Shown piece after piece: positions 1 to 64,000 of a stretch of DNA of 64,000 nucleotides. A model generated the notes under the pieces. That model saw nothing but the letters and a program-made list of their open reading frames with translations, ran no database searches and was not told the origin of the DNA. Origin of the DNA: a virus (taxonomy: Duplodnaviria; Caudoviricetes). The translations under genes and the position numbers were made by a program. Position 1 is the first letter of the stretch. The number at the start of each line of letters is the position of its first letter. The stretch is from the IMG/VR virus record IMGVR_UViG_3300035698_001480, positions 535-64,534 of that record. One strand, 5' to 3'.

Positions 1-87
1 AGACCACAAAGTGCTGAGATTTGCAAAAAGACTCCGGAAGAAAGACTAGCTTGGAAAAAAGCTAGAAGAGTTAAATATTATAGTTAA
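1..87 (+). CDS. 3' end of a hypothetical protein (truncated by window edge)
   Basis: Frame 1 open from base 1 (RPQSAEICKKTPEERLAWKKARRVKYYS) to TAA at 85-87. Confidence 0.5.
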   Translation, partial: RPQSAEICKKTPEERLAWKKARRVKYYS

Positions 88-456
88 ACATAATTAAGAC
101 CAAACATAATGTCTTTAAACTTACTTATGAGCAATTACAAGATAGATTGCTAACCTTGAGAAAGTTAGGGTATTATTCTATATGGATATTACATAATGTA
201 TGACGTAAAACAACATTCTAGAAATAGTCTGAAGTATGGTCACAATCTATAATGCGCTCTCAGCACAAATGAATCTAAGTCTTGCCTGACCCCTGCAAGG
301 TTAATCTTTATATAGACCAGTTAGGGTTATAAGTATAAGGAAAAGATAAGATGAATTTGAAGTAGATAATGTACGATACTAGGTGACTAGTTAATACTAC
401 TTTGACCCTTAGAAATGAGGGTGCTAAAACAATTAACTAAACTAAAACTTACAACT

Positions 457-567
457 ATGCCAAAGAAACCAATTAAATTATTTCATGTTGTTATTAGAAC
501 TAAGTATGTAATTCAAGAAACTGTTCAAATAAATGATATAAAAATAACCAAATTGAAATTAAGATAA
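457..567 (+). CDS. small basic hypothetical protein (36 aa)
   Basis: ATG after A-rich leader; MPKKPIKLFHVVIRTKYVIQETVQINDIKITKLKLR*. Confidence 0.35.
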   Translation: MPKKPIKLFHVVIRTKYVIQETVQINDIKITKLKLR

Positions 568-738
568 AAACTACAATTATCATAATTAGTAACTGCGTTA
601 AACTAAACAAGATGTAATATAGGAATACACAAACTCTAGTATACTAGATAGGTATTAAGAAAGATTCTCTAGGAAGTCTGAGTATGAATATAGATATAGT
701 AATGAAGTATGTACAAAATAGACAAGCCAGAGTAACCT

Positions 739-760
739 AAGTACAACTTAAGTACAACTT
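739..760. repeat. 11-bp tandem duplication AAGTACAACTT x2
   Basis: Exact direct repeat at 739-749 and 750-760. Confidence 0.8.
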
Positions 761-1098
761 ATAAACTATAAAAGAATGAGCAGACCATACTGTCATGCAC
801 AATTTATACTAAAACATTTAATCTCTACAACATAGTCTATACTATAACCTAAAATGGTCTAGTTAGCCATTTATCTCAGTATCCAATCTGAGTGACCTAC
901 GAGAGTGGTTATACGGTAATAATAATATAGAGGAATAGAGGTACCATAACTTGACAAGAATCCAAATAGATAAAAAACTTATTCTGCTAGTTCTAACTTA
1001 GGTTAGTTTAAATCAGGATACCAATAATTCACTAAGTGAACTCTCTAGTATATATACGTGCATATTGGTGCTAGAGTTTTAATGAAGACAAAAATTAT

Positions 1099-1150
1099 TA
1101 CACACATGATAGCTTAAAATTAAGACCTTAAGTTATTGTGTGTGTATTTT
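1099..1150 (+). terminator. long hairpin followed by T-run, possible intrinsic terminator or processing stem
   Basis: TACACACATGATAGCTTAA / TTAAGTTATTGTGTGTGTA pair over 19 bp with G-U pairs, then TTTT. Confidence 0.55.
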
Positions 1151-1154
1151 ATAT

Positions 1155-1236
1155 ACCTTCAATGGTTACTAGCTATAAAATATAGCATCGTAAGATCCTA
1201 ATAAGGGTAGTCATGGTTCAATTCCATGTGAGGGTA
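1155..1236 (+). ncRNA. tRNA-like RNA: acceptor stem and T-arm intact, no canonical D or anticodon arm
   Basis: Acceptor ACCTTCA/TGAGGGT plus discriminator A; T-arm CATGG-TTCAATT-CCATG; interior folds as ACTA/TAGT closing three small hairpins. Confidence 0.55.
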
Positions 1237-1259
1237 CTAGTTTTCATAATTTTTAGTTT

Positions 1260-1292
1260 ACCCTCATTGCTTAATAGCGTGAGGGTTTTTAT
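1260..1292 (+). terminator. rho-independent terminator
   Basis: ACCCTCATTGC-TTAATA-GCGTGAGGGT followed by TTTT. Confidence 0.75.
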
Positions 1293-1355
1293 TACACTAT
1301 ACAATAATATTAACTACAGTTACAATTTAGTTTGAAATTTCTATTGTAACAAGAC

Positions 1356-1430
1356 AGAGTAGAACCGGTGGTGAAGAGGGAGGGTTCACAGAGAACTGCA
1401 CGTAGAGTTTGATACTCTATTCATAGCTCT
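1356..1430 (+). ncRNA. possible degenerate tRNA-like or structured RNA
   Basis: G-rich island; T-arm-like TAGAG-TTTGATA-CTCTA (1403-1419); ends AGAGT/GCTCT can pair; no clean cloverleaf. Confidence 0.25.
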
Positions 1431-1533
1431 AGTATAGCATATGCAGATGAAAAGCTATATATATCTGAGAGAGGGAAAGAAACCTCACATCTTGTAACAT
1501 AAAGATGATACAGTATGTACTTTGTTATTTAAT

Positions 1534-1605
1534 GGACACTTAGTAATAATGAATAAAACATCTTCTTTTTTGAAGAAAATACAGGTTCGAGTCCTGTAGT
1601 GTTCA
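1534..1605 (+). tRNA. atypical or pseudo tRNA-Lys(UUU)-like gene
   Basis: Acceptor GGACACT/AGTGTTC; perfect T-arm ACAGG-TTCGAGT-CCTGT; anticodon arm TCTTC-TTTTTT-GAAGA (loop not 7 nt); D-arm degenerate; no encoded CCA. Confidence 0.6.
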
Positions 1606-1634
1606 CAAATATTAATCATTTAAAAATAAAAATT

Positions 1635-1881
1635 ATGGAAAAAAATAAGACAAGCTGCTGAAGAATTTACCAAAAGGCACTTCCCTTCAATACGGCAAAT
1701 ACCTATACAATCATTTAAAGCCGGAGCAAATTCAAAAGAAGCTAAGGAATTACATACTAAAGATATGTATACAAAAGAAGAAGTACTTAGTATATTAGAA
1801 TTTGTAAATGATAGACTGTCTGACCTATATTCTAGGTTTGATAGTGAGCACGAATTAAAAGAATATAAAAGAAGTAAATAA
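1635..1881 (+). pseudogene. small phage hypothetical protein frameshifted in an A7 run
   Basis: ATG GAA AAA AAT... stops after 8 codons; removing one A gives 81 aa MEKIRQAAEEFTKR...SFKAGA...MYTKEEV...KRSK*. Confidence 0.55.
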
Positions 1882-1951
1882 TATAAGGACGTAGCTGAAA
1901 ATCCTATAAAGAGTAAGCACTTTTAAATAATTATATAAAACTTTAGAAATT

Positions 1952-2455
1952 ATGGCAAATTTATTTGAATTAAACAAAGAGACAGCAGTAAAGATTTTAG
2001 AAAAAAGAACAGGTATTATAGCACCTGGAAAGTACCCAGTTACAGTAAGAAACGTATTTCTACATGAAAATGAAGAAACTGGATCTGTGTCCTACATTGT
2101 GAATCTAAATGCTATGACCAAATGGCATTTTGAGAATGCAAAAACTGCATTAGCCGAGAAACGCTATCAAGATGCAACAAACAACAACATGACAATTAAC
2201 CTTTGGGTTAACGATGGTGTAGAACCTAATTGGGTTCCTGAATACGATGAAGAAGTTTTTGCTAATGTTAAATGGCATAAAAATAAAGATGGGGAAAAAA
2301 TGCTAATTGTGAAATCAATTGCACCTCTTCCAGTATCTGAGGGAACTTCATTTTCATTTAATTCTGTAGCAGAAACCACTACTGAAGATGATAAAATAGA
2401 AGAGGTGACATTCAACACTACCGGTAAAAAAGTAGTAGAAGATTCACCATTTTAA
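1952..2455 (+). CDS. hypothetical protein, possibly OB-fold ssDNA-binding
   Basis: 167 aa, beta-rich, acidic tail ending DSPF like SSB tails; followed by its own terminator. Confidence 0.5.
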   Translation: MANLFELNKETAVKILEKRTGIIAPGKYPVTVRNVFLHENEETGSVSYIVNLNAMTKWHFENAKTALAEKRYQDATNNNMTINLWVNDGVEPNWVPEYDEEVFANVKWHKNKDGEKMLIVKSIAPLPVSEGTSFSFNSVAETTTEDDKIEEVTFNTTGKKVVEDSPF

Positions 2456-2463
2456 TTTAATAT

Positions 2464-2490
2464 AGGAGTAGTTTAGGCTACTCCTTACTT
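2464..2490 (+). terminator. rho-independent terminator
   Basis: AGGAGTAG-TTTAGG-CTACTCCT then TACTTT, directly after stop codon. Confidence 0.6.
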
Positions 2491-2516
2491 TAAACCTTAA
2501 CCATAAAACATAAACA

Positions 2517-2696
2517 ATGAAAAATCAAGATAAACCTAAAAGAAGAAGAATCATACGTATCAAATCAGAACTACAATATTCTGAAGATTCTAATGGAATC
2601 AATAAGATACCAGAACTAAAGAAAGCAGTACTTGCTTTTGGTATAAGTAGGAGTAATTTGATTAAAACTAAATTTAGAACTTTTAGTGTTTTATAA
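2517..2696 (+). CDS. small hypothetical protein (59 aa)
   Basis: MKNQDKPKRRRII...; stop overlaps polymerase start (TAATG). Confidence 0.55.
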   Translation: MKNQDKPKRRRIIRIKSELQYSEDSNGINKIPELKKAVLAFGISRSNLIKTKFRTFSVL

Positions 2697-4639
2697 TGAT
2701 ATATATTGTAGGAAAAGAAAGTAAGAGGTTTAAAACTATAACAATAAAAGAATCTCTTACTTTTTTAAACTCTATGGAATGTGTAGATATGGGTTTTGAC
2801 TCCGAAACTAGAGGATTTGACCCACATACATGTGACATAGTATCAATACAGTTAGGAAATGCTACTTTACAAATAGTAGTAGATGTTGGTACAACCAATA
2901 TACTTAACTATAAAGAGCTATTAGAAAGAAAAACCTTAATAATAGCTAATGCACAATTTGATCTTAGATTCTTATACCACTATGGAATATTCCCTACAAA
3001 AATATGGGATACTCAGTTAGCTGAAATGCTATTAACTACAGGATTGGGGGATAAACAAACAATTGCAGAGTTAGATAAATATGATTTAGGATATCTTGCT
3101 GAACGTAAGATTAGCCTTGCAGATGTTACTAAAAAATATTGTAAAGTTACTAGAGACAAATCAGTACGGAATCTGATAGCTATAGAGGGATTATCAAACC
3201 GTGTAATACAATACGGTGCTGATGACGTTATGTATTTCCATAAGATAAAAAGAAAGCAAATGGAAGCTTTACAACACCATATAGATAAATATAATTCATC
3301 TTGGGATGTTGTTTATCTTGAAATGGTAGTTGTAAAAGTATTTGCTAGGATGTTATACAATGGTTTTAACATTGATGAGAAAAGGTACAGAAAAGAAGTA
3401 CTTCAAACAGTTAATACTGAAATAGCTAATTATGTAGTAGCTATGGAAAATTCTGTACTAAAGCAAGGATTGAAAGGTTTTAAAGCAGGTGAAAAATACA
3501 TACAAGTTGTGACACAATACAATATGTTTGAGCCTGCTAAACTTAACATAAACTGGGGTTCACCAGCACAAAAGTTAGGAATACTAAATACTTTAGGTGT
3601 GAATGTAAAAAGCACAGGAGCACAAATACTTAAAGAAATAGAACATGAAAATACCTTAGTACCTCTGTTATTAGCTTATAATAAGTATAAAAAGTTAAAT
3701 GAAAGTTTTGGAGAATCTTTATTAGAAAAAATTAATAAAGTAACAGGTAAGCTACACCCTAACATCTTTCAAATCTTATCAACAGGTAGAATAAGTATGT
3801 CTAATCCAAACTTAGCACAAATACCTTCTAAAGGTAAAGTAGCTAAGGTTATTAGAGAATGCTTTATACCTAGAAATAAGAACTACAAGATTGTAGGAGG
3901 AGATTATAGTGGATTTGAATTAAGGTTCATAGCATCCTTATCGCAAGATCCTTTATGGTTAAAAACATTTAGAGAAGGTGGAGATCTACATTCTGTATTA
4001 TGTAGCGAAACATTTGATATACCAATAGAAGATGTAAGAAAACCATTTTATGCTAACCCTGATATGACTTACAGAGATGTACAGAAGACTATTAACTTCG
4101 GTCTAGCCTACGGGATGTCAGAATACAAACTAGCTGCAACAATTCTAGTATCTGTAGATGAAGCTAGAAAACTTATCAAGAAATTCTTTAAAAAAGTACC
4201 AAAAGTACAGAAATTCCTAACATCATTAGGAGAATTTGGTAAGAAAAAAGGATTTATAATGACACCAAAACCTTATACAAGAATAAGGAAATTCCCTAAA
4301 TGGGAAGCTATGAGAGAAAATCCAGATCTTAAAGAAGTGCATGAAGGTCACTGGTTAGGAGAAATTGAAAGAGCTGCAAAGAACACACCCATGCAAGGTG
4401 GAAATGGTGACGTTATCAAAAGAGCATTAATCTTAGTACAAGAAGAGATTGATAGGAATAATTGGGATGCTTTCATATTATTAACAGTATATGATGAAAT
4501 TCAAACAGAAGCACATAATGATTGTGCAGAATCTTGGAGACCTAAGTTAGAAGAATTAATGATACAAGCAGCTACAGAAGTACTTAAAGATGTACCTATT
4601 GTTGTAGATGCTAAAATTGATAATCATTGGATTAAATAA
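2696..4639 (+). CDS. polA: family A DNA polymerase with 3'-5' exonuclease domain
   Basis: ExoI DSETRG, ExoII NAQFD, ExoIII YGADD; TGRISMSNPNLAQIP; motif A DYSGFELR; motif B RDVQKTINFGLAYG; motif C VYDEI. Confidence 0.96.
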   Translation: MIYIVGKESKRFKTITIKESLTFLNSMECVDMGFDSETRGFDPHTCDIVSIQLGNATLQIVVDVGTTNILNYKELLERKTLIIANAQFDLRFLYHYGIFPTKIWDTQLAEMLLTTGLGDKQTIAELDKYDLGYLAERKISLADVTKKYCKVTRDKSVRNLIAIEGLSNRVIQYGADDVMYFHKIKRKQMEALQHHIDKYNSSWDVVYLEMVVVKVFARMLYNGFNIDEKRYRKEVLQTVNTEIANYVVAMENSVLKQGLKGFKAGEKYIQVVTQYNMFEPAKLNINWGSPAQKLGILNTLGVNVKSTGAQILKEIEHENTLVPLLLAYNKYKKLNESFGESLLEKINKVTGKLHPNIFQILSTGRISMSNPNLAQIPSKGKVAKVIRECFIPRNKNYKIVGGDYSGFELRFIASLSQDPLWLKTFREGGDLHSVLCSETFDIPIEDVRKPFYANPDMTYRDVQKTINFGLAYGMSEYKLAATILVSVDEARKLIKKFFKKVPKVQKFLTSLGEFGKKKGFIMTPKPYTRIRKFPKWEAMRENPDLKEVHEGHWLGEIERAAKNTPMQGGNGDVIKRALILVQEEIDRNNWDAFILLTVYDEIQTEAHNDCAESWRPKLEELMIQAATEVLKDVPIVVDAKIDNHWIK

Positions 4640-4656
4640 ACTAAAACTATTTTAAA

Positions 4657-5211
4657 ATGAAACATATAATAACAAATCAATTGGCTAAAGCTGCTAAAGA
4701 AAAAGGATTTGATGAAGAAGTTTTATCTCATTATAGTGAGGAAGGTTCTTTATTTGATAATGACCGCTTAATTTGGACAGCTAACTTAGAACAAGGAATC
4801 AGTATAGATGAATTTTATTTAAAATGTAATAGTTTAAAAAGTTCAGGACTATATGAAAATCTAAATATTATATCAGCACCTACATACAACAAGTTAATTG
4901 ATTGGATATTTGAAAAAGTAGAACAAAGTAATCCAAAATTAATAGAATTGCTTATACCTACTTTAGAACATTGGTACAACCTTCTAAAAGATTGTCCTTT
5001 AAAGTATGAATTCAAAGGAAGATTATTAGCTTGGTTTAATTTAAATAGTTATTACTTTCATGTAGACTATAGCGAGGTTGCTAATATGTATGACGCTCAC
5101 TTCCAGAAAGGTATTGATGGATATACTAATAAACCAGTAGATACTCCTGAGAAAGCTGAACATAATGCGATTTTAATGATTTTTAAACAATTAACAGAAA
5201 CTAATGAGTAA
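4657..5211 (+). CDS. hypothetical protein
   Basis: 184 aa; LAKAAKEKGF...SAPT pattern typical of Bacteroidota phage small proteins. Confidence 0.7.
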   Translation: MKHIITNQLAKAAKEKGFDEEVLSHYSEEGSLFDNDRLIWTANLEQGISIDEFYLKCNSLKSSGLYENLNIISAPTYNKLIDWIFEKVEQSNPKLIELLIPTLEHWYNLLKDCPLKYEFKGRLLAWFNLNSYYFHVDYSEVANMYDAHFQKGIDGYTNKPVDTPEKAEHNAILMIFKQLTETNE

Positions 5212-5461
5212 CACAAGAGATAATATTAGTGCCGGAGATTGGTCTTCGACTACAACAACAAAAGGTAACAAAGAGGAAGTCATAGATGCTACACCAATAC
5301 CGGAACTACCTACAATACCTTTTAATAATTATTTAAATAAGTTCTTAGAGTATTACGGAAGAGTTCCTACTAATACTGCCTATAACTTCTTAATGGGTAT
5401 AAGAGCACTATCAGCACTCCATAAAGAAATGGTAGAAAATGATAAAACAATTAAACGTTAA
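5204..5461 (+). CDS. hypothetical protein
   Basis: 85-aa ORF, tightly coupled in operon. Confidence 0.6.
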   Translation: MSNTRDNISAGDWSSTTTTKGNKEEVIDATPIPELPTIPFNNYLNKFLEYYGRVPTNTAYNFLMGIRALSALHKEMVENDKTIKR

Positions 5462-5464
5462 ATT

Positions 5465-5686
5465 ATGGAAAATCTAACAGAGGTATTTAGAGTTAATGCT
5501 ACTAATAATAGTACTAACAGTACTGGAATAGCAATCGCATCAAGAGTAGATGAAGTGTCATTTAGAGTAAAGTTCTCTAATGGTCATAGTGATACCATGT
5601 TAGAAGAGGATTTAACCTTCTTCAGTAAAGCTGGTGCATTTAATAAATCTTATTCAATCAGTATTAAACCTTGGATGTTAAATTAA
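5465..5686 (+). CDS. hypothetical protein
   Basis: 73-aa ORF, tightly coupled in operon. Confidence 0.6.
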   Translation: MENLTEVFRVNATNNSTNSTGIAIASRVDEVSFRVKFSNGHSDTMLEEDLTFFSKAGAFNKSYSISIKPWMLN

Positions 5687-5693
5687 GAAAATT

Positions 5694-5798
5694 ATGACAA
5701 TACTAGAATTTATATTTCAATCCTTCTGGCATTTCTTTGGAGGGTTTTTATTACTTGCAATATTAGTGCAAGATTTAGTAGCAATATTTAAAAGATAA
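5694..5798 (+). CDS. small membrane protein (34 aa)
   Basis: MTILEFIFQSFWHFFGGFLLLAILVQDLVAIFKR*, single hydrophobic segment. Confidence 0.55.
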   Translation: MTILEFIFQSFWHFFGGFLLLAILVQDLVAIFKR

Positions 5799-5801
5799 AA
5801 T

Positions 5802-5957
5802 ATGAGGTCATGTACAAATTGTGCAGCTATAGATTGTTCTTCTACAAAAGAACCTTGTACAAGCTGTGAAGATAATGGATTTACCAACTGGACTGACGAA
5901 TTAACAGAAGACCAGGAGTTAGAAAACGAATCATCAATTAAAGATAACCAAAAATAA
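5802..5957 (+). CDS. small Cys-rich protein (51 aa)
   Basis: MRSCTNC...C...PCTSC...NW; stop overlaps next ATG. Confidence 0.55.
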   Translation: MRSCTNCAAIDCSSTKEPCTSCEDNGFTNWTDELTEDQELENESSIKDNQK

Positions 5958-6121
5958 TGGCTAAAAAAGAAAAGAATAAAGTAAGAGTAAATATTACAAA
6001 CCCAGAGACCGGTAAGACAAGAGTAGGTTCTTATGATGAGAAATCTCATCTTATAACTGTCTCTAACGGTAAGAAGTTAAAACCTAAGAATGTAAAGATT
6101 AATACTGTATTCAATGAATAG
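5957..6121 (+). CDS. small basic hypothetical protein (54 aa)
   Basis: MAKKEKNKVRVNITNPETGKTRVG...; coupled on both sides. Confidence 0.55.
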   Translation: MAKKEKNKVRVNITNPETGKTRVGSYDEKSHLITVSNGKKLKPKNVKINTVFNE

Positions 6122-7418
6122 GGATATAATACAAGATAAAGCTCTGGAATTACTATCAAATTATAAGATGGTGATCCTAGAGTTTTGTACTTCATTAGGT
6201 AAAACCAAAGTAGCTATAGACGCTATTGATATATACGAAGGTAAGTGGTTACTTGTACTAAATGAGACCAACCATATAGATAATTGGAAACTAGAGTTCA
6301 AGAAATGGGACAAAGAGTATTTATTAGATAGAGTTACGATAGTTTTATATGCTTCATTACACAAGCATAAAGGGTTGAGTTACAAAGGGATAGTTTATGA
6401 CGAATTTCATCATTGTTTTAGCAAAAACCGACTAAATATATCTAAAACTATTATTAGAGAGAAATCTATAATGTTATCCGCTACATTAGATGATGCCCAT
6501 CTAAAAATAGCCGGTATGAAAAACCCTGAAGCTAGGTTTGATTATAATATAGAAGAACTGAATATAAATGTTATAAATGAAACTATAGTATTATACTCAG
6601 TATTCTTAAATCAAGCTTTTCATTATAAGATATTACCTAAACCTAATATTTATATAATTCCATTAGAACTTAATGATACTGTACCAACTATAAAATATAC
6701 AATAGGTAAAGGAAGTATTCCTATAACTGTTAATTATGAAGATAGGTGGAAGTATTTAAAGTCTAAAGAACTTAAAGAGAAGTATAAGATTACTATACTT
6801 TGTACAGAACAAGAAAGATATAACGATATTGCACAGTATTATGAATCATTAAAAGCTAGTTACATTAAATCTGAAATAGAAGTAAGTAAAAATCTATATG
6901 CAACACCGGATAAACTTAACAGATTAAGAGAAAGTCTAAAAATGGCTAAGAATAGATGGTTATTTCAAGGAAACATTAGAAAGTTCTATATAGCATCTTT
7001 AAAAACAGAAGTAGCCAAGAAACTGATAGACTCTCTAGGGGATAGAAGATTTATATGCTTTGCTGCATCTATAAAACAAATTAAAGAATTAGGAGGAAAG
7101 AATGCCGTACATTCTAAATTGAAAAACCCTCAAAAAATCATTAATAACTTTAATGAGAAAAAGATAAACTCTTTATATGCAGTAGGAATGCTTCAGGAAG
7201 GAAACAATCTTCCTGATATTGAAGCCGGTGTAATACTACAATTATCCAATACTGTAAGATATATAACACAAATTTTAGGTAGGATTTTAAGATCGAAATC
7301 AAGCCCAGATCAATTCATCTTTTATATAAAGAATACAAGAGATGCGGAATATCTCAATAAAGCATTAGAAGGTATTAATAAAGAATTAATCAAAACACTT
7401 AATATAGAAGAAATATGA
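6114..7418 (+). CDS. superfamily 2 (DExH) helicase
   Basis: Walker A TSLGKT, DEFHH, LSAT, EGNNLP, QILGRILR. Confidence 0.9.
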   Translation: MNRDIIQDKALELLSNYKMVILEFCTSLGKTKVAIDAIDIYEGKWLLVLNETNHIDNWKLEFKKWDKEYLLDRVTIVLYASLHKHKGLSYKGIVYDEFHHCFSKNRLNISKTIIREKSIMLSATLDDAHLKIAGMKNPEARFDYNIEELNINVINETIVLYSVFLNQAFHYKILPKPNIYIIPLELNDTVPTIKYTIGKGSIPITVNYEDRWKYLKSKELKEKYKITILCTEQERYNDIAQYYESLKASYIKSEIEVSKNLYATPDKLNRLRESLKMAKNRWLFQGNIRKFYIASLKTEVAKKLIDSLGDRRFICFAASIKQIKELGGKNAVHSKLKNPQKIINNFNEKKINSLYAVGMLQEGNNLPDIEAGVILQLSNTVRYITQILGRILRSKSSPDQFIFYIKNTRDAEYLNKALEGINKELIKTLNIEEI

Positions 7419-7726
7419 GTATAGAAAAACGTAGCATACTTAAATACATAAAATGTGTAGAATTTGAGTCTGATAGCTTTTACGGTATAAAAGAAATAAA
7501 AGACTTAATAGAAGAATTAGAAACTGAAGGCTGTACAGATATAACCCTTTCAGCTAACTCTAAATATGGGGACATTGGTATAGAAGGCTACATTAAAAGA
7601 TTAGAAACTGACGAAGAATTTGAGAAAAGAGCTACTAAATTAAAAGAAGAAAAAGACAAAGCTGAGAAAGCTGAATACTCACATTATTTAAAACTTAAAA
7701 AAGAATATGAAGAAACTAGAAATTAA
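7415..7726 (+). CDS. hypothetical protein
   Basis: 103 aa; RLETDEE...YLKLKKEYE tail. Confidence 0.65.
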   Translation: MSIEKRSILKYIKCVEFESDSFYGIKEIKDLIEELETEGCTDITLSANSKYGDIGIEGYIKRLETDEEFEKRATKLKEEKDKAEKAEYSHYLKLKKEYEETRN

Positions 7727-8192
7727 ACCAGAAGAAGGTTATGAGATAGACTTAGAAAAGTCTGATATAACTAAAGGAATTATTGAATTTAAGAAGATAA
7801 AGAAAGTTTATCCTACAACATTAGATGAGTTAAAAAGTACACAAGATGATAGTACGTTATATTTTATAGATGAAAATGTAAATCTACATACTACAACTAC
7901 CATAGTAGTTAAGAAACACAGGTTTAGTTTTAGTTCTAAAGAATTAGCAGAAGCTTTCATAATCCTTGCTGATCTTATTAGGTTTAGAGATGAATATAGA
8001 GATGGTTGGCAGCCTGATTGGAAATCTGAATGTCCGAAAGAGTATATCTCATCTTTTAAAGGTATAGTAACAACAGATACTAATTATTCGCTCAGTCGAT
8101 TATTCTCATTTGAAACTGAAGAAATTAGAGATATATTCTATACCAATTTCACAAAGAAATTAGAACAAGTAGCTAAATTCGATTTAATCTAA
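7707..8192 (+). CDS. hypothetical protein (Bacteroidota phage family)
   Basis: 161 aa; PEEGYEID...GWQPDW...FSFETEEIRDIF pattern. Confidence 0.7.
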   Translation: MKKLEIKPEEGYEIDLEKSDITKGIIEFKKIKKVYPTTLDELKSTQDDSTLYFIDENVNLHTTTTIVVKKHRFSFSSKELAEAFIILADLIRFRDEYRDGWQPDWKSECPKEYISSFKGIVTTDTNYSLSRLFSFETEEIRDIFYTNFTKKLEQVAKFDLI

Positions 8193-8731
8193 TGGATATA
8201 GCTAAATTGGTAGATATATATTTAAAGAAGAAAGAATCACATAACCTAGAGTTATCTGTATTCATACTTCTTTATCTTATATATTCAAAAGAAAAGAAGT
8301 TACTTGGGTTATTCAAACATGTAGATACTGATTCTATGTCTCAATATGTAGTTAAACTTAGATATGATTTATTCTTAGACTTTGAAAATAATCCTACAAG
8401 TAAGACTATAAGGTTATTTGAGAGTAGTAAAGATGACATAACAGAAGTAATTGATTATCTAAGTGATATATTAAAATCTAAGAGAAGATTGAGTACTACA
8501 TCTAAATCTAACAGAAGTACTATTAATGGTATGTTACAGGATTCTAAAATTACAGTAAAAGACTTAAAAAATATTATTGATGTTAAATACAGTCAATGGG
8601 GTGAAAACCCTGGAATGCGTAGGTATCTTAGAATTGAAACATTATTTAATGAGACTAAATTTCAAGGTTACTTATTAGAATCAGAAGACTTCAAAGATGT
8701 TAATAAAATAGACTTAAATGATAGAATGTAA
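8192..8731 (+). CDS. replication initiator or helicase-loader-like protein with conserved phage C-terminal (Phg_2220_C-like) domain
   Basis: QWGENPGMRRYLRIETLFNETKFQGYL motif; directly upstream of DnaB-like gene. Confidence 0.7.
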   Translation: MDIAKLVDIYLKKKESHNLELSVFILLYLIYSKEKKLLGLFKHVDTDSMSQYVVKLRYDLFLDFENNPTSKTIRLFESSKDDITEVIDYLSDILKSKRRLSTTSKSNRSTINGMLQDSKITVKDLKNIIDVKYSQWGENPGMRRYLRIETLFNETKFQGYLLESEDFKDVNKIDLNDRM

Positions 8732-8734
8732 ATT

Positions 8735-9832
8735 ATGGGATTTAAAGATGTTGCAAAAAAAGGAAGAGAAAGGGGTAAGAAAGGATTAAACAAAGGAATT
8801 CCTATACCATTCCCTAAATTAAAGAAGTATCTTCCTAATATACAAGCTAAACTCTACAATTGTTCGGCGGATAGTGGGGTAGGTAAAACTAAATGGGTTA
8901 ATTTCCTATTCATGTATAATACATTCTTTCAATGGAAAGAAGGAACTATAGAAGACTTTGAAATAACATATCTTACTGCTGAAATGACTATAGAAGAACT
9001 TGTAGGAGAATTTCAAGCAATCTGTGTATACAAGTTCAATAACAAACAACTTACAGATACAGATCAGATATACTCTATGGGGGAGAATAAAATACCTAAA
9101 TCTTTGGATGATTATTTAGAATCTAAAGAGATGGGGAAGTTGTTAGAAGAGTTTGAATCTAAAGTTACTATCATTAATACTAAAATGACTCCTAAGTTTG
9201 TATTAAAAAAGATACATGATCTAGCAGAAGCTAACGGTACGATACACACTAAAACCATAAATGGTGTAGAAAAATTTAAAAATTACACTAAACATAATGA
9301 TAATAAATGGTGTATATTTATATTTGATAATTTCCAAAAGATACAACCTACTGGTGGACAACTACTAAGACAAGCTATTATAGATACTTCTCTATATATG
9401 GATATATATGGAAGACAGAGATATGGATTTGTTATGGTAGGTATTCAGCAAGTAAACAGGAACTCTAAATCATTTGATAGATTTAAACTAGAACAGTTTT
9501 TCTCCTCAGAACAAGATTTAAAAGATTCTGAAGCACCTTTCCATGATGCTCAAGTATGCTTAACTCAGATAAGTCCTTTGAAACTAGGATTAGAAACATT
9601 CGATGGCTATACTATTAAAGGGAGTGATGGATTATACGATAGAATAAGAGCTATAAAGATTATTAAAAATCGTGGAGGACAATCATATAAAGTAGGATAC
9701 TTCATGTTTCTAGGAGAGAATTCTTTATATGCAGAATTACCTTATTCTGATAAGATGACTTCAGAATGGTATAAGAATATTAAAAGTTTAACTAAAATTA
9801 AAGAAGATACAGAACAAGTAAACATAAAATAA
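8735..9832 (+). CDS. dnaB: DnaB-like replicative helicase
   Basis: Walker A ADSGVGKT, LTAEM, FIFDNFQ, QQVNR, DLKDS, IIKNRGG. Confidence 0.88.
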   Translation: MGFKDVAKKGRERGKKGLNKGIPIPFPKLKKYLPNIQAKLYNCSADSGVGKTKWVNFLFMYNTFFQWKEGTIEDFEITYLTAEMTIEELVGEFQAICVYKFNNKQLTDTDQIYSMGENKIPKSLDDYLESKEMGKLLEEFESKVTIINTKMTPKFVLKKIHDLAEANGTIHTKTINGVEKFKNYTKHNDNKWCIFIFDNFQKIQPTGGQLLRQAIIDTSLYMDIYGRQRYGFVMVGIQQVNRNSKSFDRFKLEQFFSSEQDLKDSEAPFHDAQVCLTQISPLKLGLETFDGYTIKGSDGLYDRIRAIKIIKNRGGQSYKVGYFMFLGENSLYAELPYSDKMTSEWYKNIKSLTKIKEDTEQVNIK

Positions 9833-9834
9833 AT

Positions 9835-10557
9835 ATGGCAATAAGATTAGGAATAATAGGAATACCTAATTCAGGTAAATCATATAGTAGAAAAACAATA
9901 GTTAAGGGAGAAGAAGTATTTATACTAGCCCCTTCTCATAAAGCTGCACATATTACAGATAGTAGTGGTAAGCCATTACAAAGAATGAAACTAGATAAAG
10001 ATAAAAAATACGAATCAGGAAACTGGATATTAGTAAAATCTTTAGATGCTTTATCTAAAATGCTTAAATATGTGGACAAATCATTACCTCAAATAAAGAC
10101 TATTATTATACCAGACTTTACACACTTTATAAGTAGGGTTGTAGCAGATAAAGCATTCATACAAAGGAAATCTGGTGGTGAGGCTTTCCAAAGATTTTGG
10201 GAATTAGCTGGAGATACACTTAATAACTTTATACTTAGTATTGACGATCTAAGAGATGACTTAATTGTTGTTACAGAATATCATTCAGAGTATTCAGAGG
10301 TAGAAGAAGTCTATAAAATATTTGTCCCTGGGGGAAAGATGCTTGAGGAAAAGTTTAAATTAGATTCTTATTATGATTTTATGCTATCTACTCATGTAGA
10401 AAAGGATGAAAAAGGAGAAGTATCTTCTCATAACTTTGTTACTAGAAAATGGGGAAAGTATAATGCTAGAAGTGCTGAATTATTTAAAGAAACTCTAATC
10501 CCAAATGATTTAGAAATAGTACTAAATAAAATGAGAGAATACTTAGGGATGGAATAG
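9835..10557 (+). CDS. P-loop ATPase (AAA_24/Sak4-like recombination ATPase)
   Basis: GIPNSGKS, IIIPDF, GKMLEEK, IPNDL; replication-module position. Confidence 0.8.
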   Translation: MAIRLGIIGIPNSGKSYSRKTIVKGEEVFILAPSHKAAHITDSSGKPLQRMKLDKDKKYESGNWILVKSLDALSKMLKYVDKSLPQIKTIIIPDFTHFISRVVADKAFIQRKSGGEAFQRFWELAGDTLNNFILSIDDLRDDLIVVTEYHSEYSEVEEVYKIFVPGGKMLEEKFKLDSYYDFMLSTHVEKDEKGEVSSHNFVTRKWGKYNARSAELFKETLIPNDLEIVLNKMREYLGME

Positions 10558-10626
10558 TATTTTTAATATATTACATAAATAAAATTAATATACTTAATAA
10601 CAAATAGTAAAACAGTAAAACATAAA

Positions 10627-11742
10627 ATGCTAAATCTAACAGACAAAGAAATCAGTATCTTCAAATCAGCTAATAAGAAACGTGAAAAAATATTAGCTGG
10701 TAGATTAGGTACAACAGTAGAAGAGATATATAAGAAGTATTATATACGCAGAGGACCTAATAGAGTAGTTACAAAAAGACCGGCTAAAACAAAAACTAAT
10801 CTTAGAGAAGAATTTATCCAGAAGAAAATCTCTGAAATAGAAGGAGACGATAAAGTATGCGAAAAATGCCCTTTAACAGAATTTGGTAAACTTAAAGTAA
10901 ATACTGGACCAAATAATAGATGTGATGGTTCTAAATGTACAGAAGTACTTAAATCACTTAGAGAAGAGTTTGGTGACGAGTTTGATATTGAAGAGAATCA
11001 AGAAGAGATTTGTAAATTATGGGAAGAAGACATACTACCAGAGAAAAATATGTCTCCAGGAACAGTATGTGAAGGGTCTTATTGTGAAGAAGCCCAAGAA
11101 GTATTCCTCAGTAACCTAGAAGAGAAGCCTACTATCCACATAGTAAATATCTTGGATAACTCAGGATCTATGCAAGGAAATAAGTTTGATAATGCTGTTA
11201 AAGGACTTAAAACAGAATACGCTACACTACTTGCTGCTACAACAGTAAATTATAAATACACATTAGCTCACTTTAAATATATAAATAGAGGCTTTCCTAC
11301 AATTCCTATCTTTAATGAGAATCTATCTACCTTAGATATAGATCACATTAGTACTGATACAAATACTCCTTTATATGATACTATAGTGGAAGTAATAGAG
11401 ACATTAGCAAAATTGCCTAAATCTGATGATAAAGTCTTAATAAAGATATTTACAGATGGTGATGATTTTGGTAGTAGACATACGTCAGTGAGTGCCAAAC
11501 GTAGTATAAAAACTGCTGAAAGTCAAGGTATTACTATTACATTTGTAGGAACTAATAAGGATGTAACCTATATTACTAAAATATTAGACTTAGAAGATTC
11601 TAATACTCTAGGTTATGAAAATAATGCTAAAGGTGTTAAACAAGCTTTTGAGACAACCATAACTGCTACAAGAGCTTATTCTAAGAAAGTAGTAGCTAAA
11701 GAAGATGTAAGTAGAGGATTTTATAAAAAAATAATTAAATAA
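10627..11742 (+). CDS. vWA (TerY-like) domain protein with Cys-rich N-terminal region
   Basis: MIDAS ILDNSGSM, TPLYD, IFTDGDD, ITFVG. Confidence 0.85.
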   Translation: MLNLTDKEISIFKSANKKREKILAGRLGTTVEEIYKKYYIRRGPNRVVTKRPAKTKTNLREEFIQKKISEIEGDDKVCEKCPLTEFGKLKVNTGPNNRCDGSKCTEVLKSLREEFGDEFDIEENQEEICKLWEEDILPEKNMSPGTVCEGSYCEEAQEVFLSNLEEKPTIHIVNILDNSGSMQGNKFDNAVKGLKTEYATLLAATTVNYKYTLAHFKYINRGFPTIPIFNENLSTLDIDHISTDTNTPLYDTIVEVIETLAKLPKSDDKVLIKIFTDGDDFGSRHTSVSAKRSIKTAESQGITITFVGTNKDVTYITKILDLEDSNTLGYENNAKGVKQAFETTITATRAYSKKVVAKEDVSRGFYKKIIK

Positions 11743-11755
11743 TAAACATATCAAA

Positions 11756-12283
11756 ATGAAAAAAGGAAATTTTATATCAGATACAACATTTTCAGTAATT
11801 GAAGAAGTTAAAAAAGATTCAGTAATTGTAAAATCTGGAGCAGATAAAATTGAGTTAAGTAAAGATTACATAGAGAAATACTGCTGTAATGCAGAAACAT
11901 TCACTAATGTACAGAAATTAGCAGAGAAAGACTTAATAGCTATTTGCCTAGCTAATCCAATGACTGCTATAACAGTATGCTTTATAAAGAAAATTAAGAA
12001 TAAGTCTAATAAAGCTTATAAAATTGAATTAGATAATAGAGAGAAAGAAGTAGAACAAGACTTCCTAAAAAGAGGATCTATAGCACTTAGAGATGCTTTA
12101 GAAAATCCTGTATTAATAACACCTGCTGGAATTGAAAGAGTTATGATAGGGTTCCATAAAGCAGAACAAACGAATAAAGGACATTTGAATTTCTATGAGA
12201 AATCCGCAAGTATGTGGAAAAATATAAACACTCAAGATTTTCAATATGTTATAGTTAATAACACTAAATACATTAAGAAATAA
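11756..12283 (+). CDS. hypothetical protein
   Basis: 175-aa ORF following vWA gene. Confidence 0.7.
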   Translation: MKKGNFISDTTFSVIEEVKKDSVIVKSGADKIELSKDYIEKYCCNAETFTNVQKLAEKDLIAICLANPMTAITVCFIKKIKNKSNKAYKIELDNREKEVEQDFLKRGSIALRDALENPVLITPAGIERVMIGFHKAEQTNKGHLNFYEKSASMWKNINTQDFQYVIVNNTKYIKK

Positions 12284-12315
12284 TTTGCAATTAAAGACTA
12301 CAAAGTTTACATTTG
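12284..12315 (+). promoter_or_regulatory. Bacteroidota primary-sigma promoter (-33/-7)
   Basis: TTTG (12284-12287), 20 nt spacer, TACATTTG (12308-12315); matches TTTG-N19-21-TAnnTTTG; intergenic. Confidence 0.8.
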
Positions 12316-12354
12316 CAATCCAATAAATTTTAAACACGTAAAACATTTAAAAGT

Positions 12355-12924
12355 ATGCGTACAATAGATTACAATTTCTTTTCAGTATCAAGAGCAGATA
12401 AAAAAGTAACAGTTATAGGTATTGAGATAGTAACATTAGATCACGTTACTAAGATTAAACTACCAACAGCAAATACTTTAAATCTTGAAAAAGATGATAA
12501 GTTACTTCTTACAGCAATTAATGAAACACCAGCTTTTATTAAAGTTACAGAAGATACTCCAAAGGAAGCTCTTAAATTATCAGCTAAATTTAATATTGGG
12601 GATAATACAATTAACTCTCAAAACTTAGCTAAAGTATTAAAGAAACATTTCAAGTTAAAAACTAATGATGATACATTAGTAGGAGAAACAGAAGAATTAA
12701 TGCTTGGGGAAAATAATGATATTCCGGTATTACTAATTAAAACCCTTACTACAAAGACTATTACAAAAGAAGATGATGAGCAAGTAGCATTTGCAGAAAT
12801 TATTCCTGAAGTAGAAGTTATCGTTGAACCTACTCTTGATGTAGTGGTAACTCCTGTAGTAACATTACCATCAGATGTAACAGGAGAATTTCCTGAAACT
12901 GATAGCATATTATCAGGATTTTAA
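12355..12924 (+). CDS. hypothetical protein with acidic tail
   Basis: 189 aa; own promoter and terminator. Confidence 0.75.
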   Translation: MRTIDYNFFSVSRADKKVTVIGIEIVTLDHVTKIKLPTANTLNLEKDDKLLLTAINETPAFIKVTEDTPKEALKLSAKFNIGDNTINSQNLAKVLKKHFKLKTNDDTLVGETEELMLGENNDIPVLLIKTLTTKTITKEDDEQVAFAEIIPEVEVIVEPTLDVVVTPVVTLPSDVTGEFPETDSILSGF

Positions 12925-12948
12925 TAGATTACAATAACAAAACATTAC

Positions 12949-12974
12949 AAGCCTAGCTAAGTCTAGGCTTTTTA
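12949..12974 (+). terminator. rho-independent terminator
   Basis: AAGCCTAG-CTAAGT-CTAGGCTT-TTT. Confidence 0.7.
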
Positions 12975-13009
12975 CTTAATATTTATAATAACACTTAAAA
13001 TAATAAATT

Positions 13010-13615
13010 ATGTATGATTTTTCAGTAGACAATACAACAGATCAAACAATTTCTAAATTTTTAAGCATTAACAAAGTAGAGGATCATATTCAAAAAGTTA
13101 AATTAGTATCATTAGAATTGTTTACAAGTTCTTTTGGTAAAGCTTGTAAAGTAACGGTATCTAAAGGAGGTTTAGAAGTTAATGGTTTTATGTTTAATGA
13201 ATTAGTTGAAGGTAAGAAATTTCCTGATGGAAAACCAGATACTGTAGAATCTCAAACAACACGTATGAAAGCAGTTATTGCACAATTAGGTGCTTGTACT
13301 GTAGGAGACACATTCAAAATTACACCAACAGCTCAATCTTTTGAAGAGTTGATTGATGGGCTTAAAATAGCATTAAAAGGGCATTTCAATACTACAGAAT
13401 TCTTTGTACGTTTAAGTCTAAATAAAGATTTCTTTGCCGGGATTAATGTTGCAGGAGGAAGACTATTTGCTGAAACAGCTGATAAATTAGAACCTTCTGA
13501 TAAATCTCTAGGATTCCTAAGAGATAAACTAAATGCTAAACCAGATAATAACCCAACAGCCGCAGAAAGTACTCCTGATGCAGGGGATGATAACTCAGAT
13601 GACTTACCTTTCTAA
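13010..13615 (+). CDS. single-stranded DNA-binding protein (crAss-type)
   Basis: 201 aa; acidic C-tail DDNSDDLPF; directly upstream of primase. Confidence 0.7.
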   Translation: MYDFSVDNTTDQTISKFLSINKVEDHIQKVKLVSLELFTSSFGKACKVTVSKGGLEVNGFMFNELVEGKKFPDGKPDTVESQTTRMKAVIAQLGACTVGDTFKITPTAQSFEELIDGLKIALKGHFNTTEFFVRLSLNKDFFAGINVAGGRLFAETADKLEPSDKSLGFLRDKLNAKPDNNPTAAESTPDAGDDNSDDLPF

Positions 13616-13635
13616 TATTTTTATTAACTAAAACT

Positions 13636-13667
13636 ATCCCCATGACTTAGATGTTATGGGGATTTTC
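13636..13667 (+). terminator. rho-independent terminator
   Basis: ATCCCCATGAC-TTAGAT-GTTATGGGGAT-TTT. Confidence 0.7.
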
Positions 13668-13672
13668 TATTT

Positions 13673-14764
13673 ATGTACACTTTTGAAGTAAAACCGAAAT
13701 TATGTAAAGAGAATATTTACAAGAAAGTAACTGAATTAGAAATATTTCAAGATTTAGTTCCTAATGCAGTATTTGGTAGAAGTTTTTCAATTAGAAATGA
13801 GAAGAATAAATCTGCTTCTTTAAGTATGTTTAATAATTCACCATATTTAAAAGACTTCGGTGATGCTAATCAAATCAAGGGAGAAAATTGGATCAATTAT
13901 CTAATCAGGGAGAATTCATGGAGTAATGATTTAGAAGGTTATTTAAAAGCACTCGATTGGGCAAATAAGAGGTTTAATTGTGGTTTAGAGAACTTCTCAG
14001 GAACTTCTGGAATAATAACACAGAAAAAGAATAGAGTTCCTTATAAAGCTTTAAATATAGAAAGACAACCATCTATTATTGAGATTAAAAGAAGTGTAGG
14101 ATGGAAGAGAGAAGAATTAGAATATTGGTTCCAATTTGGTATCACACAGAAAGAGTTAGAAAGTAAAGGTATTTGTCCTTTAGATTACTTCTGGATAACT
14201 AATCCTAAGAAAGGTAACGTAAGGAGATTATTTAATGTTAAATATAAACTATGCTTTGCCTATCCTTACTATAGTGATGATAAGGGGGTATTTATGTATA
14301 AAATATATTCTCCTTTATCTAACTTTAAATGGACCAGTAATGTTAATCAAAATGTAATAGAGAACGCAAGGTTCATAAAGAAACCTAGAAAGAATTGTAT
14401 TATACAATCTTCTTTAAAAGATATTCTAGTAATGGAATATTATAGAGATGAATATGATATATTTAAAGATTATGATATTATAGCTCCTATAGCTGAAGGA
14501 ATATGGTTTGATGCTAAATGGGAGAAGATTAAAGAAACTTATGATAATATAATATTATATGGTAATAATGACTTTAATAAAGCAGCTAACTCAGGATTAG
14601 AGTATGCTAGACATTGGTCACAAGAATATAATATACCATTTGTGATTAATCCGGATTGGTGTGAAGCCAGTGATATTAGTGATTATAGAAGAGATACTAA
14701 TGAAGAAGAGACTTACCATTTATTAAAAATAATTGAAAACCAAGTAAAACTACTTATAATATGA
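13673..14764 (+). CDS. dnaG: DNA primase (crAss-type DnaG/TOPRIM)
   Basis: RNEKNKSAS, LKDFG, YWFQFGIT, YKIYSP, IIQSSLKDILV, APIAEG, GNND, SDISDY. Confidence 0.8.
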   Translation: MYTFEVKPKLCKENIYKKVTELEIFQDLVPNAVFGRSFSIRNEKNKSASLSMFNNSPYLKDFGDANQIKGENWINYLIRENSWSNDLEGYLKALDWANKRFNCGLENFSGTSGIITQKKNRVPYKALNIERQPSIIEIKRSVGWKREELEYWFQFGITQKELESKGICPLDYFWITNPKKGNVRRLFNVKYKLCFAYPYYSDDKGVFMYKIYSPLSNFKWTSNVNQNVIENARFIKKPRKNCIIQSSLKDILVMEYYRDEYDIFKDYDIIAPIAEGIWFDAKWEKIKETYDNIILYGNNDFNKAANSGLEYARHWSQEYNIPFVINPDWCEASDISDYRRDTNEEETYHLLKIIENQVKLLII

Positions 14765-15201
14765 TAATAAATAAAGAAGAACAAGAAAAAATTACAATTA
14801 ATATTAGAAATGATAAGAGTTTATATAACTGGATATTAAATAATAACTACAATTCTATTGAAAGTGTGATAGAAAACTTCAAAGCTTATATTAAAGCTAT
14901 AAAAGAAGGTAGAATGATATGTTCTATAGGTTCAGTATCACAGTCAGGTATGAGCAGAACTATTAAGTTTCTATCTTGTGAAAAATCAAATAAAAGATAT
15001 TACTACCGTAATTATTATTCTGTATTCCACTCTTTAGGATTTACTAGAGTAAAAGATTCAGACTATTTTAGAATATCAGGTTGTGGTATGGATATGATAT
15101 TTCATACTAATTATACTATTATACGTAAGTTACACAGATTAGGATTTATAAATAAAAAAGAAGTAGAAATATTAAAACAAAAAACTCCAAGTATTATATG
15201 A
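14761..15201 (+). CDS. conserved phage hypothetical protein
   Basis: SVSQSGMSRTIKF...GCGMDMIF motif. Confidence 0.75.
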   Translation: MIINKEEQEKITINIRNDKSLYNWILNNNYNSIESVIENFKAYIKAIKEGRMICSIGSVSQSGMSRTIKFLSCEKSNKRYYYRNYYSVFHSLGFTRVKDSDYFRISGCGMDMIFHTNYTIIRKLHRLGFINKKEVEILKQKTPSII

Positions 15202-15231
15202 AAAGAATAGGAGAAGTATTAGAAAAAATAT

Positions 15232-15366
15232 ATGACTAAAGAAGAACTAATAGAAAAGATACAATCATTGATAGATTTAGATGGTGATGAATGTACAGAT
15301 GGTGAAGTATTAGACCTAATTCAAGAACTTTTAGAAAATGAACATGAAATAGAAATAAATGAATAA
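15232..15366 (+). CDS. small acidic protein (44 aa)
   Basis: MTKEELIEKIQSLIDLDGDECTDGEVLDLIQELLE...; overlaps next start. Confidence 0.5.
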   Translation: MTKEELIEKIQSLIDLDGDECTDGEVLDLIQELLENEHEIEINE

Positions 15367-16141
15367 ACTAACAATAGTAGATACATCTTCTATCTTCTTT
15401 CAAGTAGCACATTCAGCAGAGAAATATAGAAATTCTCTACCTGAAGCGTTATACTATGCTGAACAGAAGTTAGAAGGAATATTGAATGAAACTAAATGTA
15501 GTCATTATATAGCCTTTACTGATAAAGGTAAGAATACATTCAGACATAAGCTATTACCTATATTTAAAGCCGATAGACCTCCTATAACATTACCTTATAT
15601 TTATGATATAAAGAATCATCTAATAGCTTAATATAGCATAGTATCTTATGAAGAGATAGAATCAGATGACTTAGTAGTATTACATAAGGAATATTATAAA
15701 GGTGCTTACGATGTAACTATAGCAGCTATAGATTCTGATTTAAGGCAGATAGATGGAAAGTTCTTCAACTATAAGTTCAATGCTGATCCTAAATGGGAAG
15801 ATATTACTCCAGAAAGAGCTAACTATTTAGTTTGGTATTATGTATTAGCTGGAAGTCACAATGGCTTAAAAGGCTTAAAAGGTTGTGGGGAGAAGGCTGT
15901 AGAAGCTTACTTTAAACATTACACCGATACACAATTAAAATATGCTACATTACAGGCATATATAGAAGGAATAGATAAAAAGAAATATGGAACATCCAGA
16001 AATGTATCTGGTATGGGATTACAGCAAGGATTAGCAGAGTTCTACAAGAACTTTACATCTACATATCTACTAAGAAATTTAGATGAATGTAGTGTTCACG
16101 GAATTGAACTTAAAATAACAGAACCTATAAAATGGAAATAA
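15359..16141 (+). pseudogene. 5'-3' exonuclease / flap endonuclease (T5 D15/T7 gp6-like) interrupted by an in-frame TAA at 15629-15631
   Basis: N-part IVDTS, FRHKLLPIFKADR; same frame continues after the stop with EIESDDL, IDSDLRQIDG, GLKGCGEK to TAA 16139-16141. Confidence 0.8.
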
Positions 16142-16929
16142 CCATAGAAAATGGAAAAAATATTAATTACGAAATTGTAAATAAAAGGAGTATTGAGGTA
16201 TTTACTACATCAAAGAAAGTAGATCATTGGATAACGGAAGAGAAATGTAATAAAACAATTAATTCAATTACATTTGATAAAAATTATACAATAGCTATAG
16301 GAGATGAACTTCCTGTTACTATGGAAGATGCAGATACCTCTCTAAAGTCTACTTATATAGTAAATCATATAGAAAAGACTACTATGAATAGTTATATATT
16401 AATAGAAGAATTACCTTTAGTATCTAATTATTTCCTATTACCATCTATAATAGAAAGAGACCCGAAAGATTATAGTATAATTGGATCATTTATGAATTGT
16501 TACATAGGTACTGAATTAGCGTGTAAATGGAAAGATGATACTGGATTGTTATATGTAAAGTATAGATTTAACCCATTTAATTCTTTTATGGAACTAGATA
16601 GAAGGTTAGTGGGTAAAAGTAATTTCAAAGATAAAATAGTACAGAAGAGGTTTATTATTTATATATTTAAAATACAAGAATGTTTTCTAAAGGATGTATT
16701 CTGTTATCTAAGTAATGAATATTATAACATTAGTGAAGCTTATGCTAAGAGAATAATAGAAGTATTCTCTTTAGATCCTGTAGATAAAGTATATAGACTT
16801 TTCTTTGATAGAGAAAATCTAAGAAAAGAAATGGAAGAATCCTGGGGATGGAATGAAGTTAAAAAAACAAGAGGTACAGAGATACCTTTATTTGAAAAAC
16901 CAATTAAACCAATACTAAAAGATGAATAA
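16132..16929 (+). CDS. hypothetical protein
   Basis: 265-aa ORF, coupled. Confidence 0.75.
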   Translation: MEITIENGKNINYEIVNKRSIEVFTTSKKVDHWITEEKCNKTINSITFDKNYTIAIGDELPVTMEDADTSLKSTYIVNHIEKTTMNSYILIEELPLVSNYFLLPSIIERDPKDYSIIGSFMNCYIGTELACKWKDDTGLLYVKYRFNPFNSFMELDRRLVGKSNFKDKIVQKRFIIYIFKIQECFLKDVFCYLSNEYYNISEAYAKRIIEVFSLDPVDKVYRLFFDRENLRKEMEESWGWNEVKKTRGTEIPLFEKPIKPILKDE

Positions 16930-17989
16930 GGAAGAAGTAAGTATAGCAGAATTTGTTATTAATTGGACAACATACAATGAAGATTATAAAAATAACTACA
17001 ATTTAGTAGCAGAATTAAACTCTATTAGGAAGTTCAAGCTATCTAAAAGTCTAAAAGCACAATTTATAAAAGAAAGTACTAGATTTTCAGAGGTGACACC
17101 AGATACTTGGAGAGTAGTAAGTAAGTATTGGGATTCTATAAAAACTAACTTTAATCCTGACTATTCGCACAATAAGTTTTTATTAGGGGCTACTGTATGG
17201 TGTTATAATGATAAACTACAAGAAGTTTACAGTTTTACAATAACTCATTTATCTAAAAGAGTAAAACATTGTAAATATTTTAGTTTTAAGCATAGAGCAG
17301 AAGCAGAATTATCTGAAGCATCAAGGATTAAAGTTGGAGATTATATCAAAAACAAAGAAAATAAGTTTATAATGTATGTTACTGGGATAGATTCAGAATG
17401 TGTTCTAGGATATGGGTTTGATTATAAAGGGGGTTGGTTTAATGATAGTGACGGTGAAAACGGATACACAGTACAATATGATAGTCCTACTATAGTACTA
17501 GCTACTAAAGAAGAGTTTGATACTAGATTGCTAGAATACGCTAAAGAGAATTATCCTGAAGGAACTAGATACAAGTGTGCAGATAATATAATAGTATCTA
17601 ACGGTATATATAAAAAAGTTTCTCATTTTGGTATATACAATTCTGAACATTGTTGGGCTGTATTATATGAAGGAATTTGGTCAGAAGTAATAGAAAAGCC
17701 ATTAACTAAATTAGAAGATGGTACTTTCTTGTATAAAAGTGATTTTAAAGAAGGTGAAGTTCATACTATTTATTTTGATAATTTTGATAGTGAAAAAGCA
17801 AGTGGGATACTTAGGTTTAAAGCTTGTAGTGAAAATAAATCACTTACCTGTACTAATAATATTTATGACCTTATACTTGATAATTATTCCGTTAGAAATA
17901 CTCGGGCTAATGATTGGTTTAATTTAAAACCTTCTACACCAGAAGAAATCAGATGGTTAGAAGAATGTGAAAGAGCCGGTTGTTTATAG
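16922..17989 (+). CDS. hypothetical mosaic protein, possibly continuous with next ORF via frameshift
   Basis: 355 aa; internal LATKEE / PSTPEEIRWLE segments. Confidence 0.7.
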   Translation: MNKEEVSIAEFVINWTTYNEDYKNNYNLVAELNSIRKFKLSKSLKAQFIKESTRFSEVTPDTWRVVSKYWDSIKTNFNPDYSHNKFLLGATVWCYNDKLQEVYSFTITHLSKRVKHCKYFSFKHRAEAELSEASRIKVGDYIKNKENKFIMYVTGIDSECVLGYGFDYKGGWFNDSDGENGYTVQYDSPTIVLATKEEFDTRLLEYAKENYPEGTRYKCADNIIVSNGIYKKVSHFGIYNSEHCWAVLYEGIWSEVIEKPLTKLEDGTFLYKSDFKEGEVHTIYFDNFDSEKASGILRFKACSENKSLTCTNNIYDLILDNYSVRNTRANDWFNLKPSTPEEIRWLEECERAGCL

Positions 17990-18288
17990 AGAAAGATAGT
18001 TGGGTTAAAACTAAGTTGTATTTAGGTAATGTAGAAGTTTACACAATTCAAGATTCTATTATATTTACCAATAATGGAAATGTAAAAATACAAGAATGGT
18101 TATTATGGTATAATAAGTTAATGATAGCTAAGAATACAGAAGGTGTAGCATTTATAGACTTATATTTAAGTACTCGTCAATCATACTTTTACCCTAAAGG
18201 TATTTTTAAAAATAGATTAGGGAACATATCTAACGTAAAATGGGAACAAGTAGAACTAATAACTAAAAGAATAAAAAATGAAGCTTAG
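17980..18288 (+). CDS. hypothetical protein or frameshifted 3' part of previous gene
   Basis: 102 aa, TTG start only. Confidence 0.5.
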   Translation: MFIEKDSWVKTKLYLGNVEVYTIQDSIIFTNNGNVKIQEWLLWYNKLMIAKNTEGVAFIDLYLSTRQSYFYPKGIFKNRLGNISNVKWEQVELITKRIKNEA

Positions 18289-18571
18289 AAAAGAAGATAA
18301 AGAGTTACTTAATAAGATTATATTAACTAAGAAGGAAGAAGTACAAACTAAAGCAAGTACAATGCTTCCTGATTATGTTTGGTTAAAGATATTTAAAACC
18401 TTTGAAGAACAAAGGCTTCTAAATGATACAGATTATACTAATGTTAGAGATAGTATCTCTGATGAGCTTATAGATGCCATTAGAGGTGAACCTACAGATG
18501 TAGAAGGTTTAGTAAAGAATGCTTTTGATTTATTTTATACTAAAATGCAAGAAGATGTGGAATCCGTTTAA
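18278..18571 (+). CDS. hypothetical protein
   Basis: 97-aa ORF, coupled. Confidence 0.65.
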   Translation: MKLRKEDKELLNKIILTKKEEVQTKASTMLPDYVWLKIFKTFEEQRLLNDTDYTNVRDSISDELIDAIRGEPTDVEGLVKNAFDLFYTKMQEDVESV

Positions 18572-18800
18572 AAAAGAAAGTATTGATAAGATAGTTAAAG
18601 TACTTTCAGAGTTAGAATTAAAGAAGTTAGCTATGGATATAGCTACAGAAATTACTATAAAGATGTTCAATAGTAATCCTATATTCGGAAATACCGGTAT
18701 ATATAGTAAAAAGAAACACCAGCAGTATTCAGAACCTTTTCAAATAGAATTGGATAAACACTATACTTATTTTTATAACAAGATTAAAGAAGCTAAATAA
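18555..18800 (+). CDS. hypothetical protein
   Basis: Likely start MWNPFKK at 18555; stop overlaps MazG ATG. Confidence 0.55.
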   Translation: MWNPFKKESIDKIVKVLSELELKKLAMDIATEITIKMFNSNPIFGNTGIYSKKKHQQYSEPFQIELDKHYTYFYNKIKEAK

Positions 18801-19156
18801 TGGAATTAAATAAATACCAAGAACAGGCAATGACTACTTGTATGGAGAGTAGTAATAATTTCTCTTATATGGTGTTGAATCTAGTAGGAGAAGTTGGAGA
18901 ATTAGCTAGTAAAGTAGCTAAAGGTATCAGAAAAGAAACTATGGTAATAAAAGATAATAATCTTAGTATGAACGATCAATCTTCTGATAAATCTATAGAA
19001 AATATAAAATTTGAACTAGGTGATATCTTATGGCAACTTTCAGGATTATGTAGTACTTTAGATTGTTCCTTGGAAGATATAGCTCAAATGAACTTAGATA
19101 AGTTAACTTCCAGGAAAGAAAGAAAAGTAATTGAAGGTAACGGAGATAATAGATAA
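18800..19156 (+). CDS. mazG: MazG-like nucleotide pyrophosphohydrolase
   Basis: YQEQA, LVGEVGEL, ELGDILWQ, NLDKL..R, GNGDNR. Confidence 0.92.
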   Translation: MELNKYQEQAMTTCMESSNNFSYMVLNLVGEVGELASKVAKGIRKETMVIKDNNLSMNDQSSDKSIENIKFELGDILWQLSGLCSTLDCSLEDIAQMNLDKLTSRKERKVIEGNGDNR

Positions 19157-19159
19157 TAT

Positions 19160-19504
19160 ATGTTAATAGAAGAAATGTTACAAGAGTATATGAAGTGTAA
19201 GGCTAGTCCTTACTACTTCATTACTAAGTATATAAAGGTTAGGAATAATAAAGAAGAATTAGTATCAATAACTCCTAACATACCAAAAGAAGAATTTGAT
19301 ATTCTTTTTAAAGAGAAAGAGTTAAAAATTCTAGCTAAAGAGTTTAAGTCTATAAACCCAGAGAATCCTTATACAATGGCATTATTAAAAGCCGGTTATC
19401 CAGAAACAGATATTAAGAAGTGTGAAACTTATATAAGAGACTTTCTAAGTAAGGAAGTGATGAAAGCCATGCAAATAGCAGCAGGGGAAGATATTAAAGT
19501 TTAA
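19160..19504 (+). CDS. hypothetical protein
   Basis: 114 aa; N-term EYMKCKASPYYFITKYIKV. Confidence 0.65.
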   Translation: MLIEEMLQEYMKCKASPYYFITKYIKVRNNKEELVSITPNIPKEEFDILFKEKELKILAKEFKSINPENPYTMALLKAGYPETDIKKCETYIRDFLSKEVMKAMQIAAGEDIKV

Positions 19505-19528
19505 TAACAGTAAAATAATAACAGTAAT

Positions 19529-19894
19529 ATGAAGTATTTTGAAGTGACTCTAACTAGAGTAAATAACGGTAAGATTATAAAAGAACTGTATGTGACAAGA
19601 GAAGAAGATTTCTCTATAGCCTATACTAGAATTATACAGGAATTTGAAGAAGACAATTTAGAAGTTGTTGGGATGATTATCAAACCTTATGTTAGTATAA
19701 TAATTAGTAAGGATAAAACTGGTACATTCTATAGACTAACTGTAACATTTACCAACATAGATGATGAAGACTATAAAGAGGTTCATCTAATTCAAGCAGA
19801 AGATGATGTGGAAGCTAAGAGCATCTTACTTAAAGTTTTAGGAGAATACCATACTAATAAGATAGAAGAAACTAAGATTATAGATGTTATTTAG
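19529..19894 (+). CDS. DUF4494-like protein
   Basis: Two-repeat pattern YFEV...KELYV / FYRLTV...LIQAED..EA...IEETKIIDVI. Confidence 0.7.
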   Translation: MKYFEVTLTRVNNGKIIKELYVTREEDFSIAYTRIIQEFEEDNLEVVGMIIKPYVSIIISKDKTGTFYRLTVTFTNIDDEDYKEVHLIQAEDDVEAKSILLKVLGEYHTNKIEETKIIDVI

Positions 19895-19990
19895 TTGTAA
19901 CTATGAATTAACTTTATATAGTTGTAAGGATTTTTTCATGTTTTAGTTTTAAGTGTTTAGGGGGAGCTGTTATGGTTCCTCCCTTTTTTT
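19895..19990 (+). ncRNA. candidate small RNA (hairpin + U-rich anti-start-codon segment + terminator)
   Basis: TTGTAACTAT/ATAGTTGTAA stem, then GGATTTTTTCATGTTTTAGTTTTAAGTGTTT, then terminator. Confidence 0.4.
19959..19990 (+). terminator. rho-independent terminator
   Basis: AGGGGGAGCTG-TTA-TGGTTCCTCCCT followed by T-run. Confidence 0.75.
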
Positions 19991-20047
19991 GTATAATAAA
20001 GTCAAGTAACTGACGCAAAATACTTGACAAATAAATTTAAAGGAAAT

Positions 20048-21073
20048 ATGATTTTATATAAAAAAGATAGTAAGAATAAAATAAGAAGTTTAGAAATTAT
20101 AACTAATGATTCAGAGTTATTACAGATTTCTGGACTACTTGAAGGTAAAAAAGTTACAAATATAAAAGTTTGTAAAAGTAAGAATATAGGAAGATCTAAT
20201 GAAACTTCTCCGGCTGAACAAGCTATACAAGAAATGGGATCAAAAATTAAATCTAAACTAGATGAAGGATATTGTTATTCTGTAGAGAAAGCTAAAAGTA
20301 GTGAATTAATATTACCTATGTTAGCTCAAGATTATTCAAAACATAGACATAAAGTAATATTTCCTTGTTTTGTACAACCTAAGTTAGATGGTATGAGAGG
20401 GCATGGATATTCTAATAAAATACTAAGTAGAAAGAATAAGGAAATTACTACCTTAACACATATCCGGGAATCTATATCTACTATAGGAGATAATATTATT
20501 GATGGGGAATTGTATGCAGAAGGGTTAAGTTTCCAAGAGAATATGAAACTTATTAAAAAATATAGACCAGGTAAAACTGAAGATATAAAGTTTCATGTAT
20601 ATGATATGGTATCGGATAAAACATTTATTGAGAGATATAATGAATTATTTAGATTAACTCTAGGAATGGATAATATAGTTGTAGTTACTACTTTTACTGT
20701 AAATAATGAGGAAGAGCTAAAAGAATACCATAAAAAGTTCCTAGCAGAAGGCTATGAAGGTACTATTATTCGTTGGGGAGATACTAAGTATGAAGTTAAT
20801 AAAAGAAGTTATAGTTTATTAAAGTATAAAGACTTCTTAGATATAACTTCTAAGATTATAGATATTGTTCCTTCAGATGCTAGACCAGATCAAGGTATTA
20901 TTGTATGTAATGGATTTAAGGCTTCTTTAAAGTTTTCTCATACAGAAAGAGCTGAAATTTTAAAAAATAAAGAAGAGTATATTGGACAAATGGCTGAAAT
21001 AAGATTCTTTGAATATACGGATGAGGGTAAGCCTAGATTTCCGGTGTGTGCTGGATTTAGATTAGATAAATAA
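20048..21073 (+). CDS. lig: ATP-dependent DNA ligase
   Basis: PMLA, QPKLDGMR (motif I), DGELY, FHVYD, GYEGTIIR, LLKYK, PRFP; ATG at 20048 preferred over TTG at 20024. Confidence 0.95.
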   Translation: MILYKKDSKNKIRSLEIITNDSELLQISGLLEGKKVTNIKVCKSKNIGRSNETSPAEQAIQEMGSKIKSKLDEGYCYSVEKAKSSELILPMLAQDYSKHRHKVIFPCFVQPKLDGMRGHGYSNKILSRKNKEITTLTHIRESISTIGDNIIDGELYAEGLSFQENMKLIKKYRPGKTEDIKFHVYDMVSDKTFIERYNELFRLTLGMDNIVVVTTFTVNNEEELKEYHKKFLAEGYEGTIIRWGDTKYEVNKRSYSLLKYKDFLDITSKIIDIVPSDARPDQGIIVCNGFKASLKFSHTERAEILKNKEEYIGQMAEIRFFEYTDEGKPRFPVCAGFRLDK

Positions 21074-21087
21074 TAAATTTAAAGACT

Positions 21088-21693
21088 ATGGAGAGTGTAA
21101 ATAACATAGAACAAATAGCAGAATTGCTAAGATTTGATAGTGATGATGATTTTTATCATTTACAGATAATCAAACGTAAGAAAGAACATCCTGATTTAGG
21201 ATCTAATAATCATATAGTTAAGACTTATTATGTCTCTAGTATGGAGTATTTAAGACTAAAAATGCCTGAGATTATTAATTTGTGTAACTTTCATAATGCT
21301 AGAGCTGGTATAAATCTTAATAAAAGAAGTTATGAAAGAATAGCTTTCCAGACACTAAAGAAAGTTACAGACTGTATATTAAAGAAAGACTATAGATCTG
21401 TAAGAAGATCTTATAATAGTACTTGTGGTAAGTTTAGTTATGATAAAGATAAGAGTTGGATCTTAGATGTAGATGTTAAAGATCTTGATTTGTGTAACAC
21501 TATTATAAAATCATTAGAGGTATTACAACCTGAAGGCGATAAGTTCAAAGCTATCTTACCAACTAAGAATGGTTTTCATATAATAACTAAACCTTTTAAT
21601 ACACAAGAGTATAATCAATTAGATATTTGGGATACTTTTGAAAAACCTGAGATACATAAAGATAATCCTACGATTTTATATTGTTTAAAATAA
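21088..21693 (+). CDS. conserved phage protein with AEP/primase-polymerase-like motifs
   Basis: WILDVD and PTKNGFHII resemble AEP motifs I and II. Confidence 0.6.
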   Translation: MESVNNIEQIAELLRFDSDDDFYHLQIIKRKKEHPDLGSNNHIVKTYYVSSMEYLRLKMPEIINLCNFHNARAGINLNKRSYERIAFQTLKKVTDCILKKDYRSVRRSYNSTCGKFSYDKDKSWILDVDVKDLDLCNTIIKSLEVLQPEGDKFKAILPTKNGFHIITKPFNTQEYNQLDIWDTFEKPEIHKDNPTILYCLK

Positions 21694-21698
21694 ATATC

Positions 21699-22061
21699 AT
21701 GAAAAATAAATACTATTTACAAATAGAAATAAGATATAATATCCCTGAAGATGAATCATTACCCGATGATTATCAAAAAACATACTTTAATAAATTTACA
21801 CATTCAGAATTGTTTAGTACAGAAAAAGAGTGTATTGATTATGGGAATAAGGTGATAGAATCTAATCCTTGGATTGAACAATATCCTGGACATAAAGGAT
21901 GTAGATTAGACAGAAAATTCGGGTATCCTCTAGTAGCCCCGAATTTAAAAAATGATGCTCAAATATTTATTAGTGTACTATCTTTAAAAGTAACTGACTT
22001 TGAAACTATGAACTTAGAACTACAAAAGTTTAATGTAAATAAAATAACAGAAGAATTATGA
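21699..22061 (+). CDS. hypothetical protein
   Basis: ATG at 21699 within track ORF 21681-22061. Confidence 0.65.
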   Translation: MKNKYYLQIEIRYNIPEDESLPDDYQKTYFNKFTHSELFSTEKECIDYGNKVIESNPWIEQYPGHKGCRLDRKFGYPLVAPNLKNDAQIFISVLSLKVTDFETMNLELQKFNVNKITEEL

Positions 22062-22390
22062 CAGTCGAAGAAATACAAGAAGGTAATATTCTTATAAAAG
22101 AGTGGTTAGGTTTTACATTTATTTGTAGAGGTGTCCTTGGAGATATAAGACCTTATTATACCATTAAAGGTATTACAGGTGCTACAAATGATGACTACTT
22201 AAAATTTCATACAAATGTAGATTGGCAATGGGTTTGTTTAGAGAAAATTAAAAACATCTTAGGGTTAGATATTATAGATACTCTTATGAGACTAGTAGGA
22301 ATTGATAGTAGAATAGATTCTAAAATGAAAATATTTGAAACAATAATAACTTATATAAAAGGAAATGTTACTGGAAATATTTTAACTTGA
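22058..22390 (+). CDS. hypothetical protein
   Basis: 110 aa; N.LI.EWLG...LKFH...DW...LEKI pattern. Confidence 0.65.
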   Translation: MTVEEIQEGNILIKEWLGFTFICRGVLGDIRPYYTIKGITGATNDDYLKFHTNVDWQWVCLEKIKNILGLDIIDTLMRLVGIDSRIDSKMKIFETIITYIKGNVTGNILT

Positions 22391-22396
22391 AAGAAA

Positions 22397-22576
22397 ATGG
22401 AAAATACTAAAGAAGATGCAGGTACAGAAATAGATAAATGTCCTAATTGTAATATAGAATTAGAATGGGATAATGTGACAGATGTACAAGGAGGTAATAT
22501 ACTAATAAGTACTTTTGTACAATATTGTCCTGAATGCTTATATGTACATGATAGTAATATAAAACTAAGTAAGTAA
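22397..22576 (+). CDS. small zinc-ribbon protein (59 aa)
   Basis: CPNC...CPEC. Confidence 0.6.
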   Translation: MENTKEDAGTEIDKCPNCNIELEWDNVTDVQGGNILISTFVQYCPECLYVHDSNIKLSK

Positions 22577-22579
22577 ATT

Positions 22580-22804
22580 ATGACTAAAGAAGAAATACAA
22601 GCGCAACTTAATATATATGAAGGGTTACCAAAAACTAAAATAGTAACAACTCATATAAACAATTTAAAAAAACTAATACTAAAAGCTAAATCTATTAAAG
22701 ACATACAACAAGAAGTTTTTACTGTAGGACAGAACTCCGTAAGAAATGGGAATGATTTAACATTTGAAGAGTATTTAAAAAGTATAAAAGATGCAAGTAA
22801 CTAA
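22580..22804 (+). CDS. hypothetical protein
   Basis: 74-aa ORF. Confidence 0.6.
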   Translation: MTKEEIQAQLNIYEGLPKTKIVTTHINNLKKLILKAKSIKDIQQEVFTVGQNSVRNGNDLTFEEYLKSIKDASN

Positions 22805-22964
22805 GTGTATTGTTATAGAAAGAACAACTAAAGGATTTAAAGTAAAAAGAGATCAAACTCTTAAACTTCATTACTGTGAGAAATCTGGTGAAATTACCGG
22901 CACTGTAAAAGGTATTAAAGTAAATAATAAATGGCAAAAAACTAATAAATCTAAACTTATATAA
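22791..22964 (+). CDS. small basic hypothetical protein (57 aa)
   Basis: MQVTKCIVIERTTKGFKVK...; TAATG coupling to next ORF. Confidence 0.5.
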   Translation: MQVTKCIVIERTTKGFKVKRDQTLKLHYCEKSGEITGTVKGIKVNNKWQKTNKSKLI

Positions 22965-23223
22965 TGGAAGCTAAGATAATAGGAATTATAAAAAGTACAG
23001 CTGGAAATGGTTACAAAGCTAAGCAAATAATAATAATAGATGATTCTGCTATTGGGTAGTTAGAAGAACTCTAGTTCCAGTAGATAATATTTATATGCTT
23101 TATTATGTACACCATGAAAAAGCTATAAAGACATTTAAAGATCATATACTATTTGAATTTATATTTAGTATTAAGAAAGAGTCATTCAATTTAATTAAAG
23201 AAATGTTAGAAGATGAAAATTAA
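22964..23223 (+). pseudogene. hypothetical gene apparently frameshifted at GGG 23054-23056
   Basis: 31 codons to TAG; the -1 frame continues (VVRRTLVPVDN...) to TAA 23221-23223 overlapping the next start. Confidence 0.4.
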
Positions 23224-23851
23224 GAATACTAAAGTATATGGATTAGAAGAGAGTATTGTCCGTTCAGGATACCCTATGCAAGTGGGGGAACCAGAGGATT
23301 TATATTCAAATAATAGTTACTTCTTAAAAGAATTGAAAACCTTAGATTTATATGGACATGTATCGAGAGCTAAGAAATTAGGTAAAGTTAAATCAGGTAT
23401 AGGTCATGATAATTATTTAAAAGGTATTATTGTTCAATTTGATTTACAATACCCTGAATACTTTAGTCCCCAACTACAGAGATATAGCTGGGTTGATATT
23501 ATAAGTAGTCAGAGTAAGATGCATAAGATTACTAGTAGACCTTTAACTCAAGAAGATTTTACTGAAAGAGTTTGGAGTACTATTATAAAAGAACTTAATA
23601 GTTGTATTGAATGGTATAATTCAGCAATACCTGCAATAGAGAGAAGATATTATTTTGATGAAATAATATCAAATCTACCTTGTGGGTATTTAAAATGGAT
23701 GGGAATCTCTACTAATTACTTACAACTTAAGACTATATATTGGCAAAGAAAGAATCATAAACTTTCAGAATGGCAATACTTTTGTAATTGGATAGAAGAA
23801 CTTCCAAGATTTAAAGAACTAGTATTAAATATAAAAGAAAATGAACTATAA
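23213..23851 (+). CDS. ThyX-like (flavin-dependent thymidylate synthase-like) protein
   Basis: GHDNYLKGIIVQFD, QLQRY, SSQSKMH, NLP.G, NYLQLKTIY.QRKNHKL.EW. Confidence 0.7.
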   Translation: MKIKNTKVYGLEESIVRSGYPMQVGEPEDLYSNNSYFLKELKTLDLYGHVSRAKKLGKVKSGIGHDNYLKGIIVQFDLQYPEYFSPQLQRYSWVDIISSQSKMHKITSRPLTQEDFTERVWSTIIKELNSCIEWYNSAIPAIERRYYFDEIISNLPCGYLKWMGISTNYLQLKTIYWQRKNHKLSEWQYFCNWIEELPRFKELVLNIKENEL

Positions 23852-24002
23852 AGCTAAAGAATTACTAGTAGATCAACTATTCAGTAATTCAAATGAATTT
23901 AATACATTTAAACCAGATACTATTGAAGCAGATTAGATATAGATAGGTATTCAATACTAAATGCTAAACTAATAATAAGTTAATATAAAAGAAGATTAAA
24001 TT

Positions 24003-24839
24003 ATGGATAAAATAAAATTAGTGCTGGAGGGGATATATAAACGTAAGGAGCTTAGGAAAAGAGTAGTTCCTATATTTATGGGAGACCCTGGTTTAGGAAA
24101 GACACAGATAATCAATGAGTTCGTACAGTTTGCTAATGATAATAAGGTTAATTTCGTAGATTTCTTCGGGACTACAGGAATAGACCCTAAACTTACTGAG
24201 TATATAGGATCTCAAATATCTCCGTTAGAGGTAAGCGGTATAGGGATGCCTGACGCAGATACTAAGCAAATGGTTTACTATAACTTCAATAAGTTAGCCA
24301 GTCTTAAAGATGGAGATATTCTATTCTTTGATGAATTACCTAATAGTAATCCAGCAACTTTGAATAGTCTGCTAACCTTAATTGAAGGTAGGGTAATGTT
24401 ATCTGGGGATAAATTACCAGATATAATGATATGTGCTGCTGGTAATTATCAAGGTATGTCACCAATGACTCCCCAAATAAAGAGAAGGTTTATGTGGTAT
24501 AATGTGAAATTTAATTCACGTATGTGGGTTGAGTTTATGAAGTCTAAATATAGTATGCCTAGAAATGTAGGTTATAAATTAGCTAGATTGATTCAAAGTG
24601 AGGAGTTTGATGGTTATAATTTTAATACGGCTGCTGACCTTGATAAGGTAACTGACATGGCTATTTATGAAGTTCCGTTACCAGATGAGTATAGAGAGAT
24701 AGTTACAGTATTGGATACTTTAATTGAAAATACTGAAGAAGGTAAGATTCAATTAGCTGATAATGTATTTTTAGAACCTAATGAATCTATTTCATGGCTA
24801 AAGCTTAAGAAATATCAAGCTGGAGTATTAACTAACTAA
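24003..24839 (+). CDS. MoxR-like AAA+ ATPase
   Basis: Walker A GDPGLGKT, Walker B LFFDEL, sensor AAGN, arginine finger KRRF. Confidence 0.88.
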   Translation: MDKIKLVLEGIYKRKELRKRVVPIFMGDPGLGKTQIINEFVQFANDNKVNFVDFFGTTGIDPKLTEYIGSQISPLEVSGIGMPDADTKQMVYYNFNKLASLKDGDILFFDELPNSNPATLNSLLTLIEGRVMLSGDKLPDIMICAAGNYQGMSPMTPQIKRRFMWYNVKFNSRMWVEFMKSKYSMPRNVGYKLARLIQSEEFDGYNFNTAADLDKVTDMAIYEVPLPDEYREIVTVLDTLIENTEEGKIQLADNVFLEPNESISWLKLKKYQAGVLTN

Positions 24840-24853
24840 CCAACCAAATTAAA

Positions 24854-25867
24854 ATGAAAAAATTATTAACAAGTAAAAAGTTTAAGCTTCCTGAACTGTA
24901 CTTTATTACAGACAGAGGGGAGATAAAGGATTTACCAATAGGTGTTCCATTTATCTGGGGAGATGCTAGAGATGAAAAGCATTTGATTAGAATATTGGAA
25001 TATGAAATATTATTCCAAAAAGCTATTAAATCAGGTATGCCATTTAATTTCAAAAAGATTCTAGCTGATGAAGGTTATGAATTACAAGCTTTTGATTGGC
25101 AATTAACTTCATTCATGGATCATAATACAGATCTTGGAGATGATTGGGATATTGAATCAGAGGATTCTACTGCTGAGAAAATAGATCCTACAAGTAACTT
25201 ACTTAAACAGTATATTAAGGATTCTGTTGCTATAGTAGATATTAAGAAACTTAAGGATTTAAATGTATTTCCTCTATGGTTAGATAAGATTGAAGAAGCT
25301 GTAAATACTAATATTCATAACTTTGCTGTATATGATTATAATATGTACAATAAGAAGTTAGGTGGGATGTATGGCAATTTAACCTTTAATTCTCCAGGCA
25401 AGAATCTTATAGGTATAGATATATCTTGCAGTATACCTAAAGGAGTTGGCTCTACTATATTAACTACGGCTAAGAACTTAGCTCAAAACTTCTATGCTGA
25501 CATTATAATTACAGGACGTAAGACTAAGTTTATTCCTTACGAAGAATTACATACTCTTAATATTGAAACCGCTTATGAGTTGTATGGTAATGGTCAAGAA
25601 TGTAAAGAATTTAGGAGATTATTAACTTCTGAAAGAAGGATATACAGGACAGCTATTGTATTTGGAGATAATAATGATATTGGGAATGGTTGGAATGATG
25701 AGCCTAGAGTTTCAGATGAAGATGGTAAGAAGCAATGTTTATGGGAAGTAAATAAACTTATAAGCTTTCACACGACTTCTGACAAGGCATTAGCGGGTTT
25801 TGCTAGATGGTTTAGTCCAATAGAGACTGAGAAGATTAGTGACTGGGTTAAGTATTTAGATAATTAG
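24854..25867 (+). CDS. vWA-like partner of the MoxR ATPase
   Basis: LIGIDISCSI (DxSxS MIDAS), GNG, AIVFGD; adjacent to MoxR gene. Confidence 0.65.
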   Translation: MKKLLTSKKFKLPELYFITDRGEIKDLPIGVPFIWGDARDEKHLIRILEYEILFQKAIKSGMPFNFKKILADEGYELQAFDWQLTSFMDHNTDLGDDWDIESEDSTAEKIDPTSNLLKQYIKDSVAIVDIKKLKDLNVFPLWLDKIEEAVNTNIHNFAVYDYNMYNKKLGGMYGNLTFNSPGKNLIGIDISCSIPKGVGSTILTTAKNLAQNFYADIIITGRKTKFIPYEELHTLNIETAYELYGNGQECKEFRRLLTSERRIYRTAIVFGDNNDIGNGWNDEPRVSDEDGKKQCLWEVNKLISFHTTSDKALAGFARWFSPIETEKISDWVKYLDN

Positions 25868-25923
25868 TGACTTAAAACAGTACAAAATAAATTTATAATT
25901 AATTAATAATAAAAAACAATAAG

Positions 25924-26418
25924 ATGAACACATTTGTAAAAAATACAGAATTAAAATTAGTAAATGGTGGTTATTTAGTAACAGGTAAAGAAAATATTCC
26001 TGTAAATCATCCTGAATTTGCAGTAGCACAGAAACATGCTGAGTATATTATTGCATTCGCTAAAGCAGCAGAAGGTAAAGATTTTAAAGGTAAGAAAGCA
26101 GACTCATTAGAAGAATTAAAAGCATTAGTAACTAGCTCTCTTTATGAGAAGAAGACTATTGAATTTGTAGCTAAACCTAAGAAAGTAACTAAACCTCTAC
26201 AGGATAAGTTAGCTAAAGAAGCCTTAGCATTTATGGACTTTGGTAAAGAAGAGGATAAAGTAGATAAAATCAATACTTTCTTATCTAGATTTGAAATTAT
26301 CCATGAATTTGAAGAATTTGGATTGTATTTTGAACAGTCTATTACTAAGCTTAATAATATCTATACAATGGCTGAGATTACTAAAGCTGTGACAGATACT
26401 ATTGGATTACTGGATTAA
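25924..26418 (+). CDS. hypothetical protein
   Basis: 164 aa; followed by a strong terminator. Confidence 0.75.
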   Translation: MNTFVKNTELKLVNGGYLVTGKENIPVNHPEFAVAQKHAEYIIAFAKAAEGKDFKGKKADSLEELKALVTSSLYEKKTIEFVAKPKKVTKPLQDKLAKEALAFMDFGKEEDKVDKINTFLSRFEIIHEFEEFGLYFEQSITKLNNIYTMAEITKAVTDTIGLLD

Positions 26419-26436
26419 GGTTACATTATAAACTAC

Positions 26437-26472
26437 ACCCTACTATTATTAAGTTAATAGTAGGGTTTTTTA
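26437..26472 (+). terminator. rho-independent terminator
   Basis: ACCCTACTATTA-TTAAGT-TAATAGTAGGGT then T-run. Confidence 0.85.
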
Positions 26473-26493
26473 TTTTAAAATTAATTAATAATT

Positions 26494-27249
26494 ATGAAGA
26501 AAAATATAGATGCTGCTATTGAGTGGCTTAAGGATCAACCTTTGAATCCAAAGGGAATTATTACAGGTAGTACTGTATTAGGATATTTTGAAGGTCAAGA
26601 TGTGGACTGCTTCCTATACGACCAAGCTAGTTTTACAAAGGTTCTTTATGCTATGCATTTCGATCCAATGTTCAACATCCTAGACCCTCTAGAATTTTGG
26701 AAATTTGATAAAACCATCAGCGAGAATAAAGACCCTTTAGCAGGTTTTCCTGTATTAACTATTAAATTCATGTACAACCTTGCTGTACCAGTTAATATCA
26801 TACTTAAAAAAGGAGCTAAGGATGCTTTTAGCGTATTGAAATCATTTGATTTAGATATCCTAGCTAAAGGTTATGACTTACAAACTAAACAAGTATTAGA
26901 TATAACTGGTAATCCTGAAGGTAAAATAGCTAGTTGGAATAAATGGCAGGACACTTATTATAGTTTTGAACCTTGGGCTATTAATAAGGTTTTAAGACAA
27001 TTAGATAGAGCTATTAAGTACCATAGGCGTGGTTACAACACAGATGACTTAGTATTAAAATATATTGAATTAATAGACAAAATACAAGCCCATGATAATG
27101 TATTTAACTCTGAAACTTATTCTATTAAGTTAAAGATTAACAAAAAGAATACTAAAATGGTTAAAGGTATTTGTGAATTATGGTTAAAAGATCATAAGAT
27201 GAGTGACAAACAATTAGAGTTATTAAGAACTAAATTAAGAGAGATTTAA
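26494..27249 (+). CDS. Pol-beta superfamily nucleotidyltransferase (CCA/polyA-polymerase head-like)
   Basis: ITGS...QDVDCF (hG[GS]..DhD), VNII, SFDLDI, RAIKYHRRGY. Confidence 0.75.
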   Translation: MKKNIDAAIEWLKDQPLNPKGIITGSTVLGYFEGQDVDCFLYDQASFTKVLYAMHFDPMFNILDPLEFWKFDKTISENKDPLAGFPVLTIKFMYNLAVPVNIILKKGAKDAFSVLKSFDLDILAKGYDLQTKQVLDITGNPEGKIASWNKWQDTYYSFEPWAINKVLRQLDRAIKYHRRGYNTDDLVLKYIELIDKIQAHDNVFNSETYSIKLKINKKNTKMVKGICELWLKDHKMSDKQLELLRTKLREI

Positions 27250-27250
27250 G

Positions 27251-27457
27251 ATGGAAGAAATTAAAGTATTTAGTATAGATGACTTTCTAAACGCATTAGA
27301 AAATTCTGAGAAGATGGAAAATAATTTGCCTAATAATGCTGACACTTGGTCCAGGATTGGTAATAATGATTCATTTGAGGAATTAGGTTTAAGTCCTGAA
27401 GAGTTAGAAGTATTTTTAGAAGAATGGAGAAATAATAATTCTTATGCAAACCTTTAA
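27251..27457 (+). CDS. small acidic protein
   Basis: 68 aa, D/E-rich. Confidence 0.6.
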   Translation: MEEIKVFSIDDFLNALENSEKMENNLPNNADTWSRIGNNDSFEELGLSPEELEVFLEEWRNNNSYANL

Positions 27458-27470
27458 TAAATTGATAGTT

Positions 27471-27743
27471 ATGGAAAAGAATAAGATAGAAACTTTCATT
27501 GAAGCTAATAACTTAGTATTTGATGATTCAGGAAGTAATTTGAATGGTAACTGTGTAGTATTAGCTGGGTATGCTTTGTATATCGGTATTGTGGATAATG
27601 AATCATTAAATAATGAATTAACCGATACAGTACTAAGTGAGACAGCATTTGATGAATTAAAAAGAGTATTCAATTATGCTGATAGTAGTAATTATGGTAG
27701 GTGGTGGACTAAGCCAGAAGCTCATAAAATGTATAACTTCTAA
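27471..27743 (+). CDS. hypothetical helical protein, possibly PriCT-like primase C-terminal domain
   Basis: GSNLN..C.VLAGYA...ELKRVFNYA; coupled to Prim-Pol; start may be 27444. Confidence 0.45.
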   Translation: MEKNKIETFIEANNLVFDDSGSNLNGNCVVLAGYALYIGIVDNESLNNELTDTVLSETAFDELKRVFNYADSSNYGRWWTKPEAHKMYNF

Positions 27744-28216
27744 TGAAATCATTTTTAATTAAAAATAAGACAACTACTTCTAAATCATACCCCCTAGTTA
27801 AATGGGGGATGATTCCAGATGGAGTGTTTTACGTGGGAGATACTCCTATAGAGTATTCCTTAGCAGTATCTCCATCAACAGGAATAGTTATTGTTGATGT
27901 AGATAGACATGGAGTTATAGATGGGTTTGATAATATACCTAAAAATCTTGAAGAAGAGTTGTATGGTACACTACATTATCCTACTAAGAATAATGGTATG
28001 CATTGCTGGTTTAAATATACAGGTAGTGGGATATTAGCTAATAAGGCTAGTAATGTAGGTATAGATTTAAGAGTTGGTCCTAGTAATAATAACTCTGGAG
28101 GATATGTTGTATATTATCCAGATAATGATATTAGAGATCAAATATATTTAATTAAAGAATCATCTAAAGAACTTAATATTTGGTTAGAGAGCTTATTTGG
28201 ATACGTAAATAAATAG
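27743..28216 (+). CDS. bifunctional primase-polymerase (Prim-Pol) N-terminal domain protein
   Basis: PLVKW, IVIVDVD, PTKNNGMHCWF, GIDLR, GGYVV. Confidence 0.85.
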   Translation: MKSFLIKNKTTTSKSYPLVKWGMIPDGVFYVGDTPIEYSLAVSPSTGIVIVDVDRHGVIDGFDNIPKNLEEELYGTLHYPTKNNGMHCWFKYTGSGILANKASNVGIDLRVGPSNNNSGGYVVYYPDNDIRDQIYLIKESSKELNIWLESLFGYVNK

Positions 28217-28219
28217 GAT

Positions 28220-28453
28220 ATGAATTGGAAAGATAAAGCTGAAGAAATAGCACTAGCTAAAATAGGTGAAGATAACATTGGACCTAATGACTTGTATATA
28301 ACAGTAGAAGTTATGTTAGAATTCGCTACACTTGCCTGTGAAGAACAGAAGAAGATTTGTGCTGAGAATGCTACGTGGCACTATGTTTCAAAAGGTAATA
28401 AAGTAACTATAGAGGAGAATATCCTAAACGCTAAAACAGTTAAATTCGATTAA
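28220..28453 (+). CDS. hypothetical protein
   Basis: 77 aa; CEEQKKICAENA...ILNA pattern. Confidence 0.65.
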   Translation: MNWKDKAEEIALAKIGEDNIGPNDLYITVEVMLEFATLACEEQKKICAENATWHYVSKGNKVTIEENILNAKTVKFD

Positions 28454-28541
28454 TTATGAAATATAGATTAGAGGTAGTTGAAGAATCTAGAGATTTTAGT
28501 GAAGAAGAGGTATTAGAAATGTGGGATGATTACATTGATAA

Positions 28542-28718
28542 ATGGATGATGATTTAAAATATTTAAAGGATATTAATGAGTTAGCACATACTTTTTTAAA
28601 CATAATGAATTGTCCTCATTGTGACAGACCAAGAAGAGAAGGCTATCTTTGTCATTTTTGTGGTAAAGATCCTTCACATAAAGTTGAATTAACACTAAAA
28701 ACAAAAGAAAATGAGTAG
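28542..28718 (+). CDS. small zinc-ribbon protein (58 aa)
   Basis: CPHC...CHFCG; overlaps next start. Confidence 0.55.
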   Translation: MDDDLKYLKDINELAHTFLNIMNCPHCDRPRREGYLCHFCGKDPSHKVELTLKTKENE

Positions 28719-28917
28719 AAGTACAAAGAAAAACAATTTAGAACAAGTTAATCCAGATAAAAAAGGTTATTGGAAAGCAATTAGAAGAGTTGGAAAACAA
28801 TTTATATCTAAGTTTAGAAATAATACTGATGATATGGAGATACCTGCGGATAAATCAATCAGAAATGATAAAGATTACCGTAAAACAACTATTAATCTGG
28901 ATGATAACAGAAAGTAA
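28711..28917 (+). CDS. small basic hypothetical protein
   Basis: 68 aa, MSRS start. Confidence 0.6.
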   Translation: MSRSTKKNNLEQVNPDKKGYWKAIRRVGKQFISKFRNNTDDMEIPADKSIRNDKDYRKTTINLDDNRK

Positions 28918-28952
28918 TAATTAGCCCTTAATTGGGCTTTTAAACTGAAATT

Positions 28953-29960
28953 ATGAAATTTAAACCATATCACAAAATAAGACAATATAAAGATATTGTA
29001 AGAGATATTTCAATGACTTCTAATTATAAAGGTAAAGATGAAAATGATGAACCTATATATGAAGAATCTAAAAAACCAATTTTAACATTCACAGGAACTG
29101 TTAAACTACATGGTATTAATGCAGGGGTTTGTTATAATAATATAGAGGGAGTATTTGCGCAGAAAAGAAGTTCTTTATTAGGAACAGGTAAATTAGATTC
29201 TCACATGGGATTTAATAGTTTTGTACAAGGACGTAACAAAGATTATTTTAATAATCTAATGCACGATTTGTATACTAAACATTGTACGCAAGACGAACAA
29301 ATTACTTTGTATGGAGAGTGGGCAGGTAAAGGTATTCAAAAAGGTGTAGCTATATCTGAATTAGATAAGTCTTTTTATATCTTTGATTGTAAAATATATA
29401 ACTTAGAAACAGAAGAATATAGATGGGTAGATATTACTATTCCACCAGAATCGAATGTCTATTATATTAGTGACTTCCAAACATTTGAAATAGAAATAGA
29501 CTTTAATAATCCTAGAGCAATTCAAAATAAGTTAATTGAACTTACTACAGAAGTAGAAAGAGAATGTCCTGTATCTAAACAATTAGGTATTTCTGGGGTA
29601 GGTGAAGGTATAGTATGGAAAACTGAATGGCGGGGAGAAAGATATATCTTTAAAGTTAAAGGTGAGAAACATTCTTCATCTAAAGTTAAAAATCTAGCTG
29701 CTGTAAATCCAGAATTACTTAAAACTAGAAATGACTTTGTAGAATACGCTTGTACAGAGAATAGAATTAAGCAAGGTATTCAAGAAACAAATGCTACAGA
29801 AAAGCAACATATACCTGATTTACTACGTTGGGTAGCTAATGATATTATTACAGAAGAGGATGATACTATGGTTGCTAATGAGCTAGAATGGAAAGATGTA
29901 GCTAAAGATATTTCATTTAGAGTTAGAACTTATTTCTTTAGTATAATTAATAAAATATAA
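28953..29960 (+). CDS. rnl2: RNA ligase, Rnl2 family
   Basis: TVKLHGIN (motif I), QKR, YGEWAG.GIQK, FYIFD, GEGIV, FKVK. Confidence 0.92.
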   Translation: MKFKPYHKIRQYKDIVRDISMTSNYKGKDENDEPIYEESKKPILTFTGTVKLHGINAGVCYNNIEGVFAQKRSSLLGTGKLDSHMGFNSFVQGRNKDYFNNLMHDLYTKHCTQDEQITLYGEWAGKGIQKGVAISELDKSFYIFDCKIYNLETEEYRWVDITIPPESNVYYISDFQTFEIEIDFNNPRAIQNKLIELTTEVERECPVSKQLGISGVGEGIVWKTEWRGERYIFKVKGEKHSSSKVKNLAAVNPELLKTRNDFVEYACTENRIKQGIQETNATEKQHIPDLLRWVANDIITEEDDTMVANELEWKDVAKDISFRVRTYFFSIINKI

Positions 29961-30209
29961 CACCCGGCAAATAAAAAGAAAGTTTTTCCATATAGCCAAA
30001 AGACAGAACATATATCTGAAACTGTTTGTATAACTAGTGGAAGAAAAAGTAAAATATACAGAAGTATAAAAGCTTCAGGACTTAGACATTTATCTAATTT
30101 GACAGAAGAACAGATACTTCAAGTAGAAGTAGCCATATTACAACTATCTATTATAATACTTACAATAGGAATATTATTTGGGAGTCTTATCACGTTGATA
30201 GTAACATAA
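29961..30209 (+). other. ATG-less open frame in phase with Rnl2, ending in a transmembrane segment; possible TTG start at 30099
   Basis: 82 open codons directly after the Rnl2 TAA; C-term ILQLSIIILTIGILFGSLITLIVT*. Confidence 0.35.
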
Positions 30210-30210
30210 C

Positions 30211-30251
30211 AAAAATGCTCGAACCTTAATTGGATTCGAGCATTTTTTTTT
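30211..30251. terminator. bidirectional terminator between convergent gene blocks
   Basis: AAAAATGCTCGAA-CC-TTAATT-GG-A-TTCGAGCATTTTT; A-run on left, T-run on right. Confidence 0.9.
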
Positions 30252-33200
30252 ATTTATAAATATTATCAGAAGCAGTTGCTATCTGTTTGAATATTTTAAT
30301 AGGGGGTAGTCCATCTAGTTTAAAACTAGTAACATCTTGTACAACACCTAACAACGGTAAAGGTCTTTTTAAGATCTTATATGTATCCATAGGATTAAAA
30401 AAGAATGAAAGTTCTAAAGCTCCCCTATTTAACATTTTATAGTAAGTAGAGTTCCTTATTTTTTTATTCTCATCATCATCATCCCCCATAGAACCTAAAG
30501 CTAGAATAGTCATTAAGAAGAAAAACATTAGCTGTAACTCTTTTCCAAAAGCATTTACTTGAGCTTGTTTATTCTCTTTAAATCTCTTTAATGCTTCATC
30601 ATAAGTCATATTAGAAAATCTATCTTTATTCTCTGCATAAAAGGCTTTAAATTGTATTTCAGCCATAGAATCGTCTATTTTTTTTAGACCTCTAACTCCA
30701 GGAAATACTTTACCTATATACCCAAGTACTGGAATATGGGCAGCTATAAACCCAAAGCTTTTAATAGATTTACCTAAGAAACTTTCATTTCCTGAGAACA
30801 TGTGATTAAACCCAGCAAGAAATCTTCCTTGGTCAAAATCTTTAAAGTCTTCATCATATCTTAATCTACCAAACCTAGCTTTAACTAATCCAGGCATCCA
30901 ATTTTTAAATTGCATTAATACCTTTATTACTAAGTTAGTTTGAGCTAATCTTAGTGTTTCAGGTGTAGCAGATCCTAAAATATTATCAATTTCTTTAGCT
31001 GCCATCCTTTTAAACCTAGCAATTTCTAAATCAGAAACATCAAAATTTACTTTCTTATTTTTAAAACTCCATATATCTAATAAAGGTGTACTACCATTAG
31101 GTGATCTATCTAATCTTTCTATTTTACCATCTACAAGAGTATAACTATTTAACATACTTGTTAATATAATTCTCCTCATAGCCATATCAGGATATTTTAA
31201 CAACGCAAACCAATTATCTACAGCTAATATTTTATCAGCTTTATTGCTAGATAACTTTTTAGCCATATCGTGTACTCCTTCACCAATACCAAAGTAATCA
31301 GCTAATATACCAGAAGATTTAAAGTTATCCTTTAACCATGTAAAAGACTTTTTATAGTTTAAGTTATATTTCTTAGATGCGCCTTCTATATGAATATTAG
31401 AAACAGCTCCAATGATATTACCAGCAGCAGATAAATAGTTAAGCCCAATCCTACTCCAAGACATATAAAACATTAAATTCTTAACTATCTTATTAGTACT
31501 TAATCCAACAATCTCTAAATCTTTACCTTGTAATCTCTGACCATACCATATATAATTAATATACTTCTCTAAAGCATCCTGTTCTGAAGTAGGCATGCCT
31601 AAAGCAGTTACTAACTTACCCATCTTATCTTTAAGAGGTGTACCAGTAGCGGTAGTTTGTATAGTTTTATTTTGGTAAGCATCTTTACTTACTGCTATAA
31701 GGTTCTTTACATAGAACTCATAATCCTTTAAATAAGAATGAGTATATACTGTTTCAGCAAATAGCATAAAACTTTTACCTAAATCCTTAGATCTTAGTAA
31801 TTCTCCTCTTTCTTTTTTTAATTGAAATACACGAGTATCCACTTCAGATTGAATTAGATCTTCAGAAGCTTCTTTAAACTCTTCTTCAGCTAATACAGCA
31901 TTTTTTATGTTTTCTATCTCTTTATCAGATACTTTTCCAATTAAAGCAGAAGTATATAATAAAGGTATGTCAGGCATTTGTTTCCCGCTAGAATCAACTA
32001 CTCCTCTAAGAACATCATGTTGTCTAGTCATTAAACTATTCTTAATATTACCTGCGAAAACTTTCATAGAATCTAACCCTTTCAACCCATTCCTAGATAG
32101 AGTTTCCACCATAGACTGCTGCACATTAGGTATAAAGTTATTATTAACCTTTTCAGAAGTCATAGAAGAAGCTTTTTTATTAAAAGCTACTAGAAATTCA
32201 TATAGATCTTTAGTAGGTTTAGGTAATACTCTATAATCATAAGAAACTGTATCGTCTGTTTCTTTTATATTAATATAAGGATTGTTATAGTTATCTAATT
32301 GATTACTAAACTTCCATTTATCTATAAAAGCCTTTAATGCTTCATTTATAGTAACCTCCCTGTTAGGGTGATTTGGTGGATATTTACCATTTAACCATTC
32401 TTCATAACCAGCTAATCTACTTTTTAATTCTATATGTGCTTCATTACTATAAGTGATACCATCTTTTGTTACTTGTAAATCAGTATTCTTAGCTAACCAC
32501 TTCTTGTTTTTAGTTTTCAAAGCCTTAGCAAGATCTTCAGATTTAATACCTTTCTTAAACTTGGAAGTTTTAAATACTTTTATAATATCATCATAAGCTT
32601 TAGATAAAGATGTCCCTGATTTAGTAACAGTATCTAATTTCTCAGTTAATTCAGCATTAAAAGTAATTAAAGATTCTTGTATTTTATGATTTACTAAAGA
32701 GCTAACTTCATCTAACTTAGCAATAACGGATCTATCCCAATCCCCCTTAGCTCTAAAACTTTGAGCTAATATCCCGGTTTCCTGTGTAGTGTTTACAATA
32801 TCTCCACCTTTAGTAAATCTATTAGTAGATTCTTTAAGTTTCTCTTTAACTTCAGCTTTTAATGCAGAAATGGCTAATGTTAAGTTTCCTAATAAATTAG
32901 CAGTATCTGTATTAGATTCTTCTTTAGTTAATGTAGCACCATAAAATTCAGTAAAATCTCCAAACACTTTAAGTATATCAACCGCTTCATTTAAAGTTTC
33001 ATCTGTAAGAGCGTTCGGATTTATGGTAGTAGAATTTATCTTTTGAGGTTCAACAAATTTCTTTTCTAAATCGTCCTTAATGTAATTCAATAGCTCTGCT
33101 ATTTTATTAATATCTCTATCAACTACTATATTATTAATAATATTATTTATTTTAAATAATTTTACTTCTAACCTACTTACATTTGCTTTATTAAAATTAG

Positions 33201-35961
33201 CTCTTTCATTTAGGACTCTTTCCTCCAAAGCATTTTTTTCTTTATATAATTTGTCTAAAGAATTATCTAATGCATCACCTCTCTTCTCATCTGCTACAGA
33301 AATATCACCAAAAGGAACCATTTTATCTCCTACTTTTCTACCATAGTATAGGTTATTAACCTGACTTTTAGATTTATTAAGAGTATAACTCATCGGAATA
33401 ATTCTTAATTCAGCAAACTGGTCAACACCATATTCTCTAGCTAATATAGCTTTATATTCACCAACCTGTATGTCATAACTCCTAGACGTAATTGTATTTA
33501 TTTCATCTTTAAAATTCTGCTTAAACTTCCAATCCCATATACCAACCATACCATTAGAGTAAACAATAATGTTATCCATTGTTCCTGGTCTGTCATTAGC
33601 CTTATCTAAAATAGGAACCTCTGTAAATAGATCAAACTTATTATCACTATTAGTCTGTTCATTGACTCTTATTTGTGTTTTAATAGCAGATTGATATTGT
33701 ATCCAGGCTCTTTGAAATACGGCAGATAAATTGTCTGGTTTTTTAATAAAGGAGTAAAAAGAGTCATTTTGAGGCATTTCAGGATCTTGTTTAGATTCTT
33801 CAATTACTTCTTTAATTAGTTGAGAATTACTTCCCCCAACTAAAGTTTTTAGTTTAGACTCTAAACTCTTTAAAGATACTTCTTCTGAAATATCTTTATA
33901 CTCTTGATTATTCATAAAATCATGTATAATCTTTAAGTACTTCTCAGCTACTAAGTGACCTACTGAACCAGCTTGAGAATAAATAGGGTTTATAGGATCC
34001 TTTTTCTTTTTACTGTTATATATCTTACTAGTAAACATAGTTACTAAATCAGTTACAGATTTCTTAGATTTTACCCATTCTCCCAATTTTTTAATTAAAT
34101 AACCATGACCTTCTGTTGACTTCTTAATATCCCCTAAGCCATTAATATCTCTTTCTATCTTAGATATAATATCTTTTCTTGTAGTAACCTGTTCCTCAGA
34201 TAATGAATACAGTATTGGAGTATAAGAGAACTCCTCAGCAGTTTTATTTTTTTTTAGACCTCTATTACTACCTTCCATAATTTGAGAAGCTACTTGTCTA
34301 TAAGGATTACTTAAATTATCAATAAACTGACTAGATTTACCAGTAAACTTAGTTCTTAGGTACTCTAATAATTTCTTAAATAAGTTCTTAAATACTTTTA
34401 CAAAAGAAGGAGTTTCAGCAGTTTCCTGTGATACTTCCATAATCTCTTGAGCTATTAATTTACCTATAGCTTCAAGCTTGAATTGCTCTATAGTATCATA
34501 CTTTCCTTGGTAAGTAGTTAATACTTGTTTTAACATTTCAGACTCGCTAACCTTATGCATTAATTGCTTATAGATCTTAGACTCTTTAGGTAGTAACATA
34601 GTGAATATGTGAGCCACTTCTTCTGCTACATCTCTAATATCATATTTACCTTCAACTACAGATACAGTTTTTGATATTAAATCTGCTTTAGCTACAGCAT
34701 TATCTAAAGATAAATAATTGTTCAGTGTAGCTATTATTTCGTAACTTACTCCTAGCGATTTTAAATAATTAATTAATTTAGATTCTAGTTCCCTATCTTT
34801 ATTGCTTAATCTAGATGGGTTTTTATTAACACCAACAAAATTTCTAAACGCCTGCTCTTCCTCAGCCCCACCTAATAATAATATTTGGTCCTCATCAAAA
34901 GGAATAACGTGCTTCTCCCCCTTATCATGTGCCCATCTAGTATTTCCTGCTCTAGTAGTATGTATTACAGAATCCTTACCAAACTTATCTTTTAAAGCTT
35001 TAGAATATGCCACATCAGAATCAGTTACTTCTTTAGGTAATGTTTTGTATGATAACGCATCTTTATACACATACCCTAATTTTTCAGCCTCAGCTTTTAG
35101 CTTACGTAAGCTCTTAATTTTTTTATTAAATGAGGAATTAGTCTTTTGTAATAATTCTATTACTTTATTTCGTACCTCCATACCATTAAATGCTGGTTCA
35201 AATTGAGTAAAGGTAAGCCCTACAGCATCATAAAGCCTTTTTACATAAGAATCGTTAGACTCATTGTTTAATCTTTGTATTTTATCATACTTACGGTTAA
35301 CGTGATATTTTCCACCGAAAGTATCCATATCAAAAAAAGCAATCAATGTTTGTAATTCTGGTGTTAGCTTATCTAAATTTTCATAAATAAAATCATAAGT
35401 TTCATCTTCTATTTTATGTATTTCATTTACAAAAGCTTTCTCCTTCTCCTTAACTATACTACCTACCTTATAATCTCTATTCTCATTTGATCTTATAGGA
35501 TTTTCTATATTTAGAATAGCTGGATATACTACTATATCTCCCTCACCTTTACTTCTTGTAGCATAATTATTCGCTGAATTTTTATTCTCTGTAAAATAAA
35601 AACCTGCACCATGCACCATAGCTCCTTCACCTGATAAAAAATAATCTTTAGAAAGCTTGGTATTGTATTCATCTCTCTTAGTACCATGATAAAATATTCC
35701 CTTTTCAGCACTTTTAGGGAAATAAGAATCTAAAAAATCTTTATATTCTGATATACTTCCTATACCATGTAAAGACTTATTACTATTGTATAAACTATTA
35801 GCATCGGATAAGTGAGATATATCCAATAATAACTTACCTTCCTCAACAGTAGGGAATTCTTCTCCATTTCTTTTCCAAGCAAGATAGGCAGGGATATCCC
35901 CACCTAACTCTTGCTTTAATAATTTATATTGTTCTGAACTTTTATTTGGACATTTACTCAT
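30250..35961 (-). CDS. large virion cargo (ejection) protein with ART-like, metallopeptidase-like and PD-(D/E)xK nuclease-like domains
   Basis: 1903 aa; FYHGT...GAGFYFT...A.NYA...YPAILNIENP; AEEVAHIF...EAIGKLIA; GTMDNII...IWDWK...Q..EY; hydrophobic C-terminal region. Confidence 0.8.
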   Translation of the reverse strand: MSKCPNKSSEQYKLLKQELGGDIPAYLAWKRNGEEFPTVEEGKLLLDISHLSDANSLYNSNKSLHGIGSISEYKDFLDSYFPKSAEKGIFYHGTKRDEYNTKLSKDYFLSGEGAMVHGAGFYFTENKNSANNYATRSKGEGDIVVYPAILNIENPIRSNENRDYKVGSIVKEKEKAFVNEIHKIEDETYDFIYENLDKLTPELQTLIAFFDMDTFGGKYHVNRKYDKIQRLNNESNDSYVKRLYDAVGLTFTQFEPAFNGMEVRNKVIELLQKTNSSFNKKIKSLRKLKAEAEKLGYVYKDALSYKTLPKEVTDSDVAYSKALKDKFGKDSVIHTTRAGNTRWAHDKGEKHVIPFDEDQILLLGGAEEEQAFRNFVGVNKNPSRLSNKDRELESKLINYLKSLGVSYEIIATLNNYLSLDNAVAKADLISKTVSVVEGKYDIRDVAEEVAHIFTMLLPKESKIYKQLMHKVSESEMLKQVLTTYQGKYDTIEQFKLEAIGKLIAQEIMEVSQETAETPSFVKVFKNLFKKLLEYLRTKFTGKSSQFIDNLSNPYRQVASQIMEGSNRGLKKNKTAEEFSYTPILYSLSEEQVTTRKDIISKIERDINGLGDIKKSTEGHGYLIKKLGEWVKSKKSVTDLVTMFTSKIYNSKKKKDPINPIYSQAGSVGHLVAEKYLKIIHDFMNNQEYKDISEEVSLKSLESKLKTLVGGSNSQLIKEVIEESKQDPEMPQNDSFYSFIKKPDNLSAVFQRAWIQYQSAIKTQIRVNEQTNSDNKFDLFTEVPILDKANDRPGTMDNIIVYSNGMVGIWDWKFKQNFKDEINTITSRSYDIQVGEYKAILAREYGVDQFAELRIIPMSYTLNKSKSQVNNLYYGRKVGDKMVPFGDISVADEKRGDALDNSLDKLYKEKNALEERVLNERANFNKANVSRLEVKLFKINNIINNIVVDRDINKIAELLNYIKDDLEKKFVEPQKINSTTINPNALTDETLNEAVDILKVFGDFTEFYGATLTKEESNTDTANLLGNLTLAISALKAEVKEKLKESTNRFTKGGDIVNTTQETGILAQSFRAKGDWDRSVIAKLDEVSSLVNHKIQESLITFNAELTEKLDTVTKSGTSLSKAYDDIIKVFKTSKFKKGIKSEDLAKALKTKNKKWLAKNTDLQVTKDGITYSNEAHIELKSRLAGYEEWLNGKYPPNHPNREVTINEALKAFIDKWKFSNQLDNYNNPYINIKETDDTVSYDYRVLPKPTKDLYEFLVAFNKKASSMTSEKVNNNFIPNVQQSMVETLSRNGLKGLDSMKVFAGNIKNSLMTRQHDVLRGVVDSSGKQMPDIPLLYTSALIGKVSDKEIENIKNAVLAEEEFKEASEDLIQSEVDTRVFQLKKERGELLRSKDLGKSFMLFAETVYTHSYLKDYEFYVKNLIAVSKDAYQNKTIQTTATGTPLKDKMGKLVTALGMPTSEQDALEKYINYIWYGQRLQGKDLEIVGLSTNKIVKNLMFYMSWSRIGLNYLSAAGNIIGAVSNIHIEGASKKYNLNYKKSFTWLKDNFKSSGILADYFGIGEGVHDMAKKLSSNKADKILAVDNWFALLKYPDMAMRRIILTSMLNSYTLVDGKIERLDRSPNGSTPLLDIWSFKNKKVNFDVSDLEIARFKRMAAKEIDNILGSATPETLRLAQTNLVIKVLMQFKNWMPGLVKARFGRLRYDEDFKDFDQGRFLAGFNHMFSGNESFLGKSIKSFGFIAAHIPVLGYIGKVFPGVRGLKKIDDSMAEIQFKAFYAENKDRFSNMTYDEALKRFKENKQAQVNAFGKELQLMFFFLMTILALGSMGDDDDENKKIRNSTYYKMLNRGALELSFFFNPMDTYKILKRPLPLLGVVQDVTSFKLDGLPPIKIFKQIATASDNIYK

Positions 35962-35962
35962 T

Positions 35963-38900
35963 TTATTTACAGTTTAGTGTTCCTATATATTCTTCTATAT
36001 TCATCTCTGTTTCTACAGAATCATTAGCTAGTTTATAATCACTAGCAATCTTTTTGTAAGATACAACTTTTACATTATCTTCCAAAAGACCTTCATTATC
36101 CATTCTATCCATAACCCCTTTAACTTCATTCTCTAAAGCACTATCCGTAGTCTCTGTAAATTCAAAAGATGTAGCTTGGGTATACTTATTGTTATTAGTA
36201 AACTTAGAGTTATAAGCTAGTAGTTCACTACTATACATAGTCTGAGATAAGTTATTATGATAATCATTATATTCTTTACCATTGAATAATTTACCAGCAT
36301 TTGCTGAATATAACATAGGAACAATTTCAGCTTCTACAGTCTTACCTTTTCTAATCATTTTACCTGATTTCTCCCAAACTATATAAGCAGGAGTTATTAA
36401 ATAATCCCCTTCTTCGGTAGCTGTTAATGATTTAGAAGCATAAGCTTTAGATTTAGATTTTACTTTAGCTACTAAATGTTTATTATTATAAGCATTTAAT
36501 CTAAACAAGTTCCATACTGTATCTAAAGCATTCTGTTGTTCAGCAGACTCTTCTAAATTAATTCTATTAGTAACAGTTCTCATAAATTCTGAGAATAACT
36601 CATTAGGAACTATAGAAGTAAAGTTTAAAGGACTTGGTGCAAATCCTGATTGAGCTATAGAGAAATACATCAAGTCTAATGCAAACTCTTTATTATAAGT
36701 ATGAATATCTCTCCAATCAGCAGTTAGTTGATTAATTCTTCTAATATCTTTATTTTTACTATCTGCTAACTTCATATTATCAATATTGTCAGGTCTGATA
36801 ATAACTACAAAACTATTTATTAAACTGTTTTGACCAGAACCTGCAAATTGTTTGTGCACCGCTTTATCAAAATCTGAACCTATATCCTCATTAACTCTCT
36901 TTATAGCTTTTTGAATAATCTCAATCTTTTTAGGAACTGATATATTCTTATTGCTTACTAAATCATTTAATGTTTCATAAGCAGGTTTTACTTTAACAAC
37001 TCCTAATAGTTTTGAAGCTCTATCAGATAATATTATTCTATCAATAGTCTTTCCATCAGCATCTACCTTCTTAACTAATGTAGTCATTGCATAATAAGTA
37101 AGTAATTCATTCTTAAACTTATCCACTATTTTAGTAATTTCTCTAGCAGGAGCTGATACTAAAGTATCATTATAAGCATTTATAAATTCTACAATGTAAG
37201 CTTGTATAGTTGGATTACTATTAACTAAAGAAAACCCAGAAAACATTTTCATTATTTCTTTTCTAGTTCTTCTAAAAGGTGTTGTAAAACCATTAGTATT
37301 AGAGTAGTCTTCTACTATTTCATTACCTGTACTTACGTTAAGTGTTGTACTGTCCTTAGTACCTCCTAGTTCCTGTTGTGCTAATTTAAGTCCATTTAAA
37401 AATGCCTTGTCTATTAAATCATTAGTATTGTGGGTAAAATCAGAATATTGTTGTAATACTTTACTAGCTTCAGAATTAGAATTTTGTTTAAAACTTTCAA
37501 CAACTAACTTTCTCATTAAACCTAAGCTATCGGCAGCTATTAATTGAGCGACAGTACCCTTACCTCTTATTTTCTTACCATACCCACCTGTATTTTTATA
37601 CTTTTTATGGGTTGATTCATCAAAACTACCCGATTTATTTACTTGGTAAGCATGCTCTACACTTCCATATACAACATTGTCCCAAATAAATTGTCTAGGG
37701 GCTAGATTAGATAATATTCTTTCTGGAGAAGTTTCTGATTTACTAAAGTTTTGTCCACCCCAATAAACATTTAAAGTACCCTCTGATGTTTTTGATATAG
37801 TAGAATTCTTACCAAGTACAGATATTCTACTATTATTACCAGTGTGATAAATAGTAAATTCAGCTCCTATTTTTTGTAGGTAATCTATAAATTGACTATC
37901 TACCCCAGGCATATCTCCAACTATAAACGAACTTCCTAAACTAAAGTTTAAGTCTATTTCTTCTTTAGTTTTTTCAGTTAAAGGTTTCCCATTAAACTTA
38001 CTATTTCTTGCCAGCATTGTAATATCTGACGTATAATCTCCAGAATCTTCGTAATTTTTAGACTTGAGAGTTAATACTGAACCGGTAACCCCCGTATAAT
38101 CTTTTAATGATTCTTCTTCTTTAGCACTTATACTTTTTAAAGAAGTTCCAGAAGAGCTATTATTAAACCTATTGCTATCTACTTCACCAATAAAAGAATC
38201 AGCTACTTTTCTCATAGCTTTGTCTTTACCATCTCCTTGAGGAGTTCCTTTCCCACTGTTTTCAAAACCTCCTTTGTATCCTTTAAAGTTATTATTGTTA
38301 GTTGTAGTGTTTCCATTACTATTTAACTTTAATCCAACCAATTCTCCGTAGTTACCGAACACATCATCCACCAATACTTTATCTGTAAGTAAGGTATTAA
38401 ATAAAGCTTCATTATTATTCTTAGGTGCTTTAGTATCATATTTAATACTATTAATCATCTGAGTATAATACTTCTGTAAACTTACATATCTAAGATAATC
38501 ATTAAAAATCTTTACTTGCAAATTCTTTTCTTTATTATCAGTTAATTCGATACCATTCATTCCTTTGTATTGAGTTAATAATAACTCTTTTCTATTATCT
38601 TCAAAATCCTTAGAACTATTGAATTTAGCTTCCTTACTACCATATTTAGCATATATCTTATCAATATTTTGGCTTTTAAAAGTCATATTATCATTAGCCA
38701 TTTGTATACTACTTTCATTAACTTCCTGTAGTCTGTTGTAGTCTTTAATAATAGGCTGATTAAAGAATAATACTAAATCTTTCTGACTAACACCGAAGTT
38801 GGTCAGCATTATCATAACTGCGAAGTTTTTAAGCCCCCAATTCAAATCTCCTAGAATAGGGTCTTTGGCATTATCCACAGTAGCTGTAAGAGCATCATTC

Positions 38901-41900
38901 ATATTAGAAGAAATATTCTTACCTGTAGTATCAGTTTTAGCACCTAACGCACCATAAGTCTTACCTCGTACTTCAACAGTAGCATGTGGAATATTTATTT
39001 GAGTAGATACATCCTCTACTAATTTAACTAACTTTTTCTTACCATCTTTTTCTTCAATCTCTTTAAATTCCCTAACTCTTATATTCTCAACTTTTAAGTA
39101 AATATTATTTCTTTGTGCCTGTATATGTAATGTAGCTGCCAATGCTGCTATACCAATAGTACCAGAACCTTCCATATTTTGCTTACTCATTGTATTATTA
39201 TGAGAAACTAATGCTGCTAAATAACCATCTGCTTTATTTTCAGATTTTTCTATATGTTCTGTAGCTTTCTCAGCTAGTTTTTCTATGTAATCCTCTGATT
39301 TTAATAACTTTGTAAGTTCATCTTTAGTAATACCACCTTCTTTAAATAAAGTATTAATATCTCTCATAGCTGTTAAATCATCCGCTTCTACAGATTCTAC
39401 TAATTGACTAAAGTTCCCTGGATGAGTAACAATATCTCCCCAGTTCTTAATTAAAGCATTATCTATTTGTTGTAATTTAAATTCTTCTTTAGATAGTATT
39501 AATGACTTATTTTCTATGTTAAGTACTTTTTTTAATATACTATCTAATTCAGAAGAAAATAATTTATAATTATTAAACTGGTCTTTAGTAATACTGGTAG
39601 ACTCTAACCTATCTATCAAGTCTAACAACTTATTAGATATAGCTTTGTATAGAAATGTTACATTAGATATATCTTTATCCTCCATTATGTCTAATATAGA
39701 GTCTACAAAATCTTCAGTCTGTTTACTATAGTCTGATAAATACCCACCTAATAAAAGAGCTTTATTTTCAGTAGTTATATTCTTATCCTTAATACTTTCA
39801 CCTAATGGTATTAAAGAATCAATAAAGTTGTTAAATTCTGTATCATTTAAAGATATAAATATTTTTCTTCTATCTAATAAATAATCTTCATAAGTCATAT
39901 CAGGACTTACATATCTATGATTTCCTGTATTATCTACAAAACTATTAGGAACATAAATATTCAATTTATCAATATCAAAATCACTACCTGCTTTTAATAC
40001 AATCTCTGAAGGAACTACAATAGCATCACCATAATCTTCAGGTAAGAAACCTACTACTTTCATTTTCTCTATAGAAGAAGGAGCCTGTGTAGGAATCCTG
40101 AAACCTACTAGAGTTAATAACTCTTTAGAATCCATAACATCCTCAACATCCACAATACCTTTCAACCAAGAAGGTAGTAATACTTCCATTTCTTTAACCG
40201 AAGCAATTCTATCAGTATCCTTATCATTACTATCTTTTTCATAAACAACACCATAGAAGTTTAAAGCAGAAGAAACAGTATAGTACTCACCTTTAATCAT
40301 TTTTACTTCTATATCTCTACCTTCAAAAAATGTAGATGGTACTTGATAAGAAGGTTTACCTCTTAATTTCCTACCAATACTTGCTTTATCAGCCATAGCA
40401 TATAAAATCTGCTCTATCTTCTCTCTATTTAATAAAGTTTCTAAAGGAGCTTGACCATTTGCTATAGACAGATTATTTATATCATCTATTATATTATCAG
40501 ATACACCTTTACTGACTGCCTCAGCTTTAAGTTTTTTAATTAACTTCTCATTATTAGCTGTATAGTAATTACCATCCTCATCTTTTTCTACAGATAATTC
40601 TTCCTTTAAAATTTCTAAACCTACTTCTAATCTTTGAACCATTAAAGAATCAAGTTTAGTTTTTCTTTTATGTAAGTCTATACCGTCTTTAAGATCTTTT
40701 AATATACCTAGAGTCTTTGAATCACGGTTTTCAGTATATAAACCTTCTATTATACTTAATATCTCTGCTGTATCAGTATTTGTATCTAAAGCTTCATTTA
40801 GATCGTCCAAATAGTCAGGGTTATTATTAGAAATATAAAAATCTTTAAATTCATTAATCCCTTTTATAAGACCTCTATTAGTAATATTATTTACAATTTG
40901 CTTAATCTGCTGAGTACCCATAGTTTGAGTCTTATGAGTAGTAAATGAAGTATTTAACTGATTAGCTATATCTTCTACTCTTACAACTTGAACAATAGGA
41001 TTACTTATACCAACAAAGTTACCTACACCATCTTTTACTTCATATAAAGGATGATCCTCTTTAGTACCTTCTTGTAATAAATGACTTGCACCTTTTACTG
41101 CGGAATATGCTGGTTTAGAAGAGATTTGTTGTTCTCTCATATAAACAGCTAACTTATGGAAGTTATCATTAAATACCTCACCTGTAGAAGGATCTCTATA
41201 TAATCCTGGTAATATAGGAAATTCAGAAGTTTTATACATAAATGGGATATTATGAACATCTAATTGTATATCCCTAGATTCATTTTCTAATACTTTTAAC
41301 ATTCCATAACCTTGAGGTTTTACTGGATTGATTCTAGTATTATTTTGCTTAATATTTATTTCTTCTCCATTATATACAGGTATATACTCACTTACCAATT
41401 GCTGTTTATTTGCTAAAGTAGAAGGGTTTTCTTTATTACCTTTAAACTTTGCTATAAAGTCAGAACCTTTTGGTAAATGCTCTTCAAACATTTCTACCCA
41501 ATTAGCAAAAGAATAATCTCCATCCAATACTTGAAATAACATCTCCTTCTGCATATTATATTGGTATCTTTCTTCATGCCCTCCTACAGAGAAATCCCAA
41601 TATCCGTGTCTAGCAAAGAATCTTTTATAATAATCATAAGTAGATAATGAGTGACCATCATCTGTCTCACCTTGTTTATTATCTAAATATGCTTTTTTAG
41701 ATTCAAATAAATGATCTTTAGTTACAAGTAATTTAACTACAGGATAACCTTCAGTATCGTATAGATGAGCTTTATCAGTAGTCTTAATAAGTCTTACAAA
41801 TTCTTTTTCATACACATCGTCTTTATGTCCAGTAATAGCATTCTCTTTAGTAGATTGATTACCTTGACCCCTTTTATATGTCTCTACTAATGATTTAAAG

Positions 41901-44900
41901 AACATTAAATCTCCTGTAAAGAATTTTCTCTGTTCTACACTAGATACAAAAGATGAAGCTAAAAATGCTTTTAATTCAACCATCACAATTTTTTTAGTTA
42001 GTGGTTTATTACTATAAGAAGAAAATCCTAAACCCTTATGTCCTCCTGTCTCAACCTCTACTAATTTTAAATCAACTAAAGAAAAATCATTTCCTTTATA
42101 TAAAGCTTCTGTATTTATATTAAAGAAATTACTTATCACCTCTCTAATAGCCTCTTTATTATTGCTCATGAACTTATCAATACTTAATTTATCAGTTAAT
42201 GAACTATTTAAAACAGCTTCTACTCTTTCTATTAAATCTGTATTGTCAGAACTTTTAATAATGTCTATAACAATACCACTATTCTTCCTTTTATTAGCAT
42301 GCTTAACAAAACTATAATCTTTATTCTTTCTTAATCTTAATTCATCTTCTAAATATCCTACAACTCTATCAATATGTTTTCCCCCACTTATATCTCCTTC
42401 TATAAAGATAGGTCTAGCTTTACCATTTGAACCTGGTTTTACCATACCTAAAAACTTCTCATTACCATTATCAGCAGGTGTTGATACATAATAATTACCT
42501 TTTAGGTGACTATTATACCATAAAGAGAATCTTTCAGGACTATCCATTCTAGGAAAAGCTACTGGCATTCCACCATTAGAATCCTCTTTTATGGAATCTA
42601 AAATAAAATAAGATAAATCTGTTTCCCATAAGTTTTCATATAGATAAGAATTTTCCATATTTATATTATCTTCTGAGATATGAGGTAAATATTCAGCTAC
42701 TTGTTTATAGAAGTCTTTTTTAGATTTAGCATATCTTTTAATAAAATTAATTCTATTAATAGTTGTTGTCATAGAATTATTTAAAGTATTCAAGTAAATA
42801 AGTTTACCATCAGAAGTTAAATAAGAATTTTCAACTACATCTAAACCATACTTTGCTTCTAAATTCAAAAACTTGTACATATATCCTTGGGAATCAGAAC
42901 TTACGGAGGTAGAGAAGAAATAATCCTTACCTTTTAGTATCTGGTCTGTTAAATGAGTAAAGTTTGATTTAAACATTGCTAAATCTTCTTCATTATTCTC
43001 TAACACTTTTAGGTTAAATGAAAATTCTATCCCGAATTCAGCTAATACATCAGTAACTCTTTCAAAGTAGTATTTATTATTAATAGCTAAATTTTGTGCA
43101 TATTCAATATCATTTATAAGATTCTCATTAGTGATATTAAACTTCTCATCTTTAACATGTTTCTTATAGAAAGGAAGTGCATTAGTAGTCCATTTCTCAG
43201 TAACTCTATTTATAATAGAATCAGAGTTAGAATCTACTGTAGTAAAGTTACCACCTTCCTCAAGAATCATAGTGAACATATTATTCCTATTCTTACCAAA
43301 AACTTGACAGAACTGGTTAATATTCATTAACTGTTGGGGAGACATCGTTTTCTGAGGATTCTTAGCATTATCTAACATCAGTCTATTAAATATATTAGGA
43401 AGCCATTGGTAATCATCAGAAGATTCCATTATATTAGTTAACACACTTTCCATCTGAGTCATGGAAACAGTTCCACTTAGTTTACCTATTAAAGTACCAA
43501 AAGCCTGGTTAAAATCTATAGTTTGATATAACCCATATTTATCGTATTTTAGTTTATTTTTACCATCCCTATAATTAGTATTAGCCAATGTTCCCAACAT
43601 AAACTTAATTACAGTAGACGTAGAGGCTTTAGCAGACATTTCTAATGTAGCATTAGAATTAAATGTATCTGTTCTACCACCGGTCTGTAATGTCTCATCT
43701 TCAGCAGTTTCATTAATTTTTTCTTGGCTTACAGCTTCAAATCCAAATGTAGCTAAGTTCTCTATAAATCTCTGAGCTACACCGTTTTTAATACCCCAAT
43801 TATTTAACGTAGTTTCTATGTTACCTGCCTTAGTTTCTAAATTATTAAAGTATAGGCTATCTTCAGAATCTAAGTCATCTATAGTAGCATTATTATACTC
43901 CATATCATCAATTATGCTGTTATACTCAGAAGCATATTTTTTAAATAATATAGCAAATCGACTCTTTATTTTAGGTAATATCTCACTTAATACTTCAGGA
44001 GTAACTTTTTCTTTCATGGCTTGTGCTAAGTCAGCACCTGATTTATCTTGGTACAATAACCCAAAAAAGAAATAGTTCATATTATTCAATACGGAATGTG
44101 TCATATCCTCATTTAATCCTTCGATGGTTCTTTCAGCATAAAAGTTTTTGTTTTTTACTTTTGCATTTTTATCATATCCTTGTTGTATTTTATTAAATAC
44201 ATCTTCAATATCGGCTATAGTAGACTCAGTACCTTCTATCTTACGTATGAAATCTTTTATAAAACTCCAAACCCTTTTAAAGAATGTGTGCTGTTTTCTA
44301 TTATATTTAGATCTAACTAATTTTCCATCATCTAATACAAAGTCTCTAAACTTCTCAGCAAGAGCTTCTTTTATAATAGTATTCTCTGACTTTCCAGTAT
44401 ATAATTTACTTTGCTTTGCTATCTCTTTAGTAAAGTAAGGATCATTTTTAGCTTCTTCTAACAACCTAGATTGTTCTTTCTTAGTTAAAAGGTGTCCCCA
44501 TACTATTTCAAATGCTTCATGATACCTAGTACCAACTTCAGCATTATTATATACATAAGCTACATTATCTTTAACATAACCGTATGCATTAGAATTTAAT
44601 ATAGGTTTTAATATTTTTAAAGGGCTACTTAATTTAGATCTCCACCATTTATCAAGTTTTTCTGTATTCTCAACACCTTCAAAAGAAGATAGTACTTTTC
44701 TAAGAGCATCATCCTCTACATCACCCTCTGTAGATTTTTCTATTTTAAATTTTGAGGGTTTCTTACCTTTGTCATTAGATTTTTCTTCAGTAGTCTTCTC
44801 AACTTTCTTCACTACCTTTTTCTTTTTAGGAGAAACTAGTTGTTCTTTAAACTGACTTAATACTTCTGCCGCTGCAAGACCTTTATGTAACCCAGACTTC

Positions 44901-47900
44901 TTAGTATAATCTTCAATAGTCTTGGCTATATCAAAATCATTTTCAATTAAATTACTAAGCGGTAAAAGGGCCTCAATTATAGCATTTATTTCCGTAAGAT
45001 CTGTTACATTTTTGTTACCAAATTTTATAAGGTTATCAATAAGTTCAGTCAGTACTGGTACTATAGCATCTAACTTTCCTGAAATACCACTAGTAAATTC
45101 AATATCTAATTCTCCTATTCCGTTAGTATCATCACTACCTTCTGGTTTCTCCTTTTTACCTTCAGGTTTTGGAACTTCTACAGGATCATTAGAGAATAAT
45201 AAATATTGATTAAATTTAGTAGGTAAGTCTATTCCCTCATTATTAAAATTAGTGGTTTGTGTTTGAGGGCTTACTAATACATTATCCCAAATAAACTGTT
45301 CATAAGATTCATGGGTATCTATAGATAATTCACCATCTTTAATTATTAGATTATCATATTCCCTATCCTTATTTAGATTATTTTTATTTACCTGTTTTAA
45401 AAATCCTTTATTAGGTAATTCTTCTAAAGCAGCAGTTACTTCTGGATTTAAAACAGTTTTCCCTTCTGCAAATGCTTCGGCATCTAATAAGTTATATATC
45501 TCACCAGCTATCTTTATTTGACCACCAGGAATAATTTTAGATGAAACAAAATGGAATAAGTAGTCATTACTCTTAGAATAATCTAAATAGTCTTCATTCC
45601 TAAGTAGTAATTCTTTTTCATAATTCAAATCTTTATACTCCTGAATTAACCCTTGTAGTTCTTCAGAATCTTCATTTCTTGCTATAAGTTTAAGAGCTTC
45701 TTTTCTTGTATCTTTTATATTTCCTAGTAATATCTTATAAGCTTCTCTTCCTGCTCTTGTTAAGTTATTAACATCTTGGAAGTATACAATTTCATTAATA
45801 AGGTCTGTAAGAAATAAAGATCCTTCGTCATTTTCTATAATTTGATGAGATTCTTTATTCAATTGAACTTTACCTTCATCATCTATAGTTAATTTAGATA
45901 CATGGGTCTCTAGTATTTTATTCAATACTTCTACATCATTACTATCTAAAGTTTTAGACTGTAATACAAAGTTGTTATCATTATTCTTATTAACAACTAA
46001 TATAGATCCTGGAGTTCCTGTGTAAGAAGAGTTACCTAATACAATAAATTGGTCTGTAATAATTCCTAAAGTATGGTCTTCTAGCTTACCTAAAGTATCC
46101 TTTACAGAATATAACTCTTTATTAGGTTCCATAACCATCTTACCAGAAACTTTATTACTTACTGACAATGATTCAGGTTTATCTGTTTTAGCGGATTCTG
46201 TTAATCTATCATATAAATCCTCATATCTCTTAATCTCATTCTCTACTACTTCTTTACTAGTACTATTAAAATGTTGTTTATTGCCATTGTGTGTTAAAAA
46301 GAACTTACCCTCTTCATTTGCTATTCCTAAGCTAGAAGGTAACCCTAGAGGTTGGTATACAAGTTGATCTTTAGTGAAGTCTGTGTCACTTGGTTTAATA
46401 GACTTTTCTTCGTATTTACCATCCTTAAACTCATAAGTAAGGTAGTTACCTTTCTTATCAGTTACTATTCCATATAAACCTTTAAAAACATCTCCTTTTA
46501 ATCCTAGAGTCTCTTCATTAACAACTGTTAAAGTATGTTTAAGTAAATCTTTATTAGCTTTAGAGTTAATCCAATTCTGGCTTCTTATAGTAGCATTGTT
46601 CTGGAAGTCTTCTACAGCTTGTTTCTTTTCTTCTTCAGTTAATCCTGGAGTTATAACCTTATTATAATCACCAAGTACTCCTGTAGAAGGTTCAAATGCA
46701 GACTTCTTTTCTTTAAGAGGAATGTTTTTCTCCATAGAAGTTCTAGTCTGGTTTAATAAACCATTAGTACCATCTTTTGAAAGTAGTAATTTCACTTGTT
46801 TACCTTCAACTTTACCAATTGCAATTGTAGAAGGGTTTAAATTAGGTATTTCCTTTTGTAACTTTTCTAATTCTTTCTTCTTATCTTCTGTAGAAACAAA
46901 TTTAGCTACACCAAATCTATCTAATTTATATACTTTACCATTATCTGCTACAAACCTACCTGTTTTATATATAGATACAGCCTCATTGAATTTACCATTA
47001 CTCATTACATAATAAGTACCTTTATCTTCAACTTTTTTAAGAAGTTCTAAGTTATAAACTGGTTTTAAAGCTTGTTCATTCTTACCCGTCTCTTTATTAT
47101 ACTTAGTAAAATTTGGTGTAGGTGTAGTAACAATTATCCATCCATTAGTAGTAGTAGCATCAGGAAACTTTTTACCATCTAATCTATTAACATTATCAAA
47201 GTCTTCTTTTGATACATTTACAGTAGTAGATTGTCCTTTTTCCCATTTGTTGGTAGTATAATATACTTCACCATTCTCATCGGTTTCTTTTCTAAAGAAT
47301 TTCTTCTTATATTCAAAATAACTATATTTCTTTAAAGGGTTATCTTCTTCAGTTATACTTTTTACATTAGCAAAATATTCTTTTCCTTCATATTCTACTA
47401 AAACTCTCTTATCATTTATCTTTTTAATAAACTTTACTTTAGTAGCTTCTTTACCGTATAAGTTACCATTAAATTTAACCTTAGCAAATATAGGATCACC
47501 TTCTGTAACACCCTTTTTCTTATCAGCTTTAGAATATTTACCTGTAATCTTCCAAATCTTAATTCTTTTATACTTTATTTCATGCTTAGGTTTCTTAATT
47601 ATTGTGATTTTAATAACCTTACCAGTTTTATCATGGTAAAATGGAATACTAAAAGTCTTTAAACTAGTTGCTAAAGCTTTAGAATAAGGTACTGTTATTC
47701 TAGCAAAGTTAGTGTAACCTTGAGATTCAGCAATTCCCCTAATCATAGATGGTATAGACTCGTACTTAAACTCTTTAGCTATAGCTGATAATATCTTCTC
47801 TCTACCTTCATTGTCTAAAGTATTCTCAGAACTAGCTGGAGTTTTAACTCCTTTACCTTTTACCAATGTACTAAAGTTATAATCACTTAATACAGAGATA

Positions 47901-50900
47901 GCAGCAATCTTTTCTTGCTCCTTCTTGAATGCTTCTTCACTAGCTATATCATCAGCAGTTTTTTCATTTAACTCTTCTGGTGCAACATCATCTTCTTTAA
48001 ATTCAGATTTTTCTAATAATTCTTCAGAAGGATTTAACTCCTCATTTATTTCTTCTTGTATATCTAATTCATCTAAATGTAAAGTACCAGACATTCCATC
48101 ATAAGTACCTTCAGTACCACCATTCACCTTAGATATACTACTTTCTAGGTTATCAAGATTTGCCAATTCTTCATCAGTAAGTTTTTGTACTTTAGTTAAA
48201 CCACCTTCAGAATCCTTAGTATATTTAGAATAAATACCATCTAATTTACTATAAAAATAACTACCATCAGTATACTCATTTCCGGTATCTAATATTACTT
48301 TATTTATATTTGCTTTATCTCTAATCTTTTGAGCTTCTGCTTCTTTCTCAATTGTTTTTTTACTTTCTTCTAAAGCATTTTCAAATTGTTTAGGAGCCTG
48401 TAAAGCTAGATTATACTCAGCTATAAAATTAACTTTAGCATCTTTAATATTCTTTAAATCTTCTAAGCTTTTATATACAGATCTATAGTTAGGGTTCAGT
48501 TTAGCTTCTTTTTGCTTTTCTGCCTCTAATTCATTATGCGCAGTTATAGCATCTTCTACAAACTCTATCTTATCTGATATAGACATATTCTCAAAGTCCG
48601 CTACATTTTCAATATCTTTCTTATAATCTTCTTGAGACTTTTTAAGATCCTCTATAGAGTTCTTTAAATCATCTATAGACTTTTGAGACTTCTCATTATT
48701 CTCTAGTTGTTTTTCTAATTTATCAGCAGTTCTTTTTAGTTTAGCAGCTTTATCAGCAACTTTCTTATTTAACTTCTCTATAGTTTGCTTAGTCTTATTA
48801 TACGCTTTTTCTTTCTGCTCTTTTTCTTTAGAAAGCTCTTTTAAAGAAGTCTTATACTTTTTAATATTTTCTTCACTTTTTTCTTCTTTCTTAGCTAATT
48901 CTGCGTCTAATTGTTTGTTAACCTTTTCAATTTCTACGGTTAAGTTATTCAAATTAGCCTTTTCAGGAAGAGTTGTTTCTATATTACTTAACTCCGATTT
49001 TAATTCTTTTAATTTAGTAACATACTCGCCCTTTAATCTTTTAAGATCTGGGTAGCTATCTAATAGTTTATCAGTATTTCTCTGATTAGAGAACTTCTCC
49101 CCTTTAACTTGCTCTAATAAAGATTCTATTTTGGTAATATCTTCTGTTAGATCTGTCAATTCTTCTAACTTCTTAGAAATATTATCTATTTTAGATACTA
49201 TGTCATCAGATTTATTTATAGATTCTTCAGCTAAATCCTTATTAGCTTTAAGTTCTGTATTTATATCAAAAATTCCATTATTAAGATCTACTAATTCATC
49301 CTTTAATTTAGTTACCTTTTCGGTTACATCCTCATTTAATGAGTATAAATCAGTATTGAGTTTTTCAGAATTATTAGTTAACCTAGATATTGTAGACTTT
49401 ATCTGGTTTTGTTTCTTAGATAACGTAGATAACTTAGATTCTAAATCTAATCTATTATCAGTAAACTTAGATAAGTTACCTATAGTAGTAGCAGATACAA
49501 TCTTGGCTTCATTCTCTAAATTATCAGTAATATCTTTCTCTCTTTCTTCTAATCTACTAGCTTGATATAGATCTCTTACTAGTACTTCTTTAGCATCATT
49601 AGATAAATCATTATCTAATCTTGAATTAAATACATTCCATAGTTCATTAACTTTTTTAAGTCTAGCTACAGTTTCATTAGTATTATTATTTAAGTGATCT
49701 GCAAGTTCCTTATCAGTAGGTAGATGACTATAAATATCTATAGTATCATCTTTAGTTAATTTTGCATTCTCCTTTAATTTATCTTGTGTATCAGTACTTA
49801 TCTCTTGCAATTGATCTGTAATATTTGCAAGTGCTTCACCATTCTCTTCTTCTATTTTTGCTTTTACTTCATCATTCAGATTTTTGTTATTTATAATATA
49901 TTGTTGAATAACCATAGGTTGAGCCTTAATTAACAGATCTTTAGCTTTAGTATCTTCTTCTTCTATTTGCTTTGTCTTATCACCTGGAGTTATTTTAGAA
50001 CTATCTCTAATATATGTAGCATCTTCTTCTGTAACTCCACCTAAAGCACTTAAATCTTCTAAAGATTCATTAAATTCACCAGAAGTAATTGTACTAAAAG
50101 CATAGTTTAATAATCCATCATCTTCTAAAGTTTTAAAAGTAAATGTATCGTTATCCTCTAAAGCTTGTTTTTGTGCAGATGTAATATCTTTAGCTCTATC
50201 AATATATCCTAAAGCATCTTTATTATCATCTACAACTTTATTTTTATAATCAACTAAGTCTTGAGTTCTTTGTAGTTTATCTCGGGTTTCTTTTAAATCC
50301 CCAGCAATACCACCAGCCATCTCTAACTTTCTAGTTTTAGAACCTTCTTCTAGCATATTACCATCAATATCAAAACTAGGAGCATTTCTTCTAGTCTTAA
50401 TTGTAGGTAAGCCTATAGCAGCAGTTACAAATCCTGATAATCCTTCATTCCATCCTTGAGTAGACACCATAGCATCAATACCTTCATTTATAGAAAACCG
50501 GGTAGAGTTCTTATCGTATTTATACTTAGATGAATTAAAGTTAATAGCACCTTCACTAGCACCTTTTTGACTCATTTCTTCAGCAAGTTCTGAGGTAGGT
50601 TTTAATATAGCTTTAGCATAATTAAGCTTATTGAAATGTTTAGGTAATTCTTTAGTAAAAATACCATCACTACCCTTTTTTATTAGTTTATTAAAACTAT
50701 TCTTATCAGCTACATATCCAGGTTTTAAAGATCTACCTAATTGATAAGCATTTCCTGCTGTAAGTATAGCAGTATTAATAGCATAGGTAGTCATTCTAAC
50801 TGCCTCTGCTTGCTTATTTAATATTGCTAATTCTTTCTCGTATTCTTCTTTAACTACTGCATCATAAATTGCTTGTGGATCACCATACCCTGCTTTAGCA

Positions 50901-51835
50901 GAAGCTTCCATAGCTTTTTCATGTGCCCTTTGTTTAGCTAATTCCTGATTTTGTTTTATAAACTCCTCACCTGCACTTATAGATTCTGTTCTAGCTTCAC
51001 TACCGGTACCTAGTGCAGCAGCCAGATATTTAGTAGCAGTTTCTCTGGTTTTTAAAGTACTAATTATTTTTTTACTTTCTTTAGATAATTCTGCTACAGA
51101 TATTTCTCCCTTAAGATAGTTAGAATATGCTTTAGCAGCATCTTTTGCTGTCCCCTTAGTAGCCAAACTCTTACTTAAAGACTTAGCTAACTTAGGGATA
51201 TTCATAATATTAGATAATCCACCTGCAAATGCTATAGAACTTACTGCACTACCTACAGTAAACCCGGCACTCCCTAAAGTATTAGCAGTCCAGTTAGTAA
51301 AGTTATCCATGTTTTTAAAAGCAGATTCTTCTTGGCTATCTTCTGATTGATATATAGGTAACTCTTTATAAACTTCTTTTCTAAACTCATCTAACCCTGT
51401 TGATACAGCATTGTTAATATAGCTATTAAAGAACCCATCTCCTTGACTCAATCCATGTATCCCCTGAGCAATTCCAACAGGAGTACCTACTAGATCATCC
51501 AATATAGTAGTTCCTGCATTAACAAGCAATTGTCCGGTTCCTGCTGCTAACTTACTCCCAACACCTTGTTTAGCAGCTCTATAATCATTTAACTCTTCTG
51601 CGGTAGAATTAGGTGTTATATTAAACCCCTCATCATAATCAGATTCCCCAAACCCTATATCCGGATCATCTTGCATTAATAATTCATTCTCGAATTCTAA
51701 TATATCTTGGTAGGAAGCTCTTCTTGTATATCCAGGATCATACTGAGTAGTTTCTCCTGTTTCTGAATTATATATTTCACCTGTTTCCTCATTTAAGTAA
51801 CCGTTCTCAGGAAATTGATCTCTTATAACTGGCAT
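35963..51835 (-). CDS. giant virion-packaged RNA polymerase polyprotein (crAss-like, phi14:2 gp66-type)
   Basis: 5290 aa; GFRIPTQAPSS, catalytic GSDFDIDK (~39965-39988), TVDNAKDP, zincin-like YHEAFE...EALAE (~44360-44530), long coiled coil. Confidence 0.9.
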   Translation of the reverse strand: MPVIRDQFPENGYLNEETGEIYNSETGETTQYDPGYTRRASYQDILEFENELLMQDDPDIGFGESDYDEGFNITPNSTAEELNDYRAAKQGVGSKLAAGTGQLLVNAGTTILDDLVGTPVGIAQGIHGLSQGDGFFNSYINNAVSTGLDEFRKEVYKELPIYQSEDSQEESAFKNMDNFTNWTANTLGSAGFTVGSAVSSIAFAGGLSNIMNIPKLAKSLSKSLATKGTAKDAAKAYSNYLKGEISVAELSKESKKIISTLKTRETATKYLAAALGTGSEARTESISAGEEFIKQNQELAKQRAHEKAMEASAKAGYGDPQAIYDAVVKEEYEKELAILNKQAEAVRMTTYAINTAILTAGNAYQLGRSLKPGYVADKNSFNKLIKKGSDGIFTKELPKHFNKLNYAKAILKPTSELAEEMSQKGASEGAINFNSSKYKYDKNSTRFSINEGIDAMVSTQGWNEGLSGFVTAAIGLPTIKTRRNAPSFDIDGNMLEEGSKTRKLEMAGGIAGDLKETRDKLQRTQDLVDYKNKVVDDNKDALGYIDRAKDITSAQKQALEDNDTFTFKTLEDDGLLNYAFSTITSGEFNESLEDLSALGGVTEEDATYIRDSSKITPGDKTKQIEEEDTKAKDLLIKAQPMVIQQYIINNKNLNDEVKAKIEEENGEALANITDQLQEISTDTQDKLKENAKLTKDDTIDIYSHLPTDKELADHLNNNTNETVARLKKVNELWNVFNSRLDNDLSNDAKEVLVRDLYQASRLEEREKDITDNLENEAKIVSATTIGNLSKFTDNRLDLESKLSTLSKKQNQIKSTISRLTNNSEKLNTDLYSLNEDVTEKVTKLKDELVDLNNGIFDINTELKANKDLAEESINKSDDIVSKIDNISKKLEELTDLTEDITKIESLLEQVKGEKFSNQRNTDKLLDSYPDLKRLKGEYVTKLKELKSELSNIETTLPEKANLNNLTVEIEKVNKQLDAELAKKEEKSEENIKKYKTSLKELSKEKEQKEKAYNKTKQTIEKLNKKVADKAAKLKRTADKLEKQLENNEKSQKSIDDLKNSIEDLKKSQEDYKKDIENVADFENMSISDKIEFVEDAITAHNELEAEKQKEAKLNPNYRSVYKSLEDLKNIKDAKVNFIAEYNLALQAPKQFENALEESKKTIEKEAEAQKIRDKANINKVILDTGNEYTDGSYFYSKLDGIYSKYTKDSEGGLTKVQKLTDEELANLDNLESSISKVNGGTEGTYDGMSGTLHLDELDIQEEINEELNPSEELLEKSEFKEDDVAPEELNEKTADDIASEEAFKKEQEKIAAISVLSDYNFSTLVKGKGVKTPASSENTLDNEGREKILSAIAKEFKYESIPSMIRGIAESQGYTNFARITVPYSKALATSLKTFSIPFYHDKTGKVIKITIIKKPKHEIKYKRIKIWKITGKYSKADKKKGVTEGDPIFAKVKFNGNLYGKEATKVKFIKKINDKRVLVEYEGKEYFANVKSITEEDNPLKKYSYFEYKKKFFRKETDENGEVYYTTNKWEKGQSTTVNVSKEDFDNVNRLDGKKFPDATTTNGWIIVTTPTPNFTKYNKETGKNEQALKPVYNLELLKKVEDKGTYYVMSNGKFNEAVSIYKTGRFVADNGKVYKLDRFGVAKFVSTEDKKKELEKLQKEIPNLNPSTIAIGKVEGKQVKLLLSKDGTNGLLNQTRTSMEKNIPLKEKKSAFEPSTGVLGDYNKVITPGLTEEEKKQAVEDFQNNATIRSQNWINSKANKDLLKHTLTVVNEETLGLKGDVFKGLYGIVTDKKGNYLTYEFKDGKYEEKSIKPSDTDFTKDQLVYQPLGLPSSLGIANEEGKFFLTHNGNKQHFNSTSKEVVENEIKRYEDLYDRLTESAKTDKPESLSVSNKVSGKMVMEPNKELYSVKDTLGKLEDHTLGIITDQFIVLGNSSYTGTPGSILVVNKNNDNNFVLQSKTLDSNDVEVLNKILETHVSKLTIDDEGKVQLNKESHQIIENDEGSLFLTDLINEIVYFQDVNNLTRAGREAYKILLGNIKDTRKEALKLIARNEDSEELQGLIQEYKDLNYEKELLLRNEDYLDYSKSNDYLFHFVSSKIIPGGQIKIAGEIYNLLDAEAFAEGKTVLNPEVTAALEELPNKGFLKQVNKNNLNKDREYDNLIIKDGELSIDTHESYEQFIWDNVLVSPQTQTTNFNNEGIDLPTKFNQYLLFSNDPVEVPKPEGKKEKPEGSDDTNGIGELDIEFTSGISGKLDAIVPVLTELIDNLIKFGNKNVTDLTEINAIIEALLPLSNLIENDFDIAKTIEDYTKKSGLHKGLAAAEVLSQFKEQLVSPKKKKVVKKVEKTTEEKSNDKGKKPSKFKIEKSTEGDVEDDALRKVLSSFEGVENTEKLDKWWRSKLSSPLKILKPILNSNAYGYVKDNVAYVYNNAEVGTRYHEAFEIVWGHLLTKKEQSRLLEEAKNDPYFTKEIAKQSKLYTGKSENTIIKEALAEKFRDFVLDDGKLVRSKYNRKQHTFFKRVWSFIKDFIRKIEGTESTIADIEDVFNKIQQGYDKNAKVKNKNFYAERTIEGLNEDMTHSVLNNMNYFFFGLLYQDKSGADLAQAMKEKVTPEVLSEILPKIKSRFAILFKKYASEYNSIIDDMEYNNATIDDLDSEDSLYFNNLETKAGNIETTLNNWGIKNGVAQRFIENLATFGFEAVSQEKINETAEDETLQTGGRTDTFNSNATLEMSAKASTSTVIKFMLGTLANTNYRDGKNKLKYDKYGLYQTIDFNQAFGTLIGKLSGTVSMTQMESVLTNIMESSDDYQWLPNIFNRLMLDNAKNPQKTMSPQQLMNINQFCQVFGKNRNNMFTMILEEGGNFTTVDSNSDSIINRVTEKWTTNALPFYKKHVKDEKFNITNENLINDIEYAQNLAINNKYYFERVTDVLAEFGIEFSFNLKVLENNEEDLAMFKSNFTHLTDQILKGKDYFFSTSVSSDSQGYMYKFLNLEAKYGLDVVENSYLTSDGKLIYLNTLNNSMTTTINRINFIKRYAKSKKDFYKQVAEYLPHISEDNINMENSYLYENLWETDLSYFILDSIKEDSNGGMPVAFPRMDSPERFSLWYNSHLKGNYYVSTPADNGNEKFLGMVKPGSNGKARPIFIEGDISGGKHIDRVVGYLEDELRLRKNKDYSFVKHANKRKNSGIVIDIIKSSDNTDLIERVEAVLNSSLTDKLSIDKFMSNNKEAIREVISNFFNINTEALYKGNDFSLVDLKLVEVETGGHKGLGFSSYSNKPLTKKIVMVELKAFLASSFVSSVEQRKFFTGDLMFFKSLVETYKRGQGNQSTKENAITGHKDDVYEKEFVRLIKTTDKAHLYDTEGYPVVKLLVTKDHLFESKKAYLDNKQGETDDGHSLSTYDYYKRFFARHGYWDFSVGGHEERYQYNMQKEMLFQVLDGDYSFANWVEMFEEHLPKGSDFIAKFKGNKENPSTLANKQQLVSEYIPVYNGEEINIKQNNTRINPVKPQGYGMLKVLENESRDIQLDVHNIPFMYKTSEFPILPGLYRDPSTGEVFNDNFHKLAVYMREQQISSKPAYSAVKGASHLLQEGTKEDHPLYEVKDGVGNFVGISNPIVQVVRVEDIANQLNTSFTTHKTQTMGTQQIKQIVNNITNRGLIKGINEFKDFYISNNNPDYLDDLNEALDTNTDTAEILSIIEGLYTENRDSKTLGILKDLKDGIDLHKRKTKLDSLMVQRLEVGLEILKEELSVEKDEDGNYYTANNEKLIKKLKAEAVSKGVSDNIIDDINNLSIANGQAPLETLLNREKIEQILYAMADKASIGRKLRGKPSYQVPSTFFEGRDIEVKMIKGEYYTVSSALNFYGVVYEKDSNDKDTDRIASVKEMEVLLPSWLKGIVDVEDVMDSKELLTLVGFRIPTQAPSSIEKMKVVGFLPEDYGDAIVVPSEIVLKAGSDFDIDKLNIYVPNSFVDNTGNHRYVSPDMTYEDYLLDRRKIFISLNDTEFNNFIDSLIPLGESIKDKNITTENKALLLGGYLSDYSKQTEDFVDSILDIMEDKDISNVTFLYKAISNKLLDLIDRLESTSITKDQFNNYKLFSSELDSILKKVLNIENKSLILSKEEFKLQQIDNALIKNWGDIVTHPGNFSQLVESVEADDLTAMRDINTLFKEGGITKDELTKLLKSEDYIEKLAEKATEHIEKSENKADGYLAALVSHNNTMSKQNMEGSGTIGIAALAATLHIQAQRNNIYLKVENIRVREFKEIEEKDGKKKLVKLVEDVSTQINIPHATVEVRGKTYGALGAKTDTTGKNISSNMNDALTATVDNAKDPILGDLNWGLKNFAVMIMLTNFGVSQKDLVLFFNQPIIKDYNRLQEVNESSIQMANDNMTFKSQNIDKIYAKYGSKEAKFNSSKDFEDNRKELLLTQYKGMNGIELTDNKEKNLQVKIFNDYLRYVSLQKYYTQMINSIKYDTKAPKNNNEALFNTLLTDKVLVDDVFGNYGELVGLKLNSNGNTTTNNNNFKGYKGGFENSGKGTPQGDGKDKAMRKVADSFIGEVDSNRFNNSSSGTSLKSISAKEEESLKDYTGVTGSVLTLKSKNYEDSGDYTSDITMLARNSKFNGKPLTEKTKEEIDLNFSLGSSFIVGDMPGVDSQFIDYLQKIGAEFTIYHTGNNSRISVLGKNSTISKTSEGTLNVYWGGQNFSKSETSPERILSNLAPRQFIWDNVVYGSVEHAYQVNKSGSFDESTHKKYKNTGGYGKKIRGKGTVAQLIAADSLGLMRKLVVESFKQNSNSEASKVLQQYSDFTHNTNDLIDKAFLNGLKLAQQELGGTKDSTTLNVSTGNEIVEDYSNTNGFTTPFRRTRKEIMKMFSGFSLVNSNPTIQAYIVEFINAYNDTLVSAPAREITKIVDKFKNELLTYYAMTTLVKKVDADGKTIDRIILSDRASKLLGVVKVKPAYETLNDLVSNKNISVPKKIEIIQKAIKRVNEDIGSDFDKAVHKQFAGSGQNSLINSFVVIIRPDNIDNMKLADSKNKDIRRINQLTADWRDIHTYNKEFALDLMYFSIAQSGFAPSPLNFTSIVPNELFSEFMRTVTNRINLEESAEQQNALDTVWNLFRLNAYNNKHLVAKVKSKSKAYASKSLTATEEGDYLITPAYIVWEKSGKMIRKGKTVEAEIVPMLYSANAGKLFNGKEYNDYHNNLSQTMYSSELLAYNSKFTNNNKYTQATSFEFTETTDSALENEVKGVMDRMDNEGLLEDNVKVVSYKKIASDYKLANDSVETEMNIEEYIGTLNCK

Positions 51836-51855
51836 AATTTATTTATTTTTTATTA

Positions 51856-54090
51856 CTATAATTTTTTTGCATTAACAGTAGATTCTGTAATTTTTGGGTT
51901 TCTAGCTGCAATTATATATCTCATCATATTATCTATAATCTTTTCTACAGAGATTTCTTTCCAATTTTTCTCCTCATATCCAGGTCCTACTTTAATCTTT
52001 ATAGTAGGTTTAGTAAACTTACCAGATTCACAATATTCAGCATACTGCTCACTACTATTAATTTTATATGTTGTTTTGCCAGGACCTTTTGTTTCCCAAT
52101 CTGTATTTAAACTTAAATCTTTAGACCCTTTATATGCAAGATCAATTAATTCAAGATAATCATTTACAACATCTATTGTACTTTTCTTTAGATTTTTTCT
52201 AATATCATCAAATGAAACTTCCGTTCCACCGTCTTCGTTCCTGAAAACTTTTTTAATAGGGTCAAAGTATATATTAGATTTATTATCTAATTTATCTGTA
52301 AGAGTATTAAACCCTTTAGTTGTAACTTTAGACATTTTCACAGAAGCTACTTCTACTTCCCTAGAAGCATCTCTAGATGTTAAAAATCTAAGCCTCTCGC
52401 TACCATCTTCAACATTAGATACTCTGAAATTTGGATCTATATTTTTCTTTTCGGTCCCATTATATTTCCAATATTCTTCTGTTTGTTTGGAGTCTAATTG
52501 CTCAATATATTCTTCATCTTCTTTTAATGTTTGTTTTAATTTACTATATTGGTTAATAACATTACTATAAGATTCTGGGGTAGTAGGATTAACCATTCTT
52601 TGCTGTTGTACTCCCCATTGACTACCTTTAGCGTCTTTTATTACCATACCATCTCCGTTTCTAAATCCCTCTTGTAATTTATACAAAGACCCTTCCTCAT
52701 TAGATAGATCTAAGCTATTTATAATATTAGCTTTTTCTTTACGTAAAGCTAGTTGGTTATTTTTTTTCATTTTTTCAAAGATACCCTTTTTTTCATTATC
52801 GTTATCTTCTTTCATTTTTATATATTTCGCATTTGGTATAAGATTGCCGCTCTCATCATAGAAAGCTGGGTCATTTCTATAATCTGTATATTTCACTGAT
52901 TCTTGTTCTTCTATAGGTTCTATTTCTGCATCTACTTCTTTTAGCCTTTTATTTAAAGCGTCTTCAGCCTCTTTATAGTTTTTTAAGTATATTTTTTCAT
53001 ACATCGGATTACGTACAGGTATTTTATCATAGAGTTCTCCACTATAATATTCCCCGCTACCTTTAGCATCATTAATAGCATTTTCTAAATCTGTAAATTT
53101 AATTTTGTTTACAGCTAGTAATTCTTTTTTCGCAGCTAATTCGCTGGATGTCCCAATTATCTTTTCAGCCTTGCCATCATTAAAAACTTGAATGTTTCTA
53201 TCTTTATCAAAAGAAATATCATCAGCCGCTTTATCTTTTTCATCAGCCGCTGTTTGGGCTGCTTTATATTTTGTTTTTTCCCACTCTACCTTATCTTTAG
53301 ATAACTTAAATTTAGCTGCTTCCATATCACTTATATAATTAGGATCTTTTTGCATAGTAGTTTTACCTATACTAGATTCCATAATACCTCTAGCTACTTC
53401 CTCTCTTAATCTAGGATCGTTAGGATCTACACCTCTTGATTTTAGTATAGAGGTTATATCACCAGGATTATTTTGTATATACCGAACAGCTTCTTCTGGA
53501 GATCTGTGCCCATACTGTTGTTCTAAGAAACCATTACCTAAATTTCTCATCCCACTAAATTTAGACTTAGCTAGTTCCTGACCATGCAATGCGCCTGTTT
53601 TATAGAAGTCTTGTAGATTCAACACGTTTGGTTGAAATGAGGTATTAGCAATATTACCTTGTTCATCATATATTCTACTTTGTGCTATATCATTACCTTT
53701 AGACATATATGCATTAGCACCATATCTATTAACTAATTCTTGTTGTTGTTGTAGAGCTTCTAATTGTTGTTTAGATGCATTCACATAAGGATCTGTTCTA
53801 ACATCAGTAACAGTACTCATTATAGCGTCTCTCCCCGCTGATAAATCCCCTGAATATTTAGTACTTACATCTTCAAACTTCTGCCTAGCTTGAGCTTCAA
53901 ATACATCTCTATCTTGTGTAGAAACAAATCCATTCTTTAAAGCCTCAGTTAAAGCTGCTTCTCTTGCTGCTACTGAATCATCATATCTTCCTTGACTTCT
54001 ATCTAGTGATTCTTGGAATATCTTATCATCCCATCTACCTTTTAATGGTGCAGAATTTTTTCCTGCAGTGACGTAGCGTAAATCTGCCAT
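51856..54090 (-). CDS. virion cargo or structural protein
   Basis: 744 aa; helical; crAss-like position upstream of the RNAP. Confidence 0.7.
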   Translation of the reverse strand: MADLRYVTAGKNSAPLKGRWDDKIFQESLDRSQGRYDDSVAAREAALTEALKNGFVSTQDRDVFEAQARQKFEDVSTKYSGDLSAGRDAIMSTVTDVRTDPYVNASKQQLEALQQQQELVNRYGANAYMSKGNDIAQSRIYDEQGNIANTSFQPNVLNLQDFYKTGALHGQELAKSKFSGMRNLGNGFLEQQYGHRSPEEAVRYIQNNPGDITSILKSRGVDPNDPRLREEVARGIMESSIGKTTMQKDPNYISDMEAAKFKLSKDKVEWEKTKYKAAQTAADEKDKAADDISFDKDRNIQVFNDGKAEKIIGTSSELAAKKELLAVNKIKFTDLENAINDAKGSGEYYSGELYDKIPVRNPMYEKIYLKNYKEAEDALNKRLKEVDAEIEPIEEQESVKYTDYRNDPAFYDESGNLIPNAKYIKMKEDNDNEKKGIFEKMKKNNQLALRKEKANIINSLDLSNEEGSLYKLQEGFRNGDGMVIKDAKGSQWGVQQQRMVNPTTPESYSNVINQYSKLKQTLKEDEEYIEQLDSKQTEEYWKYNGTEKKNIDPNFRVSNVEDGSERLRFLTSRDASREVEVASVKMSKVTTKGFNTLTDKLDNKSNIYFDPIKKVFRNEDGGTEVSFDDIRKNLKKSTIDVVNDYLELIDLAYKGSKDLSLNTDWETKGPGKTTYKINSSEQYAEYCESGKFTKPTIKIKVGPGYEEKNWKEISVEKIIDNMMRYIIAARNPKITESTVNAKKL

Positions 54091-54119
54091 AATTTTATAT
54101 TTTTATATTTAAATTAATA

Positions 54120-54171
54120 CAAAGATACTAATAATATAATTAACCTTTGTTAATCACAATATTAGTATCTT
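54120..54171 (-). promoter_or_regulatory. Bacteroidota -7 element (TATCTTTG) embedded in a 12-bp inverted repeat
   Basis: Reverse complement of CAAAGATA (54120-54127); AAGATACTAATA (54122-54133) / TATTAGTATCTT (54160-54171); no clear -33 box. Confidence 0.5.
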
Positions 54172-54176
54172 AAATA

Positions 54177-56495
54177 CTACCTATATCTAGTATAGCGTCC
54201 ACCATTTCTTAAAGAATCTAATGGGTCATATATATTTAAAGCATCATCATTATTTTTCCTAGTTCTAGTATTATCAAAACCTCCTATATAAGTATTATTA
54301 TTACCTCTACCTTTAGGCATTAAGGAATTGGGTCCATAGTTTGGAGTTGGTCCACTACCTACTAGAGTATGTCTTGGATCGTTAGATTGTTGATACCTGT
54401 TCCAACCACTCATCTTATTTACCTCATTATCTGTAGAAGCAACTTTATACTCTCCTGTTATTGGATCTACTCCTAAAGTATGATTCTCCTGCATTAAAGG
54501 AACCTCTCTTCGCCATCTCTGGTCATTTAAACCATACGCTACTCCTCTACTAATACCTGATATACCTTCATTAAATGCCTCGGCTCTATAACCAATGCGA
54601 TCTTGAGTTTCCTGGTTTTTAATATCAGCATTTACTTCGTGCCACCTATTCTTAGCACTAAAGTTAGTTAATCTTTCTGTATTATCTATACTAGCATTTT
54701 TATTATCATAATCAGCATAAACATTAGATATACCTCTACTCTCTCCAGATGCACTAGCAAGACGATTAGCCATGTAATTTCCTACACCGTTAGCATTTTG
54801 TCTAATACCTTCATTAGCTCCTGCATAAACTCCTCTAATCTCTTGTGAAGCTCTTGTAGGATCTAAGTGTTGTAATCTTACTTGTTCTAATCCTGGAGAT
54901 TTATAATTAACTTGATTTGCTAAAGCCATATTACCAATAGCTCCTAATGCTCCTGGGACTACTGACCCTGCCATACCTAAGTAATCAGGTCTGATTGGAT
55001 CTAATTCATTAACTGGTAAAGGTTCAGCTTCTGGTGCTTCAGGTACTGCTTTAGGTACTGCTTTAGGTTGTGGGGATGGTCCACTATCTATTTTAGATGT
55101 AGGATTATCTCTTTTAAAAACTGTTTTCTTACCTAAATGCTTGTAATCATCTTCTGCCATCACTTCATCAAAGTACTTTTCTAACCCAATACCAGAAGCT
55201 CTTTCAATATCTCCAGCATCTAAAGCATTTCTCATATATTCCTTTGCTTTTTCTGGACCATATTTACCTAACACTTCAGCTCTTTGCTCTGGTTTAATAT
55301 ATACTTTACCATCTTTAGTCCACCCCTTTAAATTACCATGTATCTTTTCATCATATCCTTGTAATCCTGGTACATCTATAGTATCAAAACCTTCCTCCGT
55401 AAATCCTTCACCAGCATCTTGTGCAGCAAGTAATTGATCTATAGTTGTTATTTTTCCATTACCTTTTGTAATTTTAGGTTGATCTATGTTTAACTGTTTA
55501 GTAGTATCTAATGTCTCACCAAACTTATGTTTAATTCTACCACCATTTCTATACATAGCCTGCTCTACAGGTTCATTCTGAGCTTTAAATGATTCTTGAT
55601 GTTCAAATAGAGAATTTAATTTCTGCTCTTTAGCATCATCACTAAATTTATCATTATTTCTTAAAGAAAAGTCTTTCTCTATCTTCTTAGAATGTTGCGC
55701 ATAAGTATGTTTCTTATTATACTTTAAAGAATCACTAAAGATATTATCATCATATCTAGTCTCACCATCTTCAACTTCATTTGTATCTCCTAGAGGTATT
55801 CCTCCTTGTTCATGCTTAAATCCATTATACTGAGTAAGTTGTCCACCATTCCCTAATGTCCTAACTCCACCTGCTGTAACATTCTGTTGTGGGAAGAATG
55901 ATTGACCATTACCTCCTCTAACTCCTGTTGTAGCATTAGCTAGTTGATACTCTCTTTCTCTAGTTTCTTCGTCAGCTTTAGCTTCTTTCTGTGCATTCAA
56001 TCCAGCATACGGGGCAAATAATCCCAATACTGATTCTTTCTTATTGCCTGATTTATAACTTTTAATATTCTGCCCTATTTGTTGTCCAGGATTAAAAGAA
56101 TAACTAGCAATAGCAGCAGCATCGCTTTTATAAGCTCCTGTCTCAGGGTCTTGTTTAAAAGCAGCATTACTAACTTTAGATATACCAGAATAAATAGGAA
56201 AAGCATTACCTACAGTATCTACAGCTTGTTGCCCAGCTGCTTTAGCAGCATTAGGGTCATCTTGATTTATAGCCTGATACCCCTGGTAACCTGCCTGCGC
56301 ATAATTAGCATATCTACCAGCATCTTGTGCAGACATTCTATTCTGTTGTGGTTCATCTGCTTGGAATGATCCTCCATCACTAAGTTCTCTTCTATAGTCA
56401 GCAGGTAGTCCATATTTAGCTAATACTTTTCTTTCGATAGTACTATCTTTAGTATACCTATTATATTTACTTTTACTTCTATTTTTCTTCTTCAT
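54177..56495 (-). CDS. virion structural or cargo protein
   Basis: 772 aa; GFKHEQGGI...EVEDGE...IFSD motif typical of crAss-like structural genes; repeated xxGG boxes. Confidence 0.75.
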   Translation of the reverse strand: MKKKNRSKSKYNRYTKDSTIERKVLAKYGLPADYRRELSDGGSFQADEPQQNRMSAQDAGRYANYAQAGYQGYQAINQDDPNAAKAAGQQAVDTVGNAFPIYSGISKVSNAAFKQDPETGAYKSDAAAIASYSFNPGQQIGQNIKSYKSGNKKESVLGLFAPYAGLNAQKEAKADEETREREYQLANATTGVRGGNGQSFFPQQNVTAGGVRTLGNGGQLTQYNGFKHEQGGIPLGDTNEVEDGETRYDDNIFSDSLKYNKKHTYAQHSKKIEKDFSLRNNDKFSDDAKEQKLNSLFEHQESFKAQNEPVEQAMYRNGGRIKHKFGETLDTTKQLNIDQPKITKGNGKITTIDQLLAAQDAGEGFTEEGFDTIDVPGLQGYDEKIHGNLKGWTKDGKVYIKPEQRAEVLGKYGPEKAKEYMRNALDAGDIERASGIGLEKYFDEVMAEDDYKHLGKKTVFKRDNPTSKIDSGPSPQPKAVPKAVPEAPEAEPLPVNELDPIRPDYLGMAGSVVPGALGAIGNMALANQVNYKSPGLEQVRLQHLDPTRASQEIRGVYAGANEGIRQNANGVGNYMANRLASASGESRGISNVYADYDNKNASIDNTERLTNFSAKNRWHEVNADIKNQETQDRIGYRAEAFNEGISGISRGVAYGLNDQRWRREVPLMQENHTLGVDPITGEYKVASTDNEVNKMSGWNRYQQSNDPRHTLVGSGPTPNYGPNSLMPKGRGNNNTYIGGFDNTRTRKNNDDALNIYDPLDSLRNGGRYTRYR

Positions 56496-56519
56496 TGTTA
56501 TTTGTATTAATAAAGTTAA

Positions 56520-57149
56520 TTATCCTCTAGGTTTATGTCTATAATAATTAGGTATAGATTTGAGAGTCTTATTCATCAACGTAGAAAGTTCATCATCAGT
56601 ACCCATTTTAGAAGAACCTACAGCATTAGCTATATCATAGTGCCAATCTCTTTCTATTCTGGTAAATTTATCGCTACTGAGTTTATCTTGATAATACAGT
56701 CTTGTAGCTAGTTGTAATTTAATAAAAGAAACTATAGCAGATATAAACTCTTCTGTATCAGGAACTAAAGGGTTACCATCATCATCTATAGGAAACATCT
56801 TGCTATTAAATATTACACTACCTGTCTCAAACGATGTATAGATATATCCAGCATTTAGTTTATAAGTAAGCTGTTTAAAAGCAGCGTTAGAATCTAATTT
56901 ATCCATATTATATTCAGATTCTCCTTCTAATACAGAATGTATAGTGTGTATAGAAGCAGGTATTAGTCCTTTACAACCTTTTATTTCTACTTCAATCTTA
57001 GCATCTACAAATTCTGTTAATGTTCCTATCTTAGACATTGCTTGATATATCCATTCTTTTACTTCAGCTATATTATACTTTTGTCCAGGAATCTTTATTG
57101 TATTTACTCTTTCAAGTATTAAATCTATATTTACATAATTAGATATCAT
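56520..57149 (-). CDS. tail ring/adaptor protein
   Basis: 209 aa; EWIYQAM.KIG, YKL..GYIYTSF, FPIDDDGNPLVPD. Confidence 0.65.
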   Translation of the reverse strand: MISNYVNIDLILERVNTIKIPGQKYNIAEVKEWIYQAMSKIGTLTEFVDAKIEVEIKGCKGLIPASIHTIHSVLEGESEYNMDKLDSNAAFKQLTYKLNAGYIYTSFETGSVIFNSKMFPIDDDGNPLVPDTEEFISAIVSFIKLQLATRLYYQDKLSSDKFTRIERDWHYDIANAVGSSKMGTDDELSTLMNKTLKSIPNYYRHKPRG

Positions 57150-57648
57150 AATATTCTATTATTTTTTTACTGTTATTAATATACTTTGTAAAACCTCTTC
57201 TGAAAGCTTTAGCAGGAGCAAATCTATATTTCTGTACAAAAGGAGAAGCAAAAACCTTTTTCCATTTAATAGTATAATTTTTACCCCCTGTATGAATATT
57301 AAGATGGTATACATATTTCTTATTCTTTAGTTCTGGATATTCTTTCCATAACTTTAAAGTAGCTCCCCAATCTGTATTTACTTTAGATTTAGAAGCATCT
57401 ATTTCACCTTCCTCATCAAACACTAGCTTTATCTCAGAAGTTCTAATACCTATCTGCCCTAAGTGAGCAGGCATTTCAAATACAAACCCTTCATAAATCT
57501 TCTGTACTAACCTCTTGTTAAACTCTCCGATAATCTTACTAAATTGTACACCAGTAACCCTGTTTGAACAGGTACTGGTATAAAATTTATATATCTCTGG
57601 AGTTAAGAAATCACTAGGAGTCTTCTCCCCTTTCTTCTGTTTGCTCAC
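57139..57648 (-). CDS. IHF/HU-like DNA-binding protein (crAss-type)
   Basis: FEMPAHLGQIGI, DWGAT.KLW, YRFAPAKAFRR; basic. Confidence 0.65.
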   Translation of the reverse strand: MSKQKKGEKTPSDFLTPEIYKFYTSTCSNRVTGVQFSKIIGEFNKRLVQKIYEGFVFEMPAHLGQIGIRTSEIKLVFDEEGEIDASKSKVNTDWGATLKLWKEYPELKNKKYVYHLNIHTGGKNYTIKWKKVFASPFVQKYRFAPAKAFRRGFTKYINNSKKIIEYYDI

Positions 57649-58273
57649 TCTGTATAACTATTAGTCCATTATTAATCATTTTATCTTTCATATAGTTCCA
57701 TAAAGCATCTGATATAGGGTATTCAAAACTCCTATAATCAAAATCTACTACACTATTATAATTCTCTGCTACATCTAAAGGATCTTCAAATACACCTTCT
57801 ATTACTACATTATTTATAATTTTTATAGAAGGGTTACTTTTCTGGCACTTAATATACAAAAATTTATTGTATAAGAAACAATATATATCTCTAGTATTCA
57901 GTTTACCATTACCTGAGTATATAGCATCTTCTCTTGATACTATATTAAAAGGCATACCTAGTAAGTCAGGATTACGTATAGATGTAATAGAATTCTCATG
58001 GTGTTTAATTATAGTATAAGGGATATCTTTAGTACTCTTTAGTAATACATGACTGGCTTTTATTCCCGGTACTGTAGAAGAATTAACTAAGTTAGTTTTT
58101 AGATTAATAGACTGTGTTAGTTTATCATCTATGGTCCTACCTTGATTAAACTCATTCTTTAACCATAAAGCTCTCTGTGAATTAAGCCATTGGATTATAA
58201 GTCTATCGTCTACATGTTCCCAATCACTAGGAAGCATGGCTCTTATTTCAAAAATGTAATGATCTAGTCTCAT
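57614..58273 (-). CDS. tail ring/tubular protein
   Basis: 219 aa; WLNSQRA, YSGNGK, EGVFEDP, YPI. Confidence 0.65.
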   Translation of the reverse strand: MRLDHYIFEIRAMLPSDWEHVDDRLIIQWLNSQRALWLKNEFNQGRTIDDKLTQSINLKTNLVNSSTVPGIKASHVLLKSTKDIPYTIIKHHENSITSIRNPDLLGMPFNIVSREDAIYSGNGKLNTRDIYCFLYNKFLYIKCQKSNPSIKIINNVVIEGVFEDPLDVAENYNSVVDFDYRSFEYPISDALWNYMKDKMINNGLIVIQSEQTEERGEDS

Positions 58274-58274
58274 A

Positions 58275-61200
58275 TTATATAGTTATTCTTTGAAAGAAAG
58301 TTGATAGTTTATGTAAAACTAATCTTCTATCATTATTGTTTTTAAATCTTAATCTCATCTTACAGAAAGGACCTCTTAGTCTATCGTAGTCATTATATAC
58401 ACCTTGATCTACTGTAGAAAATACATAATAGTCATCTGGTGCATAATCTGCTATGTTATAATCACCAATAAGGTATTCTTCTCTAAATATAATATCTCTA
58501 GGAATTGTAGTTCTCCAATGATCTATATTTCTTCTTATATTAGCTAATAGATAAGGATCATCAATACCATTAGTTCTAAATCTGGTCATGTCTGGACTAG
58601 GTATATTATTTCCCTCAGTATAAAACTCAGTCCTAATGGTCTCTAAATCTTCTCTAGCCACTTCACCAACTGTTGATGTTCTTATATCTGTATCATCAGA
58701 TAATGGATATAATAATACCTCTTCACTTTGCTGATAGTCATTCTCCACCTGTATGGAGTATAAAGTTTCATTATCAATAGTTTTACCATTCTCCAATACT
58801 TCCGAGTAAAATTCAAAGTTATTATACTCTTTAACCATTGAACTACTATCTGTAATGATAATGTCCATATAAGTGTCTACAGGATCTCTGTCATAGAATA
58901 CACACATTACCCCTATGTTATGTCTAAATAAAGACGTATAATCCTCTGTTGTAAAGAAGCCTTTATTAAATTTGATATACATCTCTGGCAAGAAGTCATA
59001 GAAACCTGTAAACGCTTGTAAAGCCTCATTATAAGCCAGTGTGAAATTATCATTATATTTAGCATAGTAGGTCAGATCTATATTCTTCTCCCCAATGCCA
59101 TCATTAATAACATCAATCTCATAACTGTCAGGATTAATATTTAATACTTTAGTATCCTTAAATGCACCAAAATCATATTTATGATCTTTATGTATATTAT
59201 AATACTCAGTATCTTCTACATTAACTATATTACCAACTCTATTAGCATCTAACATTGAATTATTTCTAAAGTCTATTATTTCTTCTTTAACTATAGAAAT
59301 ATCTCTTATACCAATTATGTCTATGTCTCCATTATCCATAACATACTTCCCAATACTGACCTCATATCCAGATTTCATATTTCCACCCCAAACTCTAGCA
59401 TATACATGATCTCCAATATTTAATCCGACAGCCCATATTCTTTGTTGTGCTGTTATATCTTTATACCCATCACCATCAAGATCATCTGTACCACCGACTG
59501 CGGTACTTAGCCCTGTATGAACACCACTAACTGTCATCATTGGAACGGTCCCTAGATCTGCTCCTACTGCTGCATGAAACTCAGCAATTCCTGTAGGAAT
59601 AGTTAAATTACCACCATTATGTTGTATTGGTGTTCCTACAGAATCAACTACATTGGCACTACCTATAAATAAAGGGTTATGGTTATATACTATAGGATAC
59701 ACATTTTCTGAGTAATTAGGGTGTATTGCCCATTTTCTACATGTATATTCATTATAATAAATACCATTATTTTTATTTGGCATTTTATCATCATTAAAAG
59801 GGTCAGGATACGTAATTGTCTCAGTTACGGCATCTTGAGCATAAGCATCTAAGTCCCATCCGCTAGTTCCAAGTACTTCATCACCCGCAGCATTTGCTGG
59901 GTAATAAAAATTACTAGATGCTACTCCACCGCCAAGATAATCTGTATCTGATATATGTGAAGAAGCTACTGTATCATCATTACCTATAAGAACTTGTTGT
60001 AAAGTATGTGGACCAACTATTAATTCAAAACAATCAGCTAATCCACCAGCATAACAATCCATGAAGATTGTAGTGTTATCTTTAGTGATATTATCAGTAA
60101 GATCTATAAGCGCAGGACTAAGATCCTCTCCTGATACAGATTCCCCAAGAGTAACTTTAGAGACTGCTGATATATTAGTATAAGGAGTGAAATTTCCTAA
60201 GCCATCTTCTAACCCATTAATTTCAACTTCATCACCTGTTTTTATAACTTCGTACTTACTTCCTGTATATCTCTCAACTGTAGATACAAAGTTATTTATA
60301 GTATCAGTTAATGTAGCACCAATTTTAAAGTATTGGGCATCATTTCTATTTAAACTTGCTTTAAAACTATATGATGTATTATCAATAGATAGGATAACGG
60401 CGTTCCCTTTTAATACCTCAGTGAACTTAATAGTTACAGAAGGTTTAGTATAAAACTTATTGATAGTAGAAGACTCAGTTCTATTTCTTATAGTCAATAA
60501 TACTTCAGTATATTTAGAATCATATATTCCTTTTAACACAGAGTCATTTGATAGCCCATATTCAAACCAAGAATTCAGCCCTTTCAGATCATCTAAAGAT
60601 TCTAAACTAGAACCTAGTGTATATACTTTCTTCTTATTAAGATCAAGGAAATACATTGCGTTTAAGGACTTAATAACTTTATTCCTGTGTTGTATACCTA
60701 TTTCAGTACTTATATACTTAAACCTATCTAAAATACCACCTGTACCTACTATAAGGTTACTTCCTATATCTGTAGAAACTATTTCTTTCTCATTAATAGC
60801 TACTAGACTAATTCCTGATTCTTGATAACAGAATATATTATCGTTGAATTCTACTAGAGATTTAACTTGTCCATATTCTGATTGAGCTTCCTTAAAGTTA
60901 TTAGTTTTAAACTTTATCCAACTATCTCTCTCTTCACCATTTATCTTTAAATCTGAGTATTTTACTTTTACATCAAAAACCCCATTTAAAGAATAATCTA
61001 AAGGTTTTGGTAAATATGTCTTTCCTGTACTTAGTTTAGAATAAACATCATCATAAAGATATAAATCTGTTAAATCTACACCTTGTGTTAAATCTGTATA
61101 TCCTGTCTCATTAAGCCATATAAGCGATTCTGGTGGATAATCTATTATTTTATGATAACAATCATCATATCTATATGCTAGATTGTATTTAGATTCTATA

Positions 61201-63800
61201 GGGAAATATATTACCTCTTGTATACGCTCGGCAGCTAATGCATCTGGTTCATCAGCATATATAGTTCGTAGATAATCATAATAACATATAAAAGTATCAC
61301 CATAATCTGCTATTCCACTATTTAAAGCAGAAGCTTCTATATAGTTATTGGTTAGTCTATCTTCATAAGTATTGCCTCCGTACCCTATAATATTTACTTT
61401 GATATTAAACATAAATATATAGTTAATATCATTTAAAGGAGATACAAAATCATTATCTATTTTCATTATTGCCGATGTGCCTTTATATCCTTGGTGGTTA
61501 TCAACATCCCAACGATACATATAATGTACGTATTGAAATCCCCCTACAACAGCTTTATTGGTAGCTTCAGATCCAGGAATCATGACTTTAAAGTCTTCAA
61601 TACCTTGACTTTGTTTAGGAAATCCTACACAGTTGGAATATTTTCTAACCCATCTATATCCTGAAGAACCCATATTAGCGTTAAGACTTTCATTCCAAGG
61701 AGCTGTAGCCCCTCCTCCAGAAGAATAAGACGTTTCATGTTTTAATCCACCTATAATTTCTAACTTAGATGACGATGCTTTAGCAAATGTTTTATCAAAA
61801 TTTATATCAGGTGAGATAAACTCTATCATCTGTCTATTAAGTAACGAACTTCCAGGATCCCCTGACCATGAAATATAGTTATTTTCCGTATAATCTCTAG
61901 TAGTAGTTACATTAAAAGGCACCACATGTAAAGCTAATGGCTCAGCAGTTTTTCTAATAATTCCTCCCCCTACTCCTTGTGTAGTAATAGTTTTATCCCA
62001 AGACTCCCTCTTAACATATACTATTTTATAATCTAACACTTGACCATTCTGTGTTGGTAAATTACTAACATTAAATATAGGATACATAGGTAGGGCATAT
62101 ACAGCATCTGTACCAGCACTATCAGTAATTGTAATAGGGTGAGTAGTCATAGAAGGCATTCTAATATCACCAATCCATTTAACAAAAGAAGATCTTCCTT
62201 TAACATCAAGAAAAGTTATACCAAATCTATATATCTCATCTCTTTGAAAGTTCTTCTTACTTCCTCTAATCCAATCATCGTTAGCTAATAATGTATATGT
62301 AGTACCATTTATAGAAACTGAACCTGCTGTATCATTTATTGCAGTATCCATAGTAATAGGAAGTGGGGAATTTAATCCTGGTTTAATATTATCCTCAATC
62401 TTATATACAGCATCTTCTACAAAAGTATAGGAGATATTATATCCTGTACCCCCTAATTCTCCAGTTAGATTTGTATTATATGTATCTAACGCAGAATAAT
62501 CTAAATCTAAAATATTAGTTGTATTAATAGAATCTAATGTCTCCGGAAGAGATAGTACATCATAGCTTTTTCCTGTTAAAGTATAAGCTCCTGTATAAGG
62601 AGTCTCAGTAGGATCTAATGACCACTCTAAGAATATAAAACCATTACCTAAACTATAATCACATACATACTTAGTCTCACCGCTTTCTCCATATATTACA
62701 GAAATTTCTGAACCATCATATCTAAATGCTCTAGCATCATAATTCACATCAAAATATTGTTCATTAATATTACCTACAAATAATCTATTATCCTTAGCTG
62801 CTAAAGTTTGGCAAGTAAAATCATAATTTTCTTCTTTATACTCTTCAACCTCTAAAGTACCATAGTTACTAACACCGCCTGTATCGGTGAAATATATAGT
62901 AGTGGAAGTACTCTTACTATCAATGATTGTTACATTAGGTAATCCTTCTCTATCAGCATACCACAAGCTTACTATCTCTATTTTATCATACTCATCTACT
63001 GTAGTCTGATTTAACTCTATTTTACCTCTTATACCTTTTTTAGTGTTAGTATCTACTTCTTGACCACCTGTAGACTGCCCTCTTAACTTAGCAGTACCAC
63101 AGGTTTCACTATAACTGGTTAAAGGTATTAATTCACTTGCTGGGCTGAATATACTAGTACTACCTTTTAGATTGTAAAGTCTATAAGCATACTGTATCAT
63201 TCCACTATTTAAGCTTCCTGAGGTATAACCTATAAACTCTGGTGTAGTAAAGTCTGTATCAGATATTAAATCTAATTGTTCTAAAGGTGTTGCATTTACT
63301 CTAGTATAATTACTACTAAATGAAGCATTTGTACCAACATTGTGAGCTATATTTAAAAACCTTAGGGTATTTACACCATCACTCCAATAAATTTTAATAG
63401 CTTCAGGAGATTCATATCTCCCTGCTACCATATCTATTTCTATCGGGTTCCCTTTAAAGAAATTTAAATCAGCATTCTCATATAGAGTTATAGGATTGAA
63501 GGAATCATTATCATTATATAATAATATAATCTTACCATATCCTTCATTACCTACATCGGCTAAGAATAATACTATATTCTCTCTTATAGTAACATACCCA
63601 ATAATATCAAAGTTAGGATATAGTTGGGTTATAGCTAGTTCAAAGGTGTTTCCTTCTATATTAGTAATATCAAAATACTCATTACCTTTATCAGAGATTA
63701 TCCTACCATTATGAAGATGGTAGATAGTATCTTGAGGAACATCAATTTTATTTATATCCTTATTTAACCCTTTATTAAATCTGTTTATTAGTTGTTCCAT
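58275..63800 (-). CDS. tail stabilization / muzzle protein (P22 gp10-like beta-propeller)
   Basis: 1841 aa; FNKGLNKD, KIYWSDG, QYAYRLYN, KDNRLFVGNI, FQRDEIYRFGI, WIGDIRMP, YGDTF, DSW..F, TLAYNE. Confidence 0.85.
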   Translation of the reverse strand: MEQLINRFNKGLNKDINKIDVPQDTIYHLHNGRIISDKGNEYFDITNIEGNTFELAITQLYPNFDIIGYVTIRENIVLFLADVGNEGYGKIILLYNDNDSFNPITLYENADLNFFKGNPIEIDMVAGRYESPEAIKIYWSDGVNTLRFLNIAHNVGTNASFSSNYTRVNATPLEQLDLISDTDFTTPEFIGYTSGSLNSGMIQYAYRLYNLKGSTSIFSPASELIPLTSYSETCGTAKLRGQSTGGQEVDTNTKKGIRGKIELNQTTVDEYDKIEIVSLWYADREGLPNVTIIDSKSTSTTIYFTDTGGVSNYGTLEVEEYKEENYDFTCQTLAAKDNRLFVGNINEQYFDVNYDARAFRYDGSEISVIYGESGETKYVCDYSLGNGFIFLEWSLDPTETPYTGAYTLTGKSYDVLSLPETLDSINTTNILDLDYSALDTYNTNLTGELGGTGYNISYTFVEDAVYKIEDNIKPGLNSPLPITMDTAINDTAGSVSINGTTYTLLANDDWIRGSKKNFQRDEIYRFGITFLDVKGRSSFVKWIGDIRMPSMTTHPITITDSAGTDAVYALPMYPIFNVSNLPTQNGQVLDYKIVYVKRESWDKTITTQGVGGGIIRKTAEPLALHVVPFNVTTTRDYTENNYISWSGDPGSSLLNRQMIEFISPDINFDKTFAKASSSKLEIIGGLKHETSYSSGGGATAPWNESLNANMGSSGYRWVRKYSNCVGFPKQSQGIEDFKVMIPGSEATNKAVVGGFQYVHYMYRWDVDNHQGYKGTSAIMKIDNDFVSPLNDINYIFMFNIKVNIIGYGGNTYEDRLTNNYIEASALNSGIADYGDTFICYYDYLRTIYADEPDALAAERIQEVIYFPIESKYNLAYRYDDCYHKIIDYPPESLIWLNETGYTDLTQGVDLTDLYLYDDVYSKLSTGKTYLPKPLDYSLNGVFDVKVKYSDLKINGEERDSWIKFKTNNFKEAQSEYGQVKSLVEFNDNIFCYQESGISLVAINEKEIVSTDIGSNLIVGTGGILDRFKYISTEIGIQHRNKVIKSLNAMYFLDLNKKKVYTLGSSLESLDDLKGLNSWFEYGLSNDSVLKGIYDSKYTEVLLTIRNRTESSTINKFYTKPSVTIKFTEVLKGNAVILSIDNTSYSFKASLNRNDAQYFKIGATLTDTINNFVSTVERYTGSKYEVIKTGDEVEINGLEDGLGNFTPYTNISAVSKVTLGESVSGEDLSPALIDLTDNITKDNTTIFMDCYAGGLADCFELIVGPHTLQQVLIGNDDTVASSHISDTDYLGGGVASSNFYYPANAAGDEVLGTSGWDLDAYAQDAVTETITYPDPFNDDKMPNKNNGIYYNEYTCRKWAIHPNYSENVYPIVYNHNPLFIGSANVVDSVGTPIQHNGGNLTIPTGIAEFHAAVGADLGTVPMMTVSGVHTGLSTAVGGTDDLDGDGYKDITAQQRIWAVGLNIGDHVYARVWGGNMKSGYEVSIGKYVMDNGDIDIIGIRDISIVKEEIIDFRNNSMLDANRVGNIVNVEDTEYYNIHKDHKYDFGAFKDTKVLNINPDSYEIDVINDGIGEKNIDLTYYAKYNDNFTLAYNEALQAFTGFYDFLPEMYIKFNKGFFTTEDYTSLFRHNIGVMCVFYDRDPVDTYMDIIITDSSSMVKEYNNFEFYSEVLENGKTIDNETLYSIQVENDYQQSEEVLLYPLSDDTDIRTSTVGEVAREDLETIRTEFYTEGNNIPSPDMTRFRTNGIDDPYLLANIRRNIDHWRTTIPRDIIFREEYLIGDYNIADYAPDDYYVFSTVDQGVYNDYDRLRGPFCKMRLRFKNNNDRRLVLHKLSTFFQRITI

Positions 63801-63829
63801 AATTCATTTTTAAACTATTTTTTGTTCCA

Positions 63830-64000
63830 TTATAATTCGTCTAAATTCTCTAACTGACTACCTTCTACATTACTTAAATAAGCATCCACTAAAGGCTGAT
63901 CTTCAATAGAAACGACAGGAATATATAAATCTACCCATTCACCATTATCAATATTGATATTATGATCAGAATCTACACGTTTAGCGGGGTTCTCTTTCAT
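63830..64000 (-). CDS. 3' end of a structural-module gene (likely truncated by window edge)
   Basis: Open frame from the edge to TAA at 63832-63830 (...GSQLENLDEL*). Confidence 0.5.
   Translation of the reverse strand: MKENPAKRVDSDHNINIDNGEWVDLYIPVVSIEDQPLVDAYLSNVEGSQLENLDEL

Follow-up and report, generated by a model that had tools for sequence, protein, structure and literature searches.

A tRNA-like element with its own terminator and a U-rich tail resembling the complement of start sites in a distant crAss-like phage

The plus-strand segment from 1155 to 1292 of the phage DNA analysed here appears to be a small non-coding transcription unit in a tRNA region. The explanation that we favour, and to which we give about an even chance of being right, is a non-decoding tRNA-like gene that carries its own terminator and whose U-rich tail would be a by-product of processing, i.e. 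a 3′ spacer. The DNA, which will be referred to as the window, is the whole stretch of 64,000 nucleotides, comprising bases 535-64534 of a linear 64.5-kb IMG/VR virus contig with a completeness of 68% (CheckV). A first-pass annotation had interpreted the segment as an antisense small RNA fused to a tRNA mimic and aimed at translation start sites. The anatomy that it described and the mirror image of a start site in the tail were borne out by the analysis presented here, whereas the best predicted targets did not stand out from those of shuffled sequences, the cassette was not recovered from the loci of relatives examined and the fusion to a tRNA mimic was seen in one of the two proposed copies only.

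Every gene of the window between ~1.6 and 30 kb lies on the plus strand, and this block encodes PolA, a helicase, DNA ligase, MazG, a primase-polymerase and an RNA ligase. The genes between 30 and 64 kb are on the minus strand and include those for proteins of 5290, 1903 and 1841 amino acids. PolA shares 28% identity with PolA of the Bacteroides phage crAss001, the closest PolA among 5.8 billion proteins is 58% identical, and the seven runs that contain sequence of the phage, all of them DNA, are labelled as salt lake metagenome in six cases and as marine in one. The source is therefore a distant crAss-like phage from a salt lake, close relatives of which were absent from our searches. A blastn search with 900-1700 against 50,697 phage records gave zero matches, an exact 22-mer from the tRNA-like element was absent from IMG/VR, and PolA as single query against IMG/VR returned zero relatives. 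An alignment-based scan was the sole search that yielded relatives, all of them distant. The coordinates of the features are listed in Table 1.

Table 1. Features in and around the segment 1155-1292 and at 19.9 kb, in window coordinates.
Feature	Position	Strand	Description
Imperfect inverted repeat	1099..1146	+	19-nt arms, 84% complementary, then TTTTATAT; 8 nt upstream of the tRNA-like element
tRNA-like element, predicted to be non-decoding	1155..1236	+	acceptor, AUGG linker, two hairpins, T-arm, discriminator
Micro-ORF MKTSTLTWN	1218..1247	-	ATG at 1247-1245; 9 codons, then stop
U-rich 3′ trailer (seed 1)	1237..1260	+	predicted single-stranded
Intrinsic terminator	1260..1292	+	8-bp stem ACCCTCAT/GTGAGGGT, 11-nt loop, then TTTT-A-TT
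tRNA gene (Lys-like)	1534..1605	+	Rfam tRNA, 40.5 bits
Start region of the first downstream ORF (ATG 1635)	1623..1641	+	17/19 complementary to 1241-1259
Second copy	19933..19990	+	TTTTCATGTTTTAGTTT, 10-nt spacer, terminator hairpin 19960-19982, T tract

Anatomy of the tRNA-like element and its terminator

A tRNA-like element had been claimed upstream of the tail, and the terminal parts of a tRNA were indeed found there. The acceptor stem, formed by ACCTTCA (1155-1161) and TGAGGGT (1229-1235), contains seven out of seven pairs including one G-U. The T-arm CATGG-TTCAATT-CCATG (1212-1228) is canonical, with a 5-bp stem ending in G53-C61 and a 7-nt loop of the UUCRANY type, and the discriminator is A1236; CCA is not encoded, the following bases being CTA. 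In the test for the tRNA family, the acceptor stem with discriminator and the T-arm were accordingly scored as present. The exact word GGTTCRANTCC occurs in the 64 kb at 1215 and 1584 only, and a loose criterion combining T-arm and acceptor gave two matches with a 7/7 acceptor compared to a mean of 0.32 obtained for 100 shuffles. In the MFE fold of the element (−21.6 kcal/mol, z −2.4), the 5′ strand of the acceptor is followed by the AUGG linker, an interrupted hairpin at 1166-1193 with an AAA triloop and a 5-bp hairpin at 1195-1208 with an AAUA tetraloop. This fold contains neither a D-arm nor an anticodon loop of 7 nt.

ARAGORN at default settings called zero tRNA genes in the whole window, missing both tRNA-type genes. 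With thresholds relaxed to 90%, a cloverleaf was proposed for 1155-1237 in which the anticodon loop has 8 nt (GUAA), the D stem has 3 bp and the anticodon stem is interrupted by a C-C mismatch, and its predicted energy of −6.3 kcal/mol is 15 kcal/mol worse than that of the MFE fold. The tRNA model of Rfam (RF00005) covered only 1195-1236 and scored 17.2 bits (E 2.4), the threshold being 29. Because the cloverleaf is this much less stable, ARAGORN was negative at default and the Rfam score remained below threshold, the RNA of 1155-1236 is, according to these predictions, a non-decoding tRNA-like element.

Downstream of the tRNA-like element lies the 24-mer CTAGTTTTCATAATTTTTAGTTTA, the sequence and position of which are as given by the first-pass annotation. 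It contains a CAT at 1245-1247, the complement of a start codon, and is predicted to be fully unpaired, leaving a U-rich stretch of ~23-24 nt in front of the terminator. The terminator hairpin at 1260-1286 contains five G-C pairs in its stem and is directly followed by the U tract, and it was classified as a terminator on these grounds. For the complete trailer (1237-1292), a folding energy of −15.2 kcal/mol was calculated (z −4.2), which was matched by none of 200 shuffles.

The tRNA gene at 1534, ~300 nt downstream, sets the element in a small tRNA region. The anticodon loop of this neighbouring tRNA consists of 6 nt (UUUUUU) or, alternatively, of 8 nt on a 4-bp stem; relaxed ARAGORN on 1534-1606 reported tRNA-?(tt) with the 6-nt loop. 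The 240-nt spacer between both units (1293-1533) folds no better than chance (z −1.7). On the other side, the inverted repeat ahead of the element could form a hairpin upstream of it or act as a weak terminator, and an Rfam search of 1-1200 gave nothing credible.

tRNA-like RNAs of other phages and the tmRNA question

In the relatives, tRNA genes, mostly for tRNA-Arg(TCT), precede PolA in the same orientation at a distance of 1.5-4 kb, and tRNA-like elements negative in ARAGORN were found there as well, the two kinds together covering 1-4 kb. Those of the loci L044, L047 and L069 belong to one 92-nt family with a compensatory change in an extra hairpin. From these ARAGORN-negative elements and the 92-nt family it follows that tRNA-like elements upstream of PolA are a recurring trait of this phage group. 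The window element resembles ordinary phage tRNA genes (RF00005) in its acceptor, T-arm, discriminator and lack of an encoded CCA, and it shares with the tRNA genes of the relatives the location in a tRNA region upstream of the replication genes. In contrast to ordinary phage tRNAs, it lacks the D-arm and the 7-nt anticodon loop in its stable fold and falls below the thresholds of Rfam and ARAGORN. An SSB-like gene adjoins the tRNA-like elements of the relatives; it showed zero sequence match to the 167-aa protein of the window except for a common acidic ED(S/I)PF end.

Searching IMG/VR with a pattern derived from the element, which combined ATGGTW, the T-loop and, behind the acceptor, ACTA, yielded at least 117 loci, and ARAGORN called a tRNA in only 19 of the 117 matches listed. 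Many of the non-tRNA matches are RNAs of ~80-100 nt that were aligned end to end by the tmRNA model of Rfam with the central 300 nt deleted. For the 20 loci scanned, the tmRNA scores amounted to 50.5-79.5 bits in six and to 34-42 bits in seven. The phage elements carry G3-U70, and 28 distinct sequences with a GGG acceptor start are among the matches listed. Judged by these alignments, the ~80-100-nt phage RNAs are CDS-less, 'TLD-only' tmRNAs. In the literature consulted, a CDS-less tmRNA is reported for one phage, mycobacteriophage DS6A, and is suggested there to inhibit the host tmRNA by titrating SmpB (PMC4131195, PMC11915505). According to the IMG/VR survey, CDS-less tmRNA-like RNAs are common in uncultured phage contigs.

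The element of the window is similar to the CDS-less tmRNA of DS6A in being a phage RNA of ~80 nt with acceptor stem and T-arm in which the anticodon arm is absent, and in having AUGG(U) after the acceptor, at the position of the D-loop analogue of tmRNA. It differs from CDS-less tmRNAs in its pair 3:70, which is C1157-G1233 and not G-U, and in the absence of UUCGAC and GGAC; the only wobble in its acceptor, U4-G69, is replaced by U-A in a strain variant. The tmRNA model RF00023 was not among the matches listed for the element at E ≤10, a listing that could conceal a weaker match from the same clan where it overlaps a stronger one. Model R1, which was built from 28 phage TLD-only elements, assigned 26.6 bits to the element, 26.0 bits to the tRNA at 1534 and 25.2 bits to a tRNA-Arg in the relative L009. 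With C-G at 3:70, the negative result for RF00023 and an R1 score no better than those of tRNAs, membership of the window element in the tmRNAs was rejected. If the plain reading of the element holds, it is another degenerate phage tRNA-type gene and a warning that tRNA finders miss such degenerate elements.

The tail as mirror image of start sites

A total of 56 gene starts was called in the window, defined as the first ATG of non-overlapping ORFs. They are without a Shine-Dalgarno motif and show an A-rich leader, often (T)AAATTATG, which is followed by A-rich codons. The start of an RNA ligase gene had been named by the first-pass annotation as a look-alike of the complement of the tail; TAAACTGAAATTATGAAA at 28941-28958 was confirmed as such and precedes an ORF in which Pfam recognises an RNA_ligase domain (E 4e-12). 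When all 2120 ATGs were ranked with a position weight matrix of the starts, the minus-strand ATGs at 19939 and 1247 came 41st and 48th, and they are first and second among the 600 ATGs of the non-coding strand, as are the CATs at 19937 and 1245 among the 58 CATs in 4.2 kb of non-coding DNA; both sites were picked for their looks, so these rank statistics are partly post hoc. The start-site scores of the sites at 1247 and 19939, 5.8 and 6.1, top 76% and 84% of the real genes of the phage.

Pairing with the start regions was evaluated for the tail (seed 1) and for the CAU segment of the second copy (seed 2). The mean predicted duplex with the 56 start regions was −7.8 kcal/mol for seed 1 and −9.7 kcal/mol for seed 2 (−8.7 kcal/mol after trimming seed 2 to 24 nt). 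Shuffled seeds averaged −6.3 and −7.7 kcal/mol, and the observed means were reached by none of 200 shuffles. As a natural control, 300 T-rich 24-mers of like composition were sampled out of 1165, with the antisense of gene starts excluded. The observed mean was reached by two of these 300 for seed 1 and by none for seed 2, and none of the 89 CAT-containing natural 24-mers attained the value of seed 1. Based on the weight-matrix ranks, the duplex means compared to shuffles and the natural 24-mers, the tail does mirror a start site, as had been claimed: its likeness to the antisense of A-rich starts without Shine-Dalgarno motif is real and exceeds what composition and T-richness account for.

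The best single targets were predicted at 28953 for seed 1 (−15.2 kcal/mol) and at 7707 for seed 2 (−17.9 kcal/mol), energies that were matched by 10.5% and 4.5% of the shuffled seeds, respectively. The positions 28953, 7707 and 1635 are top predicted targets common to both seeds. When the window was scanned with the 24-mer by unbiased local alignment, the best match of the tail was the complement of the start region at 1635, with a score of 14 that was reached by 28% of the shuffled queries. A promoter reading of the motif was rejected. A sigma-70 scan remained at background (112 found, 114.8 expected), and the Bacteroidota promoter consensus TTTG-N17-21-TANNTTTG is present once in the window (12284), at neither copy; the words TTTTAGTTT and AAACTAAAA are not enriched in the window. 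The possibility that copy 1 is an inverted copy of the unit upstream of the RNA ligase was likewise discarded, the MAFFT alignment being uninformative.

The element at 19.9 kb had been described as having the same layout as the first, which proved correct for motif and terminator but not for the tRNA-like part. A second TTTTCAT-N-TTTTAGTTT is present at 19933-19949, with the CAT at 19937-19939 and 10 nt before the terminator, and four methods (Rfam, ARAGORN, the T-arm/acceptor scan and model R1) detected nothing tRNA-like at this locus. The second copy follows a DUF4494 gene, in the 3′ UTR of which it is situated, and precedes the DNA ligase gene. For its CAU segment, pairing in cis with an AUGAA located upstream (~19903-19907) is predicted. 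The motif pattern has two matches in the window compared to 0.02 expected, a statistic that is post hoc, and it is absent from the other window terminators at 12949, 13636, 26437 and 28924; a '5722 terminator' was dismissed as lying inside a small ORF. Since the best eight matches of the local-alignment scan did not include copy 2, a relationship between the two copies is not demonstrable and, at the level of sequence, they do not appear significantly alike.

Conservation of the cassette in related phages had been suggested as a check by the first-pass annotation, and here the search was negative: no orthologous cassette was found in 80 PolA and 80 ligase loci, which is weak evidence given that the relatives are distant (nearest PolA 58%). 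Among the 133 plus-strand terminator-like sites of the window and the 80 PolA loci, a mirror score above 5 was obtained for the two of the window only and for none of the 131 in the PolA loci. Taking both strands of 160 loci of the relatives, four of 276 terminators showed a mirror score of at least 5, and three of these four represent real gene starts on the opposite strand. A T-run plus CATGG ahead of a terminator was observed in the locus L245, the sole case in 80 ligase-upstream regions.

Natural variation was provided by a strain variant contig from a second salt-lake run, which covers 1126-1327 at a depth of 2.8 and shows two differences. G1232A converts the wobble U1158-G1232 into U-A, so that the acceptor stem is kept, and A1249G is located inside seed 1, where an RNA pair would be retained as G-U. 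Both changes fit structure and pairing of a plus-strand RNA; deriving from one thin contig, they are given little weight.

Explanations for the unit and its tail

The tRNA-like gene with a by-product tail would work as follows. The encoded RNA would keep those parts that tRNA-processing enzymes read, namely the 7-bp acceptor, the T-arm and the discriminator A, and with D-arm and 7-nt anticodon loop lost or never present, decoding would be impossible. Transcription would end at the intrinsic terminator, which is strong. If processing follows that of tRNA genes lacking an encoded CCA, the 5′ end would be trimmed by RNase P, and an RNase Z-type cut after A1236 would free the body together with a tail of ~56 nt, made up of 23 unpaired U-rich bases and the terminator hairpin. 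As CCA is not encoded, a cut at the tRNA-like 3′ end would release such a tail. The tail would then be a 3′ external spacer without a dedicated job, and its likeness to start sites, though real, would be incidental or a relic. We infer transcription and processing as well as the lack of a tail function. There is no need to assume such a function, given that the copies lack significant similarity, that the best target does not exceed chance and that the loci of relatives examined do not contain the cassette. Against a by-product argue the mirror likeness beyond composition, the position of both sites immediately before a terminator of the transcribed strand, the unpaired state predicted for seed 1 and the pairing that A1249G would keep; furthermore, a useless pseudo-tRNA is unexpected in a compact phage genome.

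A comparable RNA is 3′ETS-leuZ of the E. coli glyW-cysT-leuZ tRNA operon, which reportedly sponges Hfq-dependent small RNAs. The tail of the window is likewise a short RNA between a tRNA-type 3′ end and an intrinsic terminator. 3′ETS-leuZ is freed by tRNA 3′ processing and pairs with RNAs, features that the tail might share by analogy. Unlike 3′ETS-leuZ, which follows a normal decoding tRNA, the tail follows a body predicted to be non-decoding, and the targets proposed for it are start regions of mRNAs. The likely host phylum is not known to possess Hfq.

These proposed targets belong to the alternative that the tail is functional, which we consider less probable. The U-rich, CAU-centred stretch would pair with A-rich starts lacking a Shine-Dalgarno motif and hinder 30S binding. 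In copy 1 it would act once released from the tRNA-like body, in copy 2 as part of an mRNA, at the 3′ end. Its predicted targets would include the ORF at 1635, gene 7707 and the gene for the RNA ligase (28953). This is consistent with the mirror statistics, with a single-stranded seed 1 beside the terminator, with the top predicted targets being common to both seeds, with the complementarity to the start region of the next gene (Table 1) and with strain substitutions that would both keep RNA pairing. However, duplexes composed entirely of A and U are weak, the energies of the best single targets are within the range of shuffled seeds, and seed 2 is predicted to be paired in cis. Moreover, the two copies are not significantly alike, the loci of relatives examined contain, apart from the partial case in L245, no such cassette, and sites chosen for their looks render the statistics partly post hoc.

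A wider form of this proposal, according to which at least two early-region transcripts, a tRNA-shaped RNA and an mRNA, end in CAU-centred antisense tails that damp initiation and are possibly shared with other Bacteroidota phages, appears doubtful. If true, it would represent phage-encoded translation control in bacteria that do not use Shine-Dalgarno pairing. A functional tail would provide a testable antisense control of starts in a phylum using unstructured A-rich leaders and would link tRNA processing to the release of a regulator. The TMERs of murine gammaherpesvirus 68 are eukaryotic units of Pol III and tRNase Z that yield microRNAs, and in S. aureus icaR an anti-start element of the 3′ UTR pairs with the Shine-Dalgarno region inside one mRNA. 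As proposed here, the unit of the window would resemble the TMERs in using a tRNA-like body as processing handle for an attached regulatory RNA, and icaR in a 3′ end that pairs with a ribosome-binding region; neither of them is a phage system or a system without Shine-Dalgarno pairing. A search of the openly accessible literature brought up no description of tRNA-like or anti-start tails for crAss-like phages, which does not prove their absence.

It is improbable that the start-like sequences are real or recently decayed starts of the minus strand, belonging to micro-ORFs of 9 and 12 codons or left as relics of lost or inverted genes. As the first-pass annotation had stated, the minus strand opens only nine codons at the first site, which was confirmed by ORF reading; this micro-ORF is nested in a TTG-started ORF (1218..1304). 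Minus-strand starts would explain why both sites score above most real genes and why hairpin, A-rich leader and ATG follow each other as in the normal layout of a coding strand, e.g. at 28924-28955, and most look-alikes in the relatives are real gene starts of the opposite strand. Nevertheless, all genes between 1.6 and 30 kb are on the plus strand, the two ORFs are very short and unrelated to each other, and the T tracts are on the plus side of both hairpins, with no minus-strand promoter identified. In addition, the strain variant exchanges Leu for Phe in MKTSTLTWN.

A cis-acting switch is very unlikely. Here the 3′ strand of the acceptor (1229-1235) would pair either with the 5′ strand of the acceptor or with the terminator arm 1260-1266, to which it is a perfect 7-mer match, and formation of the tRNA-like fold would determine whether transcription terminates or continues into the downstream tRNA and the replication genes. 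The heptamer TGAGGGT does occur at both 1229-1235 and 1280-1286, with ACCTTCA at 1155 and ACCCTCA at 1260, and the three resulting pairings are mutually exclusive. Yet the MFE and centroid folds form acceptor and terminator together, the 5′ strand of the acceptor is made first and should win, G1232A improves the acceptor while the alternative pair with C1263 in the terminator arm is lost, and a ligand or factor is not evident.

Least probable of all is a decoding tRNA with an expanded 8-nt loop (GUAA or GUA) for four-base reading, paired with the neighbour tRNA of 6- or 8-nt loop. In its favour are the relaxed ARAGORN folds of 1155-1237 and 1534-1606 and the first downstream ORF, the frame of which is shifted here by one A in the A7/A6 run at 1639-1645 and intact in another assembly. 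Against it, the cloverleaf lies 15 kcal/mol above the alternative fold, its D stem comprises 3 bp, a C-C mismatch interrupts its anticodon stem, and the Rfam tRNA score is only 17 bits. The six T (1565-1570) in the anticodon loop of the tRNA at 1534 are identical in two other assemblies.

tmRNA-type tRNA-like domains in uncultured phages

A pattern derived from the tRNA-like element (ATGGTW, T-loop, ACTA after the acceptor) matched at least 117 IMG/VR loci (L082-L198), and the matches listed include many uncultured phage contigs carrying RNAs of ~80-100 nt that correspond to the tRNA-like domain (TLD) of tmRNA alone. These TLD-only RNAs show G3-U70, the sequence AUGGUU(U)CGAC or AUGGUUAGA, one closed helix with a T-arm, and ACTA in place of ACCA; their top Rfam tmRNA score was 79.5 bits. 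A gene often starts 10-40 nt 3′ of the RNA. In the literature consulted, a TLD-only tmRNA is described for one phage, DS6A (PMC4131195, PMC11915505).

RNA elements of the window, of relatives around PolA and of pattern-matched loci
Feature	Location	Strand	Remark
TLD-only RNAs (examples)	L126:392-471, L137:393-475, L083:392-471, L147:392-493
Minihelices	L056:3701-3746, L061:4659-4725, L075:4308-4410, L074:3516-3600		upstream of SSB-like gene
92-nt tRNA-like family	L044:1206-1298, L047:1671-1762, L069:3588-3679
Full-length tmRNA	L034:2475-2820		ARAGORN; tag GKVIPLHAPVQQVRLAA*
tRNA gene	window 1534-1605	+	Rfam tRNA, 40.5 bits
First ORF 3′ of tRNA	window 1635-1881	+	A run 1639-1645
DUF805b motif (RF02914)	window 1885-1919	+	37.2 bits (threshold 35.6)

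tRNA-like elements and tmRNA in relatives

Minimal tRNA-like elements, here called minihelices, lack G3-U70 and combine an AAAGCAT/ATGCTTT acceptor with ATGGTA, an insert varying from 5 to 60 nt and a T-arm. They are followed by a small GNRA-type hairpin and then by the start of the SSB-like gene, which encodes 172-231 aa and whose product ends in an acidic ED-IPF tail. The 92-nt family possesses a D-arm, two additional short-loop hairpins, one of which carries a compensatory change (T-A to C-G), and a CATGG loop that is conserved. It is located ~35 nt 5′ of a 617-aa gene, which we take from a motif to be a putative class II ribonucleotide reductase. The full-length tmRNA lies ~3.2 kb upstream of a PolA with 42% identity.

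Surroundings of the tRNA-like element in the window

TGAGGGT occurs twice, as the 3′ strand of the acceptor (1229-1235) and as the 3′ arm of the terminator (1280-1286), and the stems are near-identical, with ACCTTCA (1155-1161) as acceptor 5′ strand versus ACCCTCA (1260-1266) as terminator 5′ arm. The terminator has the appearance of a second, collapsed copy of the tRNA-like element; alternatively, the stems may be able to swap partners.

The tRNA gene further downstream, not called by ARAGORN at default settings, has the anticodon stem UCUUC/GAAGA around six U, giving a loop of 6 nt or, alternatively, of 8 nt on a 4-bp stem. The six T are identical in two further salt-lake assemblies. In the window assembly the following ORF contains A7 and stops after 8 codons; with A6, found in one contig of another run, a single frame of ~81 codons is open up to the stop at 1879-1881. 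Reading the full frame from the A7 form would require a +1 shift or four-base reading of AAAA. The A7 run lies directly beside this Lys-type tRNA with its abnormal anticodon loop; chance or an error in the assembly may account for this.

The DUF805b motif is located 33 nt 5′ of a gene (1952-2455) for a 167-aa protein without a Pfam or PHROG match. Its C-terminus is EDSPF, which resembles the tip of bacterial SSB tails.
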